This document shows, one piece after another, positions 1 through 39,161 of a DNA stretch of 39,161 nucleotides (positions are counted from its first letter, which is position 1; each line of letters begins with the position of its first letter). The stretch is from a virus (lineage: Duplodnaviria > Heunggongvirae > Uroviricota > Caudoviricetes). The position numbers were made by a program, and so were the translations under genes. Below the pieces are notes generated by a model, which did no database searches, was not told where the DNA came from, and saw only the letters and a program-made list of their open reading frames with translations. The stretch lies in IMG/VR virus record IMGVR_UViG_2706794670_000014; one strand, given 5' to 3'.

Positions 1-459
1 TTATTCAGTCGGCAGTGCTACGCGCCAGGGGAGCAGTTCGCCGACCCGGTTTATCGGCCAGTCGGCTATGACGTCAAGGACATAGCGGAGGTAGCTTTCT
101 GGCTCCACTCCGTTCAGTTTGCACGTCCCGATCAGGCTGTACAGCAGCGCTCCCCGCTCTCCTCCATGATCCGAACCGAAGAACAGGTAGTTTTTGCGGC
201 CCAGACTGACCATCCGCAACGCATTTTCAGCGATGTTATTGTCCGCCTCAGCCCAGCCATCATCTGCATAGTACGTCAGCGCCGGCCACTGGTTCAGGGC
301 ATATGCGAACGCTTTCGCCAGTTCTGAGTGTCGCGACAGGGTTTTCATCTTTTCACGCAGCCAGCTTTCCAGGGATTTCAGCAGCGGTTTCGTTTTCAAC
401 TGACGTTCGGCAAGGCGCTGTTTCAGCAGGAAGATGTCGTCAGAAGAGATGTCGTTCAT
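1..459 (-). mobile_element. IS66-family transposase (TnpC-like) gene, 3' fragment only, N-terminally truncated
   Basis: The 152-aa translation ends in motifs typical of IS66 transposase C-termini (LNQWPAL, DNNIAENALR, LGRKNYLF, NRVGELLPW). The in-frame sequence upstream of 460 loses the resemblance and hits a stop at 520-522. Confidence 0.7.
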
Positions 460-564
460 AAGCCCGTATTTTACCGGGCTTATTCTGTGACAACCAGGAT
501 AAAGAGATTTACAGCATGGTCAGGGAGGTCAGCAGCCGCTTAGGCTGTCTATAGCGCGGCGATT

Positions 565-650
565 TTTTTGATACCGATTTGCATTTCATTTGATACCGCT
601 GAAAAACGCCGATACGCAACTTATTTGATACTAAATCGGCGCTTTTCTTT
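565..650. repeat. Prophage right-end region with three direct copies of a TTTGATACCG-type motif (putative transposase-binding sites R1-R3) and a terminator-like hairpin
   Basis: TTTGATACCG at 567-576 and 589-598, TTTGATACT at 624-632. Hairpin CGCCGAT (607-613) / ATCGGCG (635-641) followed by a T-rich run 642-650. The same motif occurs inverted at the other prophage end. Confidence 0.6.
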
Positions 651-677
651 TGAGTTTTAGAATGAGTTTTTAAGCGT

Positions 678-1415
678 TCATTCACTCTCTTTCAAACCAG
701 TTTTAACTGTTTGTGGTTTTGGGTAAGGCTGGACTTTGAATAGCTTTGTGTTAAGGCGTTTTCTGGCTCTCTTGTCCAGAAACCGGATGTAACGAAACTG
801 ACGGAATTTATGAACACTGGCTCTGTCGATATTAGCCCGCAGATGTTCACCTCGCTGTCCTCCTCGTTTGATTGCATTCTTGCAAATCTCGTGATACCAC
901 TCGCCATCAAGTTCATAGAATGTTGTTTCATGACTGCCTACATAATCAAAATTGCTTGCCTGGTACACGACACCAAGACAGCCACAACGCTCATCTGCAA
1001 ACGACTGAACCCACTGCACCTGCGGATAAAGTTGTCTGATTAGTTTGAGCGCGTAACTGATTGCCCTTGATTCGGAGTTTCTCGGCATACAGTCATGCAG
1101 CCATAACCGGTTAAGCTCCATATATTCGCGGTTCTGCGTGCCAGTTACGACGCGTGCACCATTGTTTGGATTAAGGGCATAACCCCATTGCATTACGCCA
1201 ACCAGCTCCCGTTCTGAAAATATGCCCAGATGAAGGTAGGAATTATTTACGAAACGATGGCTGTAATGTTTATTGACGACGACCAGCCGGGCCAGCCAGC
1301 AACTTATTGTCTCAACCCGTAACTCACGGGAGCCATAACCGACGATATTGTCGTTATAGTGAATAAGTTCAGGCGTGCTGATGATACGGGATGTAACTTG
1401 CTTTCTGTTCCCCAC
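678..1415 (-). CDS. mom: Mom-like DNA modification protein, assigned by position directly downstream of and overlapping com; start codon uncertain
   Basis: Long ORF 678..1610 in a different frame from com. Com's stop at 1369-1371 lies inside it, as in Mu where com overlaps the mom start. A GTG at 1415 preceded by AAGGAAA would give about 245 aa, close to the size I recall for Mu Mom. Confidence 0.55.
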
Positions 1416-1569
1416 GACAGGATTTCCTTGTGTATGTGGGGTGCTCTGTGGCGCTCTGAGATGTGATTTGATTGAGGGTTTTACAGCGCGGACATTTAAC
1501 TTCCAGATAACTGAAGCTGGCTCGTGCCAGTAGCTTGTTACAATGTCGGCACCGTATGTTTCGATACAT
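1369..1569 (-). CDS. com: Com-like zinc-finger translational activator of mom
   Basis: The translation from the ATG at 1569 contains [10 protein letters not shown]...EVKCPRCK, matching the Cys4 zinc-finger pattern of Mu Com. AGGAGG lies upstream. Confidence 0.75.
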
Positions 1570-1610
1570 GGCCGCATAACCTCCTGCTTTGTTGTTGATA
1601 TCTTTATCAC

Positions 1611-1705
1611 TCAATCGATCGACAAAAACGATCGATTTGATTTATTTAATTGATACAACAAATAACACGAAATGTCATTAGCGAAAATTTATGAGTTTGA
1701 TCACT
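1611..1705. promoter_or_regulatory. Putative Dam-methylation-sensitive control region upstream of com-mom (cluster of GATC sites in AT-rich DNA)
   Basis: GATC at 1617-1620, 1630-1633 and 1699-1702 within about 130 bp upstream of com. The Mu mom promoter is known to be controlled through clustered GATC sites. Confidence 0.4.
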
Positions 1706-1825
1706 AATTTTAAACGGTGCTGTAACGCATAAGTGCTGAATGATTGTACATTTGAATACCGCAAAGCAAACAAATCAACTAATTTATAGAAGTCAATTGG
1801 TTAATTGCCAGCGTAAGAGGCTGCT

Positions 1826-2119
1826 ATGGACAATCATGTAACGACGAGAAATCGAAAAATGATTGAAAATGCGGAAATCTATAATGATTATTTTTCCGAT
1901 TATTCAGATGCCTGCAAATACAGTTCGAGTGCGGGAGAGTTCATATGCTTCAACTTTTTTATTAAATCTTATGTTTTTCCTCCACAGCAAGAAGATGGAG
2001 GTGTGCCACCTCCTGAAATCACTTTGCACCGTATAGCCTCCGTCTCAATGATGGAGCAACAGGCTAATGAGCTGTATAGCATTCTGGGAACGATTCTACA
2101 AAAGCGTGAATCGGACTAA
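1826..2119 (+). CDS. Hypothetical 97-aa protein in an AT-rich region, oriented opposite to the lytic genes
   Basis: ATG at 1826 with AAGAGG six nt upstream. No similarity recognised. It diverges from com across an AT-rich spacer. Confidence 0.45.
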   Translation: MDNHVTTRNRKMIENAEIYNDYFSDYSDACKYSSSAGEFICFNFFIKSYVFPPQQEDGGVPPPEITLHRIASVSMMEQQANELYSILGTILQKRESD

Positions 2120-2286
2120 TGATACCGGTTCATTTGCCTGCCCGGATGGGGAAGCAGGATTGACTGCTCCATAAGCAGCTATATTTCTGAATACGAAATA
2201 CTATCCAGCGATTACATATGGCTGGATAGCGGCAAAGATGTTTTCATTAGTGTCAAACCGGCAGAGGACACCACCGGTTTGTATTG

Positions 2287-2541
2287 TTACATCATGGTAC
2301 TGTCAGTTCCGGGCTGAGCCGGGTCTGGTTGCTCTGGCTGCGCGTCGGTTTTCGGCTCATTATCAGCATCACTGGCCGCAACTGCTGGCCCAATAAGTTT
2401 TGCCAGCACTTCATCAACGTAAGTGTCGATTTGTGCCTCAAAATCCTTGCGGACCTGCGCTTTCAGCAACTTATTTACTTCACCGGAATACAGTGCCTGT
2501 TTTACCAGGTCTTCAGTGACGGTGCCTTTAATTTCTGGCAT
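2287..2541 (-). CDS. Hypothetical 84-aa protein with an acidic, Pro-rich C-terminus
   Basis: ATG at 2541 preceded by AAGGAGG at ideal spacing. Lies downstream of the esterase-like gene. Confidence 0.55.
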   Translation of the reverse strand: MPEIKGTVTEDLVKQALYSGEVNKLLKAQVRKDFEAQIDTYVDEVLAKLIGPAVAASDADNEPKTDAQPEQPDPAQPGTDSTMM

Positions 2542-2576
2542 GTATATCCTCCTTATGCGGGAATAAAGCCCTGCAA

Positions 2577-2759
2577 TCAGGGCTGGGTCGGGTCTTTTGG
2601 GAGCGGAGTTACCTGCGCTGTTTTACTGAGTTTTTCAGCTGCTGCGTCCTCAATTTTGCGGCGAACATAATTTCTGATGGCCTTATAACCACCACTCACC
2701 AGATATAACGCACATACTGCCGTGCAGAAATACAATAAAATAAGCTGTAAAAATGTCAT
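2577..2759 (-). CDS. Hypothetical 60-aa small membrane protein (one N-terminal transmembrane helix)
   Basis: ATG at 2759 preceded by GGGAGGG. Hydrophobic stretch FLQLILLYFCTAVCALYLV followed by a basic tail. The ORF track begins it at an upstream TTG. Confidence 0.5.
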   Translation of the reverse strand: MTFLQLILLYFCTAVCALYLVSGGYKAIRNYVRRKIEDAAAEKLSKTAQVTPLPKDPTQP

Positions 2760-2855
2760 TATCCCTCCCAATTATTGACATGGTGTTGACACCGGTAATA
2801 TCTGTTAGGTAAAAAGGTGCACTGCATTTTTTGCTTTGGATATAACGATCTTTTT

Positions 2856-2897
2856 GCCGCCGGTTTCTTGTTTTCCCTTACCGGCGGCATTTTTTTA
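2856..2897 (+). terminator. Rho-independent terminator-like hairpin with T-run on the plus strand
   Basis: GCCGCCGGT (2856-2864) / ACCGGCGGC (2880-2888) with a 15-nt loop, followed by ATTTTTTTA. The T-run is on the plus strand only. Confidence 0.55.
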
Positions 2898-2903
2898 TCC
2901 TGC

Positions 2904-4958
2904 TTACGCGTTATTCACTTCCACCACGATACTGTCAATCAGTACCGGGTAAGTCGCATTTTTAGTGATATCGGTCACGCGCAACTTGTCTGCCGTAAAC
3001 GTGCCGACCGGAGACTGCGACAGCATGAATGGTGTCCCGTCCTTACCATCAATGACCGGCGTCACCTCAATACTGTTGTTACCGGCAAAACGGAAGCCCA
3101 GCGTATGCCATTCGTTATTAAATGCGCCGAATGACCCCAGCTTCGTGTTCTGCGCCGTGTTTCCTTTGTGATACATCACGTTAAGGTCTGTGGCATCGCT
3201 CTGTACGTAGAACGATGCCAGCAGGTTATGACCGGCATTTCCTTCCAGAGTAACCCCTTGCGGCAGGGCAGAAACCGGCCAGTACAGCGCCAGTGCGTAC
3301 TGATTAGCCGTAAGCGCGCCATCGAGTTTAAAACGACAACTGACAAGACCACCTTTACCCAGCAGGTCCGCACCATTACCAGCATCATGCTCAAGGTACC
3401 AGGGGGCTCTTCCTGTTTCCTTGGTCAGTTTCATTGCCTTACCCCCGCTGGCTCCGGCATCATCCACGATTTGAGCCTTGCCACCTCCGGCAGCCCAACC
3501 CTGTGGTGTCAACCGTCCTTCAGACTCAGATGCCCGGTAAGCAAATAGCGTACTCATCGTCGTGGTGTCTGCGGGTGGCGTGGACGGTTTTGATGGTGTA
3601 TCAGGTGACGGCTTCTCATCCGGTGGTGTCACGGTCTGCCCACGCATCAGTTCAGCCGTGCGCCCTGCATGGAGCATAATAGCTGAGGCCAGACGGTCTG
3701 AAATGACGCCCCTGCGTGCCCATGAGCTGAAATGGCTGTCACGCTGTGTCGAAACAAAACTGCCCTGGGTTCGGGATGCTGCACCGTAATACCCGACAGC
3801 CACAATATCCGGGTCTTCCGCCGGAGCATTCGTTGGCGTGCTCTGTCCATTCTCATCCGTCAGGAACGGTACAAAGAAAATTTTCTGTGCTTCCTTGCCT
3901 TTGTAGCCACCGTATACTGCCTCATATTTATCGGTGCCAGCGTTTTTCCAGTAATACGTGGTATCACCGCAAATCCACGGCACCGTGGTGGCATTTCCAC
4001 TCACGCACTGCGCAGCAAGCGGAGCCAGGTCAGTTCTGAACTGCTGAACCATGGCCGTGAATAAACTATTATGCTGCTGGCTTCCTGAGGCAAGGTCTGC
4101 CTCTCCCTGCATCCAGACCACAGCCAGAAGTTTGTTTTTCGGGTTTTTCGCCAGCGCGACTTTGGTGCGGCTTACCAGGTCCTGATACAGAGGTTTACCG
4201 GCCCCCCAGCGTGAAGAATCAGCGGAAGCACCGCTGGCCTCACTGAATGAGCCGTCGGCTCCAGTGGTGAATGCTGACCCGCCACGACAACAGGGCACCA
4301 GAAGTATCCCGGCATTCTGTGGGATATAGGGAAGCAGTTTTTTGGCAATATGCAACCCCTGACCGACAGTCCCGTACTGGCCTTTTGCCAGATCAGCTTT
4401 CGGGTGGTTTATCCCGCTCATATCCTGAACATCATGCAGGCAGTGGTCTGCCGGAATGATGTCGTTGTATGTACACGACGTACCGTTGGGCGTTACCGTA
4501 CTGCGGCGTGCCAGTTGCTTAATGCGTGGGTCCGGGCGGTCAAACGAATCCGGTAACGGCAGCCCCTCGCCGTAGGCCATGCCATTTGACTGACCCGCGA
4601 GAATGACAACAAAGTAATATTCCGGCTCTGAACTGCTGCCATTCGTGCTACCGGAAGGCCCGGCGTTATCCGGTGCATTCCAGTCGGAGGGCGTGAGCGT
4701 TCCGGCCACGTCAGATGTGATTGGAATGATGCCAGTCACGCCTGAACTGGTGATTTCTGCACTGGGATTACCGGATACCGGCATTACCCATAATGGCTCT
4801 TTCGTGCTGAAGCGGATCACGCAGTCTGCGAAGGTGATCCCCCCTTTATTACCCGAAGGGCGGAAAGGGCTTTCAATAAATGCCACCGTGCCACCGGCAA
4901 CCTTGACTGAAAACTCTCCGGGCATGGCGGAGAGCATTTTCCACTTGGAGTCTGACAT
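2904..4958 (-). CDS. 684-aa protein with a sialate O-acetylesterase (SASA / SGNH hydrolase) domain, resembling prophage NanS-p-type esterases; likely cargo
   Basis: Conserved blocks VVILAGQSNGMAYGEG and VVWMQGEADLA match the catalytic-serine and second signature blocks of the SASA family. Long N- and C-terminal extensions. Sits between gin and com-mom, where Mu has no gene. Confidence 0.65.
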   Translation of the reverse strand: MSDSKWKMLSAMPGEFSVKVAGGTVAFIESPFRPSGNKGGITFADCVIRFSTKEPLWVMPVSGNPSAEITSSGVTGIIPITSDVAGTLTPSDWNAPDNAGPSGSTNGSSSEPEYYFVVILAGQSNGMAYGEGLPLPDSFDRPDPRIKQLARRSTVTPNGTSCTYNDIIPADHCLHDVQDMSGINHPKADLAKGQYGTVGQGLHIAKKLLPYIPQNAGILLVPCCRGGSAFTTGADGSFSEASGASADSSRWGAGKPLYQDLVSRTKVALAKNPKNKLLAVVWMQGEADLASGSQQHNSLFTAMVQQFRTDLAPLAAQCVSGNATTVPWICGDTTYYWKNAGTDKYEAVYGGYKGKEAQKIFFVPFLTDENGQSTPTNAPAEDPDIVAVGYYGAASRTQGSFVSTQRDSHFSSWARRGVISDRLASAIMLHAGRTAELMRGQTVTPPDEKPSPDTPSKPSTPPADTTTMSTLFAYRASESEGRLTPQGWAAGGGKAQIVDDAGASGGKAMKLTKETGRAPWYLEHDAGNGADLLGKGGLVSCRFKLDGALTANQYALALYWPVSALPQGVTLEGNAGHNLLASFYVQSDATDLNVMYHKGNTAQNTKLGSFGAFNNEWHTLGFRFAGNNSIEVTPVIDGKDGTPFMLSQSPVGTFTADKLRVTDITKNATYPVLIDSIVVEVNNA

Positions 4959-5032
4959 CGTCTTTTCTGCCTGTTTCTGAATTAAACAGAGTCAGAATAG
5001 CGACCGCTGAAAAATATGTGTTTTGCGGAAAT

Positions 5033-5063
5033 TCAAAAAAGCGTCACGGTACTTTTGGTGACG
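5033..5063 (-). terminator. Rho-independent terminator at the 3' end of gin
   Basis: On the minus strand: stem CGTCAC / GTGACG with a 10-nt loop, followed by CTTTTTTG. Confidence 0.55.
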
Positions 5064-5616
5064 GAGCTGGTGAGGCAGGAAAATAACGATAAAGGGTGGA
5101 AAGGCCAATATCAAATATCAGTGCGATTTGTTTACGGGACTCGCCATTAGCCAGCAAACGGGCGATTTGCTCCCGCTCTTTCTCTGTCAGTTTCTGAGGT
5201 CTGCCGCCATGACGCCCCTGAGCACGGGCAGCAGCAAGACCCGCGCGTGTACGTTCAATAATGAGTTCCCGCTCCATTTCCGCCAGCGCGCCCATTATAT
5301 GGAAAAAGAAACGTCCCATGGGAGTGGATGTATCAATATTGTCCGTAATGCTGCGGAAGTTAACGCCGCGTTGCCGGAGTTCTTCTGTTAAAAGGACAAG
5401 GTGCTGCATACTGCGTCCAAGGCGATCCAGTTTCCAGACCAGCAGGGTATCCCCTGGCCGGAGTCGCTTTAATGCGCGTTTAAGTCCGGGACGCTCCCTT
5501 GTCTTACCGCTTATTCTGTCTTCGAAAAACAGCTCACATCCTGCACATTCCAGCGCATTTCTTTGTAGCGCCGTATTCTGGTCATTTGTTGACACCCTGA
5601 TATACCCAATCAGCAT
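5044..5616 (-). CDS. gin: Serine DNA invertase of the Gin/Hin/Pin family
   Basis: N-terminus MLIGYIRVSTNDQ with the catalytic serine context, resolvase-like core and a C-terminal HTH. Adjacent to the tail-fibre invertible segment. Confidence 0.9.
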   Translation of the reverse strand: MLIGYIRVSTNDQNTALQRNALECAGCELFFEDRISGKTRERPGLKRALKRLRPGDTLLVWKLDRLGRSMQHLVLLTEELRQRGVNFRSITDNIDTSTPMGRFFFHIMGALAEMERELIIERTRAGLAAARAQGRHGGRPQKLTEKEREQIARLLANGESRKQIALIFDIGLSTLYRYFPASPAPSPKVP

Positions 5617-5652
5617 ACGATTTCCTTATTATAAAAAGCCGGAATTGTCGCA

Positions 5653-6045
5653 TGAGGAATAAAACAGAGTTAATCCTGGCTTTCCTGAAAACCTCGGTTT
5701 ACGGGAAACGGTAAACAGGGCGGCGAATGCTCTGCCATCGGACGGCACCGCCGTTGCCGCGAATAGACTCGCCACCCCAAGAAATATTAATGGGGTTCCC
5801 TTTGACGGGACGCAGGACATAAACATCACTTCTGGTATAACACAGCAGGATGCGGATTCCCGATATATCCAGGATATCAGGCTGGGAGCAGAGAACAGGC
5901 AGGTAATGTACGGTGGGGCATATTACTCTGCGTACGGTAATGTTATGGCAGGCCTGCAGATTGACAGTAAAGTTGATGCTTCAAACGATTTTATAGCATT
6001 CAGACCCCTGCAAAAATTAGTCGGAGGTACATGGATTACGGTATC
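5653..6045 (+). CDS. Startless alternative tail-fibre C-terminal cassette (S'v-like), expressed only after inversion
   Basis: Open frame from the stop at 5650-5652 to TAA at 6043-6045 with no start codon near its 5' end. It encodes tail-fibre-like motifs (ANRLATPRNINGVPFDGTQDINITSG) and begins at the gix site. Confidence 0.6.
5672..5697. other. gix/hix-like recombination site (crossover site for the invertase)
   Basis: TTCCTGAAAACC-TC-GGTTTACGGGAA: two 12-bp inverted half-sites around a 2-bp core, very similar to the gix/hix consensus. Located at the start of the startless fibre cassette next to gin. Confidence 0.7.
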
Positions 6046-6106
6046 TCAGTTATAAATAGTCAGTAAATAATATATTTTAAAACAGATTTATTTCCAGGAG
6101 GATTTT

Positions 6107-6628
6107 ATGGAACTAAAAAATATAACCCGTTATTATCCTGAAAATATGCCATATGGTAATAATGTTCAGTATTTCCAGAGTGAAGATGGTAAGGATTTCT
6201 ACGAATCCCTGCCATTATTCACCAAAAAATATAAACTTTGCATAACACCTGACAGCGGCGTTATCTGCTCAATATCACAGGACGCCTCGGCGCTGTATCC
6301 TGCGGGGTTTTCTGTGGTTGAGGTCGATGAACTCCCTGAAGGCACGGATATTTCAGGAAACTGGAAGTTTGATAATGGCATAATCTCCCGTATTCCGGTT
6401 AACTACGCAAGAAAACTGGAAGCAATGCGCCAGTCATATCTTAATCAGGCATATGAAAAAATTAATGACTGGAGAACGGAGCTACAACTGGGCACCATCA
6501 GCGATGAAGACAGAGCAGCACTTACCCAATGGATGGCATACATCAGTCAGGTGAAGAAAATGGAACTACCCGCCATTAAAACAGAAGCTGAATTTAACGC
6601 CATTAAATGGCCTGAGCAGCCACAGTAA
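6107..6628 (+). CDS. Tail fibre assembly protein (Mu U / lambda Tfa family), on the alternate strand (U'-like)
   Basis: AGGAGG RBS. C-terminus ...LTQWMAYISQV...IKWPEQPQ matches the conserved Tfa C-terminal pattern. Directly follows the S'v cassette. Confidence 0.8.
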   Translation: MELKNITRYYPENMPYGNNVQYFQSEDGKDFYESLPLFTKKYKLCITPDSGVICSISQDASALYPAGFSVVEVDELPEGTDISGNWKFDNGIISRIPVNYARKLEAMRQSYLNQAYEKINDWRTELQLGTISDEDRAALTQWMAYISQVKKMELPAIKTEAEFNAIKWPEQPQ

Positions 6629-6631
6629 TAA

Positions 6632-6651
6632 AGAAGGCCGGAAGGCCTTCT
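6632..6651. terminator. Perfect hairpin between the convergent tail-fibre and tfa genes (putative terminator)
   Basis: AGAAGGCC-GGAA-GGCCTTCT: 8-bp perfect stem between stops at 6626-6628 and 6660-6662. Confidence 0.45.
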
Positions 6652-6659
6652 GAATATCA

Positions 6660-7535
6660 TTATATACTTGCAGCCGTCACCCATGCTCCATTTAACAGAT
6701 ACTGCAACGGCCGGTAATACACGCCGCCGACGTTATCTGCCGTATTCTTACCGACATCCTGTACTTTAATTCCGGTAAGAACATTGCCGCCCCCCAGATT
6801 CAGATCCCAGCTTTCCCATGTTCCGGGCATATGTGCGGTCACCGACCCCAGTCTTATGGCGGTTACTGTTCCTGATGAGATAGTGNNNNNNNNNNNNNNN
6901 NNNNNNNNNNNNNNNNNNNNNNNNNNNNNNNNNNNNNNNNNNNNNNNNNNNNNNNNNNNNNNNNNNNNNNNNNNNNNNNNNNNNNNNNNNNNNNNNNNNN
7001 NNNNNNNNNNNNNNNNNNNNNNNNNNNNNNNNNNNNNNNNNNNNNNNNNNNNNNNNNNNNNNNNNNNNNNNNNNNNNNNNNNNNNNNNNNNNNNNNNNNN
7101 NNNNNNNNNNNNNNNNNNNNNNNNNNNNNNNNNNNCGGCGAGATTCTGATCCTTCGCCAGGGCATTAACGTCAGCGGGACCAAGACTGTTTTTTGTGGCA
7201 AGCGTCCCCAGACCAAGATAACCACGGGCCAGACGCTGGGCCTCCGCACCGGCATCAGCAATTTCTTTCAGGTTATTTTTCCGGGAAAAGGCATTCGCAG
7301 CGATAATGGCTTTAATGGACAGCGTAAGCTGGTTTAACTGCGCCTTATCCGGCTGAATACTGGCTTCAGCCAGAATATTCAGCAGTTCGGCCTGGAGAAT
7401 ATTCAGCCAGTCCTGACCAATCCAGCTGATACCTTTTTGTCCGTCACCTTCGGTAAACCAGGTGGTGGTATTACTCTGCGCCGGTGCCAGCGCAGGCATA
7501 TTCGCCACGCCGGAATTATTATCAACATGAAACAT
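6660..7535 (-). CDS. Tail fibre protein (Mu S-like, constant plus currently joined variable part); middle masked by N
   Basis: Position after the baseplate genes. C-terminal segment resembles fibre receptor-binding tips. N-run 6886-7135 lies inside the gene. Confidence 0.65.
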   Translation of the reverse strand: MFHVDNNSGVANMPALAPAQSNTTTWFTEGDGQKGISWIGQDWLNILQAELLNILAEASIQPDKAQLNQLTLSIKAIIAANAFSRKNNLKEIADAGAEAQRLARGYLGLGTLATKNSLGPADVNALAKDQNLAXXXXXXXXXXXXXXXXXXXXXXXXXXXXXXXXXXXXXXXXXXXXXXXXXXXXXXXXXXXXXXXXXXXXXXXXXXXXXXXXXXXXTISSGTVTAIRLGSVTAHMPGTWESWDLNLGGGNVLTGIKVQDVGKNTADNVGGVYYRPLQYLLNGAWVTAASI

Positions 7536-8095
7536 TAAATAGTCTCCTCTTCATGGCTGTTTGCATAAACGTAAATAAACGTCTGCCATGCAGGCTTATA
7601 ACGGTTCAGAATACATTCCAGCGCACCGCCTTCATAAATACGCAGCGGCGTGAGAATATCATCCAGCACATTCATATTCCGGTAGCCGGTTTCACTGTTA
7701 ATCGTGACAATACTGACCCACTGCGAATCCGGTGAGGGCTGAATGTCAATCTGATAACCAAACTCCGCCGCAAACCGGATATAAAATTCACGGTTCAGCG
7801 AGGGCTTCATCCGGTATTTATTTCCGGCATAACGCTGTCGCTCCGTGAGGGTGGCTCCGGCCATATCACACTCGGGAAGCCCGAGATAACGCTCCCAGTC
7901 TTCCAGCAGCAGGCGCGACGTGTCAGGGAAACGCTCGGCAAGCAGCTGTTTACCCGTCCAGGATACACGCGCTGTCGAATGACTGAGGCCCAGACATAAT
8001 GATGCCAGTACGGATGACGGACGCTTGTCCCATGCCAGCCCGTCAGGCAGTAACTGCAACAGGGCGCGCTGATGCGGGGTCAGGGTTACAGCCAT
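7535..8095 (-). CDS. Tail protein (Mu gp48-like, DUF2313-type)
   Basis: Size and position between the baseplate J-like gene and the tail fibre. Confidence 0.55.
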   Translation of the reverse strand: MAVTLTPHQRALLQLLPDGLAWDKRPSSVLASLCLGLSHSTARVSWTGKQLLAERFPDTSRLLLEDWERYLGLPECDMAGATLTERQRYAGNKYRMKPSLNREFYIRFAAEFGYQIDIQPSPDSQWVSIVTINSETGYRNMNVLDDILTPLRIYEGGALECILNRYKPAWQTFIYVYANSHEEETI

Positions 8096-9172
8096 GTGAT
8101 TTCTCCTACCGTCAGCAGCTCACTGTCTCCCGCCTGAACTGACGTCAGCGGACTGCGCACTTCAAAATCCTCCAGATTTTTCACCCCTGCCACCGCCCGC
8201 CAGAAAGACGACGGCAGAACCAGACCGCCGGGCCGGGATTCGTTATACAACAGGTCGGTCAGCGCCTGTTTTACGGCCGCCTGATTCTCCGGTGTTTTCG
8301 GGATGATCCTGATGCTGAAGGGCACCGGCTTATTGGTCAGTTTAAACACGGTCACCGTCGGCCCCAGAGGCTGTCCGACAGGCTGGCCGGTCGCCGGATC
8401 ATCATGACTGCGGATATAATCCGCCACCCGCTGAACATCACCGTCACCGGGGAAAATATCCGGGTTATTATCCTGAACAAACGTTACCCCCACGCTGCCC
8501 GCCTGCGGCCATTCCGGGCGGCACCATGCCCGCGTCACGCCCGGCACTTCACGCGCCCAGCGTTCAAANNNNNNNNNNNNNNNNNNNNNNNNNNNNNNNN
8601 NNNNNNNNNNNNNNNNNNNNNNNNNNNNNNNNNNNNNNNNNNNNNNNNNNNNNNNNNNNNNNNNNNNNNNNNNNNNNNNNNNNNNNNNNNNNNNNNNNNN
8701 NNNNNNNNNNNNNNNNNNNNNNNNNNNNNNNNNNNNNNNNNNNNNNNNNNNNNNNNNNNNNNNNNNNNNNNNNNNNNNNNNNNNNNNNNNNNNNNNNNNN
8801 NNNNNNNNNNNNNNNNNNGGTGATACGGTAAACCACGCCATCACTTCGCTGGAGAAGCACACCTTCCTTGATCCCCGCATCCGTGGTCAGCATCAGCTGA
8901 ACCGGCCCGTCCCCCCGAGAGGCAGGCTTACGCATGACGCCCCAGAATGCACAGTGTTTCAGCAGTTCGGCTTCATCGGCTTCGGTCGGGATGATCTGAC
9001 GCGCAATCCAGGCCAGATGCTCATGCTCCTGAGCAGATAACCCTGCCTGAGCGTAAGCAATGGCATTCAGGGTGGTTTCATTCACACCCGGCTGCGAGCC
9101 GGGCAGGCGCTGGCTGATATCCTGCTGTGTCTGCGTGATTAACTGTGCCAGCGGTAAAGGCTGATAAGGCAT
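8086..9172 (-). CDS. Baseplate J-like protein (Mu gp47-like); middle masked by N
   Basis: The N- and C-terminal ORF pieces flank the N-run 8569-8818. Both resemble Baseplate_J family proteins. Confidence 0.6.
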
Positions 9173-9609
9173 TACTCCCCCTTAAGATCAGCATAAAAAA
9201 TCATGGGCCTCACTGAACCATCAGGCAGGGTTATGCGCACCGAAAGCGCCAGCCGCGCGTGTCCCACACGTTCTGCATGACAGACCACGGATGACGCCAC
9301 GCCATCCTGACTGAGCCAGCCCAGCGCCTCATCCGCGTAAGCACGGGCACGGCTTATCACCGAGGCCAGCGTTTTTTCCCGGCTGAGAAGCCACAGACGG
9401 GAGCCAATGGGGCGCGGGCGAAAACTGTCTCCCCACCATCCCCGGCGGTCGCGCGTACCGTCAGGGATTTCATCCGATGCCAGCGCCCGGCGGTCAGTAA
9501 ACAGCGAAATCAGAACGGCCGTCAGCAGACTGTCATCCGTCAGCAAGTCGGCACCGTTCAGTTGCAGCGAACCGCACCCCTGATCCCATACAATTGCAAT
9601 ATCAGCCAT
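9172..9609 (-). CDS. Baseplate protein (Mu gp46-like)
   Basis: Internal start MADIAIVWDQ... overlaps the end of the upstream gene. Position in the baseplate cluster. Confidence 0.5.
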   Translation of the reverse strand: MADIAIVWDQGCGSLQLNGADLLTDDSLLTAVLISLFTDRRALASDEIPDGTRDRRGWWGDSFRPRPIGSRLWLLSREKTLASVISRARAYADEALGWLSQDGVASSVVCHAERVGHARLALSVRITLPDGSVRPMIFYADLKGE

Positions 9610-10216
9610 TCTCCGGCGCTCCTGTCTTACTGCCTTTGCCGTTATCCTGATGCACATGGCCGGAATAGGTGATCCCGGCAATAACGGCATCAGACATCGT
9701 GAACAGCCCGTCTGATTTACCTGTACCATCAAGCACGAAATTACCCTTAACATGCAGGTTTTTATCCACCGTCACATTGCCCGTAAAGGTGGCCTCCGGC
9801 GTATCCACCCGCATCCCCTCATCGGCGTAAATCTCCAGCATTTTGCATGTCACAATAATGCGACCATCCTTTGTTAACCGTATCCGGTGCCCCTCATGGT
9901 GATACACCCCCGTATCTCCGGCTGTGAGTCCGGTCGGGCGGCTGCGCCGGTCTTCCACCACAAGCACCACAGTCTGATCCCGCTGTCCGCCCAGACAGGC
10001 AAAAAAGGTTTCCGCACCCGGCAGGGGAACGCTGATCTGCCCGTACTGCTGGGGACGCTCCACATCATCAAAGGTTTCGCCGTCCATGCCGGTGAGCTGC
10101 ACATTCTGCATTTTCAGTTCGTCATGTGTGCCGGTCAGAACGCCCCGGCCAAACAACAGGCGAATACCGCGCGTTACCGGGGCAATCAGGCGGCTGAACA
10201 CTTCATCATTCATCAA
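9602..10216 (-). CDS. Baseplate assembly protein V-like / spike (Mu gp45-like)
   Basis: About 200 aa with a Gly-rich C-terminal region, in the syntenic position. Confidence 0.6.
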   Translation of the reverse strand: MMNDEVFSRLIAPVTRGIRLLFGRGVLTGTHDELKMQNVQLTGMDGETFDDVERPQQYGQISVPLPGAETFFACLGGQRDQTVVLVVEDRRSRPTGLTAGDTGVYHHEGHRIRLTKDGRIIVTCKMLEIYADEGMRVDTPEATFTGNVTVDKNLHVKGNFVLDGTGKSDGLFTMSDAVIAGITYSGHVHQDNGKGSKTGAPENG

Positions 10217-11330
10217 AGCTGATCCCCTGTTTTTTCATCTGCTGGCGAATAAAGGCATCAACATCGTCACCGGAACCACCCCGGCCCTTACTGTCCGGCT
10301 CTGCCGGAACGATAAAGCCGTCACGCGGTGCCAGTACCAGCCGGGTGACTTCCCCGTTATGTTCATCAAGTAAAAACTCCACCTGACAGACCAGCAGTTC
10401 AGTCTGTTCTATACCGAAACGCAGGGCTGAAACACCGGTCAGCAGATTGACATCCCATAACCGGCCATCATCCCGGAACCAGCCACGCACGGTGGCAGAA
10501 AACCGTTCTGAACGGGCAATCGCACGGCGCATTTCACGCAGGGCACGCTGCCGTGCACCGGTGGTGTCTGTCTGTTGATCGGCGAGGATGATTTTCGACC
10601 GGTAGCGGCCGATCTGCTCATCACTGATGACGCCCACAGGTGCTGCCAGACGGGCGGCGGATTCGCTGTCTCCCCGTTTGCCACCACCGCGCCCGTGTCC
10701 CCGGACACGGTATTCGCTGTATCGTCCTCGCCAGTCCGTGTTGTAATCGGCATCAAGCAGGTTATCTCCCAGCACCAGTCTGTCCGTCTGCTGGCTTCCT
10801 GCCTGGGTGAACACCAGATCGCCGTCAGCATTACTGGTCACCAGCACCCCGCGATGCCGGGCAGCACGGGTCAGCGCATCCGCCACGGTTTCTGAGTTTT
10901 CCAGCGTAAAAGAGCTGAAGGGGCGTGCAGCCGTGTCGTCGTTAACCTGCCAGCGCACGGCTATCCCGAAGGGCGCACATAAATCTGCGGCAATCTGTGC
11001 CAGCGTCCGGTTGCGCCACTGGCTGCCGGGATGGATGGCGGCACAGTCCACCAGGTCGCCGGTTTTATCCCGACCGCTGATGCTGATCTGATGACGGGTT
11101 GCACTGATCCGCTGACTGACCTGATCCAGCCAGCCACTGATGACCGTCTGCCCGTTAATTCTGAGCGTCAGGGACTGACCGGTTCGCAGGGCTGAGGGGA
11201 TGCGCTCACCGGGCAGCATCAGCCCCAGTTCAAACGACCCGGCCAGATGCTCCAGCGAGCGACGGACGCTGACCGTCAGCCAGCCGGAAAAAATACTGCC
11301 ACCGATATACAGTTCAATCCTGCTGCTCAC
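10206..11330 (-). CDS. Baseplate hub, late control gene D-like (Mu gp44 / P-like)
   Basis: 374 aa in the syntenic position after the DNA circularisation protein. Confidence 0.65.
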   Translation of the reverse strand: MSSRIELYIGGSIFSGWLTVSVRRSLEHLAGSFELGLMLPGERIPSALRTGQSLTLRINGQTVISGWLDQVSQRISATRHQISISGRDKTGDLVDCAAIHPGSQWRNRTLAQIAADLCAPFGIAVRWQVNDDTAARPFSSFTLENSETVADALTRAARHRGVLVTSNADGDLVFTQAGSQQTDRLVLGDNLLDADYNTDWRGRYSEYRVRGHGRGGGKRGDSESAARLAAPVGVISDEQIGRYRSKIILADQQTDTTGARQRALREMRRAIARSERFSATVRGWFRDDGRLWDVNLLTGVSALRFGIEQTELLVCQVEFLLDEHNGEVTRLVLAPRDGFIVPAEPDSKGRGGSGDDVDAFIRQQMKKQGISFDE

Positions 11331-12672
11331 TGATCACCTCCACGCTGCGGCCACCCGGAACAAAAACCGGATCGGGGATATTGTTTCTGCGGACAAAATA
11401 CTGCCAGCGACTGCTGTTGCCGGTGGCACGGTACAGCGTGACCAGTGCCGGTTCGGTGGTGCGAACCATGACCTGAAAAGCACCGGGAAGATGCACGCTC
11501 CGTGTGGTTAAATCTTCTGTCAGCGCAAGCCCTGCATCACGTAATGCAAGGGCAGTCCCGGTATAGCCCTGTGCGGACAGATCCAGCACCTGTTGTTCCA
11601 TGGCATCGCTCAAATCCCGGTTGATACGCTGCACATCAGCAGAACTTTCCAGCCAGGCCAGTCCGCCCGAACGGTCAGTATCCTGAACGTGCGTCGTATT
11701 CTGCCGGATGACCTGATCCAGCAGTTTTCCGAGCGTCTGTGCCTGCGACACCAGGGTTGCACTCTGCATCACGCTCCGCAGCAGACGGATATTTTTCTGT
11801 GCCGCAGGCGTCAGGCCAATCAGGCGCTGTGGATCATCCTGTTCGCTGAGGGTGTAACGCAGGGAGGAAAGTGTGCGGTACAGCTGCGGCATGGCCTGCT
11901 CTGCCATGCTGTCACGGTTTGTGGTCAGGCTGCCGGACGGCGTTCCGGCTTTTCCGGTCAGAGACAGGGAAGGATCGCCGGGCAGCCCGGTCAGCACGGC
12001 AAACATTCCGGCCAGCGATTCAGCCATGCGACGGGGCGCATTAATCAGGGCGGCGGCATTGCCTTTCAGGGCAGTAAAACTGGCCGTAAAGGCACTGATA
12101 TCCTGCACAATCCCCATCCCCGAAACGGCATTCTCCAGTGCATCAATCTTATCGCTGATGGTGTCGGTCATGGCCTGTACATCATGCAGACCGTCTGAAA
12201 TCACCGTCCAGCCGTCTGAAAGCGTGTTAAACAGCTGATTCATTGCTGAGCCGCTTTTCTGCTCCAGCGCAGCTGCCGTATCTTCTGCCACCGCAGGGGC
12301 GGTATCGTCACTGGCGGGGATCACGTTGATCGTGAACTCAACCGTTCCCTGCTCGCTGGCGTTATAACGGCTTTCAAAGCTGTTTATCAGCACGTTTAAC
12401 GTGCCGTAATCCGGGTGCATCAGTTCACCGGCACCGGGTGCACGCAGCGCATCACGCAGGCGGCTTCGCTGTGTCTGAAGATCGTCTCCGGTCACCAGAA
12501 CCGTGAATGTGAACTCCGGGAGTTTTGGCCCCAGATCATCCGCACCGCCGCTTTCACGCAGTGGGTATTCACGGCGCACAATGTTACGTCCGCCCCGTTC
12601 CCGCTGCTCCTGATAAACCAGGAACGGTACGCCACGAAAGGAGCCACGCCCCGGCGTGTCAGTAGAGGCCAT
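11314..12672 (-). CDS. DNA circularisation protein N-like (Mu gp43-like)
   Basis: N-terminal SFRGVPFLV motif and position directly after the tape measure gene. Confidence 0.6.
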   Translation of the reverse strand: MASTDTPGRGSFRGVPFLVYQEQRERGGRNIVRREYPLRESGGADDLGPKLPEFTFTVLVTGDDLQTQRSRLRDALRAPGAGELMHPDYGTLNVLINSFESRYNASEQGTVEFTINVIPASDDTAPAVAEDTAAALEQKSGSAMNQLFNTLSDGWTVISDGLHDVQAMTDTISDKIDALENAVSGMGIVQDISAFTASFTALKGNAAALINAPRRMAESLAGMFAVLTGLPGDPSLSLTGKAGTPSGSLTTNRDSMAEQAMPQLYRTLSSLRYTLSEQDDPQRLIGLTPAAQKNIRLLRSVMQSATLVSQAQTLGKLLDQVIRQNTTHVQDTDRSGGLAWLESSADVQRINRDLSDAMEQQVLDLSAQGYTGTALALRDAGLALTEDLTTRSVHLPGAFQVMVRTTEPALVTLYRATGNSSRWQYFVRRNNIPDPVFVPGGRSVEVISEQQD

Positions 12673-12752
12673 AGTTCCCTCCGTTCCAGACGTTCACATC
12701 CAGGCCATGCTGTGCGGTATCATCCACATCAATACTGCGCGCCCGCCAGCCT

Positions 12753-14714
12753 TCAGGGGCAACAAGCTCCACCCGNNNNNNNNNNNNNNNNNNNNNNNNN
12801 NNNNNNNNNNNNNNNNNNNNNNNNNNNNNNNNNNNNNNNNNNNNNNNNNNNNNNNNNNNNNNNNNNNNNNNNNNNNNNNNNNNNNNNNNNNNNNNNNNNN
12901 NNNNNNNNNNNNNNNNNNNNNNNNNNNNNNNNNNNNNNNNNNNNNNNNNNNNNNNNNNNNNNNNNNNNNNNNNNNNNNNNNNNNNNNNNNNNNNNNNNNN
13001 NNNNNNNNNNNNNNNNNNNNNNNNNACCGGCCCACAGGGCACCACCACCCAGCCGACCGGCACCACGGAACAGCCCGGCAAAACGCCCCAGCCCCATGCG
13101 GTTTCCGGCCGCCGTTAGCAGACCACCGGCACGGCTCATCATACGACCGAAGAAGCCCTGTTTACCGGCACTCTCCGCCAGTTGCTCACCGGCAGTCACG
13201 ACGGTCGTGACACCCCGTCCACGTCCGGGGCCGCGTTTTTTACGGCCGCGCACGGTTTTGCCGTCACCGCTGACCACCACATCCCCGCCACCTGAGGCCA
13301 GGCCACCCGCAGGCCAATTGGTGACCAGCACGGGCTGAACGGCAGCCGGATTTACCCCGGTAAGGAAATTCAGGAACCGGCCAGCGCGTCCGGGCTGCGT
13401 TCCCGGTACAGTGGTCTGCGGTTTGCGGAAGGGCGACGTCAGCACGGAGGTCATCGCCATGCCATAGCGTAAGGGGGTTGCGCCGAGACGTAATGCCCCC
13501 GTCCCCGCAAACCTGAGCACCTTCAGCGCACGGGAGGCGAGATACATATACATCAGGTACTTTGCGGCGGTCTGCGCACCCTGACCAATGCGATCCAGCG
13601 CATCGCCATAACCGGCGTCGCGCAGTGCCTGAAGCGTTTCCCTGACTTTCTGAATGACCCGGTAAAAGCCGGTCGCAGCGTCTCTGGCATACTCAAATCC
13701 CTGATTCAGGGCTGAGGCCGTCTGTGTGGCCAGCTTATCCTGTAAGCCGCTTTTCTGTGCCGCATCAGCATAATCCAGAAAGCCTTTCAGGCTCTTTTTC
13801 AGGCTGTCAAACGGTCCCTTTGCCATCACCTCGCGGGCAAATCCGTCCCAGACATCGCCCATCATGGACGTCATTCCCGTCCAGGAATTCATGGCGTTTT
13901 TCTGGGCACCTTTTGCCTGTTCGGCCATCACCTGAAATAACAGGCGAATGCTGTCCGGTCCCAGTTTTCCTTTCTCGCCTTTCTCACGGATGATCTTCTG
14001 GTTTACACCCAGCTTATCGGCCAGCAACTGGTAAACGTTAATCCCGTATCCGGTCAGAATATTGGCGTCCGCTGCCTGGATACTCTGGCGGGCAAACATC
14101 TGTTTGAGTTGCAGGGACGCACCCTGTGCATCTGACAGTGACCAGCCGTGATAGCCGCCCTGATCCTGAAGCATGGTAATAAAGCGACGGGCTTCCCTGT
14201 CACTCATACCGAACCCGCGACTGGAGGCGTATTCCTGCATAACCCCCGCCAGCCCCCAGGTGGTGTCTTTGGCGTTCTGTACCGCCCAGGCTTTCACTGC
14301 TTCCGTTTTTGCCGTATCGCCATGATTAATGGCGTTGAGACGCAGAATATAGTTCTCCATCTCTGCGGCCGGGCGGATAAAGGCTTTATTAAACCCGTAG
14401 ACCGCAGCCCCTCCCGCCAGCATCCCGTAAAGGTTGCTTATCCGCCCGATGGTGCCGGTAATGCTGCCCTGAAGGCGGTCAAAATCTGACGTCACCGTGC
14501 GGATACTGCCACGAACACCGGCAAGCGTTCGCTGCATACGGGAGCCGACAAGTTCTGTCTCCTGACCGGCACGACGTGCTGCATTTCCAAGACCACCCAG
14601 CCCCGTCCTGCCGGAACGGGAGAATGCCCCCAGCTCCTGTGACCACTGGCGGGATTTGGCAGAAATATTGCCGAGTAAATCGACAATCAGGGAGGCTTTC
14701 AGGTTTTTTGCCAT
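12753..14714 (-). CDS. Tail tape measure protein; C-terminal part masked by N
   Basis: Long Gly/Ala-rich ORF between the tail tube and baseplate genes. ATG at 14714. Confidence 0.7.
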   Translation of the reverse strand: MAKNLKASLIVDLLGNISAKSRQWSQELGAFSRSGRTGLGGLGNAARRAGQETELVGSRMQRTLAGVRGSIRTVTSDFDRLQGSITGTIGRISNLYGMLAGGAAVYGFNKAFIRPAAEMENYILRLNAINHGDTAKTEAVKAWAVQNAKDTTWGLAGVMQEYASSRGFGMSDREARRFITMLQDQGGYHGWSLSDAQGASLQLKQMFARQSIQAADANILTGYGINVYQLLADKLGVNQKIIREKGEKGKLGPDSIRLLFQVMAEQAKGAQKNAMNSWTGMTSMMGDVWDGFAREVMAKGPFDSLKKSLKGFLDYADAAQKSGLQDKLATQTASALNQGFEYARDAATGFYRVIQKVRETLQALRDAGYGDALDRIGQGAQTAAKYLMYMYLASRALKVLRFAGTGALRLGATPLRYGMAMTSVLTSPFRKPQTTVPGTQPGRAGRFLNFLTGVNPAAVQPVLVTNWPAGGLASGGGDVVVSGDGKTVRGRKKRGPGRGRGVTTVVTAGEQLAESAGKQGFFGRMMSRAGGLLTAAGNRMGLGRFAGLFRGAGRLGGGALWAGXXXXXXXXXXXXXXXXXXXXXXXXXXXXXXXXXXXXXXXXXXXXXXXXXXXXXXXXXXXXXXXXXXXXXXXXXXXXXXXXXXXXGGACCP

Positions 14715-14841
14715 GGGTTACTGCTTCGTTCTGAGAATTTTTTCGGTCTGTCGGCAGTGCCGGTAAAGCTGCGATAAGGGGAGGTTAAGCGCCCACTCCG
14801 GGCCGCTTTTTGTCACCATCCCCAGCACAATTGCGGCTTCT

Positions 14842-15318
14842 TCAATCTGATCCCGGCACTGCATCTGGTCGCCCCCGTTCAGCGACCAGCTTTCCGGCCA
14901 TCGCGGAATCAAGCAGGCTTACTGCCGCCATCAGTCGGGAGAGATCGCGCTCGCTGAGCTGTCCTATCTGACGCGGAGACAATGGCCCCTCAATCTGGCC
15001 GACAGCGGCAATCTGACGGCGCAGCAGCGCAATGCCGCGCAGTGCCGGTGAGGCCACAAGAACCGGACCGTTTCGGGTTTCCATAAGACGCTCGGCCTCG
15101 CTCTCCGCATCAATGCTGTCTTTTGCCGTCAGTTCGCGGAAGGTGACGCGGTATTCACGGGATTCCCCGAACGGCAGACCGTCGAGCAGATCCACATAGC
15201 CGTTCGCCAGTTGTTCAGCCAGCCCGGCGGTGCGGGGATCGCCGTCTTCAAGTGCATCCCGGATAGCCTCCATCACGGCCTCGTCAGAAACCGCCGTTTT
15301 TTTCTTACGTGTGCTCAT
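14842..15318 (-). CDS. Tail assembly chaperone-like protein (Mu gp41-like)
   Basis: Position between the tail tube and tape measure genes. AGGAAAAA RBS. An overlapping +1-frame ORF (14718..14912) reaches the tape measure start. Confidence 0.5.
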   Translation of the reverse strand: MSTRKKKTAVSDEAVMEAIRDALEDGDPRTAGLAEQLANGYVDLLDGLPFGESREYRVTFRELTAKDSIDAESEAERLMETRNGPVLVASPALRGIALLRRQIAAVGQIEGPLSPRQIGQLSERDLSRLMAAVSLLDSAMAGKLVAERGRPDAVPGSD

Positions 15319-15332
15319 TACATTTTTCCTGA

Positions 15333-15698
15333 TTACTGGACACGGGTACTGGTGGCGCTGGCGAACTTCGCGGAGATATCACCACCACCGTCAAGCGAGG
15401 CCGGTTCACTGCTCCAGGCCTTCGTCATCATGTGGACTTCACCGGTATCGGCCACGAACTCAATCGTGACCGCAGTCCAGGTGTTGATTTCATCGGCAGC
15501 CGGTGAACCTTCTCCGCCCGCCGGGAATTTACAGTCCAGCGTCGCCTCACGGGGTTTCTCGCGATAGCCGTAAACTTTCGCGCCTTTCACCACTTCACGC
15601 TCAAAGCCGGACGGGGAGAACGTGGCCCCCTCAAGGGTGTCGTACTCCTGCCCGTTCACACGGATGGTGGCCGTGCCCTGATACTGTTTTCCGCTCAT
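15333..15698 (-). CDS. Tail tube protein (Mu M-like)
   Basis: 121 aa directly after the sheath gene. GAGGTAAGG RBS. Confidence 0.7.
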   Translation of the reverse strand: MSGKQYQGTATIRVNGQEYDTLEGATFSPSGFEREVVKGAKVYGYREKPREATLDCKFPAGGEGSPAADEINTWTAVTIEFVADTGEVHMMTKAWSSEPASLDGGGDISAKFASATSTRVQ

Positions 15699-15706
15699 GC
15701 CTTACC

Positions 15707-17098
15707 TCACAAAATGAAACGGATCTGCGCGGCCATGAAGCGGAACTGGTTAACCAGATCCGGTGTACACATCACATCCAGACGGTTACGGTCTTTTGTG
15801 TTGCGCTCCACGAGCAGATTCTTTTTAAAGGTGTCCAGATTTTCGACCAGTCCCAGATCCACCCATTCTTCCCCCAGCGAAATTAACTGAAGTTTCATGA
15901 TCTCCGGTGTCACGATATTCTGACCGGCACGAACGGGCGTCCCGTCATCAGCCAGTTTATGGCGCGGAAAACGCTGCGTGATAAAGGTGCGCAGGGAATA
16001 ACGCAGATATGACAGGGTGTAGATGGTTTCCACATCCAGATAGCTGGGATCGATTTCGCCGTATGCATTCTGACGGTACATCGTCACCTGACGTTCAATC
16101 TGCACCACATCCGCGGCCGCGACGGTCACCGTGGACATGCCGGTATAAAGCAGGCTGTTTCGCTCTTCCCGCGTCAGACGATCCGGTGCTTCAGGTGCCA
16201 TACGGGCAGGCAGCGCCAGTGTCTGTAATGGTCGGGCCGGATCCGTTGACAGGGAGGGCGCACAGACCGCACAAATGGAGGCAGCCCAGACATAATCCGG
16301 CTCTGGTGCTTTAGGAATAGAAGTGCAGGTAAACAGGAAGTCATTACGGGATTCACCAAAACTGGTTGCCGTACCGAAGGTGCCGGTATGCGCCATCCAG
16401 ACCATACCGTCCGACATTTTTACCGGTCCCCAGCGTTTCAGCAGTTCATCCGCCAGAATTTTGAGATTTGCCGCATCCTTATAGGGCATGACGATGTAGT
16501 TGTACTGACGATTCCCCATCCCTGAGACGCTACGGGTGATATCGGGGTTTGTTGCCTTCTGTGTTGGCGCGACGAGCTCCAGCGTAAGACCGGCCGGTGT
16601 AGTTTCACCGTCATAATAGTTCACCCGTAAATCATGAGCTGAGCATTCACCGATAAAGCGGGCGTTAACCCCCATGCTGCCTTTAAGTCCTTCAGCATTA
16701 TCACCACTGACTTCAGCTGCGATAGCAGTGAATGGCGCATCAGTGTCAGCGTTAATGACCTTAGCCAGCTCTTCCACAAGCTCTTTACCTTTTTTCCCCT
16801 TACTGACGGGCAGGAGGTAACGGCGACCGCCGATGTAAACACTTAACACCCCGTCTGCCAATGCTGTTCCAATGATATTCATCACGCATGCCCTGGACTG
16901 ACCTGTTCCAGCCCCCTGTGCAATGGCATATAACTCTGTGTCAGGGTTAATGGCGATAAATTCCTCTACCATCAGTGCAATCATGGAACCTCGCCCCCAG
17001 AGTTCTCTTGCTTGTGAAGCTCGGGTAATACGTACTGGTACATCAAGCTGACCGCGCCCCTGAATGGTAGTGTCTTTCATTGCAGCCTGACCAAACAA
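15707..17098 (-). CDS. Contractile tail sheath protein (Mu L-like); N-terminus lies in a masked block
   Basis: 463 visible residues with sheath-like composition, followed by the tube gene. N-run 17129-17378 hides the true start. Confidence 0.8.
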   Translation of the reverse strand: MFGQAAMKDTTIQGRGQLDVPVRITRASQARELWGRGSMIALMVEEFIAINPDTELYAIAQGAGTGQSRACVMNIIGTALADGVLSVYIGGRRYLLPVSKGKKGKELVEELAKVINADTDAPFTAIAAEVSGDNAEGLKGSMGVNARFIGECSAHDLRVNYYDGETTPAGLTLELVAPTQKATNPDITRSVSGMGNRQYNYIVMPYKDAANLKILADELLKRWGPVKMSDGMVWMAHTGTFGTATSFGESRNDFLFTCTSIPKAPEPDYVWAASICAVCAPSLSTDPARPLQTLALPARMAPEAPDRLTREERNSLLYTGMSTVTVAAADVVQIERQVTMYRQNAYGEIDPSYLDVETIYTLSYLRYSLRTFITQRFPRHKLADDGTPVRAGQNIVTPEIMKLQLISLGEEWVDLGLVENLDTFKKNLLVERNTKDRNRLDVMCTPDLVNQFRFMAAQIRFIL

Positions 17099-17128
17099 CA
17101 GTACCGCCTGACGCTGTGGTGGAGTGCC

Positions 17129-17417
17129 NNNNNNNNNNNNNNNNNNNNNNNNNNNNNNNNNNNNNNNNNNNNNNNNNNNNNNNNNNNNNNNNNNNNNNNN
17201 NNNNNNNNNNNNNNNNNNNNNNNNNNNNNNNNNNNNNNNNNNNNNNNNNNNNNNNNNNNNNNNNNNNNNNNNNNNNNNNNNNNNNNNNNNNNNNNNNNNN
17301 NNNNNNNNNNNNNNNNNNNNNNNNNNNNNNNNNNNNNNNNNNNNNNNNNNNNNNNNNNNNNNNNNNNNNNNNNNNNNNCAGGCATCCCGGCGCAGGTTTA
17401 ATAAAAATGGTTGTCAT
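17129..17417 (-). CDS. 5' end of a gene with a strong RBS (either the sheath N-terminus or a separate small gp38-like gene); body masked
   Basis: ATG at 17417 with GAGGAA upstream. Its frame differs from the sheath ORF across the N-run, so continuity cannot be decided. Confidence 0.3.
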
Positions 17418-17420
17418 CTG

Positions 17421-17984
17421 TTATTCCTCTGACAGTCCGGCGTTTTCACCGGCGGCAGTTGCACCAGGCAGACGGATGTGTGCCTTAAATTCCGGCGTGC
17501 CTTCCGGTTCGGTAAAGGTTTCGTAATGGCGCAGGAAATCATCCAGCGAGCTGATATCCGTCAGCGGGTCGATCATTTCCTCGCATGAGAAATACAGGGC
17601 GTACATCACGGCACCGCTGCCTGCCTGCGTTTCGGTGTAACCGTTGACCGCCTTTTCAAAGTAAAGCGGTGAGGTTTTTTCTGCTCTGAAGCCGTCCAGC
17701 ACGGTAATCAGGCGGGCCACAATCTGATAAAGCCCGGGACGGCTGACCTCACGGCCATTGAGCATGTCGCCGATGACGTAGAACACCCAGTGACTGACCA
17801 GACGCCCACGGGTACGCCCTTCACCGGCACCCAGCCAGGCAACATAGATAGCCGGGGCGTTAATCAGCATGGTGCGCAGTACGCTGTCGCTCCAGTCGCC
17901 GGGATGTGTGTCAACAGACACCAGTTCATTCCCGAAATACTCACGGATACGGGCGATGTACGCCTGCTCGGTTTCCGTAATCAT
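17421..17984 (-). CDS. Mu gp37-like protein (DUF1834-type)
   Basis: 187 aa in the syntenic position between the head and tail gene blocks. Confidence 0.5.
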   Translation of the reverse strand: MITETEQAYIARIREYFGNELVSVDTHPGDWSDSVLRTMLINAPAIYVAWLGAGEGRTRGRLVSHWVFYVIGDMLNGREVSRPGLYQIVARLITVLDGFRAEKTSPLYFEKAVNGYTETQAGSGAVMYALYFSCEEMIDPLTDISSLDDFLRHYETFTEPEGTPEFKAHIRLPGATAAGENAGLSEE

Positions 17985-18682
17985 ATAAAGCCCTTCTGGT
18001 TGCGCCCGAACACCGCCGCATCAGACTGCACCTGCGGTAAATCCCCGGATTCAGGGGCCGCACCGTCTGTATCCACGCCGACCGGCACGTTACCGTTCAT
18101 GACATCTTTCAGCCAGGCCAGCGCCTCACGGTAACGGTCACGCGCCTGATCGGATGCCCGCTGATCGCACAGGTAATAAAAGGCAATCGTGCAGCAATGC
18201 TGAACAAGGACCGCCGGAACCACCGCCAGCGGCAGCGTGTAACGGGAAGACAGATAGCTGTCGATAAGGGCAGACGCGTCCGTCAGTGCCCGGTTCAGCT
18301 TGCGCGTGTCCGGTTCATCCGAACGGGGCACGGCCAGTAATGGCCTGAGCAAATCCTCGCGGTAACGTGCCCGCATATCGGTTTCGGTGGNNNNNNNNNN
18401 NNNNNNNNNNNNNNNNNNNNNNNNNNNNNNNNNNNNNNNNNNNNNNNNNNNNNNNNNNNNNNNNNNNNNNNNNNNNNNNNNNNNNNNNNNNNNNNNNNNN
18501 NNNNNNNNNNNNNNNNNNNNNNNNNNNNNNNNNNNNNNNNNNNNNNNNNNNNNNNNNNNNNNNNNNNNNNNNNNNNNNNNNNNNNNNNNNNNNNNNNNNN
18601 NNNNNNNNNNNNNNNNNNNNNNNNNNNNNNNNNNNNNNNNNNNNNCAGGAACCCCGCACGACGAAAATGCGTACGACTGCAA
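17981..18682 (-). CDS. Mu gp36-like protein (DUF1320-type); N-terminus masked
   Basis: The C-terminal 130 aa are visible. N-run 18391-18645 covers the start. Confidence 0.45.
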   Translation of the reverse strand: MQSYAFSSCGVPXXXXXXXXXXXXXXXXXXXXXXXXXXXXXXXXXXXXXXXXXXXXXXXXXXXXXXXXXXXXXXXXXXXXXXXXXXXXXXXXXXXXXXTETDMRARYREDLLRPLLAVPRSDEPDTRKLNRALTDASALIDSYLSSRYTLPLAVVPAVLVQHCCTIAFYYLCDQRASDQARDRYREALAWLKDVMNGNVPVGVDTDGAAPESGDLPQVQSDAAVFGRNQKGFI

Positions 18683-18771
18683 CGCACTTCTGCCAGTACC
18701 GTGACAGGACTGTCACCACTGACCTGAAGGCCTGAATCATCTGTTGCTGCCACAGTGTGATGTTCATTCAT
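18391..18771 (-). CDS. Small gene starting 44 nt after the capsid gene; body masked
   Basis: ATG at 18771 with GGAGGG upstream. Only 42 codons are visible before the N-run. Confidence 0.3.
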
Positions 18772-18814
18772 ATTTGCCCTCCGCAGGGGCCGGGCCGTAA
18801 GCCCGGCTCACCGT

Positions 18815-19762
18815 TTACAGATAATCCGCGACAACCAGCTCCAGCTTGCCCTTCATCTCGTTAGAGACTGTGGCGTTACCGTCTGCGAACAGCTCGCGCT
18901 CCAGCAGCTGCACCGCCTGTTTTTCCAGCGAGGTGGGGACAACAATATGGGTGGGTTTGATGCCGAGTTTGCGGCCACCGTCAGCCTTAAAGTCACGCAT
19001 GGCTGACCAGCCGTGCCACAGCGCATCCAGCGTCAGCGGTGACTGCATCATGTAGGCCATCTGCCAGAAGCCGTAGCCCACATTGCGACGGGCGGAAGCA
19101 CCGAACACAAACTCGTTATCAGTAAACGCACGGCCTTCATCGACTTTTGTCTGGGCAACCAGTTCGGCTTTGCGGCGATCCTGATAAATCAGCGGTTTTA
19201 CCGCGCGGGAGCAGTCAAGCAGATACCAGGCCGGGCCGCTGTAATCCGCCTGTGCACCGACAGAGCCGGTTTTTGCCACAAACATATTGCTGACCATCTG
19301 TGCATCACCGGAGCCATCCACTTTGGGGTAAACAGGGTGTTCGGTATCAAAGAAGTTCTGGCCGTCATAGCAGGCCGCATTCAGACCATCACGCAGTGCA
19401 GCAAAGACCAGTTCATCCGGTTGTGCCGCAGCGGCACGACCCATTTCCTGGAATAACGGGGAGTAGATGCCGAGATTGTCGTCTTCAAAGTCATCGCGGC
19501 TAATGGCAACGGTGCCTTCAAAGGTTTTGTTCACGATGGCGTAGCCATAGGCTTTCATCTTCTCGATGACGCGGGAGCCGATCCACTCACGGAACTGCGG
19601 GAACTGCCCCAGCCAGCCGTAGGTGTTGGATTTCGAGGTGGACGGCACGGTCATCGCAATTTTCTGGTACTGCGACGGAGCCATGGACATCCCGGCCTGA
19701 AAATCAGAACGGTAGCCCGTCATCAGGGCGGTGATCATCGCCGGTGTAATCGGGGTAGGCAT
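18815..19762 (-). CDS. Major capsid protein (Mu T-like)
   Basis: 315 aa. Its start overlaps the stop of the protease/scaffold gene (TAATG). Syntenic with Mu T. Confidence 0.8.
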   Translation of the reverse strand: MPTPITPAMITALMTGYRSDFQAGMSMAPSQYQKIAMTVPSTSKSNTYGWLGQFPQFREWIGSRVIEKMKAYGYAIVNKTFEGTVAISRDDFEDDNLGIYSPLFQEMGRAAAAQPDELVFAALRDGLNAACYDGQNFFDTEHPVYPKVDGSGDAQMVSNMFVAKTGSVGAQADYSGPAWYLLDCSRAVKPLIYQDRRKAELVAQTKVDEGRAFTDNEFVFGASARRNVGYGFWQMAYMMQSPLTLDALWHGWSAMRDFKADGGRKLGIKPTHIVVPTSLEKQAVQLLERELFADGNATVSNEMKGKLELVVADYL

Positions 19763-20895
19763 TATTGCATTTCCTCTTTCATTTTCAGGAACTCGGCTTC
19801 GGTTTTACCCAACAGACGTGCGGCGGCGATATCTTCAGCCGACAGCACAGCGGTGGCGGTCTTTTTATCCGGCACGGTTACGGTGTCGGTCTGAAGAGTG
19901 GTCAGAGCCGCAACCGGCTGGCGGGCGTCAAGCTGTGCAGAAAGTGCCGCGACGCCAATCTGTTGTCCGAGTCCTTCCATGTATCCGCGTTCGCTTTTGA
20001 AAATGCGTCCTTCGGACTCGGCCTTATCCAGCAACTGCTCCAGCGTGGTGCTGCCGTGTTGTGCCGACAGCGCGGCATATTCGGTACGCAGGGCGTTATA
20101 CGTCTCAACGGGCACATATTTCGTCAGATCAATAGTGCCGCCAGTTGGTGTGCCTTTTGCGGTTTCCAGTTCTGCCGACAGGCTGGCAACCTGCGTTTTC
20201 AGGGTGTCGTGCGCATCCGCACGGGTTTTGATCCCGGTAAGGGCAGACAGCGCCGCCGTGCCCAGTTCCGGTGTAAATTCGTCACCGTCAGCCACGGTCA
20301 GACCGAGCGCCGTCAGCAACTGGCGTAATTGCTCATTCATGGGGGATTGCTCCTGAGAAGGGGAAACGACATAGAGATCATCAGCACTGAGTGCCGCGAC
20401 AGGGTTCATACCCGTAATACCCGGATCATTCGTCAGGGAAGCCATGCGCAACAGGTAGGGTTCCCCGGTGTCAGCGAAATAATGCATATATGCAGACAGA
20501 TAGGCATATTCACGGTCATCAATATGTTTTTGTGCCTGTGGTGTCCATTCAGGTTTAATGAAAATCCCCTGACCCTCACGCCATTCGATGTTTTCCGGCT
20601 TAACCCATCCTGCAGCAATAGCCTTGAATCCGTTTTTCTGCGCATTCACGGAGTGATGGTCATAATCAATCAGTAACGGCTGATGCAGGGCGGAAAGCCC
20701 GGCTTTCATCCGGTTACAGGCGGATTCGTTAATCAGCCAGCCTTCAGTCGGTTTTTCCGGGCGACCGTCACGGGCCTTTACCCGACCGGCTGGCAGTAAC
20801 TGACACCATCCGTCGCCGGATGCAGTCAGCGAAGCTGAAAGCACGGCTAAACCGGAGGGGCGATTTGCGTCTTTTGGGTGATTTTCTGTCTTCAT
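19762..20895 (-). CDS. Prohead protease and scaffold protein (Mu I-like)
   Basis: 377 aa with an Ala/Leu-rich helical C-terminal half, between the G-like gene and the capsid gene. Confidence 0.7.
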   Translation of the reverse strand: MKTENHPKDANRPSGLAVLSASLTASGDGWCQLLPAGRVKARDGRPEKPTEGWLINESACNRMKAGLSALHQPLLIDYDHHSVNAQKNGFKAIAAGWVKPENIEWREGQGIFIKPEWTPQAQKHIDDREYAYLSAYMHYFADTGEPYLLRMASLTNDPGITGMNPVAALSADDLYVVSPSQEQSPMNEQLRQLLTALGLTVADGDEFTPELGTAALSALTGIKTRADAHDTLKTQVASLSAELETAKGTPTGGTIDLTKYVPVETYNALRTEYAALSAQHGSTTLEQLLDKAESEGRIFKSERGYMEGLGQQIGVAALSAQLDARQPVAALTTLQTDTVTVPDKKTATAVLSAEDIAAARLLGKTEAEFLKMKEEMQ

Positions 20896-21072
20896 ACCGG
20901 CAGCATAAGCCGGGTATTTTTGGGGCTGGTTTTGCGGGACTTCAGAAAGTGCTGACAGGGGGGGAATGAGAAAGGCGCTTCACGCAGATTTTAAAGCCCG
21001 TTAAATACAGGTTAGAAAATCACGACACGCGCCTGAAGGGGGTAAGGTAATACGTTTGCATACCTTAAACCA

Positions 21073-21546
21073 TTACGGCGTTTCTGTGGCCTTTTTAAAG
21101 CGTTTTCTGATTTCGTCCATGATCTCCTGTTCTGCCACCTGATCAAAGCCCATATACGGACGTGCGCCAATGGCCGCCGGTCCCGGTGGCATACCAGGCA
21201 GGCCACCCCACTGATGAATGGCTGCATAAGGTTCATTTGATCCAATCAGCGCCCAGGTATCGCCATAATCCGTGGTCAGGCGGCGGGCCAGATCGCCGTT
21301 CAGCGTCAGGATTTTGCCGGGCGTGTATCCCTTACGGGTACGCCACTCACGGTAAGGATCTGACCAGTCATGCCAGCGTTCACCATCCGGCTCTTTTTCC
21401 TGCTCAAACGCCATTTCTGACGATGACAGAAGACTCGCCGCCACACTGCGGGCCAGGTCTTTTCCGCCGCCCACAAACTGAAGCCGGGCAAACACTCGCT
21501 GGAGACGCGTAACGTCAACAACGACAGCTGCATCAATGGATGACAT
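21073..21546 (-). CDS. Virion morphogenesis protein (Mu G-like)
   Basis: 157 aa directly after the F-like head morphogenesis gene. Confidence 0.6.
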   Translation of the reverse strand: MSSIDAAVVVDVTRLQRVFARLQFVGGGKDLARSVAASLLSSSEMAFEQEKEPDGERWHDWSDPYREWRTRKGYTPGKILTLNGDLARRLTTDYGDTWALIGSNEPYAAIHQWGGLPGMPPGPAAIGARPYMGFDQVAEQEIMDEIRKRFKKATETP

Positions 21547-21667
21547 ATTGCCTCCGCATAAAGGATGAATATAAAATAAACAGGCGGTCAGTGTACGCTT
21601 AACTGGTAAAGTCGGTGCCTGCCTCCGGGTGGATCATGTATGCGGGTTCGACCCCCGCCACTGACCG

Positions 21668-22999
21668 TTAATCAATTTGTCCTTCCAGCACCTCAAGCAT
21701 TCCGCCCCGGATATCCGATTTCAGCTTATCCATATTGATAACCCGGTAAGCATTCACAATCACATCCAGTTTGTCGGGCTGACGTTTCAGACTGTACGGT
21801 GCATTAACGGCAATCTGCACACTGCCATCCTGATTTTCCACGATATACATCAGATTGTTGTGCCGTTTGTCCCACAGTACCGCTTTTGGCCTTGCCAGCA
21901 TTGCCGGTAAGCGCCCGAAGTCCTCCGGCGTCAGAGCGATGCCGTCATTCTGATGTTTCACACTGTCCGCATGGAGCACATTTTTACCGCTCATCGCCAG
22001 CAGGCGGGCCGGTGGCGTTCCCGTCCGGCTTTCCACTGCCTGCGCAATGCTTTCAGTCATAAAGCCCAGCGTGCGGATATCGTTACCACCTCGCCGGGTC
22101 TGCATGATGTTTTTTGCCCAGATGCGGAACGCCAGCTGCCGCTCCGGGCTGTTGTTCATCTCCTGAACCACCATTTCCCGTAACGCCGGGCTTTTCACCT
22201 CGATCAGTTTGCGGATCAGCGCCTGGTCTGTGCCGAACGCTGCCGAGCCGGGGTTATATGACCAGCCCACATCCGGTGTCATGGTTCTGGCGCCATCTGA
22301 ATATGTGGTCACCGGCATTTCTCTGACTTCTCCGGTCTGTTTATCCACGCCAGCCTCAACATTGCGGGTGGAGAGATGATCCTCACCGGATGAAACGGAT
22401 AACCCCATTGCATCCAGACGGGCCTGAGACAATGGCCGCACACGGCAGCGGCAGTTCCAGCCATTGGGCGNNNNNNNNNNNNNNNNNNNNNNNNNNNNNN
22501 NNNNNNNNNNNNNNNNNNNNNNNNNNNNNNNNNNNNNNNNNNNNNNNNNNNNNNNNNNNNNNNNNNNNNNNNNNNNNNNNNNNNNNNNNNNNNNNNNNNN
22601 NNNNNNNNNNNNNNNNNNNNNNNNNNNNNNNNNNNNNNNNNNNNNNNNNNNNNNNNNNNNNNNNNNNNNNNNNNNNNNNNNNNNNNNNNNNNNNNNNNNN
22701 NNNNNNNNNNNNNNNNNNNNCTGCTTTCCCCACCATCCCAGCTTTTGCAGGCGTGGCGTCAGTGTGCGGATAAATTCTTTCTGTGAAATCCCCTCATCAA
22801 TGGCCCGCTGCACTTCGGCCTGTAATGTGGTTACCACATCCAGCCGTGCCGTTTTTGCTGCCGTGAATGAGCGGGCATGAACATCCGCGTCTGTTTCGAA
22901 CCAGTTCCAGCTGATATGCGCCCCTTTGGCGCGGAAGTATGCCACCGTCTCTTTTGAGGGAAGCGTGGCGGCATAACCTAAATCAATCCCCTGAGCCAT
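21668..22999 (-). CDS. Head morphogenesis protein (Mu F / SPP1 gp7 family); middle masked
   Basis: NGWNCRCR motif typical of this family. Position after the portal gene. Confidence 0.75.
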   Translation of the reverse strand: MAQGIDLGYAATLPSKETVAYFRAKGAHISWNWFETDADVHARSFTAAKTARLDVVTTLQAEVQRAIDEGISQKEFIRTLTPRLQKLGWWGKQXXXXXXXXXXXXXXXXXXXXXXXXXXXXXXXXXXXXXXXXXXXXXXXXXXXXXXXXXXXXXXXXXXXXXXXXXXXXXXXXXXXXPNGWNCRCRVRPLSQARLDAMGLSVSSGEDHLSTRNVEAGVDKQTGEVREMPVTTYSDGARTMTPDVGWSYNPGSAAFGTDQALIRKLIEVKSPALREMVVQEMNNSPERQLAFRIWAKNIMQTRRGGNDIRTLGFMTESIAQAVESRTGTPPARLLAMSGKNVLHADSVKHQNDGIALTPEDFGRLPAMLARPKAVLWDKRHNNLMYIVENQDGSVQIAVNAPYSLKRQPDKLDVIVNAYRVINMDKLKSDIRGGMLEVLEGQID

Positions 23000-24556
23000 C
23001 CAGCATCCCCTTCATTTCCGCAGCAAACATGGCATCACTGAGCAGCGTCATCAGGCGGGAATCATCCATTTCACGGTAAAGGGCAGGCAGGTCTGCCAGT
23101 GCCTCCGCCAGCCCCCGCGTTCTGATGACATCAATGACCGGCTCCAGCACCGGATCGATGGCCTCCTGTAAGCGGCGGGCAGGCACCGCGTCCCCCATGT
23201 CGTCCAGTTCATCACGCGGCGTGTTTTTCGCTTCCGGCAGTCGGGCTGAAAGCGCCGTCTGTTCTGTCTTTTCCTGTTTTTCCGGTAGCGTTTCCCTGTC
23301 AGGCATGGCCGGTTCATTACTGCTCTGACGGACACGGAATATGGCTTCACCGGGCGTGGGCTGTGGAATACCGGTCTGATCCCGTACCCAGGGATCAGGA
23401 ATATCCATCCCCGCACTGAGTTGCATCACCGCACTGGCTATTTTGGTGATATCCCCCGGTTCTTTGGTCTGGAAACAGATACGCGGCAGGCGACGGATAT
23501 CAATGGCGTGGGCGGTGTTCAGGGCATACAGCGGATACACCAGATCGCGGTTCAGGGTTGCAGCCAGCTGGCGTAAATCAGAATCCCTGATTTCCCGGCG
23601 CACCTCGTTATGCACCTCACCCAGCGAGCGCGCGCCTTTGTCTCCGGCTTCTGTGGTCAGCGTGCCGCCGANNNNNNNNNNNNNNNNNNNNNNNNNNNNN
23701 NNNNNNNNNNNNNNNNNNNNNNNNNNNNNNNNNNNNNNNNNNNNNNNNNNNNNNNNNNNNNNNNNNNNNNNNNNNNNNNNNNNNNNNNNNNNNNNNNNNN
23801 NNNNNNNNNNNNNNNNNNNNNNNNNNNNNNNNNNNNNNNNNNNNNNNNNNNNNNNNNNNNNNNNNNNNNNNNNNNNNNNNNNNNNNNNNNNNNNNNNNNN
23901 NNNNNNNNNNNNNNNNNNNNNGGCCAGATAAGCGTTCTGACAAGCCCCGTCGCACCACCGTAGCCGGTGCGTGAACGCGACTGATGCACTATCCAGCCAA
24001 AGGGCTGAAACGCCACCCCGGCATGGCTGCCGTCACGCAGCCGCAGTTCGCTCAAATCATCCGGGTTAAGGCAGAAATGCCCGCTGTCACGCCAGCGGAT
24101 GGCGCGGATGATGTGCATTTTACCGAGCATCCCGTGCTCAATTTCCATGCAGGAATAGCCCTTCAGGATGGCATCCGTGGCGTCAAACAGCATGGCATCA
24201 AACCAGTCTGCGGAATGCAGATATTCGTCGAGCATTTCCGCGTCCTTTTTCTCATTCGCGCTGGCGTTCGGTGGCGGCTCAATACTCCATGGCACCCCCT
24301 GAATGGCAAGACGTCGCTTGCCCAGCTCCGCAAAAAGGTGGGTGTCCTTTTCTTCAATATCAGCGGCCAGATCGGACTGGGCAATCAGATCGCCACGTTC
24401 AGCCCCGCGAAGGCACTGCGCCGCCCGGTTCGGGGTGATACCCGAAGCCGGATGTTCAATATAACGGCTGGCAATCTGCGGAATATCCAGCGCGGCACTC
24501 TGCATCTCCGGGTCAAAGGAGAAAGGTTTTCCGTCAGTATCAATGATGCGTCCCAC
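22983..24556 (-). CDS. Portal protein (Mu gp29-like); middle masked, frame across the mask not resolved
   Basis: N- and C-terminal portal-like pieces are both open into the N-run 23672-23921. Combined length of about 524 aa matches Mu portal size. Confidence 0.65.
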
Positions 24557-26223
24557 TACCAGCCCCCCCGATCAAATTCATGATATGCCTCATCGTCATC
24601 ACGATAACCGCCCTCCATTGCCCGCGACCGCTCCTGTAGCGCCTGACAGGCTGATTCATCCAGGATGAAGCCCTCCATGTATGACGCCCGGTTTGCCATA
24701 CAGAGCGCCACGGCAAAATCACCATGGCGGCGGGCGTTCGCAGCCGTTGCGTTCTGGTCCTTCGTGCGCCCCTTGTCGATTTGCGGGATACCATTCACTA
24801 CCTTCACATGGCGCAAATCATCAAGCGTGGTCTGATGGCGGGCGACGAGGATATTCTGATCTTCAAACTCGGCTTTCAGTTTTGGCATCCACTCGCCGTA
24901 CCACTTCGGCGACAACATCACGCAGTCGATGATGTCCGGGCCAAAGGCCAGCAGTGCGGCCTCTGCCAGATAGCCGCCGTTACCGGTGGCGTCGAACGCC
25001 GCACCGACCAGCGCCGGAACGCGGGTCAGGATGTACATCATCACCTGTTCCTGCTGGGCATACGGCAGGTTGCGCAGCTCCACGCGAAACACCTCGCGCT
25101 TTGCCAGGGATTCGGTGATTTCCAGCAGCACAAAGCAGGACAGGTCACCGGTGCGGGCAAAGTCTTCCCCGAAGCTGAAGCGGGAACGGGGATTTAATTT
25201 CTCTAAAAGCGGTTTTAAATGTTCTTCACACCAGGTTAAAACTTCCGATTCACGCAGCCATGCGGCACGGCTGATGAAGTTGTCCGGGGCTTCAAACGTC
25301 AGAATCGGGATGTCGCGGATCATCGCCATTTCAATAAGCGCGTGGGGGATATAGGCACCGCCGGATTTTTTCGGGATACAGCCGTATTCCTCGTCGGCAT
25401 CCTCACGGGTCGGGGCGTTTTTGTAGAGATCATCACGCCATTTCTGCTCGCTTTCCGGTGACCATTCCTGATCGGTGACGTAACAGATACGACGGTACAG
25501 CCCGTCCGCAATGGCATCATCCAGGGTTATGCGGTGGACGCTGTAATCCTTGCGCCCCTCGCGGGCTTCCTGAATGTACTGATTAAACAGATTATCGACG
25601 CCGTTATGCGTGGAGATAATACGCACGCGCGCGCCCCACATAGTGAGCGCCATTGCCGCCTTGAGAAGCTCATCCAGTGACTCGTGGAACGCGGCTTCAT
25701 CAATCACCACATCCCCCTGAAGGCCGCGCAGGTTTGACGGACGGGAAGACAATGCCTGAATTTTGAATCCACTGTTCGGAAAGCGGATCATGTAGGTCAA
25801 AATTTCTTCTTTTTTATCCCGATCCCAGAATGTCTGCTCATACACATCAGCATCTGCCAGCTGGTTAAAGGCACGGGAGAACAGCGCGCAGGCAGAAATA
25901 TATTCCAGCGCCATCTCCTGCTTTGATCCCACATAAAACACATTGCGGCCACCACGACGCTTCGGTTTTGCAGCAGTAATGACGTTACGCCCGGCTTCCG
26001 CCCAGGTAAGACCGGTGCGGCGGGATTTCTCCGCGATGCAGACCTGACTTTCATCTGCAAACCAGCGGGCCTGATAATCCAGAAACACCGGCATATCACC
26101 GGGCAAATCAAGGCTGTCCGGCACATCCACGCCCAGCAGGGCTTTTTCACCTGACAGATCAATTTTGCGGGGAGGCGTCATTTGCATCAGTGAAGGCGAC
26201 GTTTCTCTGGCTTTGTTCATCAT
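24556..26223 (-). CDS. Terminase large subunit
   Basis: 555 aa with ATPase and nuclease-like regions, located upstream of the portal gene. ATG ATG start. Confidence 0.85.
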   Translation of the reverse strand: MMNKARETSPSLMQMTPPRKIDLSGEKALLGVDVPDSLDLPGDMPVFLDYQARWFADESQVCIAEKSRRTGLTWAEAGRNVITAAKPKRRGGRNVFYVGSKQEMALEYISACALFSRAFNQLADADVYEQTFWDRDKKEEILTYMIRFPNSGFKIQALSSRPSNLRGLQGDVVIDEAAFHESLDELLKAAMALTMWGARVRIISTHNGVDNLFNQYIQEAREGRKDYSVHRITLDDAIADGLYRRICYVTDQEWSPESEQKWRDDLYKNAPTREDADEEYGCIPKKSGGAYIPHALIEMAMIRDIPILTFEAPDNFISRAAWLRESEVLTWCEEHLKPLLEKLNPRSRFSFGEDFARTGDLSCFVLLEITESLAKREVFRVELRNLPYAQQEQVMMYILTRVPALVGAAFDATGNGGYLAEAALLAFGPDIIDCVMLSPKWYGEWMPKLKAEFEDQNILVARHQTTLDDLRHVKVVNGIPQIDKGRTKDQNATAANARRHGDFAVALCMANRASYMEGFILDESACQALQERSRAMEGGYRDDDEAYHEFDRGGW

Positions 26224-26468
26224 GCTTTACCTGTCAGAATGCTTTTGATTCGGGACTCAAGCTCTTCAGTCATCACGTCCACGCCGCTCAACTCATCAGT
26301 GGCAGCCTCTGCCAGCAGCGAATGCAGTTGTTCCAGGGATATTTCCCCGGCAATGCTGAGTTCAGTCAACTCACGACATACCTTTATGGTTTCAGGAGGT
26401 AACTGTGTTGCAAGACTGAATGCTTTCTGATGGGCACTGCTCATCAGTGAGCGGTTATCTGTTGCCAT
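26220..26468 (-). CDS. 82-aa protein paralogous to the C-terminal tail of the terminase small subunit
   Basis: Strong AGGAGGTG RBS. C-terminus ATDELSGVDVMTEELESRIKSILTGKA parallels the TerS C-terminus VTDELRGVDGMSEQIEFRIRQMLLGKA. Confidence 0.55.
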   Translation of the reverse strand: MATDNRSLMSSAHQKAFSLATQLPPETIKVCRELTELSIAGEISLEQLHSLLAEAATDELSGVDVMTEELESRIKSILTGKA

Positions 26469-26478
26469 GATTCACCTC

Positions 26479-27060
26479 CTACGCCTTACCCAGCAGCATC
26501 TGCCTGATACGGAATTCGATCTGCTCGCTCATGCCATCCACGCCGCGCAACTCATCGGTGACCGCATTCGCCATCTCTTCAGCAAATGCGGCCCGGATTT
26601 CTTTTTCACGCTTAATGCTGCGCTCGGCGGCACTTTCTGCACGCTGTGCCGACAGGAGGATGTCCTTAATAAGGCGCATATCCACATCGCTGTCGCTGTT
26701 CAGGGATTCGGTGGCGGCACGCAGACGGCGGTACATCAGGGCACGGGACATCTCCAGAATCAGTGCCGTGGTTTCACCGGTCGGCTTATCCCCCAGTTCG
26801 GCCATCATGGCTTTTGTCTGCTCGCGTAAATCACGCAGATTACGGGCAATCAGCTCATTACGGGAGGCTTCCCGGCTGATGGCCGCCGGTGAGAGCTGCT
26901 GCTCTTCCGGCAGACCTGCTTCACGGATCAGACGGTTGATTTCCTCGCGGATCTGGACCTGCGTCAGACGTTTTTCACGCAGCATTTCCAGCAGCGGCTT
27001 ACGGATGCTGTCGGGGAGCAAATCCACCTTGCGTACACGGCCACGCGCTGGCTTATCCAT
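26479..27060 (-). CDS. Terminase small subunit (Mu gp27-like)
   Basis: 193 aa, basic N-terminus and helical body, immediately upstream of the large subunit region. Confidence 0.65.
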   Translation of the reverse strand: MDKPARGRVRKVDLLPDSIRKPLLEMLREKRLTQVQIREEINRLIREAGLPEEQQLSPAAISREASRNELIARNLRDLREQTKAMMAELGDKPTGETTALILEMSRALMYRRLRAATESLNSDSDVDMRLIKDILLSAQRAESAAERSIKREKEIRAAFAEEMANAVTDELRGVDGMSEQIEFRIRQMLLGKA

Positions 27061-27062
27061 CG

Positions 27063-27353
27063 TTACCCCCTTGCGCGTGGTTTCTTCACACCCGGAACGG
27101 TGGCGCGGCCTTCCGCCACATCCTGACCCCGGCCGGTCAGTTCAGCGATGAAATAACCGTTAACAAGCGTGCGCTTACGCACCAGTCCCTGCTCGGCAAG
27201 CCAGGCAATGTGGGTATGAACGGTGTCGCGGGACACGCGGTGACCGTAATCATCCAGGCAGTCCTGAAGCACGGATTCGCCCAGTTCGCCGTTGTAATCC
27301 GCCAGCGACCGCAGAATGACAAGACGCTGATCTTCAGTAATGAAATCACTCAT
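27063..27353 (-). CDS. Hypothetical 96-aa protein (Mu gp26-like by position), possibly winged-helix
   Basis: ATG at 27353. No motif recognised with confidence. Confidence 0.4.
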   Translation of the reverse strand: MSDFITEDQRLVILRSLADYNGELGESVLQDCLDDYGHRVSRDTVHTHIAWLAEQGLVRKRTLVNGYFIAELTGRGQDVAEGRATVPGVKKPRARG

Positions 27354-27657
27354 TGTGTTTTTTCCTTACAGCCTGCTCCAGCAGCAGTTCGTTCTGATGG
27401 GAGACGGATTTCAGGGTGGCATTGGTGGCCTTAAGCTCACCGCGCAGGGTGGTGATTTCGATATTGAGTCTGTTCACCTCCTGCTGCGTGGGCAGGCCGG
27501 AAATCCGGCTCTCCACCCGCTCAACCCGGTCGGAGAGTTTTTCAAAGGCCTCGCGGGGGACAAAGGTTTTGCGCATCAGCGCCATGAAGATCCCCCCGGC
27601 TGTGGCCGTTGCCGACAGGATCGGCACGACATAATCTTTAACGATGCTGACCCACAT
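27346..27657 (-). CDS. Membrane protein with one transmembrane helix and a coiled coil (Mu gp25-like)
   Basis: Hydrophobic segment VVPILSATATAGGIFMAL followed by heptad-like sequence. Lies in the lysis-proximal region. Confidence 0.45.
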   Translation of the reverse strand: MWVSIVKDYVVPILSATATAGGIFMALMRKTFVPREAFEKLSDRVERVESRISGLPTQQEVNRLNIEITTLRGELKATNATLKSVSHQNELLLEQAVRKKHNE

Positions 27658-27865
27658 GACCGGCCTCCATGATGTTCTGGCAGTTCACACAACGGATGGC
27701 ATCCGGCACGGCAACCAGACGGGCAGCCGGAATGTCACCCCCGCAGTCCGCGCATACACGCCTGCCCGGTGTCTCCGCCACCCGGCGCTTACGTGTCAGC
27801 CGGTCACAAAGGGCGCGTTCTGTTGCACGCTCCATGACTGCCTGAGCACAATCTGAATCATCCAT
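27638..27865 (-). CDS. TraR/DksA-family C4-type zinc-finger protein (75 aa)
   Basis: ATG at 27865. Contains CADCGGDIP...RCVNC, the four-cysteine pattern of the TraR/DksA C4 finger. Confidence 0.65.
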   Translation of the reverse strand: MDDSDCAQAVMERATERALCDRLTRKRRVAETPGRRVCADCGGDIPAARLVAVPDAIRCVNCQNIMEAGHVGQHR

Positions 27866-27875
27866 ACCTTTTTCC

Positions 27876-28433
27876 TTACTTCGTCTTTCCTGCCGGAACA
27901 GCAGTCGNNNNNNNNNNNNNNNNNNNNNNNNNNNNNNNNNNNNNNNNNNNNNNNNNNNNNNNNNNNNNNNNNNNNNNNNNNNNNNNNNNNNNNNNNNNNN
28001 NNNNNNNNNNNNNNNNNNNNNNNNNNNNNNNNNNNNNNNNNNNNNNNNNNNNNNNNNNNNNNNNNNNNNNNNNNNNNNNNNNNNNNNNNNNNNNNNNNNN
28101 NNNNNNNNNNNNNNNNNNNNNNNNNNNNNNNNNNNNNNNNNNNNNNNNNNNNNNNNNNNNNNNNNNNNNNNNNNNNNNNNGCACCGTTGCCAGTGACCGG
28201 CGGACAATGCTCTGCTGTTCCTCGCTGTGCTGCATGTTCTGCTGTTTTTCATTCGTGGCCGCCTTGCTGATTTGTGAAATGAGTTGCAGGGTGCGTTGCT
28301 GGTTTGCCAGCACCAGACGGGCTTCGTCCCGTTCACGCACAAGCACATGATTATTGTCCTCAAGGCGCTGCGTCTTCTGGTGCATTCCCCATACCACGGC
28401 AGCCAGCACGCTCATCACCCCCAGCGCCGCCAT
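27876..28433 (-). CDS. i-spanin-like protein (Rz-like); C-terminal part masked
   Basis: ATG at 28433 with GGAGG upstream. N-terminal transmembrane helix AALGVMSVLAAVVWG followed by a coiled-coil-like sequence, downstream of the endolysin. Confidence 0.45.
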   Translation of the reverse strand: MAALGVMSVLAAVVWGMHQKTQRLEDNNHVLVRERDEARLVLANQQRTLQLISQISKAATNEKQQNMQHSEEQQSIVRRSLATVXXXXXXXXXXXXXXXXXXXXXXXXXXXXXXXXXXXXXXXXXXXXXXXXXXXXXXXXXXXXXXXXXXXXXXXXXXXXXXXXXXXXXXXXXXXXTAVPAGKTK

Positions 28434-28545
28434 ACAGCCTCCGGCAATCAGGGCCGGTAAGGGATTGTTCACCGCAGACACAGCACACCCCGCAGCAGCA
28501 CAACGGCACACAGCAGCGCAATCATGAGCGGTCGCCAGAAGCGGT

Positions 28546-29046
28546 TCAGACTTTCGGCAAATCGTAACGACATAACCATTCATCCGCCGAACGGCGGGCC
28601 TCAAGACCGGGGAGTTTTACCCCCTTTGAATAAATCCAGCGGATATACTGCTTACAGGACGCGGGCATCTGCCCGGCATTGATAAGGCGCAGGAGCGTGG
28701 AGTTGCGAAAGTTCGTTTCACCGGCCCAGAAAATCCAGGAGGCCAGCGCCACCGTCTGACCACGGGTAAGCGGCACCTGAACATGACGATCGATAGCCGC
28801 AAAGGCCCATTTCATGTCCTTTTCCAGCAGCTCCAGACACTCTTCATCAGTTTTTGTCATCCCCGGTTTCACATCCGGGCCGGTATGGCCGTAACAGATG
28901 GTGGGGGTGCCGGTGGGATCAATGTACGTGGTGTTTTCTTTCCCTTCCCAGTAGCCGGTGTAGTGCGTGGCAATGGTGAACGTCCCGGCTCCGGCCAGAA
29001 CAAGGGCAATCAGCTTTTTACGCAGGGGTGCGGGGAGTTTTGGCAT
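28546..29046 (-). CDS. SAR endolysin (lysozyme with an N-terminal signal-arrest-release domain)
   Basis: N-terminal hydrophobic LIALVLAGAGTFTIA followed by a lysozyme-like catalytic region (YIDPTGTPTICYGHT). Confidence 0.8.
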   Translation of the reverse strand: MPKLPAPLRKKLIALVLAGAGTFTIATHYTGYWEGKENTTYIDPTGTPTICYGHTGPDVKPGMTKTDEECLELLEKDMKWAFAAIDRHVQVPLTRGQTVALASWIFWAGETNFRNSTLLRLINAGQMPASCKQYIRWIYSKGVKLPGLEARRSADEWLCRYDLPKV

Positions 29047-29527
29047 TGTTACGCTGTCTCATGGTGTTCTCTGAGTCAGCGTAACCGTGAGGAAAAGGGG
29101 GCAGGANNNNNNNNNNNNNNNNNNNNNNNNNNNNNNNNNNNNNNNNNNNNNNNNNNNNNNNNNNNNNNNNNNNNNNNNNNNNNNNNNNNNNNNNNNNNNN
29201 NNNNNNNNNNNNNNNNNNNNNNNNNNNNNNNNNNNNNNNNNNNNNNNNNNNNNNNNNNNNNNNNNNNNNNNNNNNNNNNNNNNNNNNNNNNNNNNNNNNN
29301 NNNNNNNNNNNNNNNNNNNNNNNNNNNNNNNNNNNNNNNNNNNNNNNNNNNNNNNNAGCAGGTTCAATCCCCTGACGGTGCAGTTCAGCACTGATCACAT
29401 CAACCAGGTCCCGCAGCGTGCCGGGCCAGTTCTTTTTCAGCTCATCATCAGGAATATCATCCAGACGGTCAATCAGCGCGTGCAGCTGTTCGCTGTCACC
29501 AAACATGCTCATCTGTGTTTCAGCCAT
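29018..29527 (-). CDS. Mor/C-family transcription activator (N-terminus visible, remainder masked; true stop unresolved)
   Basis: The N-terminal 57 aa resemble the Mor N-terminal dimerisation region. N-run 29107-29356 covers the rest, so the ORF-track end is not reliable. Confidence 0.5.
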   Translation of the reverse strand: MAETQMSMFGDSEQLHALIDRLDDIPDDELKKNWPGTLRDLVDVISAELHRQGIEPAXXXXXXXXXXXXXXXXXXXXXXXXXXXXXXXXXXXXXXXXXXXXXXXXXXXXXXXXXXXXXXXXXXXXXXXXXXXXXXXXXXXXLPPFPHGYADSENTMRQRNNAKTPRTPA

Positions 29528-29597
29528 ACCCGCCTCCGGTCATCATTACACAGGGCAAGTTTAAAATAAAAATCCCGCGCTGTGGCGGGATTTGGGG

Positions 29598-30110
29598 TTA
29601 ACGGGGGAATGATTTTTCATACAGCCTGCAAACACGCTCATAACTCATCACTGCACGTTCCGACATATCCAGGGCTGCCAGCATTTTGCGGCGGTGCCAG
29701 CGTTTGAGACGCTCCAGCACATCAGAGGCCAGCGCGGGTTGTTGCTCCAGCCACTGCCAGTTAGCCACACCTTCGCCGTCGTTCTGCGCGGCCGTCTGCG
29801 ATTTCACCCAGCGGTTAAGGGCCGTTTCCCCGCCATCAGAGATAAATCCCTGCCGGTGCATCACTTTCCAGATGGCGCGAATTTTGGCGGTCACCGTACC
29901 CGGTTTTAAGGCCCGGTTAACCGGCTTCTGACGCACTTTAAAACCGCGTTTTTTGAAAACATCCAGCACGCGGGATAACTCACCGGGTGACATATCACGG
30001 CAACTGGATTTGCCGGTGGCTGCCAGCAGCGCGGATGTATAGGTATCATGGTCAAGCTGTAGATCGCGTTTTGCGACATGTATTAAGGTAATCAGGGAAG
30101 CGCGATTCAT
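29598..30110 (-). CDS. GemA-like early protein (Mu gp16-like)
   Basis: 170 aa immediately upstream of the Mor-like gene, as gemA is in Mu. Confidence 0.5.
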   Translation of the reverse strand: MNRASLITLIHVAKRDLQLDHDTYTSALLAATGKSSCRDMSPGELSRVLDVFKKRGFKVRQKPVNRALKPGTVTAKIRAIWKVMHRQGFISDGGETALNRWVKSQTAAQNDGEGVANWQWLEQQPALASDVLERLKRWHRRKMLAALDMSERAVMSYERVCRLYEKSFPR

Positions 30111-30122
30111 TATCGTGGCTCC

Positions 30123-30152
30123 ATAAAAAATGGGCGGTGTTACCGCACCGCC
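30123..30152 (-). terminator. Rho-independent terminator on the minus strand, 13 nt upstream of the gemA-like start
   Basis: Stem GGCGGTG / CACCGCC with a 6-nt loop, followed on the minus strand by TTTTTTAT. Confidence 0.5.
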
Positions 30153-30180
30153 ATGTCAATTAACATAAAAGGAAAAATCT

Positions 30181-30420
30181 ATGTCAGATATAAAAAATGC
30201 ACTTGATGTTGCCGCATTCACAATGGCTGGAAATCTTATGGTAACCCTGTTCGATAAGGGGCTGATTTCCCGTGAGGAGGCAATACATATTATCAATCTC
30301 GCTCAAAAAAACTCTACCCCGGAAAATGCAGAAGATATCCAGGATGGCTCATATATTAATACCGACTGGCATTTCGACAATCTCCGGGCCTGTATGGGGA
30401 TTACCGCTGAAAAAGATTAA
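30181..30420 (+). CDS. Hypothetical 79-aa protein in the AT-rich cassette, oriented opposite to the early operon
   Basis: ATG at 30181 with AAGGAAAAA RBS and an upstream TAACAT -10-like hexamer. Its 3' end overlaps the convergent 95-aa gene by 20 bp. Confidence 0.5.
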   Translation: MSDIKNALDVAAFTMAGNLMVTLFDKGLISREEAIHIINLAQKNSTPENAEDIQDGSYINTDWHFDNLRACMGITAEKD

Positions 30421-30688
30421 AAATTTTTGCATAATGTTCAGATGTAAGAATTGCTGAACCATCAACACCGAGCCTACGGCGAACGTATTCCTCGCGGGCT
30501 ATTTTATTATCCAGAGATACAGCATCCTTAATCAGGTTAATCTCCCGCTCCATTATCAAAAGGGCTTCTCTGGCTGCAAGATTTTCTTTTATCGCATATT
30601 CGATAATGTCCCGCATACGTTCAAGCATGCCGATTTTAGCCAGTTCTTCGTCGATAGATTTAGGCGCAAATTTGATTTCTTTTTCCAT
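30401..30688 (-). CDS. Hypothetical 95-aa helical protein in the AT-rich cassette
   Basis: ATG at 30688 lies one nt after the TAA of the upstream zinc-ribbon ORF, suggesting translational coupling. The ORF track starts it 15 nt earlier. Confidence 0.5.
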   Translation of the reverse strand: MEKEIKFAPKSIDEELAKIGMLERMRDIIEYAIKENLAAREALLIMEREINLIKDAVSLDNKIAREEYVRRRLGVDGSAILTSEHYAKIFNLFQR

Positions 30689-30689
30689 A

Positions 30690-30833
30690 TTATTCATCCT
30701 CACAATTTATACATGCAGTGTCGTCGCCCATATCGCAGTGGTTACATTTTATCTCACCACAATGTGGGCACTCTTTCAGATACTCCGGGTCCTCATTTCC
30801 ACAGGTGGGACATTCAACAATTTGCTCATCCAT
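30690..30833 (-). CDS. 47-aa double zinc-ribbon protein with eight cysteines (absent from the ORF track because it is under 60 aa)
   Basis: Translation MDEQIVECPTCGNEDPEYLKECPHCGEIKCNHCDMGDDTACINCEDE has four CxxC pairs. Its start overlaps the stop of the upstream 110-aa gene. Confidence 0.45.
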   Translation of the reverse strand: MDEQIVECPTCGNEDPEYLKECPHCGEIKCNHCDMGDDTACINCEDE

Positions 30834-31158
30834 TATGTATCCCCTGTAATTCCGGCAAGGCCGAAAGATGGCACCAGTGCGTCACCTGTCCGTCCTCATC
30901 TTCAAGGCAGGCTCCGGTTTCTTCATCAATAAAAAAGCCTTCATACCCCATATGGCCGATGCGCAGTTCCTGTTGGTCACCATACTGAACAATCAGCACG
31001 ACAGCCTCCATATCAGGCGGAAATGCGTCATCCAGTGAATGCCAGGGATAACCGCGCAAATCCCCGAAATAAACGCCGGTCAGCGTTCCGCCACAGAGCG
31101 GCATTCCGGCGGCACACACAAGAGGTTCATCTGATTCAACAAATAAGGTCGTTATCAT
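30826..31158 (-). CDS. Hypothetical 110-aa acidic protein
   Basis: ATG at 31158 overlaps the stop of the upstream gene (ATGA). Confidence 0.45.
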   Translation of the reverse strand: MITTLFVESDEPLVCAAGMPLCGGTLTGVYFGDLRGYPWHSLDDAFPPDMEAVVLIVQYGDQQELRIGHMGYEGFFIDEETGACLEDEDGQVTHWCHLSALPELQGIHNG

Positions 31159-31706
31159 GGCGTTAACTCCCGTAATACAGCGTCCTCGGCAGTCCGGCGA
31201 CGGTAATAAACTGCGTGAGCAGAATGTTCAGATATTCCAAACTTTTCGCCAATTTCCCGGAATGACAGACGGCGTGGGTAATCGGAATCACGCAGCTCAC
31301 GTATAAGACGTACATCATCATCAGATATGCGCGTGCCGGGGCGTAACTCTCCGCACTTTGTTAATCCAGCACCAATCATTCCTGCCCGACATCTGACAGA
31401 ATCTTTATTACGTCCGAGATATTCTCCCATTTGCTGGCAGGTCATTGTTCTGGCATTTTTTCGAATAAACTTATCTTCATCAGGTGTAAATCTTGGGTGT
31501 TTATATTTCAGTAACTCCGGGTATGAACTGCGCAATACACCAGTCCGGTTATATACAGCCCAGACAGTTCTTTTTATTCTGGCAGCAATATCCTTAACCG
31601 GGGTGGATGAATAAAGCGCAATCAGCAGCGCATCTTCTTCAGGTGTCCACGGACGGACATGAGCGGGGGCGCGACCTTTTAGTCCCATGGGTTGTAATTT
31701 CATCAT
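31155..31706 (-). CDS. DNA-binding protein with three tandem HTH-like repeats; the C-terminal repeat resembles the Mor/C-family HTH
   Basis: Repeats RPWTPEEDALLIALY..., PRFTPDEDKFIRKNA..., TRISDDDVRLIRELR...LSFREIGEKFGISEHSAHAVYYRRR. Confidence 0.5.
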   Translation of the reverse strand: MMKLQPMGLKGRAPAHVRPWTPEEDALLIALYSSTPVKDIAARIKRTVWAVYNRTGVLRSSYPELLKYKHPRFTPDEDKFIRKNARTMTCQQMGEYLGRNKDSVRCRAGMIGAGLTKCGELRPGTRISDDDVRLIRELRDSDYPRRLSFREIGEKFGISEHSAHAVYYRRRTAEDAVLRELTP

Positions 31707-31709
31707 GCA

Positions 31710-32225
31710 TCACCCCCTGACTCGCTTTTCAGCAGCATAAAACTCATCAGACAGTATTTCGGTCATTTTCTGTTTTGCGGGTTTTACGCCGCACTGAAGG
31801 TAAATCACATCGTCAACGCAGAACCACTTCACAGGGCCAAACAGGATTGCCGAGAAATCAATACCCAACCAGAACAACAGCGCATCGGTTCTGGCATACG
31901 TGACGGGCGAATATTCACGCCACAGACTGTTCAGTTCATCAGAGGCAACACGCAGGGTTTTAGGGATACGTGATGTGCGCGGTGTGCAGCTCCAGCCATT
32001 CGACGCAGTCGGTTTTCGCCATAAGTCGCGATGAAAAGGATATTTGTCCTCCGTAAAACGCAGTCCCTTAAAGTAAAATCCACTGATACCGGATACAAAT
32101 ACCGACCGGCACGCAACATTCAGCACGGCCTCAAGGCGTTTTGCCTCATCCTTAACTTTCTGGCAGTCCTGCTGGTATTTTTGCCACGCAGCCAGCGCGG
32201 AAGGGTTTGATGTTTTAAAGAACAT
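31710..32225 (-). CDS. Hypothetical early protein (171 aa)
   Basis: ORF in the early operon. No motif recognised. Confidence 0.4.
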   Translation of the reverse strand: MFFKTSNPSALAAWQKYQQDCQKVKDEAKRLEAVLNVACRSVFVSGISGFYFKGLRFTEDKYPFHRDLWRKPTASNGWSCTPRTSRIPKTLRVASDELNSLWREYSPVTYARTDALLFWLGIDFSAILFGPVKWFCVDDVIYLQCGVKPAKQKMTEILSDEFYAAEKRVRG

Positions 32226-32758
32226 TACGCCACCTCCGCAGATATCCCGGCAGGCGCTGCTGTCCGGTCAACAATCAGGTAGCGCAGAACATGTTCAGTG
32301 ATATTCCAGCCGCTTAAACCGCAGATAATGACGCCCAGGCGTATGTCGATATACGCCATCACAAACTGGGGCACGCCTTCTTTCATGGCCTGCTCATCAA
32401 CTTCAGCCACCACATAAACGGTTTCACAGGTCAGAACGCCCTGAGCAAATTCCCACGCCATCGACGGAATATCATGCCCCTCAATCCATGGCAGGGATTT
32501 TCTGAAGCCGCACCACTGAACATCATCAGCCGCAGATTCCTGGCTGCATTTGCGACGAACCGGCTGCACCGGGCGGGGACGCGGAATATCATAAAAACCG
32601 TTACATTCCGTCAGCACGCCTGCATCAACCGCATCACGCAGAAAATAAACCATGGAGGATGGCGGCATATTCATTTTTTCAGCCAGTACACCGCAGGTCA
32701 GGCGGCCATAAATACACAGCCAGTTTTTAACCCCTTCAAGCACTTTTGCATCAATCAT
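32225..32758 (-). CDS. Hypothetical early protein (177 aa)
   Basis: ORF in the early operon. No motif recognised. Confidence 0.4.
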   Translation of the reverse strand: MIDAKVLEGVKNWLCIYGRLTCGVLAEKMNMPPSSMVYFLRDAVDAGVLTECNGFYDIPRPRPVQPVRRKCSQESAADDVQWCGFRKSLPWIEGHDIPSMAWEFAQGVLTCETVYVVAEVDEQAMKEGVPQFVMAYIDIRLGVIICGLSGWNITEHVLRYLIVDRTAAPAGISAEVA

Positions 32759-32903
32759 GATTTATTTCCCCACCACATTATTAATGACGATATAAACGTA
32801 TTTCATATTTCTTAACCCTTATTTTCTGTTTTCAGGCGCAAGCAGTCCCCTGACGCGAGCGCCATAATTAAAATGAAGTGATATTTAATTGATTAATGCG
32901 GTG

Positions 32904-33434
32904 TTATTTATTCAGTCCGGCGTCCTGTTCAAAAGGCTCGACATAAAAACTTTCAGCGCCTTTATTCACCTTGATACCGGCAATGCCTTTCACAGCATCC
33001 GGCTCCGCCAGGACGGCTTCCTTGTTCACTTCCTCTTTCGTGCGGATGAAACGCTCAAGCCCCATACGGCGCAGCATTTCAATCACACCTTCCACATCAC
33101 GGCTGACGCTGCATGATGGCGTTCCCAGCCGCCATGACACCGTTCCGGTGGTCAGATTGGCTGTTTTGGTTTTGCCGCCGTTCGTCAGCTCATCACGGTT
33201 GGTTTTGCACCAGTCCTGAATCCCTTTAAAAAGCACTTTGATTTGCTTTTTAAGATTTTCAATCTGCGGCGTATAACGGGCGGTGATTTCTGCCACTTCG
33301 TCATTCATCGCCGTTTCCAGGCGCAGCGCCTCTCGCTGAATATCTCCCAGGGTGCGGATATCACGGCTGACTTCTTCCCGGGTCTGCGGTGCCGCCTCGG
33401 CTGCGGCCTTTAATTTTGTAACGCGTTTAGCCAT
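32904..33434 (-). CDS. gam: Gam-like host-nuclease inhibitor (Ku-like DNA end-binding protein)
   Basis: Strong resemblance to Mu Gam along its length, including ...NRDELTNGGKTKTANLTTGTVSWR...RFIRTKEEVNKEA... Confidence 0.8.
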   Translation of the reverse strand: MAKRVTKLKAAAEAAPQTREEVSRDIRTLGDIQREALRLETAMNDEVAEITARYTPQIENLKKQIKVLFKGIQDWCKTNRDELTNGGKTKTANLTTGTVSWRLGTPSCSVSRDVEGVIEMLRRMGLERFIRTKEEVNKEAVLAEPDAVKGIAGIKVNKGAESFYVEPFEQDAGLNK

Positions 33435-33445
33435 TTTGTTTTTCC

Positions 33446-33739
33446 TTATTGCAGTGTGCCTGATGCTTTATGCACGCGGTGGCGTTTAATGATGGCATCC
33501 GCTCCAAAAGACTGTGCAGATGCCTGAAATTCCGCTGAGAGAAACTGAATAATTGCAGGACTGTGATACTGGAGAATACTTGCATAAACGTCACAGAGTG
33601 ACGTCGGCCTGTTATCCGTATCACGTTCTGTTTTCACATCCACTCCAATCTTTTCATGCACTTCAACACAGTCATTGCCTGCCAACTTTTCGTCATGCGA
33701 AACATGATTAAATTCAAAAATAACGCGTACTTTGCTCAT
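33446..33739 (-). CDS. Small early protein, paralogue A (97 aa from the MSKVRVIFEF start)
   Basis: ATG at 33739 with an AGGGG RBS, five nt after the stop of paralogue B. Shares the MSKV(V)R(I)IFE N-terminus with the upstream gene. Confidence 0.45.
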   Translation of the reverse strand: MSKVRVIFEFNHVSHDEKLAGNDCVEVHEKIGVDVKTERDTDNRPTSLCDVYASILQYHSPAIIQFLSAEFQASAQSFGADAIIKRHRVHKASGTLQ

Positions 33740-33743
33740 GGAA

Positions 33744-34016
33744 TTACCCCTGTTGATTAAATTCATTACCGTTAATAACCCCGGAAGCCATGCCTCTGTC
33801 TTTCATGAATGCACTGGCTTTCATTGCCACAAACTCTGCGAAGTTTCTGCTTTCTGCCAGCATAACCACCCCAAAAATCATGGCGGGTCCATTATCTTTC
33901 TTCTTTATTCCGGTTGAACGTATATCCAGACTTACCCCTCTGTGCGTGCTGCCATCAGAGTTTTTGCAGATAACATCTTCCTTGTATTCGAAAATAATGC
34001 GTACGACTTTACTCAT
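33744..34016 (-). CDS. Small early protein, paralogue B (90 aa)
   Basis: N-terminus MSKVVRIIFEY parallels the downstream paralogue. Confidence 0.45.
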   Translation of the reverse strand: MSKVVRIIFEYKEDVICKNSDGSTHRGVSLDIRSTGIKKKDNGPAMIFGVVMLAESRNFAEFVAMKASAFMKDRGMASGVINGNEFNQQG

Positions 34017-34294
34017 CCTCTGGTCCTCGTTCTGTTTGGATAACTGACCCGGCGTCTAACCTCACGGCAGAACCGAATCATGGCATTAAAGGCTTCTTCC
34101 TCCGTCACCGCTTCCGGTATCCCCGGAACCAGTAACTGCTCCTGTTCATCACGTCCATGACGCGCCATAACCTCAATCACATGCCGTACCGTGGCAGGCT
34201 TTCCGGCAACTATCGGCAATGCACCTTCCGGCAGGACGTAACCAAACTCAATAAGACCACTCGACCACGCCCATGCAATGAGATTTTTTTTCAC
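34013..34294 (-). CDS. Hypothetical early protein (93 aa)
   Basis: ORF in the early operon. Overlaps its neighbours by a few nt. Confidence 0.4.
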   Translation of the reverse strand: MKKNLIAWAWSSGLIEFGYVLPEGALPIVAGKPATVRHVIEVMARHGRDEQEQLLVPGIPEAVTEEEAFNAMIRFCREVRRRVSYPNRTRTRG

Positions 34295-34295
34295 C

Positions 34296-34562
34296 TCACA
34301 CCTCCCAGTAAACCGTGCAGCCGCTGATGCGGGTGGCCTTCACACGGCGGCGCAGGCCGTTGGTCTGTATGGTGATTTCAATTTCACCGGTTCCCTGCAC
34401 GTTGCCTACCGGCGGCGTGGTTTTCAGTGCAAAACGTTGCGGATAGCGCTTACTGCGTTCCAGTACCGCACCGGCAAGTTCGGTCAGACGGCGCGCGCTG
34501 TTCAGGGAGTCGAATAAATTCATTTTGTTACCGCAGGATTGCATATTCATATAACACCTCAT
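34296..34562 (-). CDS. Hypothetical early protein (about 80-88 aa, start ambiguous)
   Basis: Several closely spaced ATGs after the upstream stop. A GAGGTG RBS favours the second. Confidence 0.35.
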   Translation of the reverse strand: MRCYMNMQSCGNKMNLFDSLNSARRLTELAGAVLERSKRYPQRFALKTTPPVGNVQGTGEIEITIQTNGLRRRVKATRISGCTVYWEV

Positions 34563-34784
34563 TTAGCTGACTTGTTTCGCACCAACAGAACGGCATATTC
34601 CGCTGTAAACTTCTGTCGCACCTTCGCGATCAAGTCCGGCAGATATCACCATTCGTGTGCGGTCATTAAATTCAAAAAGTAAATCGCCACATTCTTTATT
34701 TTCGGCCAGTGAAATCACCTTCACGTTATCGAAATTAACCAGGTAAAAGCGTCCGTAAATATCAGGAATATTAAATACCGCCAT
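34563..34784 (-). CDS. Kil-like small early protein, assigned by position directly after B
   Basis: 73 aa from the ATG at 34784, which follows the B stop after two nt. Size and position match Mu kil; the sequence identity is not verified. Confidence 0.35.
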   Translation of the reverse strand: MAVFNIPDIYGRFYLVNFDNVKVISLAENKECGDLLFEFNDRTRMVISAGLDREGATEVYSGICRSVGAKQVS

Positions 34785-34786
34785 AA

Positions 34787-35719
34787 TCACACCTGTGAGA
34801 GTAATTCAGGGTTGGTATAAACCTCTTTAAAGGCCGCATTAATATGTTTTTCTGTCAGCGCCGCGCCTTCACCGCTGGCGGTGAGCCACGCCTGGTTAAG
34901 CGTATGTGTCAGAACGCGTAACGCTCCCGGCTTTTCAGCGATAGCCTGCATGACGGCCAGCTCGGCCTCACCACTGATCCCCCACGCCATGGCAATGGCC
35001 AGCACATCCGCCTTTTTGGCCTTGCGAAGTTGTTTTGTACGGGCAAGACGGCTGAACAGGCGCGATAAATCATCAAAGGCGCGGCGTCCACCTTTAAACA
35101 ATCCGCGCGGGTTACCAATAAGCACCATCCCGATCCCCGTGGCGTCCTGAATTGCCCGGAGTTGCTCCAGACCGTCAATACCAAGATGATCCGCCTCATC
35201 CACAATCACCAGTCCACGCGTTCCCATCAGGCGACGGCGGATGGCGCGGGATAATGCCCCTTTGTTCGCGCGGGTGTAATCAATCCCCAGCGCATCGGCC
35301 AGCTCCAGCAGACACTCCGTGACGCTGGAGTGCGCGGGTGACAGGGTGATCATCCAGGTGTTTGGTTGCTCCTGGCAGTAATTACGGGCAGTGGCCGTTT
35401 TACCCACACCCGGTACGCCCACAATAACGTTAATACAGCCCATCAGGCGAACCGCCTGAAACAGTGCGCGCAGCTCCTGGACTGTCTGAGTTTCCACAAA
35501 CTGCGGCGGTTCCGGCAGTGCGCTTTGTTTATTCCAGTTCTCATACCAGGAGCGCAGGGAAGCAGCCACAGCAGCGTTATCGCCTTTATATTTTCCCTTA
35601 CGGAAAGCCGATAATGTGCCGTCGGAAATTCCCGCCTCTCTGGCGATGGCATACTGCGTCAGTACGCCGCCATCAATAAGTTCATCAATGGTCTTGATTA
35701 CATCGTTAATATCGGTCAT
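34787..35719 (-). CDS. B: Mu B-like ATP-dependent target DNA activator
   Basis: Shares LPEPPQFVETQTV, the Walker A motif GVGKT, VIVDEADHLG and QKPGALR with Mu B. ATG at 35719 with GAGGTG RBS; the ORF track starts at an upstream GTG. Confidence 0.85.
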   Translation of the reverse strand: MTDINDVIKTIDELIDGGVLTQYAIAREAGISDGTLSAFRKGKYKGDNAAVAASLRSWYENWNKQSALPEPPQFVETQTVQELRALFQAVRLMGCINVIVGVPGVGKTATARNYCQEQPNTWMITLSPAHSSVTECLLELADALGIDYTRANKGALSRAIRRRLMGTRGLVIVDEADHLGIDGLEQLRAIQDATGIGMVLIGNPRGLFKGGRRAFDDLSRLFSRLARTKQLRKAKKADVLAIAMAWGISGEAELAVMQAIAEKPGALRVLTHTLNQAWLTASGEGAALTEKHINAAFKEVYTNPELLSQV

Positions 35720-35801
35720 ATTATTCACCTCGCTTGAGACAGCATTCTCCGAGACTGAAACCTCAAATAACCTGAGTCACCCCTCGGGTTATTTTTTTAT
35801 T

Positions 35802-37889
35802 TCAGGCCAGCGGATCACTTTCTTTTAATTTCGCTTCGAGCAGTTGCAATCCCCGCTGGAAATTACGCTCGTATTCTTCATCAGGTTCATCGTCAGCGAC
35901 CGGTTGCTGAACGGTCACCGTATTACCCACAGGGCGGTATATGTTTTCCAGCCAGGGCTCCTGCGGCTTGTGCTCCAGCACGTTGACAACCTCATCCTCG
36001 GCATCACGGATTTTTTCCTCTGCGCGTTTACGCATGCCTTTAAGGCGCTGCTGCTGTTTGTAGTATTCCGCGCTGACAGGGAAGGCTTCGCGTTTATTGC
36101 CGTCCCATACCGCCTCGCAAATCACGCTGCCATCCGGGCGGCGCACGGTAATTCGTTCGGCATCATGAATGTCATAGCTGATAAGTACCTTACGGCCATG
36201 CTCGTCACGCAGCTCGGGCGCGTAGTAAATATTATTCAGCCAGCGTATTTCACAGCGTCTTACAGGGCGCTCCACCATCGGCCGGAACATATCCCGCAGT
36301 TCAACATCGGACAGCCATTCAATTTCCGTGTCCTCTTCCGCCAGGCGTTTTTTTCTGAACTCCGCCGGGCTGTAATGTTTACCGTTCGGCTTCATGGGTA
36401 ATTCATCGTGCGGCCGGTTGTTGTACCACTCAACACCGTCACGAATGGCATCAATCAGTTCAGACCAGGACGGTAAATCACGCATCGCTGACTGCTGCCG
36501 GGCGTTCAGCCGTTTGCCCTGTTGCAGGGCACTGAATGCCGAGCGTAAATCGCGGTTGGTTTTACGTAACGTCTCGCGATCTGCTCCTTTCCCGAAATAG
36601 GTGCGGTATTTACGGGCTATGCGCATCGGTAATGTGCGGTTAAGCCGTTCGATAATGCCCCGTCCCTGCGGATTACCGGCAATCCCTGTCGGGTGATTAA
36701 TCCCCAGTCGTGGCAGTATCCCCACAATCTCCTTATCCAGGACGTCGGCGGTTTCCCCGGAGCCATTATCCGAGTAATACAGAAACGGTTTGCCATGATG
36801 GCGAATACCGTGCTGTATGGCACCGGCTACGGCGAAAACATTTTCAGCCAGGTCAAGGCTCCAGCCCACCACAAAGCGCGTGCCACCGTCGATAACAAAG
36901 GTCACTTCCGGTGCGAATGGCCGCCCGTGAACCGGGTGCGCGCATTTCAGCTTCATGCCGTGACCGTCACCAATCCAGACATAATTCACCGGCATTCTGG
37001 ACCAGTCGCGGCGCGTGAATCCCTCAAGCTGACGGTATTCACTGCCAGTTACCCGGCCTTTTTGTTTCACCACTTCCGGCAGTTTCTTCATTGCGCGGCG
37101 AATGGTGTCATAAGAGGGCATGATATCGAGCATATAAGGCTCATCAGCGTGCCGGTGCTGCCATTCAGCAACAAAATCCTCGTAAGCCTCGGTCATTGGT
37201 CGGCCGTTTGACTGGCGATACTGCGCCAGAAATTCGGGCAGCCAGTTAATATCTTCGGCTTTTATTTCCTGGCGTTTACCCGGTGCCAGTAAAAGCAGGC
37301 GTTCAGCGGCGTTCTGTGCCTTGTTAAAGGCCGCAATCCAGCGTTTCAGCGTGATTTCACTCAACGCGCGGCTGTTTCCCTTTTTGGCGTTCGCCGTCTC
37401 AACCATTGCCACAATGCGCTCGTCCAGTTGTGATCGTGCCAGGCTGTTAACGAGGAACCGGATAGCTTTAGCGCAGCTGAAACCGGGTTGTTGCGTGAAT
37501 TTCAGCACCTCACTGACGATCGCAATGCGTGCGTCTGCCACCTGGCGCTGGTTTTCAGTCAGGGCATTGAGGCGTTCGACCATCAGTTGTGGTGATCCGC
37601 GATATGCCTCCACCGCATCAACCACGGCAGACGAGCGTCTGGCCTTTGTCACCACCGGAGCCGGTGATTCATCGGCTTTTTGCGTCATCAGTTGCAGGGC
37701 ATAACGTTCGCGTAATGCCTGCTGTGTCACTTCAGGTAAACAGTCAATGCTGTATTCAAAACCTTTAGCGCCTTTCTTGCGGCGTCTGCTGGTTTCGCTG
37801 GTTGCATACTTCCTGATTGAATAGCGAACGCCTTGCTCCGTTCCCGGCATCCCCGGTAATCCAACCAGTTCTTTAACTGAAGCAAACAT
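35802..37889 (-). CDS. A: Mu A-like DDE transposase
   Basis: 695 aa with an N-terminal winged-helix-like region, a DDE core of Mu-transposase type and an acidic C-terminus. Followed by B. Confidence 0.9.
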   Translation of the reverse strand: MFASVKELVGLPGMPGTEQGVRYSIRKYATSETSRRRKKGAKGFEYSIDCLPEVTQQALRERYALQLMTQKADESPAPVVTKARRSSAVVDAVEAYRGSPQLMVERLNALTENQRQVADARIAIVSEVLKFTQQPGFSCAKAIRFLVNSLARSQLDERIVAMVETANAKKGNSRALSEITLKRWIAAFNKAQNAAERLLLLAPGKRQEIKAEDINWLPEFLAQYRQSNGRPMTEAYEDFVAEWQHRHADEPYMLDIMPSYDTIRRAMKKLPEVVKQKGRVTGSEYRQLEGFTRRDWSRMPVNYVWIGDGHGMKLKCAHPVHGRPFAPEVTFVIDGGTRFVVGWSLDLAENVFAVAGAIQHGIRHHGKPFLYYSDNGSGETADVLDKEIVGILPRLGINHPTGIAGNPQGRGIIERLNRTLPMRIARKYRTYFGKGADRETLRKTNRDLRSAFSALQQGKRLNARQQSAMRDLPSWSELIDAIRDGVEWYNNRPHDELPMKPNGKHYSPAEFRKKRLAEEDTEIEWLSDVELRDMFRPMVERPVRRCEIRWLNNIYYAPELRDEHGRKVLISYDIHDAERITVRRPDGSVICEAVWDGNKREAFPVSAEYYKQQQRLKGMRKRAEEKIRDAEDEVVNVLEHKPQEPWLENIYRPVGNTVTVQQPVADDEPDEEYERNFQRGLQLLEAKLKESDPLA

Positions 37890-37891
37890 AA

Positions 37892-38122
37892 TTACGCGAC
37901 CTTACGAATGTAGCGGCTGGGCCAAATCTCCTCGGGCGGCACCCCCAGGCATTCCGCGATAATCCCCTCATACTTGGGAACATGGCGGTATACCGCGTTG
38001 TACAGATTGTTCTGACCCACGCCAGCTTTACGGGCCAGCGCCCTCATGCTTCCTTCTCTGGCTCTGACTTCCCCCAAAATTCTTTGAGGATGCCAATCAG
38101 GCTTAACTTCATTTCTCGCCAT
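37892..38122 (-). CDS. ner: Ner-like DNA-binding regulator
   Basis: 76 aa resembling Mu Ner, including the C-terminal ...IWPSRY. First gene of the lytic operon, divergent from the repressor. Confidence 0.8.
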   Translation of the reverse strand: MARNEVKPDWHPQRILGEVRAREGSMRALARKAGVGQNNLYNAVYRHVPKYEGIIAECLGVPPEEIWPSRYIRKVA

Positions 38123-38307
38123 GATTCATCTATCCTAAAAAGTTACGAAATTTGATAACTAAACTTAGTTATCAAGTTTGATATAAGTATTGATCCACTT
38201 CTGCTTCATGTAAAGCAAAAAAAACATCTTTCTTTTGTCTATTGTGGATCAATGGTTGCTGACAACACTAAAAGTTAATAATTTCAAATTGATAGGAAGA
38301 AAAGAAA
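38123..38307. promoter_or_regulatory. Divergent operator/promoter region between ner and the repressor gene
   Basis: AT-rich. Near-perfect 20-bp palindrome GATAACTAAACTTAGTTATC, and an inverted repeat ATTGATCCAC ... GTGGATCAAT about 40 bp apart, each arm containing GATC. Confidence 0.6.
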
Positions 38308-38853
38308 ATGAACAAGCAAACAACAACATCTCTTTCTTTTCCTGGTGGTAGAAAAGAAAGCATTGCTGAGCGTCTGAAAAGGCTGATTGGCTCCCGCAGC
38401 GTCAGAGCTGCAGCAAGAGATTGGGGGCTTTCATTTTCAACACTAAACAATTATCTGTCTCGTGGCACTGAGCCATCCTTAAGTGTCGCCCTTCAGATTG
38501 CGTCTATCGAAGGAGTAAGTGTTGAGTGGCTATGTGGATTCAGTGATGCATCACAAGTGAATCGGTGTGAGATCAAGGAAAATCAAGATGAAAGCAAGAA
38601 GATAATTATGACGATTATCAGCGCACTTGATGAAAAAGACTTAGAGCAGCTATCGAAAAATTTGGTTCTGAATGGAGCCAAGTACTTAGCTCGGTTGTTA
38701 GAGCCTGAAAATCAAGATCTAATCCGCTTAGAAGGAAGGAAAAGAATAGCTGCATTACAGCTTGAAGGTATGTCTGACGAACGCGTCAGAGAGATTTTGG
38801 AAGAAACTGAGAGAAGTCGCAAATCTAACGCGGTAGAACCAAAAGCGGGTTAA
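38308..38853 (+). CDS. Prophage repressor with a CI-type N-terminal HTH
   Basis: Divergent from ner-A-B. N-terminal HTH region (SIAERLKRL...GLSFSTLNNYLSRG...LQIASIEGVSVEWL). Confidence 0.7.
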   Translation: MNKQTTTSLSFPGGRKESIAERLKRLIGSRSVRAAARDWGLSFSTLNNYLSRGTEPSLSVALQIASIEGVSVEWLCGFSDASQVNRCEIKENQDESKKIIMTIISALDEKDLEQLSKNLVLNGAKYLARLLEPENQDLIRLEGRKRIAALQLEGMSDERVREILEETERSRKSNAVEPKAG

Positions 38854-38875
38854 TAGCATTAGCCCGCATTTTGCA
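38841..38875 (+). terminator. Rho-independent terminator of the repressor gene
   Basis: A-tract, stem GCGGG / CCCGC with the stop codon in the loop, then ATTTTG. Confidence 0.55.
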
Positions 38876-38925
38876 CTATATCGAGTATTTCGCATTGTTT
38901 GGAACGCCTTAAAAGACTAAAACCA

Positions 38926-39095
38926 CAGTATCAAATGAGTTGCCGATTTTATAATAAATGACTAATTATTGCACAATCGGTATCAAATAGACCTTATCCG
39001 CACATCTAGCCATCACCTGTTTTATTTCAGTATCTTACAGGTGATTTCACCTCCTTTCACTAAACCCCTTGTCGGTATCAAATGATTCACCTGGT
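38926..39095. repeat. Prophage left-end region with three copies of the CGGTATCAAAT motif (putative transposase-binding sites L1-L3, inverted relative to the right end) and an 8-bp-stem hairpin
   Basis: CAGTATCAAATGAG 38926-38939, ATCGGTATCAAATAG 38977-38990 and GTCGGTATCAAATGATTCAC 39071-39090. Hairpin TCACCTGT (39013-39020) / ACAGGTGA (39037-39044). Confidence 0.6.
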
Positions 39096-39161
39096 TATAT
39101 GTCGCCAGTCGATACCTTCCAGCAGCATCGCCAGCTGCGCCTGTGTAAGGAACACTTTGCC

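Follow-up and report, generated by a model that had tools for sequence, protein, structure and literature searches.

The question raised by this locus is whether an AT-rich stretch of three genes (30123..30840) in a Mu-like prophage is foreign cargo or belongs to the early region in which it lies. The original prediction, made on the 39,161-nt stretch of DNA analysed here (the window), took it to be separately acquired DNA, recognised none of the three genes as a Mu early protein, and offered superinfection exclusion, anti-defence or a toxin-antitoxin-like pair as possible roles. The compositional observation itself holds: GC content is 41.2%, against 53.4% for the window minus masked runs, a value this low is reached in just 3.3% of 718-nt windows free of N (mean 0.527, sd 0.052), and the flanking genes gemA and orf110 have 54.6% and 51.4%, respectively. 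However, the corresponding module of Mu and D108, consisting of gp13, gp14 and a reverse-strand gene, is also low in GC, so the low GC is not evidence of foreign cargo. The stretch is probably the form that the final module of Mu's semi-essential early region takes in this prophage, and the conserved reverse gene within it is the only moderately novel point.

All three predicted open reading frames are present at the positions first proposed. On the minus strand, zn47 (30690..30833) encodes an acidic protein of 47 amino acids (pI 4.05) with four CxxC pairs, and orf95 (30401..30688) encodes a helical protein of 95 amino acids. On the plus strand, orf79 (30181..30420) encodes an acidic protein of 79 amino acids (pI 4.5) with a predicted helical hairpin. 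RefSeq has orf79 as WP_001280088.1 and orf95 as WP_000409993.1, the latter in a 95-aa form starting with ATG (the ORF listing has a 100-aa GTG form); zn47, said to have been missed by the ORF track, is left unannotated in RefSeq as well. The conserved upstream neighbour, orf110 (30826..31158, minus strand; phrog_6925, E=2e-51), is retained in all alternative forms of this slot. On the downstream side, the module is anchored by another conserved gene, gemA (29598..30110, minus strand; Pfam GemA PF06252, E=1.8e-28), called a “gp16 family protein” in RefSeq. The orf110 stop and the zn47 start overlap by 8 nt (ATGGATGA), a GGGGA Shine-Dalgarno sequence lies 5' of the zn47 start, and the zn47 stop is separated from the orf95 ATG by a single nucleotide (TAA-T-ATG), as had been noted. 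As read from these junctions, orf110 is translationally coupled to zn47, and the 8-nt overlap and 1-nt gap would fit translation of zn47 and orf95 by read-through from the long early transcript. The convergence of orf79 on orf95 is also as described, with 20 nt shared by their 3' ends.

Although none of the three had been recognised as a Mu early protein, zn47 and orf95 correspond to Mu gp13 (E14) and gp14 (E15) and occupy the same position as in Mu. Residues 7-47 of zn47 are 87.8% identical to Mu 7528..7650 (tblastn, E=7e-17), within the annotated Mu_13 (7471..7653), and zn47 matches phrog_5584 (E=3e-26) over profile positions 20-60. The four-CxxC core is 88% identical in Mu gp13 (AAF01090.1, 60 aa) and D108 gene 13, the cysteines align with those of Mu gp13, and all eight are retained in diverged copies of zn47. 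The genes for zn47 and Mu gp13 both lie on the early strand within the semi-essential region and are followed directly by gp14, the stop and the next ATG being 1 nt apart. The two differ in length (47 and 60 aa), with similarity covering residues 7-47 and not the full length, since zn47 is without the N-terminal ~19 residues of Mu gp13; the preceding gene is orf110 for zn47 and gp12 for Mu gp13. By alignment and position, then, zn47 is a homologue of Mu gp13 with a shortened N terminus. The Lar restriction-alleviation proteins (PF14354, TIGR03655) resemble zn47 as small zinc-ribbon proteins of phages and prophages, but membership was rejected with scores far under the curated cut-offs (11.3 vs 28.6 bits and 12 vs 39.6 bits, respectively).

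For orf95, residues 1-94 have 48.9% identity to Mu gp14 (E=5e-21) and phrog_6075 matches residues 1-95 (E=5e-44). Mu gp14 (AAF01091.1, 100 aa), D108 gene 14 and phrog_6075 show 49-56% identity to orf95 over nearly the full length, with 22 invariant columns. The order in the Mu record is Mu_13 (7471..7653), Mu_14 (7655..7957) and gemA (from 8233). Like orf95, Mu gp14 has no further early-strand gene between it and the gemA leader and is overlapped at its 3' end by a reverse gene; the C-terminal ~20 residues of the two differ because that part overlaps a different type of reverse gene. On similarity and gene order, orf95 is a homologue of Mu gp14, and given the E-values and the synteny the alignments of both proteins are very unlikely to be artefacts. 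The separate cassette had been put forward on the understanding that searches would not place its proteins in known early-gene families, and they do.

The third gene also has homologues at the same site on the reverse strand of Mu, SfMu and D108. In BLASTP comparisons, orf79 matches the reverse genes of locus L041 (36% over 63 aa, E=5e-13), locus L043 (E=1e-7) and D108 (E=2e-6 to 1.5e-5), and the Mu/SfMu reverse ORF is linked to L041 at E=4e-9 and to L043 at 1e-22. Profile searches match orf79 to phrog_32893 (E=1e-45), as they do for all seven reverse-gene types tested. The reverse ORFs on the Mu/SfMu/D108 side correspond to phrog_8747 and phrog_38610, and a targeted profile comparison with them gave E=1e-5. 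A profile of the reverse family, run against all ORFs of at least 40 aa in 16 loci, matched only reverse ORFs. Among 1.84 billion proteins searched exhaustively with HMMER, only about 10 small relatives were found, which have two motifs in common; two large proteins from that search match through unrelated repeats only and were dropped. The N-terminal helical-hairpin motif FD.AAF.LAGN.L..L..KG.LS..EA is present in orf79, and the motif DWHFDNL is found in the window type and its Klebsiella-type relatives but not in the Mu/SfMu type. Judged by these profiles, orf79 is a member of a small, fast-diverging reverse-strand family (phrog_32893, 38610, 8747) located between gp14 and gemA in Mu-type phages. 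Hosts of the family are Mu, SfMu, D108 and Mu-like prophages of E. coli and Klebsiella.

Annotation of this family is inconsistent. The gene is annotated in SfMu (SfMu_16; AIY32315.1, 88 aa), and both this protein and VUD37876.1 of Mu_3F6 (119 aa) agree with orf79 in strand, position and N-terminal helical-hairpin domain. The reference Mu and D108 records are without it, although comparable reverse ORFs are found in both (Mu AF083977, 7896..8162 complement; D108 GQ357916, 7853..8212 complement). Identity between orf79 and the SfMu, Mu_3F6, Mu and D108 reverse ORFs is only ~20-36%, and the central linker and C-terminal tail differ. At the same site Mu instead annotates an ORF on the opposite strand, Mu_54, which is probably spurious: its frame has no cross-type match in a six-frame comparison and no counterpart in the other types. 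The arrangement is more constant than the sequence. In all nine sequence types, 69-73 bp containing a conserved hairpin separate the reverse-gene start from the gemA start codon, and the 3' end of the reverse gene overlaps that of the gp14 homologue by 4-98 nt; the Klebsiella and metagenomic contexts have the same architecture, gp14 homologue and hairpin. A Shine-Dalgarno sequence lies 5-8 nt 5' of the ATG in every type. Comparison across types shows a conserved, predicted protein-coding gene on the repressor strand between gp14 and gemA, Mu itself included, and the original view of orf79 as a real gene oriented as the repressor is borne out.

Expression signals for orf79 were sought in the 70-bp spacer (30111..30180) between its start codon and the divergent start codon of gemA. 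The gene had been credited with its own ribosome-binding site and a promoter-like hexamer; the former is present as AAGGA (30169..30173, plus strand), 7 nt 5' of the ATG, but a consensus scan, which atypical promoters could escape, found no sigma-70-like site in the spacer to go with the hexamer. The only match is a weak one (9/12), 131 nt upstream and inside gemA, and such sites are no commoner in the region than in shuffled sequence. When all types were scanned, no sigma-70 promoter was found at a conserved position ahead of the reverse gene, and a terminator scan found no plus-strand terminator downstream of orf79. In the Mu record, a “semi-early promoter” (8151..8217) spans the spacer between gemA and the reverse gene.

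The spacer itself is strongly conserved, being identical in five copies that differ by 8-9% in gemA, and its spacing of 69-73 bp is kept in Mu, D108, L028 and the Klebsiella loci L065 and L068. Directly 5' of the gemA Shine-Dalgarno sequence, on the minus strand, the terminator scan found a GC-rich hairpin (30133..30152; GGCGGTG-N6-CACCGCC) with seven pairs, six of them GC, followed by a T-run (tail CATTTTTTAT). This stem is shared by Mu, D108, L028, L043, L065 and L068, and by L036, a locus without the reverse gene; in L002 it has a compensatory change from T-A to C-G. The hairpin is part of the gemA leader, not of the cassette, and its candidacy as a cassette-specific terminator was rejected, as it is kept in loci without the reverse gene. 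Rfam gave no meaningful match. In one strain an IS1 element is inserted within the gemA-orf79 spacer.

The distribution of the module bears on the claim of separate acquisition, part of which stands. Only 13-14 of ~232 E. coli genomes with this type of Mu-like prophage have the module, and in related prophages without it the slot is filled by other genes. In one copy the cassette and spacer are 100% identical next to a gemA that is only 92% identical. The reverse gene alone also varies: a 223-bp indel separates L032, where it is present, from L036, where it is cleanly absent, leaving only 13 nt upstream of the reverse-gene ATG, and phage vB_YpM_3 is without it. In E. coli L002 and Citrobacter L044 the slot holds other reverse-oriented, DUF2513-like genes; homology of orf79 to DUF2513 was rejected, having no Pfam support. 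A search of genome contigs with a gp14 alignment gave no further matches, and 20 GemA-anchored loci in contigs of other species (19 long enough to scan) were all without gp13, gp14 and the reverse gene. These comparisons, together with frameshifted variants of orf79, indicate that the whole module is exchanged by recombination and is mosaic and dispensable. What stands of separate acquisition is a mosaic unit swapped among related prophages, not foreign cargo. Of the marks of a moron, insertion polymorphism between collinear phages is found here (the 223-bp indel and the absence in vB_YpM_3), but consensus scans, which atypical promoters could escape, revealed neither an own promoter nor an own terminator.

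Similarity searches did not assign a function to any of the three proteins. Pfam, NCBIfam and PADLOC returned no significant family for zn47, orf95 or orf79, with only generic zinc-ribbon matches below cut-off. PADLOC-DB gave zero families for these three and orf110, and the alternative slot genes had no PADLOC match except one that is non-significant. For the reverse family, a profile search of PDB sequences gave nothing under E=0.27, and a Pfam scan of all members gave no family in common. The best Foldseek E-values against the PDB were 0.5 and 3.6 for the two models searched. Literature on Mu gp13, gp14, gp15, antisense transcripts, SfMu_16 and DUF2513 yielded no functional information. The proposed defence and toxin-antitoxin roles find no backing here, and the genes are convergent, where a type II system would be a co-directional pair, with no toxin or antitoxin domain found in Pfam or NCBIfam.

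Three other explanations of the locus were weighed. A chance ORF, or an antisense shadow of early-strand sequence, could explain why no promoter was found for orf79, why the reference Mu and D108 records lack an annotation, and why constraint within the type is weak: there are 8 synonymous-only and 16 amino-acid-changing codons, variation too low to show purifying selection clearly. Roughly half of the orf79 clusters at 90% identity are frameshifted singletons, with the frame changing after QK at an A7 run (30305..30311, plus strand) in variants P0007 and P0008 and at other sites in P0005, P0009 and P0010. This explanation is nevertheless scarcely credible, as the family spans at least 9-10 diverged types that score significantly in pairwise and profile comparisons, and has two conserved motifs and an invariable Shine-Dalgarno sequence. 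The two strongest cross-type matches in the six-frame comparison are between reverse frames (window-D108, 5.8e-6; D108-L028, 5.7e-4); the one weaker forward-frame match (window-Mu, 23 bits, E=0.003) is in another frame, falls on no annotated ORF and is probably itself an antisense shadow. The early strand has no consistent ORF at this site, and in the window none with an ATG opposite orf79. The AF2 model of orf79 is an ordered helical hairpin (pLDDT 70.7; helices 2-25, 31-45 and 61-71).

A moron acquired separately, giving the lysogen defence, superinfection exclusion or toxin-antitoxin function, is very improbable. Its base composition, its scarcity among E. coli genomes, its identity beside diverged flanks, the clean indel of the reverse gene and the DUF2513-like genes in the same slot would all suit such an element. 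Set against these are the native position of gp13 and gp14, the presence of the third gene in Mu, SfMu and D108, the low GC common to the Mu and D108 module, the failure of the cassette and the alternative slot genes to match PADLOC, Pfam or NCBIfam, the missing promoter and terminator, and a convergent layout unlike that of type II toxin-antitoxin operons. It is also improbable, if slightly less so, that the reverse unit acts mainly at the level of RNA or transcription, with the peptide secondary. In that case, convergent transcripts arising in the gemA control region would attenuate or silence early read-through into gemA-mor, stabilising lysogeny or timing the switch from early to middle expression. 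The constant site just before gemA-mor, the obligatory overlap with gp14 in every type, the invariant spacer with its hairpin and the “semi-early promoter” of the Mu record are consistent with this mechanism. However, two protein motifs are kept at 30-40% identity despite diverged DNA, which, with a Shine-Dalgarno sequence in every type, points to selection on the protein itself; L036 and vB_YpM_3, without the insert, retain the same spacer and gemA, and a promoter was not identified.

The reading of the stretch as the end of Mu's semi-essential early region has points counted against it as well: no sigma-70-like promoter for orf79 in any type and an indel without room for one; no terminator after orf79, no clear purifying selection within the type, and the frameshifted singletons; the Mu and D108 annotations; and no family, defence or fold match that gives a function. 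Under this reading, zn47, orf95 and orf79 would be non-essential accessory proteins that act through protein-protein contacts, since they are small, acidic or helical and have no enzymatic or DNA-binding signature. Transcription of the reverse gene would probably start in the gemA control region and run outward without need of the early promoter; the last part of the early operon, immediately ahead of gemA-mor, would then meet a converging transcript that is antisense to it. The preferred but tentative suggestion is that the reverse gene is a modulator of the lysogeny or entry phase that may work with or against gp14. The more specific proposal, that the orf79 family is an unrecognised Mu-family gene expressed from the gemA (“semi-early”) control region without the early promoter and functionally paired with gp14, is unlikely. 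If such a pairing were true, the reverse gene could antagonise gp14 or gate read-through into gemA-mor, with effects on immunity, lysogeny stability or superinfection, and could even match a classical phenotype of the semi-essential region assigned to no ORF, such as cim.

A precedent for how overlap on opposite strands could work is found in the Mu-like Pseudomonas phage Fc02, where olg1 and gene 10 are small overlapping genes on opposite strands close to the control region; the lysogen transcribes one of them, and superinfection exclusion is conferred by both (PMC9936078). The likeness is one of arrangement and is not claimed in sequence, and the Fc02 genes adjoin the repressor and ner, whereas orf79 adjoins gemA and its expression is putative.

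The cassette, as the ordinary gp13-gp14 end of the semi-essential early region, is not to be listed among new islands of defence or toxin-antitoxin genes. The lead is the reverse gene, which neither the Mu nor the D108 reference record annotates. As Mu is an established model phage whose genetics are readily worked, the reverse gene and its invariable association with gp14 and with the hairpin of the gemA leader are open to direct testing there. Accessory genes in reverse orientation, of the orf79 family or DUF2513-like, recur in the slot just 5' of the gemA hairpin, and the slot may therefore be useful for finding prophage-expressed functions in Mu-like elements.

The minus strand of the window carries the early-to-late genes of an E. 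coli Mu-like prophage (transposase, Gam, gp11 (PF25754), gp12, a Myb/SANT protein, orf110, the region in question, gemA, mor, and lysozyme). The window is 100% identical to E. coli 600029 over the 2.9 kb tested, and four further complete genomes are near-identical to it. The GC content of 30123..30840 is 41.2% vs 53.4% overall, within the lowest 3.3% of 718-nt windows, which confirms the claimed drop. Nine masked N runs of 250-273 nt (6886-7135, 8569-8818, 12776-13025, 17129-17378, 18391-18645, 22471-22720, 23672-23921, 27908-28180, and 29107-29356) cause artificial dips in the GC profile; one falls within mor and none overlaps this region. The three predicted ORFs are present: zn47 (47 aa, 30690..30833, minus strand), with four CxxC pairs; orf95 (95 aa, 30401..30688, minus strand); and orf79 (79 aa, 30181..30420, plus strand). 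The zn47 start overlaps the stop of orf110 (ATGGATGA), a single nucleotide lies between the stop codon of zn47 and the ATG of orf95, and orf79 converges on orf95 with a 20-nt overlap and has an AAGGA Shine-Dalgarno sequence 7 nt upstream. All three ORFs remain open in five diverged copies, with 8/8 cysteines retained and substitutions biased towards third codon positions. The RefSeq annotation includes orf79 and orf95 and omits zn47. Of the observation, only the promoter-like hexamer for orf79 fails: no sigma-70-like site was found in the 70-bp spacer between the gemA and orf79 starts.

The original prediction recognised none of the three as a Mu early protein and took the base composition to suggest separately acquired DNA. 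In tblastn against sequenced phages, however, zn47 aligns with Mu 7528..7650 at 87.8% identity and orf95 with Mu 7655..7936 at 48.9%, with equivalent matches in D108, SfMu, Mu_3F6, and Yersinia Mu-like phages. The Mu counterparts, Mu_13 (formerly E14, 60 aa) and Mu_14 (formerly E15, 100 aa), are adjacent with a 1-nt junction, as are zn47 and orf95, and gemA then follows at 8233; matches to phrog_5584 and phrog_6075, neither with functional annotation, are consistent with gp13 and gp14. Two of the three are thus Mu early genes according to tblastn, the Mu record, and PHROG. Lower GC is also found in the module of Mu (0.455-0.475 vs 0.553 for gemA) and of D108 (0.42-0.475 vs 0.536), and so is no evidence of a foreign origin. 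Given these identities and the shared low GC, what was called a "cassette" forms the native terminal part of the semi-essential early region of Mu, a poorly conserved series of small uncharacterised genes (PMC8705779; PMC4553209). While gp13 directly follows gp12 in Mu, two extra early genes, the Myb/SANT gene and orf110, intervene in the window (30826..31706, minus strand); the former encodes a 183-aa Myb/SANT plus HTH protein matching phrog_323 ("transcriptional regulator, D5-like"), and orf110 is very acidic (pI 4.05) with a weak DUF551-like match. The lysozyme gene lies directly after mor (28546..29527, minus strand), without the separate C gene and gp18-gp20 block of Mu, a layout also seen in other Mu-like phages (PMC4553209).

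The plus-strand orf79 matched a single phage record by tblastn. The gp14-gemA intervals of Mu and D108 nevertheless hold reverse-strand ORFs absent from their annotation, of 88 aa (AF083977.1 7896..8162 complement; L011 1597..1863, minus strand) and 119 aa (GQ357916.1 7853..8212 complement; L013 1554..1913, minus strand), and counterparts are annotated in SfMu (SfMu_16) and Mu_3F6. More diverged loci connect these with orf79: L041 matches orf79 (36% identity over 63 aa, E=5e-13) and the Mu reverse ORF (E=4e-9), L043 matches both as well (E=1e-7, and 41% identity with E=1e-22, respectively), and the D108 ORF matches orf79 at E=2e-6 to 1.5e-5. A profile search of all ORFs of at least 40 aa in 16 loci returned only the reverse ORFs. 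All seven types tested match phrog_32893, and PHROGs divides the family three ways (32893, 38610, and 8747). An exhaustive HMMER search against 1.84 billion representatives turned up only some ten small relatives, which share an N-terminal FD.AAF.LAGN.L..L..KG.LS..EA motif and a C-terminal DWHLDNL motif; one of them is common among Enterobacteriaceae, including Klebsiella michiganensis. These sequence comparisons show that the plus-strand gene is real, as originally proposed, and, contrary to that proposal, part of the Mu family; the one moderately interesting by-product is that Mu-family phages have a conserved gene on the reverse strand that had been overlooked.

The annotated alternative at this site is a 55-aa forward ORF, Mu_54 (7960..8127), in the reference Mu record; the D108 record has nothing there, and an old Mu left-end record has a putative reverse ORF, "F-134". 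When the intervals were compared all-against-all in six frames, the top two cross-type matches were between reverse frames (E=5.8e-6 and 5.7e-4). A single weaker match between forward frames, of the window and Mu (E=0.003), is in a different frame from Mu_54 and probably reflects, in antisense, the similarity of the reverse frames. In none of the other types did this comparison give a counterpart of Mu_54, which is probably spurious.

The arrangement around the reverse gene is constant: in 9/9 sequence types its start lies 69-73 bp from that of gemA, it has a Shine-Dalgarno sequence, and it overlaps the 3' end of a gp14 homologue by 4-98 nt. The spacer contains a hairpin (30133..30152, minus strand; GGCGGTG-N6-CACCGCC) abutting the gemA Shine-Dalgarno sequence and conserved across enterobacterial Mu-type loci. 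It is kept in L036 despite the absence of the reverse gene and shows a compensatory change in L002, and is therefore part of the gemA leader; an attenuator, an operator, and an RNA stabiliser are candidate roles. A T-run follows the hairpin in the window and in Citrobacter, where it scores as a terminator. The Mu record annotates a "semi-early promoter" over the spacer, with the hairpin inside. A second terminator-like hairpin lies downstream of gemA, between gemA and mor (29570..29593, minus strand), so that gemA is bracketed by two. In E. coli 2012EL-2448, an IS1A lies within the spacer (L070 398..1095) and splits gemA-mor from the early operon; this prophage is therefore probably defective.

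The module is dispensable and mosaic. Loci L032 and L036 differ by a clean, TGAT-flanked 223-bp indel containing the reverse gene, and vB_YpM_3 also lacks it. Database variants of orf79 (P0005 and P0007-P0010) have frameshifts after residue 43-53 at no fewer than four different sites, two of the variants shifting at an A7 run (window 30305..30311); these remove the conserved C-terminal DWHFDNL motif and could reflect prophage decay or assembly errors. Among about 232 E. coli genomes that share the prophage type, the module is confined to 13-14, and the rest have unrelated small genes. DUF2513-like genes occupy the same slot in reverse orientation in E. coli TOE17 (L002 1276..1686, plus strand) and Citrobacter braakii (L044 about 1019..1429, minus strand), immediately upstream of the gemA hairpin and convergent on the preceding early gene; the site therefore repeatedly houses reverse-oriented accessory genes. 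In one copy the cassette and spacer are identical although gemA is 92% identical, indicating recombinational exchange. None of gp13, gp14, and the reverse gene was found at gemA loci of 19 other species, so the gp14 and reverse-gene pair is restricted to enterobacterial Mu-type elements; gp13 does not always accompany this pair. In E. coli STEC1587, another gene pair (140 aa, repressor direction; 78 aa, early direction) is inserted between mor and gemA (L005 734..1391), neither with a Pfam or PADLOC match.

Defence or toxin-antitoxin roles had been suggested, but zn47, orf95, and orf79 have no match in Pfam, NCBIfam, or PADLOC, and a PDB sequence search with the reverse-family profile had no hit; none of the searches pointed to a function. 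Of the original interpretation, the mosaic module and the real reverse gene stand, foreign origin and absence from Mu do not, and these roles find no support. AF2 models give a confident helical protein for orf95 (pLDDT 87) and a moderate-confidence helical hairpin plus tail for orf79 (pLDDT 71), with only non-specific fold-search matches; orf79 (pI 4.5) and zn47 (pI 4.05) are acidic. The early proteins gp13 and gp14 are probably accessory and non-essential, and would be made by translation of the early transcript. The reverse gene would be transcribed independently and encode a small protein that works with or against gp14, and/or modulates read-through into gemA-mor. Overlapping opposite-strand genes with exclusion activity in a Mu-like Pseudomonas phage (PMC9936078) are a precedent in arrangement, with no homology claimed. 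The sole non-Mu phage with a zn47 relative is Klebsiella phage Kpn BU9 (L064 2501..2653; 50 aa, 55% identity), where the neighbourhood is suggestive of, though not decisive for, a link to DNA metabolism: the gene is closely followed by those for an exonuclease, a Gp2.5-like ssDNA-annealing protein, and a DNA polymerase.

Follow-up and report, generated by a model that had tools for sequence, protein, structure and literature searches.

The 183-aa product of an early gene in a Mu-like (Sp18-type) E. coli prophage is, as judged from profile comparisons, a temperate-phage member of the T5 D5 / Mu gp9 family (PHROG 323). We read it, with moderate confidence, as an early-operon protein built of three helix-turn-helix (HTH) units that would serve as an accessory regulator and not as an activator of the Mor/C type. 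The gene (here the SANT gene) lies in a stretch of 39,161 nucleotides, all of which was analyzed and which is called the window below. Its annotation as a SANT/Myb-like protein and its clustering in PHROG 323 with T5 D5 and Mu gp9 were already known, and it is an ordinary annotated gene for a DNA-binding protein, not for a new kind of late activator. In this work, we add explicit evidence against likeness to Mor/C, a collinear three-unit relation to T5 D5 and a two-unit relation to Mu gp9, the occurrence of the family in both Mu-like and P2-like early operons, the core status of the gene in its prophage lineage, and an allelic variation concentrated in the recognition helices.

The initial annotation had placed a gene for 183 amino acids at this locus, and the gene is real: a Shine-Dalgarno-like run precedes its ATG and it fits tightly between its neighbors (Table 1). 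The TGA stop codon of the upstream gene (31710-31712) lies 3 nt before the ATG, a spacing that suggests translational coupling, and the stop codon of the SANT gene overlaps the start of the downstream gene (ATGA); both arrangements indicate that the gene is part of a tightly packed operon. The product is 100% identical to the RefSeq protein WP_000977059.1, named "SANT/Myb-like DNA-binding domain-containing protein", and the DNA of the ORF is 100% identical to the gene in E. coli strain 600029. In earlier annotations, the protein was called "AsnC family protein" or "DNA-binding protein".

Table 1. Features of the SANT gene, its product and its surroundings, in positions of the window
Feature	Position	Strand	Details
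Single Mor/C-family activator gene	29105..29527	-	partly masked in the window; 140 aa in the unmasked copy
Intrinsic-terminator-like hairpin	29570-29593	-	AAATCCCGC-cacagc-GCGGGATTT, then TTATTTT; L001 7416-7439
Four-cysteine zinc-ribbon ORF	30690-30833	-	47 aa; 88% identical over 41 aa to Mu gp13; PHROG 5584
orf110, downstream overlapping gene	30826..31158	-	PHROG 6925
SANT/Myb-like ORF, stop included	31155..31706	-	183 aa, pI 9.9; T5 D5 / Mu gp9 family, three Myb/SANT-like HTH units
C-terminal helix and tail, residues 171-183	31158..31196	-	TAxDAxxRELLP; conserved
Repeat 3 (R3), residues 125-170	31197..31334	-	ISDDDVRLIRELRD...LSFREIGEKFGISEHSAHAVYYRR; divergent, sigma-70 region 4 / AsnC-type HTH-like
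Repeat 2 (R2), residues 71-115	31362..31496	-	FTPDEDKFIRKN...GRNKDSVRCRAGMIG; GcrA/Myb-like
Repeat 1 (R1), residues 18-62	31521..31655	-	WTPEEDALL...; most Myb-like of the three units
N-terminal peptide, residues 1-17	31656..31706	-	consensus LxPMGxPGKCPAH; conserved
Upstream gene, Mu gp12 homologue	31710..32225	-	55% identity
Shine-Dalgarno-like run GGGGG	31713..31717	-	6-10 nt upstream of the SANT ORF ATG; read from sequence
Mu gp11 homologue	32225..32758		68% identity; early-region context
gam	32904..33434		early-region context

The genomic context was read from two unmasked identical copies of the prophage (L001 and L069), the unmasked prophage being 42 kb long. On the coding strand, the early order is the divergent c repressor gene, a ner-like gene, the transposase genes A and B, five small ORFs, gam, the gp11 and gp12 homologues, the SANT gene, orf110, the gp13 and gp14 homologues, one antisense ORF, gp16/GemA and one Mor-family gene, followed by the lysozyme gene and the late genes, with com/mom last. 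Judging by sequence similarity, the gp12 and gp11 homologues and gam define a Mu-type early-region context, and synteny with Mu would place the SANT gene in the semi-essential early region, where, compared with Mu, it forms together with orf110 an insertion between gp12 and gp13. We considered orf110 as an obligate partner and ruled it out, as it is missing at several loci that keep the SANT gene and at the P2-like loci. RefSeq leaves the small zinc-ribbon ORF homologous to Mu gp13 unannotated in the identical prophage. The RefSeq annotation gives a "tRNA-OTHER" between the F-like and G-like head-morphogenesis genes, at about 21563-21642 of the window (L069 18674-18753), but a search of the whole window with ARAGORN detected no tRNA. 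The prophage of strain 600029 splits sgrR, and the two halves remain as pseudogene fragments on either side (L069 143-1216 and 39852-40481); these fragments flank the identical prophage and lie beyond the window or at its edge, and such an interruption is expected for Mu-type random transposition.

Three tandem HTH-type repeats had been proposed for the protein, a proposal that holds at the level of profiles only. Single-sequence Smith-Waterman comparisons between the repeats gave z = 3.2, 0.0 and 2.5, barely above shuffled controls. With 15 close homologues, hhalign related R1 to R2 at 98% and R2 to R3 at 32%, and with an alignment of 34 diverse homologues the values were 98.9% for R1 and R2 (E 2e-17), 91.7% for R2 and R3 (E 8e-7) and 89.4% for R1 and R3 (E 2e-6), all three pairs aligning in register. 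The AlphaFold2 (AF2) model, with a mean pLDDT of 84, comprises three three-helix bundles and a final helix: the helices of R1 span residues 22-31, 37-43 and 48-59, those of R2 residues 75-84, 90-97 and 101-110, and those of R3 residues 129-140, 149-156 and 160-169, with the C-terminal helix at 173-181, while residues 1-16/17 are predicted to be disordered (pLDDT <50). The initial annotation had described each repeat as ending in an HTH-like segment; the HTH itself is confirmed, but each unit is a complete three-helix bundle in the model and does not merely end in one. A DNA-binding fold, whose absence would have refuted the initial annotation, is predicted by the model and the profiles alike, in the form of Myb/SANT/GcrA-like HTH units.

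The best named match of the protein is the PHROG 323 profile "transcriptional regulator, D5-like" (E 5.3e-53, 181.6 bits), which spans residues 2-182 on profile positions 80-256; the same profile matches T5 D5 at 1.2e-71, Mu gp9 at 5.2e-29 and the P2-like homologue at 2.8e-33. Against the family alignment, T5 D5 aligned collinearly over 164 columns covering all three units (hhalign 97.2%, E 3.6e-11), with residues 17-183 of the query paired with residues 71-252 of T5 D5, and Mu gp9/E8 aligned with R2 and R3 (98.3%, E 2.4e-14). In a tblastn search of the prophage with Mu gp9, the SANT gene was the sole match (E 4.6e-4). Pfam Myb matches fell below the gathering thresholds (PF00249, Myb_DNA-binding, 19.7 vs 24.4 bits, E 9.5e-4; PF13921, 16.5 vs 22.9 bits), as did HTH_AsnC-type, HTH_10 and Sigma70_r4; several close homologues (P0005, P0017-P0025) carry precomputed PF00249/PF13921 matches. 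The family profile matches c-Myb at E 2.8e-8, so that a Myb/SANT three-helix fold occurs together with profile similarity to solved Myb repeats. The fold is also that of the GcrA-type DNA-binding domain (cf. PDB 5yiu), and the protein had no match to PF07750 (GcrA) at E<=10.

A profile search of the full library returned 12,501 proteins at E<=0.001, many of which hold 4-9 units of the R1/R2 type; such arrays pass the Pfam Myb threshold, relatives with 5-9 copies scoring 140 bits. About twenty of the 50%-identity cluster representatives among 150 listed have the three-unit architecture of ~180 aa. One protein of 807 aa (P0029) carries nine near-identical Myb-like repeats behind a helicase, and T5.108 (L068 9546-12332), a helicase annotated as "replication origin binding", combines SANT/Myb and DEAD-helicase domains. 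NCBIfam offered nothing useful for the SANT protein or its neighbors, a scan of genome contigs run with one alignment yielded 332 pattern matches and 0 confirmed ones, and a literature search returned nothing relevant on WP_000977059.1, on Myb-like proteins of Mu-like phages or on Mu gp9 and the semi-essential region. The spread of the gene was mapped within E. coli, Salmonella and IMG/VR. Weak matches to an HNH-endonuclease PHROG and to mycobacteriophages prompted us to consider a degenerate remnant of a homing endonuclease. We rejected this candidate because the 183-aa architecture is conserved, present at full length in the 273 copies described below, and maintained by purifying selection.

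Among 5,426 complete E. coli genomes, a sensitive blastn search found the full-length SANT gene in 232, at 273 places. The flanking gp11/gp12 homologues occur in 232 genomes at 274 places and the gp16-Mor segment in 231 genomes at 270 places; the SANT gene is core to the prophage lineage, with 273 of about 274 copies. In 202 of 233 records, the SANT gene is only 77-80% identical, whereas identity in the flanks is never below 90%; the gene is thus far more divergent than its neighbors. Two allele classes were distinguished, A (WP_000977059.1) and B (WP_000973023.1). The window was compared with L028 and L070. Sliding identity between the haplotype of the window and an allele-B locus revealed two sharply bounded islands of divergence in a backbone of ~95% identity, namely the SANT gene (66-80%) and the Mor-family gene (74-81%), and against an O157:H7 prophage there is, in addition, a complete replacement of the c/ner immunity region. 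From c to lys, the early-region loci that diverge most are therefore those for predicted DNA-binding regulators. Within the SANT protein, identity between alleles A and B in helix 3 is 58%, 50% and 30% for R1, R2 and R3, as compared with 100%, 100% and 83% in helix 1 and 100% in helix 2 of R3. Likewise, entropy across the family peaks in the third helices (1.5-2.0 bits) and reaches its minimum in helices 1-2 of R3 (0.24-0.5 bits). Variable third helices on a conserved scaffold are the usual signature of changed DNA specificity. The alleles differ by a high dS of 0.66 overall (0.66-1.5) at a dN/dS of about 0.26 overall, and by this estimate the SANT gene is under purifying selection as a whole.

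The third repeat had been likened to the HTH of Mor/C-family activators, a resemblance that amounts to generic HTH similarity. Comparison of R3 with an alignment of Mor/C proteins (the prophage Mor, its homologues, Mu Mor and Mu C) gave 7% over 15 columns in hhalign; the 183-aa protein has no Pfam match to PF08765 (Mor) at E<=10, BLASTP of this protein against the Mor-family protein of the prophage returned nothing (E>=4), and a PDB search with the R3 profile recovered no Mor chain at E<=10. Mor/C proteins (PF08765) are, like the SANT protein, small phage HTH proteins encoded in the matching part of a Mu-type genome, and both share the generic pattern hydrophobic-S/T-x-x-E-I ... Y-x-x-R. However, Mor/C proteins consist of an N-terminal dimerisation domain and one C-terminal HTH, whereas the SANT protein has three tandem HTH units and no dimerisation domain; the architecture in the AF2 model is three tandem three-helix units plus a terminal helix and not that of Mor/C.

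That only one Mor/C-like gene precedes the lysis genes was borne out, since Mu Mor and Mu C both match that locus in the unmasked prophage, and the masked block, inspected for both activators, encodes a single protein of 140 aa. This protein matches PF08765 at E 6.7e-31 and is 40% identical to Mu C (E 4e-36) vs 28% to Mu Mor (E 1e-15); its gene is referred to below as the C-like gene. The one exception to the single locus is a 73-aa ORF just downstream of B (34563-34784, minus strand; L001 12409-12630; PHROG 3375), which resembles residues 31-69 of Mu Mor (38% identity over 39 aa); the similarity is weak (pairwise E 1e-5), and these residues lie in the N-terminal, dimerisation part of Mor, not in its HTH. 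A single Mor/C gene is found in many Mu-like phages. The stretch ahead of the lysozyme gene (about 29034-29104; L069 11212-11282) resembles the Mu promoter Plys, the common elements being TCAGAGAA(T/C) and TCCGCA..CTGCC, and this similarity suggests that the single Mor-family protein may act there as C does in Mu. With a Plys-like region and a C-like activator at hand, a two-stage cascade suffices and a second activator is unneeded: it looks as if the early operon would supply the C-like activator and this activator would switch on the late promoters.

The proposal that the SANT protein takes over one of the two roles of Mor and C was unsupported by these comparisons, given the lack of Mor/C similarity and the presence of gp9 in Mu along with both Mor and C. 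The alternative that had been raised with it, an added regulator, gains support from membership in PHROG 323, whose label is transcription regulation. Full-length homologues (37-47% identity) are found in the early operons of nine P2-like phages, where their genes are placed between the C repressor/cox and the replication gene A. P2-like phages use Ogr-type late control. Together, the coexistence of gp9 with both Mor and C in Mu and the P2-like homologues speak against the family as a replacement for Mor/C.

Between the stop codon of gp16/GemA and the C-like gene, ~43 nt before the ATG of the latter, lies a strong terminator-like hairpin, which is identical in the O157:H7 haplotype, where the following 40 nt differ. 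By its sequence, the layout recalls the arrangement of the mor stop codon, t9.2 and Pm of Mu. A -10-like element past the terminator (TGTGTAATGAT) is not conserved in the O157 haplotype, which leaves a Pm-like promoter unsupported. The dyad before the C-like gene, CCCGC-N6-GCGGG, was also tried as a shared operator and rejected: it has 6 matches vs 2.7 expected, a number reached in 5 of 100 shuffles, and none of the matches lies at an obvious late promoter. As the -10 element is not conserved and the dyad is not repeated, read-through of the terminator is the simpler reading, possibly with auto-activation by the dimeric C-like protein.

We consider the SANT protein a probable sequence-specific regulator of the early stage, to judge from its family and its pattern of variation. 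A single molecule would bind double-stranded DNA, with the third helices of its units inserted into successive major grooves, so that the three recognition helices would read an asymmetric site of roughly 15-20 bp, and the binding would probably be both sequence-specific and allele-specific. The N-terminal LxPMGxPGKCPAH peptide may serve as a minor-groove arm or interaction motif, lying in the groove or contacting a partner. By analogy with T5 D5, the protein might, after induction, serve as an accessory or modulatory regulator of transcription or replication in the phage (or the host), and it would not activate promoters in the manner of Mor/C. The calculated basic pI of 9.9 would fit a DNA-binding role. 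No candidate DNA target of the protein was found. T5 D5 binds dsDNA cooperatively and largely without sequence specificity, a behavior hard to reconcile with allele-specific recognition helices, and variable third helices could also reflect weak constraint or evasion of a host sensor.

A different view, which we hold to be very unlikely, makes the SANT protein a substitute for Mor, that is, a middle-stage regulator that activates, or allows read-through to, the C-like gene or some late promoters. It draws on the single Mor/C gene of the prophage, closer to C than to Mor, on the perfectly conserved hairpin shortly before that gene, on the requirement of the remote homologue T5 D5 for late transcription, and on the SANT and Mor genes being the two sharp islands in an otherwise ~95% identical early region. 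Their alleles also co-occur, in 9/9 IMG/VR loci for allele A and 12/15 for allele B, and the numbers of E. coli records per allele are similar for both genes (roughly 30 vs 202). However, linkage is the simpler explanation of this co-occurrence, because the genes are 1.6 kb apart and the sample is clonal. Three loci break the pattern. The absence of specific Mor/C similarity, the coexistence of gp9, Mor and C in Mu, the full-length homologues in P2-like early operons and the Plys-like region, for which two stages are enough, all speak against substitution, and so does the dyad, which does not recur at late promoters and fits a plain terminator or the site of a dimeric protein, but not the site of a monomer whose three HTH units differ. 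A bolder version of the idea, in our estimate a long shot, is an allele-specific regulator that co-evolves with the C-like activator and supplies the missing middle stage, for example through control over passage of the terminator or co-activation of late promoters; if true, Myb-type repeats would have taken the place of Mor in one branch of the Mu-like phages. Its weaker variant takes the hypervariable recognition helices as a means to evade host sensors that detect D5-like proteins, type IX retrons being one example.

Such an arms race is central to the reading of the SANT gene as a host-directed or conflict gene, whose product would bind host or competitor DNA (for shutoff, superinfection exclusion or anti-defence) and whose helices would reflect, for example, escape from type IX retrons. 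In a 2026 preprint (PMC13405049), the HTH of T5 D5 is shown to bind retron msdDNA and to set off a type IX retron, retron-Kva2, escape mutations map to D5, and D5 alone is mildly toxic; moreover, the SANT gene forms a sharp island of divergence in a conserved backbone and moves alone between two unrelated types of phage, Mu-like and P2-like, with no conserved partners. Nevertheless, we regard this reading as unlikely: PADLOC gives no match for the SANT gene or its neighbors, the alleles are old and under purifying selection, which points to module exchange and not to recent positive selection, and the divergence is shared with the phage's own regulators (c/ner and Mor), which points to a specificity internal to the phage. 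Quite improbable, too, is a non-specific architectural protein that coats or bends dsDNA and aids replicative transposition or packaging, not transcription. The SANT protein is basic and homologous to T5 D5, on which DNA replication depends as well, and its gene is located among Mu early genes for DNA handling (gam, gp16/GemA); these points would agree with such a function, but the variation is concentrated in the recognition helices while the scaffold is conserved, and Myb, GcrA and Tc3 domains are sequence-specific binders.

The SANT gene is a core early gene of Sp18-type prophages, which are common in Shiga-toxigenic E. coli, and it is tied by homology to T5 D5, a classical protein of obscure mechanism, and to Mu gp9. 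If the protein is a sequence-specific regulator, the natural alleles A and B, differing mostly in the recognition helices, offer a ready-made route to its targets. A possible gain would be a clearer picture of D5-like proteins in temperate phages, including their detection by retron-type defences.

Among known systems, T5 D5 (T5.118, YP_006946.1) is related to the SANT protein by a common PHROG, by being the product of an early phage gene and by a DNA-binding character, which is predicted for the SANT protein. It differs in its length of 255 aa, with an N-terminal extension of ~70 aa and without the LxPMGxPGKCPAH peptide, in belonging to a virulent phage, and in an identity of only ~24% to the prophage protein, a remoteness at which function may not transfer. 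The annotation of T5 D5 describes a DNA-binding protein on which both DNA replication and late transcription depend and which takes part in early shutoff (McCorquodale 1979, cited in PMC12630848). Mu gp9/E8 (NP_050613.1, 99 aa) is homologous to R2 and R3 and is likewise encoded in a Mu-type semi-essential early region, but only two units are present in it, both conserved ends (the N-terminal peptide and the C-terminal helix) are missing, and its gene lies upstream of gam, whereas the SANT gene lies between the gp12 and gp13 homologues. GcrA carries a C-terminal sigma-70-binding domain, whereas the prophage protein ends with a 13-residue tail past its HTH units. The regularly spaced tryptophans of eukaryotic Myb/SANT proteins (c-Myb R1R2R3, SNAPc4, the CoREST SANT domains) are only partly retained in the prophage protein, and its third repeat is closer to sigma-70 region 4 and AsnC-type HTHs than to GcrA or Myb/SANT.

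Follow-up and report, generated by a model that had tools for sequence, protein, structure and literature searches.

Two tandem early genes of a Mu-like Escherichia coli prophage are very probably diverged paralogues and likely members of the phage Mu gp7 (E6/gnarl2) family

The window analyzed here, a 39,161-nucleotide (nt) stretch of viral DNA (IMG/VR record IMGVR_UViG_2706794670_000014), carries the early region of an E. coli prophage that is Mu-like and transposable. The early genes follow one another in the order transposase, MuB, a 75-amino-acid (aa) gene, a kil-like gene, a 93-aa gene, two small genes referred to herein as A and B, gam (host-nuclease inhibitor), and a gene resembling gp11 (Table 1). 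The kil-like gene is a conserved upstream landmark of the kil-gam interval in loci that bear the family described below; gam, which starts 11 nt past the TAA stop codon of B, is the conserved downstream anchor. A family gene occupies this kil-gam position in Mu, Edwardsiella, Kluyvera, and the window alike. In Mu, the gene concerned is gp7 (NP_050611.1, formerly E6; 4784-5047 of NC_000929), which lies between kil/gp6 and gp8/gp9/gam.

A reading made from the sequence alone had described two adjacent genes at 33446-34016, of 90 and 97 aa; both open reading frames (ORFs) were confirmed, and both are on the minus strand. In an identical prophage of E. coli strain 600029, they are annotated by PGAP/RefSeq as hypothetical proteins, A being WP_000049428.1 and B WP_000049310.1. 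A matches phrog_4107 (PHROG 4107; E = 1.7e-54), and B matches phrog_2230 (PHROG 2230, unknown function; E = 1.8e-38) from end to end. The same reading had placed between the two genes a gap of five nt with a ribosome-binding site. The gap is 4 nt (TAA TTCC ATG), and a Shine-Dalgarno (SD)-like AGGGG is indeed found ahead of B, inside the 3' end of A, the junction reading ...CAG GGG TAA TTCC ATG. The offset of 7 nt from the last codon of A to the first codon of B is constant in all IMG/VR loci that contain both genes.

Table 1. Positions of the early genes and of the smaller features of A and B in the window
Feature	Position	Strand	Description	Basis
Transposase	35802-37889			
MuB-type ATPase	34787-35728			Phage-MuB_C
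Kil-like early gene	34296-34562	minus		phrog_2679 'Kil protein for bacterial septation inhibition', E = 7.8e-46
93-aa early gene	34013-34294	minus	5' neighbour of A	phrog_1518
Gene A	33744-34016	minus	90 aa; starts MSKVVRIIFEYKED / MSKVVRIIFEYKEDVICKNSDG	ORF and translation
A codons 1-11 (MSKVVRIIFEY)	33984-34016	minus	N-terminal strand, family hallmark; invariant in the A family	
A-B junction	33740-33751	minus	SD-like AGGGG (33747-33751), stop TAA of A (33744-33746), spacer TTCC (33740-33743)	Read from the sequence
Gene B	33446-33739	minus	97 aa; starts MSKVRVIFEFNHV / MSKVRVIFEFNHVSHDEK	ORF and translation
B codons 1-10 (MSKVRVIFEF)	33710-33739	minus	Same N-terminal strand; almost unchanged throughout the B family, the 57-60% alleles among them	
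Direct repeat, 19 nt	33712-33730 (B) and 33986-34004 (A)		17/19 identical; copies 274 nt apart	
gam	32904-33434	minus	Host-nuclease inhibitor	Pfam Phage_Mu_Gam, E = 5.5e-42

At the other end of A, the TGA stop codon of the 93-aa gene overlaps the start codon of A (ATGA), which suggests translational coupling from the 93-aa gene to A. No promoter-like site was found on the minus strand from MuB to gam, and the sole terminator-like match on that strand is a weak one within the MuB gene. The lack of an internal promoter-like site, together with the ATGA overlap and the 4-nt spacer, fits a single early operon with coupled translation.

The feature that had drawn attention to the pair is the common N-terminal strand MSKV(V)R(I)IFE(F/Y). 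The N-termini of A and B are identical at 9 of 10 residues when an indel of one residue is allowed (shuffling p ~2e-4). At the DNA level, the 19-nt stretch at the 5' ends is the only repeat between the two genes. The third position differs in three of the seven shared degenerate codons (AGT/AGC, GTC/GTA, and TTC/TTT), so that conservation acts at the peptide level, with no recent copying of the DNA. A recent gene conversion, or an RNA or DNA element behind the 5' identity, was considered and ruled out by these third-position differences and by the peptide-level conservation of the motif across the family.

Direct pairwise evidence for homology between A and B is weak. BLASTP aligned the two proteins over 76 residues with 22% identity (E = 6e-4), the N-terminus largely driving the score; once the first 10-11 residues were removed, the best local alignment was collinear, with p = 0.04. 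Comparison of shallow A and B family alignments by hhalign gave a probability of 83%, covering residues 1-34 only, and the same shallow alignments reached 1-10% against gp7. A did not align with Mu gp7 in BLASTP, nor did it match phrog_2230 at E<=1, and PHROGs keeps A (4107) and B (2230) separate. The identity between A and B is 18-22%, and that of A or B to the homologues of Edwardsiella, Kluyvera, and Mu is 12-24%; for the single-copy genes of Edwardsiella, Kluyvera, and an Enterobacteriaceae isolate, the values are 12-29%. Because direct comparisons are this weak, the case for homology depends on three sequences that bridge the two families and on MAFFT alignments at ~20% sequence identity.

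The bridging sequences were obtained with Gam as an anchor. The kil-gam intervals of 80 Mu-like loci from other species were fetched, those of Mu, PhiKM, SuMu, AFS-2018a, and JBD93 were included as well, and family profiles were searched against all 3992 ORFs. An ORF of 100 aa in Edwardsiella anguillarum (locus L086), which begins MVRVVFDFHV and lies directly 5' of gam, was matched by each of the two profiles, that of B at 3.7e-6 and that of A at 8.7e-4. Further matches were found in Kluyvera genomosp. 3 (L093; MAKVIIELTRDF) and in an Enterobacteriaceae isolate (L085; MAKVIIEITRDF). The three homologues have 85-100 aa, show the same order of motifs, and lie immediately 5' of gam or one gene away from it; each occurs in a single copy at its locus. 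In Edwardsiella, the order is MuB, kil, a homologue of the 93-aa gene, one gp7-like gene, and gam, that is, the order of the window minus one gene, with the 93-aa homologue in the same position ahead of the single gp7-like gene. All three genes, and more faintly Mu gp7, are also matched by phrog_2230, with E-values of 2.4e-15 (Kluyvera), 4.3e-13 (Enterobacteriaceae), 3.6e-9 (Edwardsiella), and 0.009 (Mu gp7, residues 1-78). Single-copy homologues in other Mu-like phages, a search for which the sequence-only reading had called, thus exist in at least these three hosts, and its view that the tandem arrangement is unusual agrees with the finding that every clear homologue in other genera is single copy.

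Two other candidates were set aside in the course of these searches. Three tandem small ORFs at a Pantoea locus look similar, fall below significance, and for that reason were left out as a further tandem example. The B-only profile also picked up Gam proteins by way of a 'YHSPxIxQL' motif; this was taken as chance, and they were excluded from the profiles.

With the bridging genes included, similarity between A and B extends well past the N-terminal strand. A profile of B plus the Edwardsiella, Kluyvera, and Enterobacteriaceae genes matched residues 1-78 of A (E = 1.9e-6), and the same profile gave 13 bits (conditional E 2e-5) against residues 12-90 of A alone. A profile built without A and B, from the Mu gp7 family and the Kluyvera, Enterobacteriaceae, and Edwardsiella genes, recovered A (2.6e-5) and B (5.5e-5) among the 3992 ORFs, in alignments that span ~72-78 residues. 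When profiles were built by leaving out one family at a time, each omitted family was the top non-training match: A at E = 1.9e-5, B at 2.8e-6, Mu gp7 at 1.1e-3 (best non-member 0.13), the Kluyvera type at 3.9e-7, and Edwardsiella at 1.3e-11, the best non-members over all of these profiles lying at 0.008-0.13. Decoys that retained the true N-terminus and had the remainder shuffled (n = 1000) reached the real score in 0/1000 cases for A, 0/1000 for B, and 1/1000 for gp7. A and B from which the N-terminal 10-11 residues had been removed scored 12-19 bits against profiles built without A and B. Moreover, hhalign against the profile free of A and B gave 91% for A (72 columns, residues 5-79) and 96% for B (71 columns); the gp7 family against A, B, Kluyvera, and Edwardsiella gave 93% over 73 columns, and B against an A-containing profile gave 95.8% over 77 columns.

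We show herein, by profile comparison, that A and B appear homologous over about 75 of their 90-97 residues, rather than over the first ten residues only, the outcome by which the sequence-only reading would have been refuted. Judged from these sequences, they are very probably tandem paralogues, diverged to ~20% identity. The N-terminal strand is the most conserved element of the family, which is why it had caught the eye. That A and B have in common only a 5' end of ~30 nt (the start region and first strand, duplicated or recombined) in front of unrelated bodies with different folds is a reading that could draw on the coverage of residues 1-34 in the shallow hhalign comparison, the lone 19-nt repeat, the separate PHROGs, and a natural variant (L076, below) whose start region was able to serve as a junction, but it is very improbable and, on the sequence comparisons, largely refuted by the scores of the truncated proteins against profiles without A and B, the decoys that keep the N-terminus (0/1000), alignments that are collinear over 71-78 residues, and the synonymous differences, which oppose a recent copy at the DNA level.

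The founding member of the family is gp7 of phage Mu, and the family sits in the semi-essential part of the early region in transposable phages of the Mu type. A previous study described this region of Mu as largely uncharacterised, and also reported low-level expression of the Mu early transcript in lysogens (PMC3820752). The N-terminal strand of the family follows the pattern M-x-[KR]-V-[IV]-[IV]-[FI]-[ED], and I8, E10, and G75 (A numbering) are near-invariant; the first strand takes the form VRIIFEY in A, VRVIFEF in B, VRVVFDF in Edwardsiella, and AKVIIEI/L in Mu and Kluyvera. A and B both have the size of the family (85-100 aa), its N-terminal strand, and the conserved Gly after the helix. 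Mu gp7 (PHROG 10252) resembles them in its kil-gam site, in size (87 versus 90 and 97 aa), in an N-terminal strand of the type M-x-K-V-hydrophobic-hydrophobic-E, and in the order of its elements: a hairpin, an acidic or glycine-rich loop, a hydrophobic helix, and the conserved Gly. Similarity of gp7 to A and B is weak when the bridging sequences are left out, with 17-24% identity and no pairwise BLASTP match; when they are included, profile-profile comparison gives a probability of 91-96%. Mu has one copy, whereas this prophage has two.

It is therefore likely, as far as profiles can tell, that A and B are members of the Mu gp7 (E6/Mup07, gnarl2) family. PHROG 2230 takes in B, the 57-60% alleles of B, the Kluyvera, Enterobacteriaceae, and Edwardsiella genes, and weakly Mu gp7; A stays outside, in PHROG 4107, and its link comes through the custom profiles built here. 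The family would accordingly be broader than current libraries have it, with PHROGs 4107, 2230, and 10252 belonging together. The pair represents new, duplicated members of a known and poorly understood accessory-gene family and not a new kind of system. On balance, the explanation that we favor for the locus as a whole is that of diverged tandem paralogues from a gp7 family of small accessory proteins encoded between kil and gam.

Searches of general collections added few relatives. Pfam has no family for A or B (E<=1) or for Mu gp7, the PADLOC models of defence and anti-defence gave no match for A or B, and a profile search of the PDB returned nothing significant, the best match being a partial one to a 455-aa glycosyltransferase (E = 0.025). 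When A and B were compared with 50,697 phage records by tblastn, only two Stx phages were found, both carrying the same Mu-like element as an insertion. Among 5.8 billion proteins, word-indexed searching yielded close E. coli relatives of A and B only. The A profile, run with HMMER against 1.84 billion representative proteins, retrieved members of the A family alone, and in IMG/VR the Edwardsiella and Kluyvera queries matched nothing but themselves. AlphaFold2 models from shallow alignments have low confidence (pLDDT 54 for A and 56 for B); in both, two long N-terminal strands are predicted, followed by a long helix, an order that is compatible with a shared architecture but no proof of one. 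A Foldseek comparison of the low-confidence B model with the viral models of BFVD gave noise only.

Within E. coli, 233 complete genomes out of 5426 carry a 2.2-kb segment with these genes, many O157:H7 strains being among them, and A and B occur together in ~4% of complete genomes. Matches to A were found at 271 places in the complete genomes and to B at 274; in these genomes and in 78 IMG/VR loci, the two genes are almost always together. The placement described above thus concerns two hypothetical proteins that ~4% of complete E. coli genomes (many O157:H7) encode, and would assign them to the family of E6/gnarl2, which is among the few semi-essential early genes of Mu for which any phenotype has been reported.

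No other genes of the early segment vary as much as A and B. Identity to the copy in the window is 79-100% (median 81%) for A and falls into two allele classes, 92-100% and 57-60%, for B; the medians for MuB, kil, and gam are 99%, 100%, and 98%, respectively. Diverged allele pairs of A and B have dN/dS ratios of 0.26-0.39, and the two closest pairs of A have ratios of 0.12-0.20, those of gam being 0.01-0.16. A and B are thus real protein-coding genes under purifying selection, yet fast-evolving. Most of the variation falls in the hairpin (roughly residues 12-37) and in the C-terminal tail, and the first strand and central loop-helix are conserved. Alleles of A and alleles of B are freely combined, and the flanking genes have been swapped too, which marks the region as a recombination mosaic.

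How the pair arose is a separate matter. A resembles B no more closely than either resembles the homologues of other genera, which leaves two possible origins: an old duplication, or the joining by recombination of two alleles that had long diverged. According to the second possibility, A and B would be homologous but would stem from two old gp7-like alleles of different Mu-like phages, juxtaposed by recombination, for example by unequal exchange at their 5' ends. The low A-B identity (18-22%, against 12-24% to Edwardsiella, Kluyvera, and Mu) is as such an origin would predict; the mosaic nature of the region, in which alleles of A (79-100%) and B (57-100%) combine freely and flanks are exchanged, speaks in the same direction, and the conserved 5' segment offers a possible crossover site. 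On the other hand, no phage with an A-type gene alone at the kil-gam position was found, and the strand VR[VI][IV]F[ED][FY] of A, B, and Edwardsiella differs from the AKVIIE of Mu and Kluyvera, which is compatible with an old duplication within a sublineage. We regard assembly from separate alleles as rather unlikely, though a serious contender. A reliable tree would need longer and less diverged sequences than those of the family.

As to function, the one experimental lead comes from Mu. In a recent study, Silas et al. examined NP_050611.1 as orf63 and named it gnarl2 (PMC12373910; bioRxiv 10.1101/2023.04.06.535777). Its expression shifted O-antigen bands downward (LPS gel, n = 1) and raised T5 infection of the wild strains ECOR1 and ECOR22 by 1e5- to 1e6-fold, an effect phenocopied by disrupting O-antigen genes; gnarl2 is too small for an enzyme, affinity purification-mass spectrometry (AP-MS) found no target, and the authors call the name tentative (PMC12373910). 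The O-antigen phenotype was reported for the Mu protein (NP_050611.1) only, and transfer of this function to A and B, which we infer by analogy, spans 17-24% identity. A gnarl2-like O-antigen function of A and B is offered tentatively. The suggestion of the sequence-only reading, that tandem duplication reflects diversification of a host-targeting function, is plausible by the same analogy, because the genes are hypervariable and a member of the family is the O-antigen-modifying gnarl2.

It is quite possible, if somewhat short of an even chance, that A and B belong to the gp7 family but have a different native role, such as host takeover, anti-defence, or a semi-essential Mu function, and that the gnarl2 phenotype is an indirect effect of overexpression. 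The failure of AP-MS to find a target and the tentative name (PMC12373910) would agree with this, as would the largely uncharacterised state of the Mu semi-essential region (PMC3820752) and the activities of the neighbouring genes, which act on cell division (kil) and on DNA ends (gam); the glycosyltransferase that headed the PDB search (E = 0.025) lies below significance. Against it, the sole experimental phenotype in the family consists of shifted O-antigen bands together with sensitisation to T5; it was observed in two wild hosts and reproduced by disruption of O-antigen genes, and A and B match none of the PADLOC defence or anti-defence models.

The following course of events may be proposed for A and B. 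Both genes would be transcribed within the long early (Pe) operon, their translation being coupled from the 93-aa gene through A and B to gam. The proteins would appear soon after induction or infection, and perhaps also at a low level in lysogens. Each would be a cytoplasmic protein of ~10 kDa, comprising a beta-hairpin at the N-terminus and a long helix, too small for an enzyme, and may act as a small binding protein that engages a host factor and thereby alters O-antigen or LPS synthesis, as in the gnarl2 analogy. Superinfecting phages could, for example, be excluded by the changed O-antigen or LPS. The N-terminal strand and the central helix, both conserved, may provide a scaffold, and the hypervariable hairpin and C-terminal tail the specificity; two diverged copies, with several alleles each, would then let the prophage cope with polymorphic host targets. 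A more specific version, in which A and B form a two-component specificity system, docking by the conserved strand and helix on the same class of host envelope-biosynthesis protein and recognizing different polymorphic variants of it by their hypervariable hairpins and tails, or acting as a heterodimer, appears improbable. If true, it would mean that one Mu-like prophage remodels O-antigen non-enzymatically across many E. coli serotypes, by a duplicated, allele-shuffled form of the gnarl2 mechanism. Gnarl1, gnarl3 (which binds GalU), and Iap of Pseudomonas phage D3 are small, non-enzymatic modifiers of O-antigen synthesis; if the function holds, A and B would act in a comparable manner, as small proteins interfering with a host enzyme of envelope biosynthesis, which is an analogy of mechanism only. 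Whatever the function, two copies that are ~20% identical, each with several alleles and both in one operon, constitute a natural experiment that could help in finding a gnarl2-type target and its specificity determinants.

Two natural variants of the pair were also encountered. One locus (L076) has B only, and the point at which the upstream region of A passes into B falls precisely at the start codon region. The other variant, protein P0030, is a deletion fusion in which residues 1-49 of A are followed by residues 80-97 of B.

A and B (the 90- and 97-aa members of the tandem pair) almost always stand together. Of the 274 places at which complete E. coli genomes carry B, about 3 have it without A. 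A natural variant of this kind is carried by IMGVR_UViG_2654587996_000001 (positions 3800-4200, the counterpart of 33446-34300 of the window), where the start codon of B directly follows the last ~66 nucleotides of the 93-aa gene; most of that gene is absent, as is A.

The two are also found joined. P0030, a 67-aa E. coli protein from NCBI and the counterpart of 33446-34016 of the window, consists of residues 1-49 of A followed by residues 80-97 of B, with the fusion point at an "FG" common to both; it is the product of an internal deletion spanning the pair. Three other proteins (P0052, P0061 and P0063) are B variants with a frameshift, and continue in the frame of the window ORF at 33427-33624 (minus strand).

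Two further small genes of the early region are listed below.

Small early genes flanking the kil-like gene
Feature	Coordinates	Strand	Match
93-aa gene	34013-34294	-	phrog_1518, 3.8e-43
75-aa gene, directly after MuB	34563-34790	-	phrog_3375 (unknown function)

The phrog_1518 label is "host nuclease inhibitor", a role that for the 93-aa gene is predicted from this match. Edwardsiella and two further Enterobacterales loci keep this gene next to gam. A full-length copy (at least 85% of the length) was not found in about one-third of the E. coli IMG/VR loci, and the gene is therefore missing, truncated or replaced there. The 75-aa gene is hypervariable too, with 76-100% identity among otherwise near-identical prophages, and its position may be another accessory-gene hotspot.

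When a profile is built from B only, it matches Gam proteins from prophages of Symbiopectobacterium, Brenneria and Dickeya, with E 4e-4 to 0.03. The match rests on YHSPxIxQL, a short motif in a helix (B residues ~50-66, window 33560-33600), at which position the window's own Gam reads RYTPQIENL. This likeness is probably due to chance, although B and gam are neighbours.

In Pantoea sp. Eser (SZZY01000001.1, 2885-3511 of the compared locus), a kil-like gene and gam are separated by three tandem ORFs, each 69-75 aa long. Their pattern (a short hydrophobic N-terminal strand, an acidic loop and a helix) is akin to that of the family, and with the family profile they score below significance; they could be unrelated, or could form another tandem array that is independent of this one. 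Dickeya oryzae has an 86-aa ORF (MGKIVISIEQKSED..., 2874-3134 of locus L092) that is a borderline member of the family, with E 0.008-0.03; it is single-copy and is positioned before the kil-like gene, not after it.
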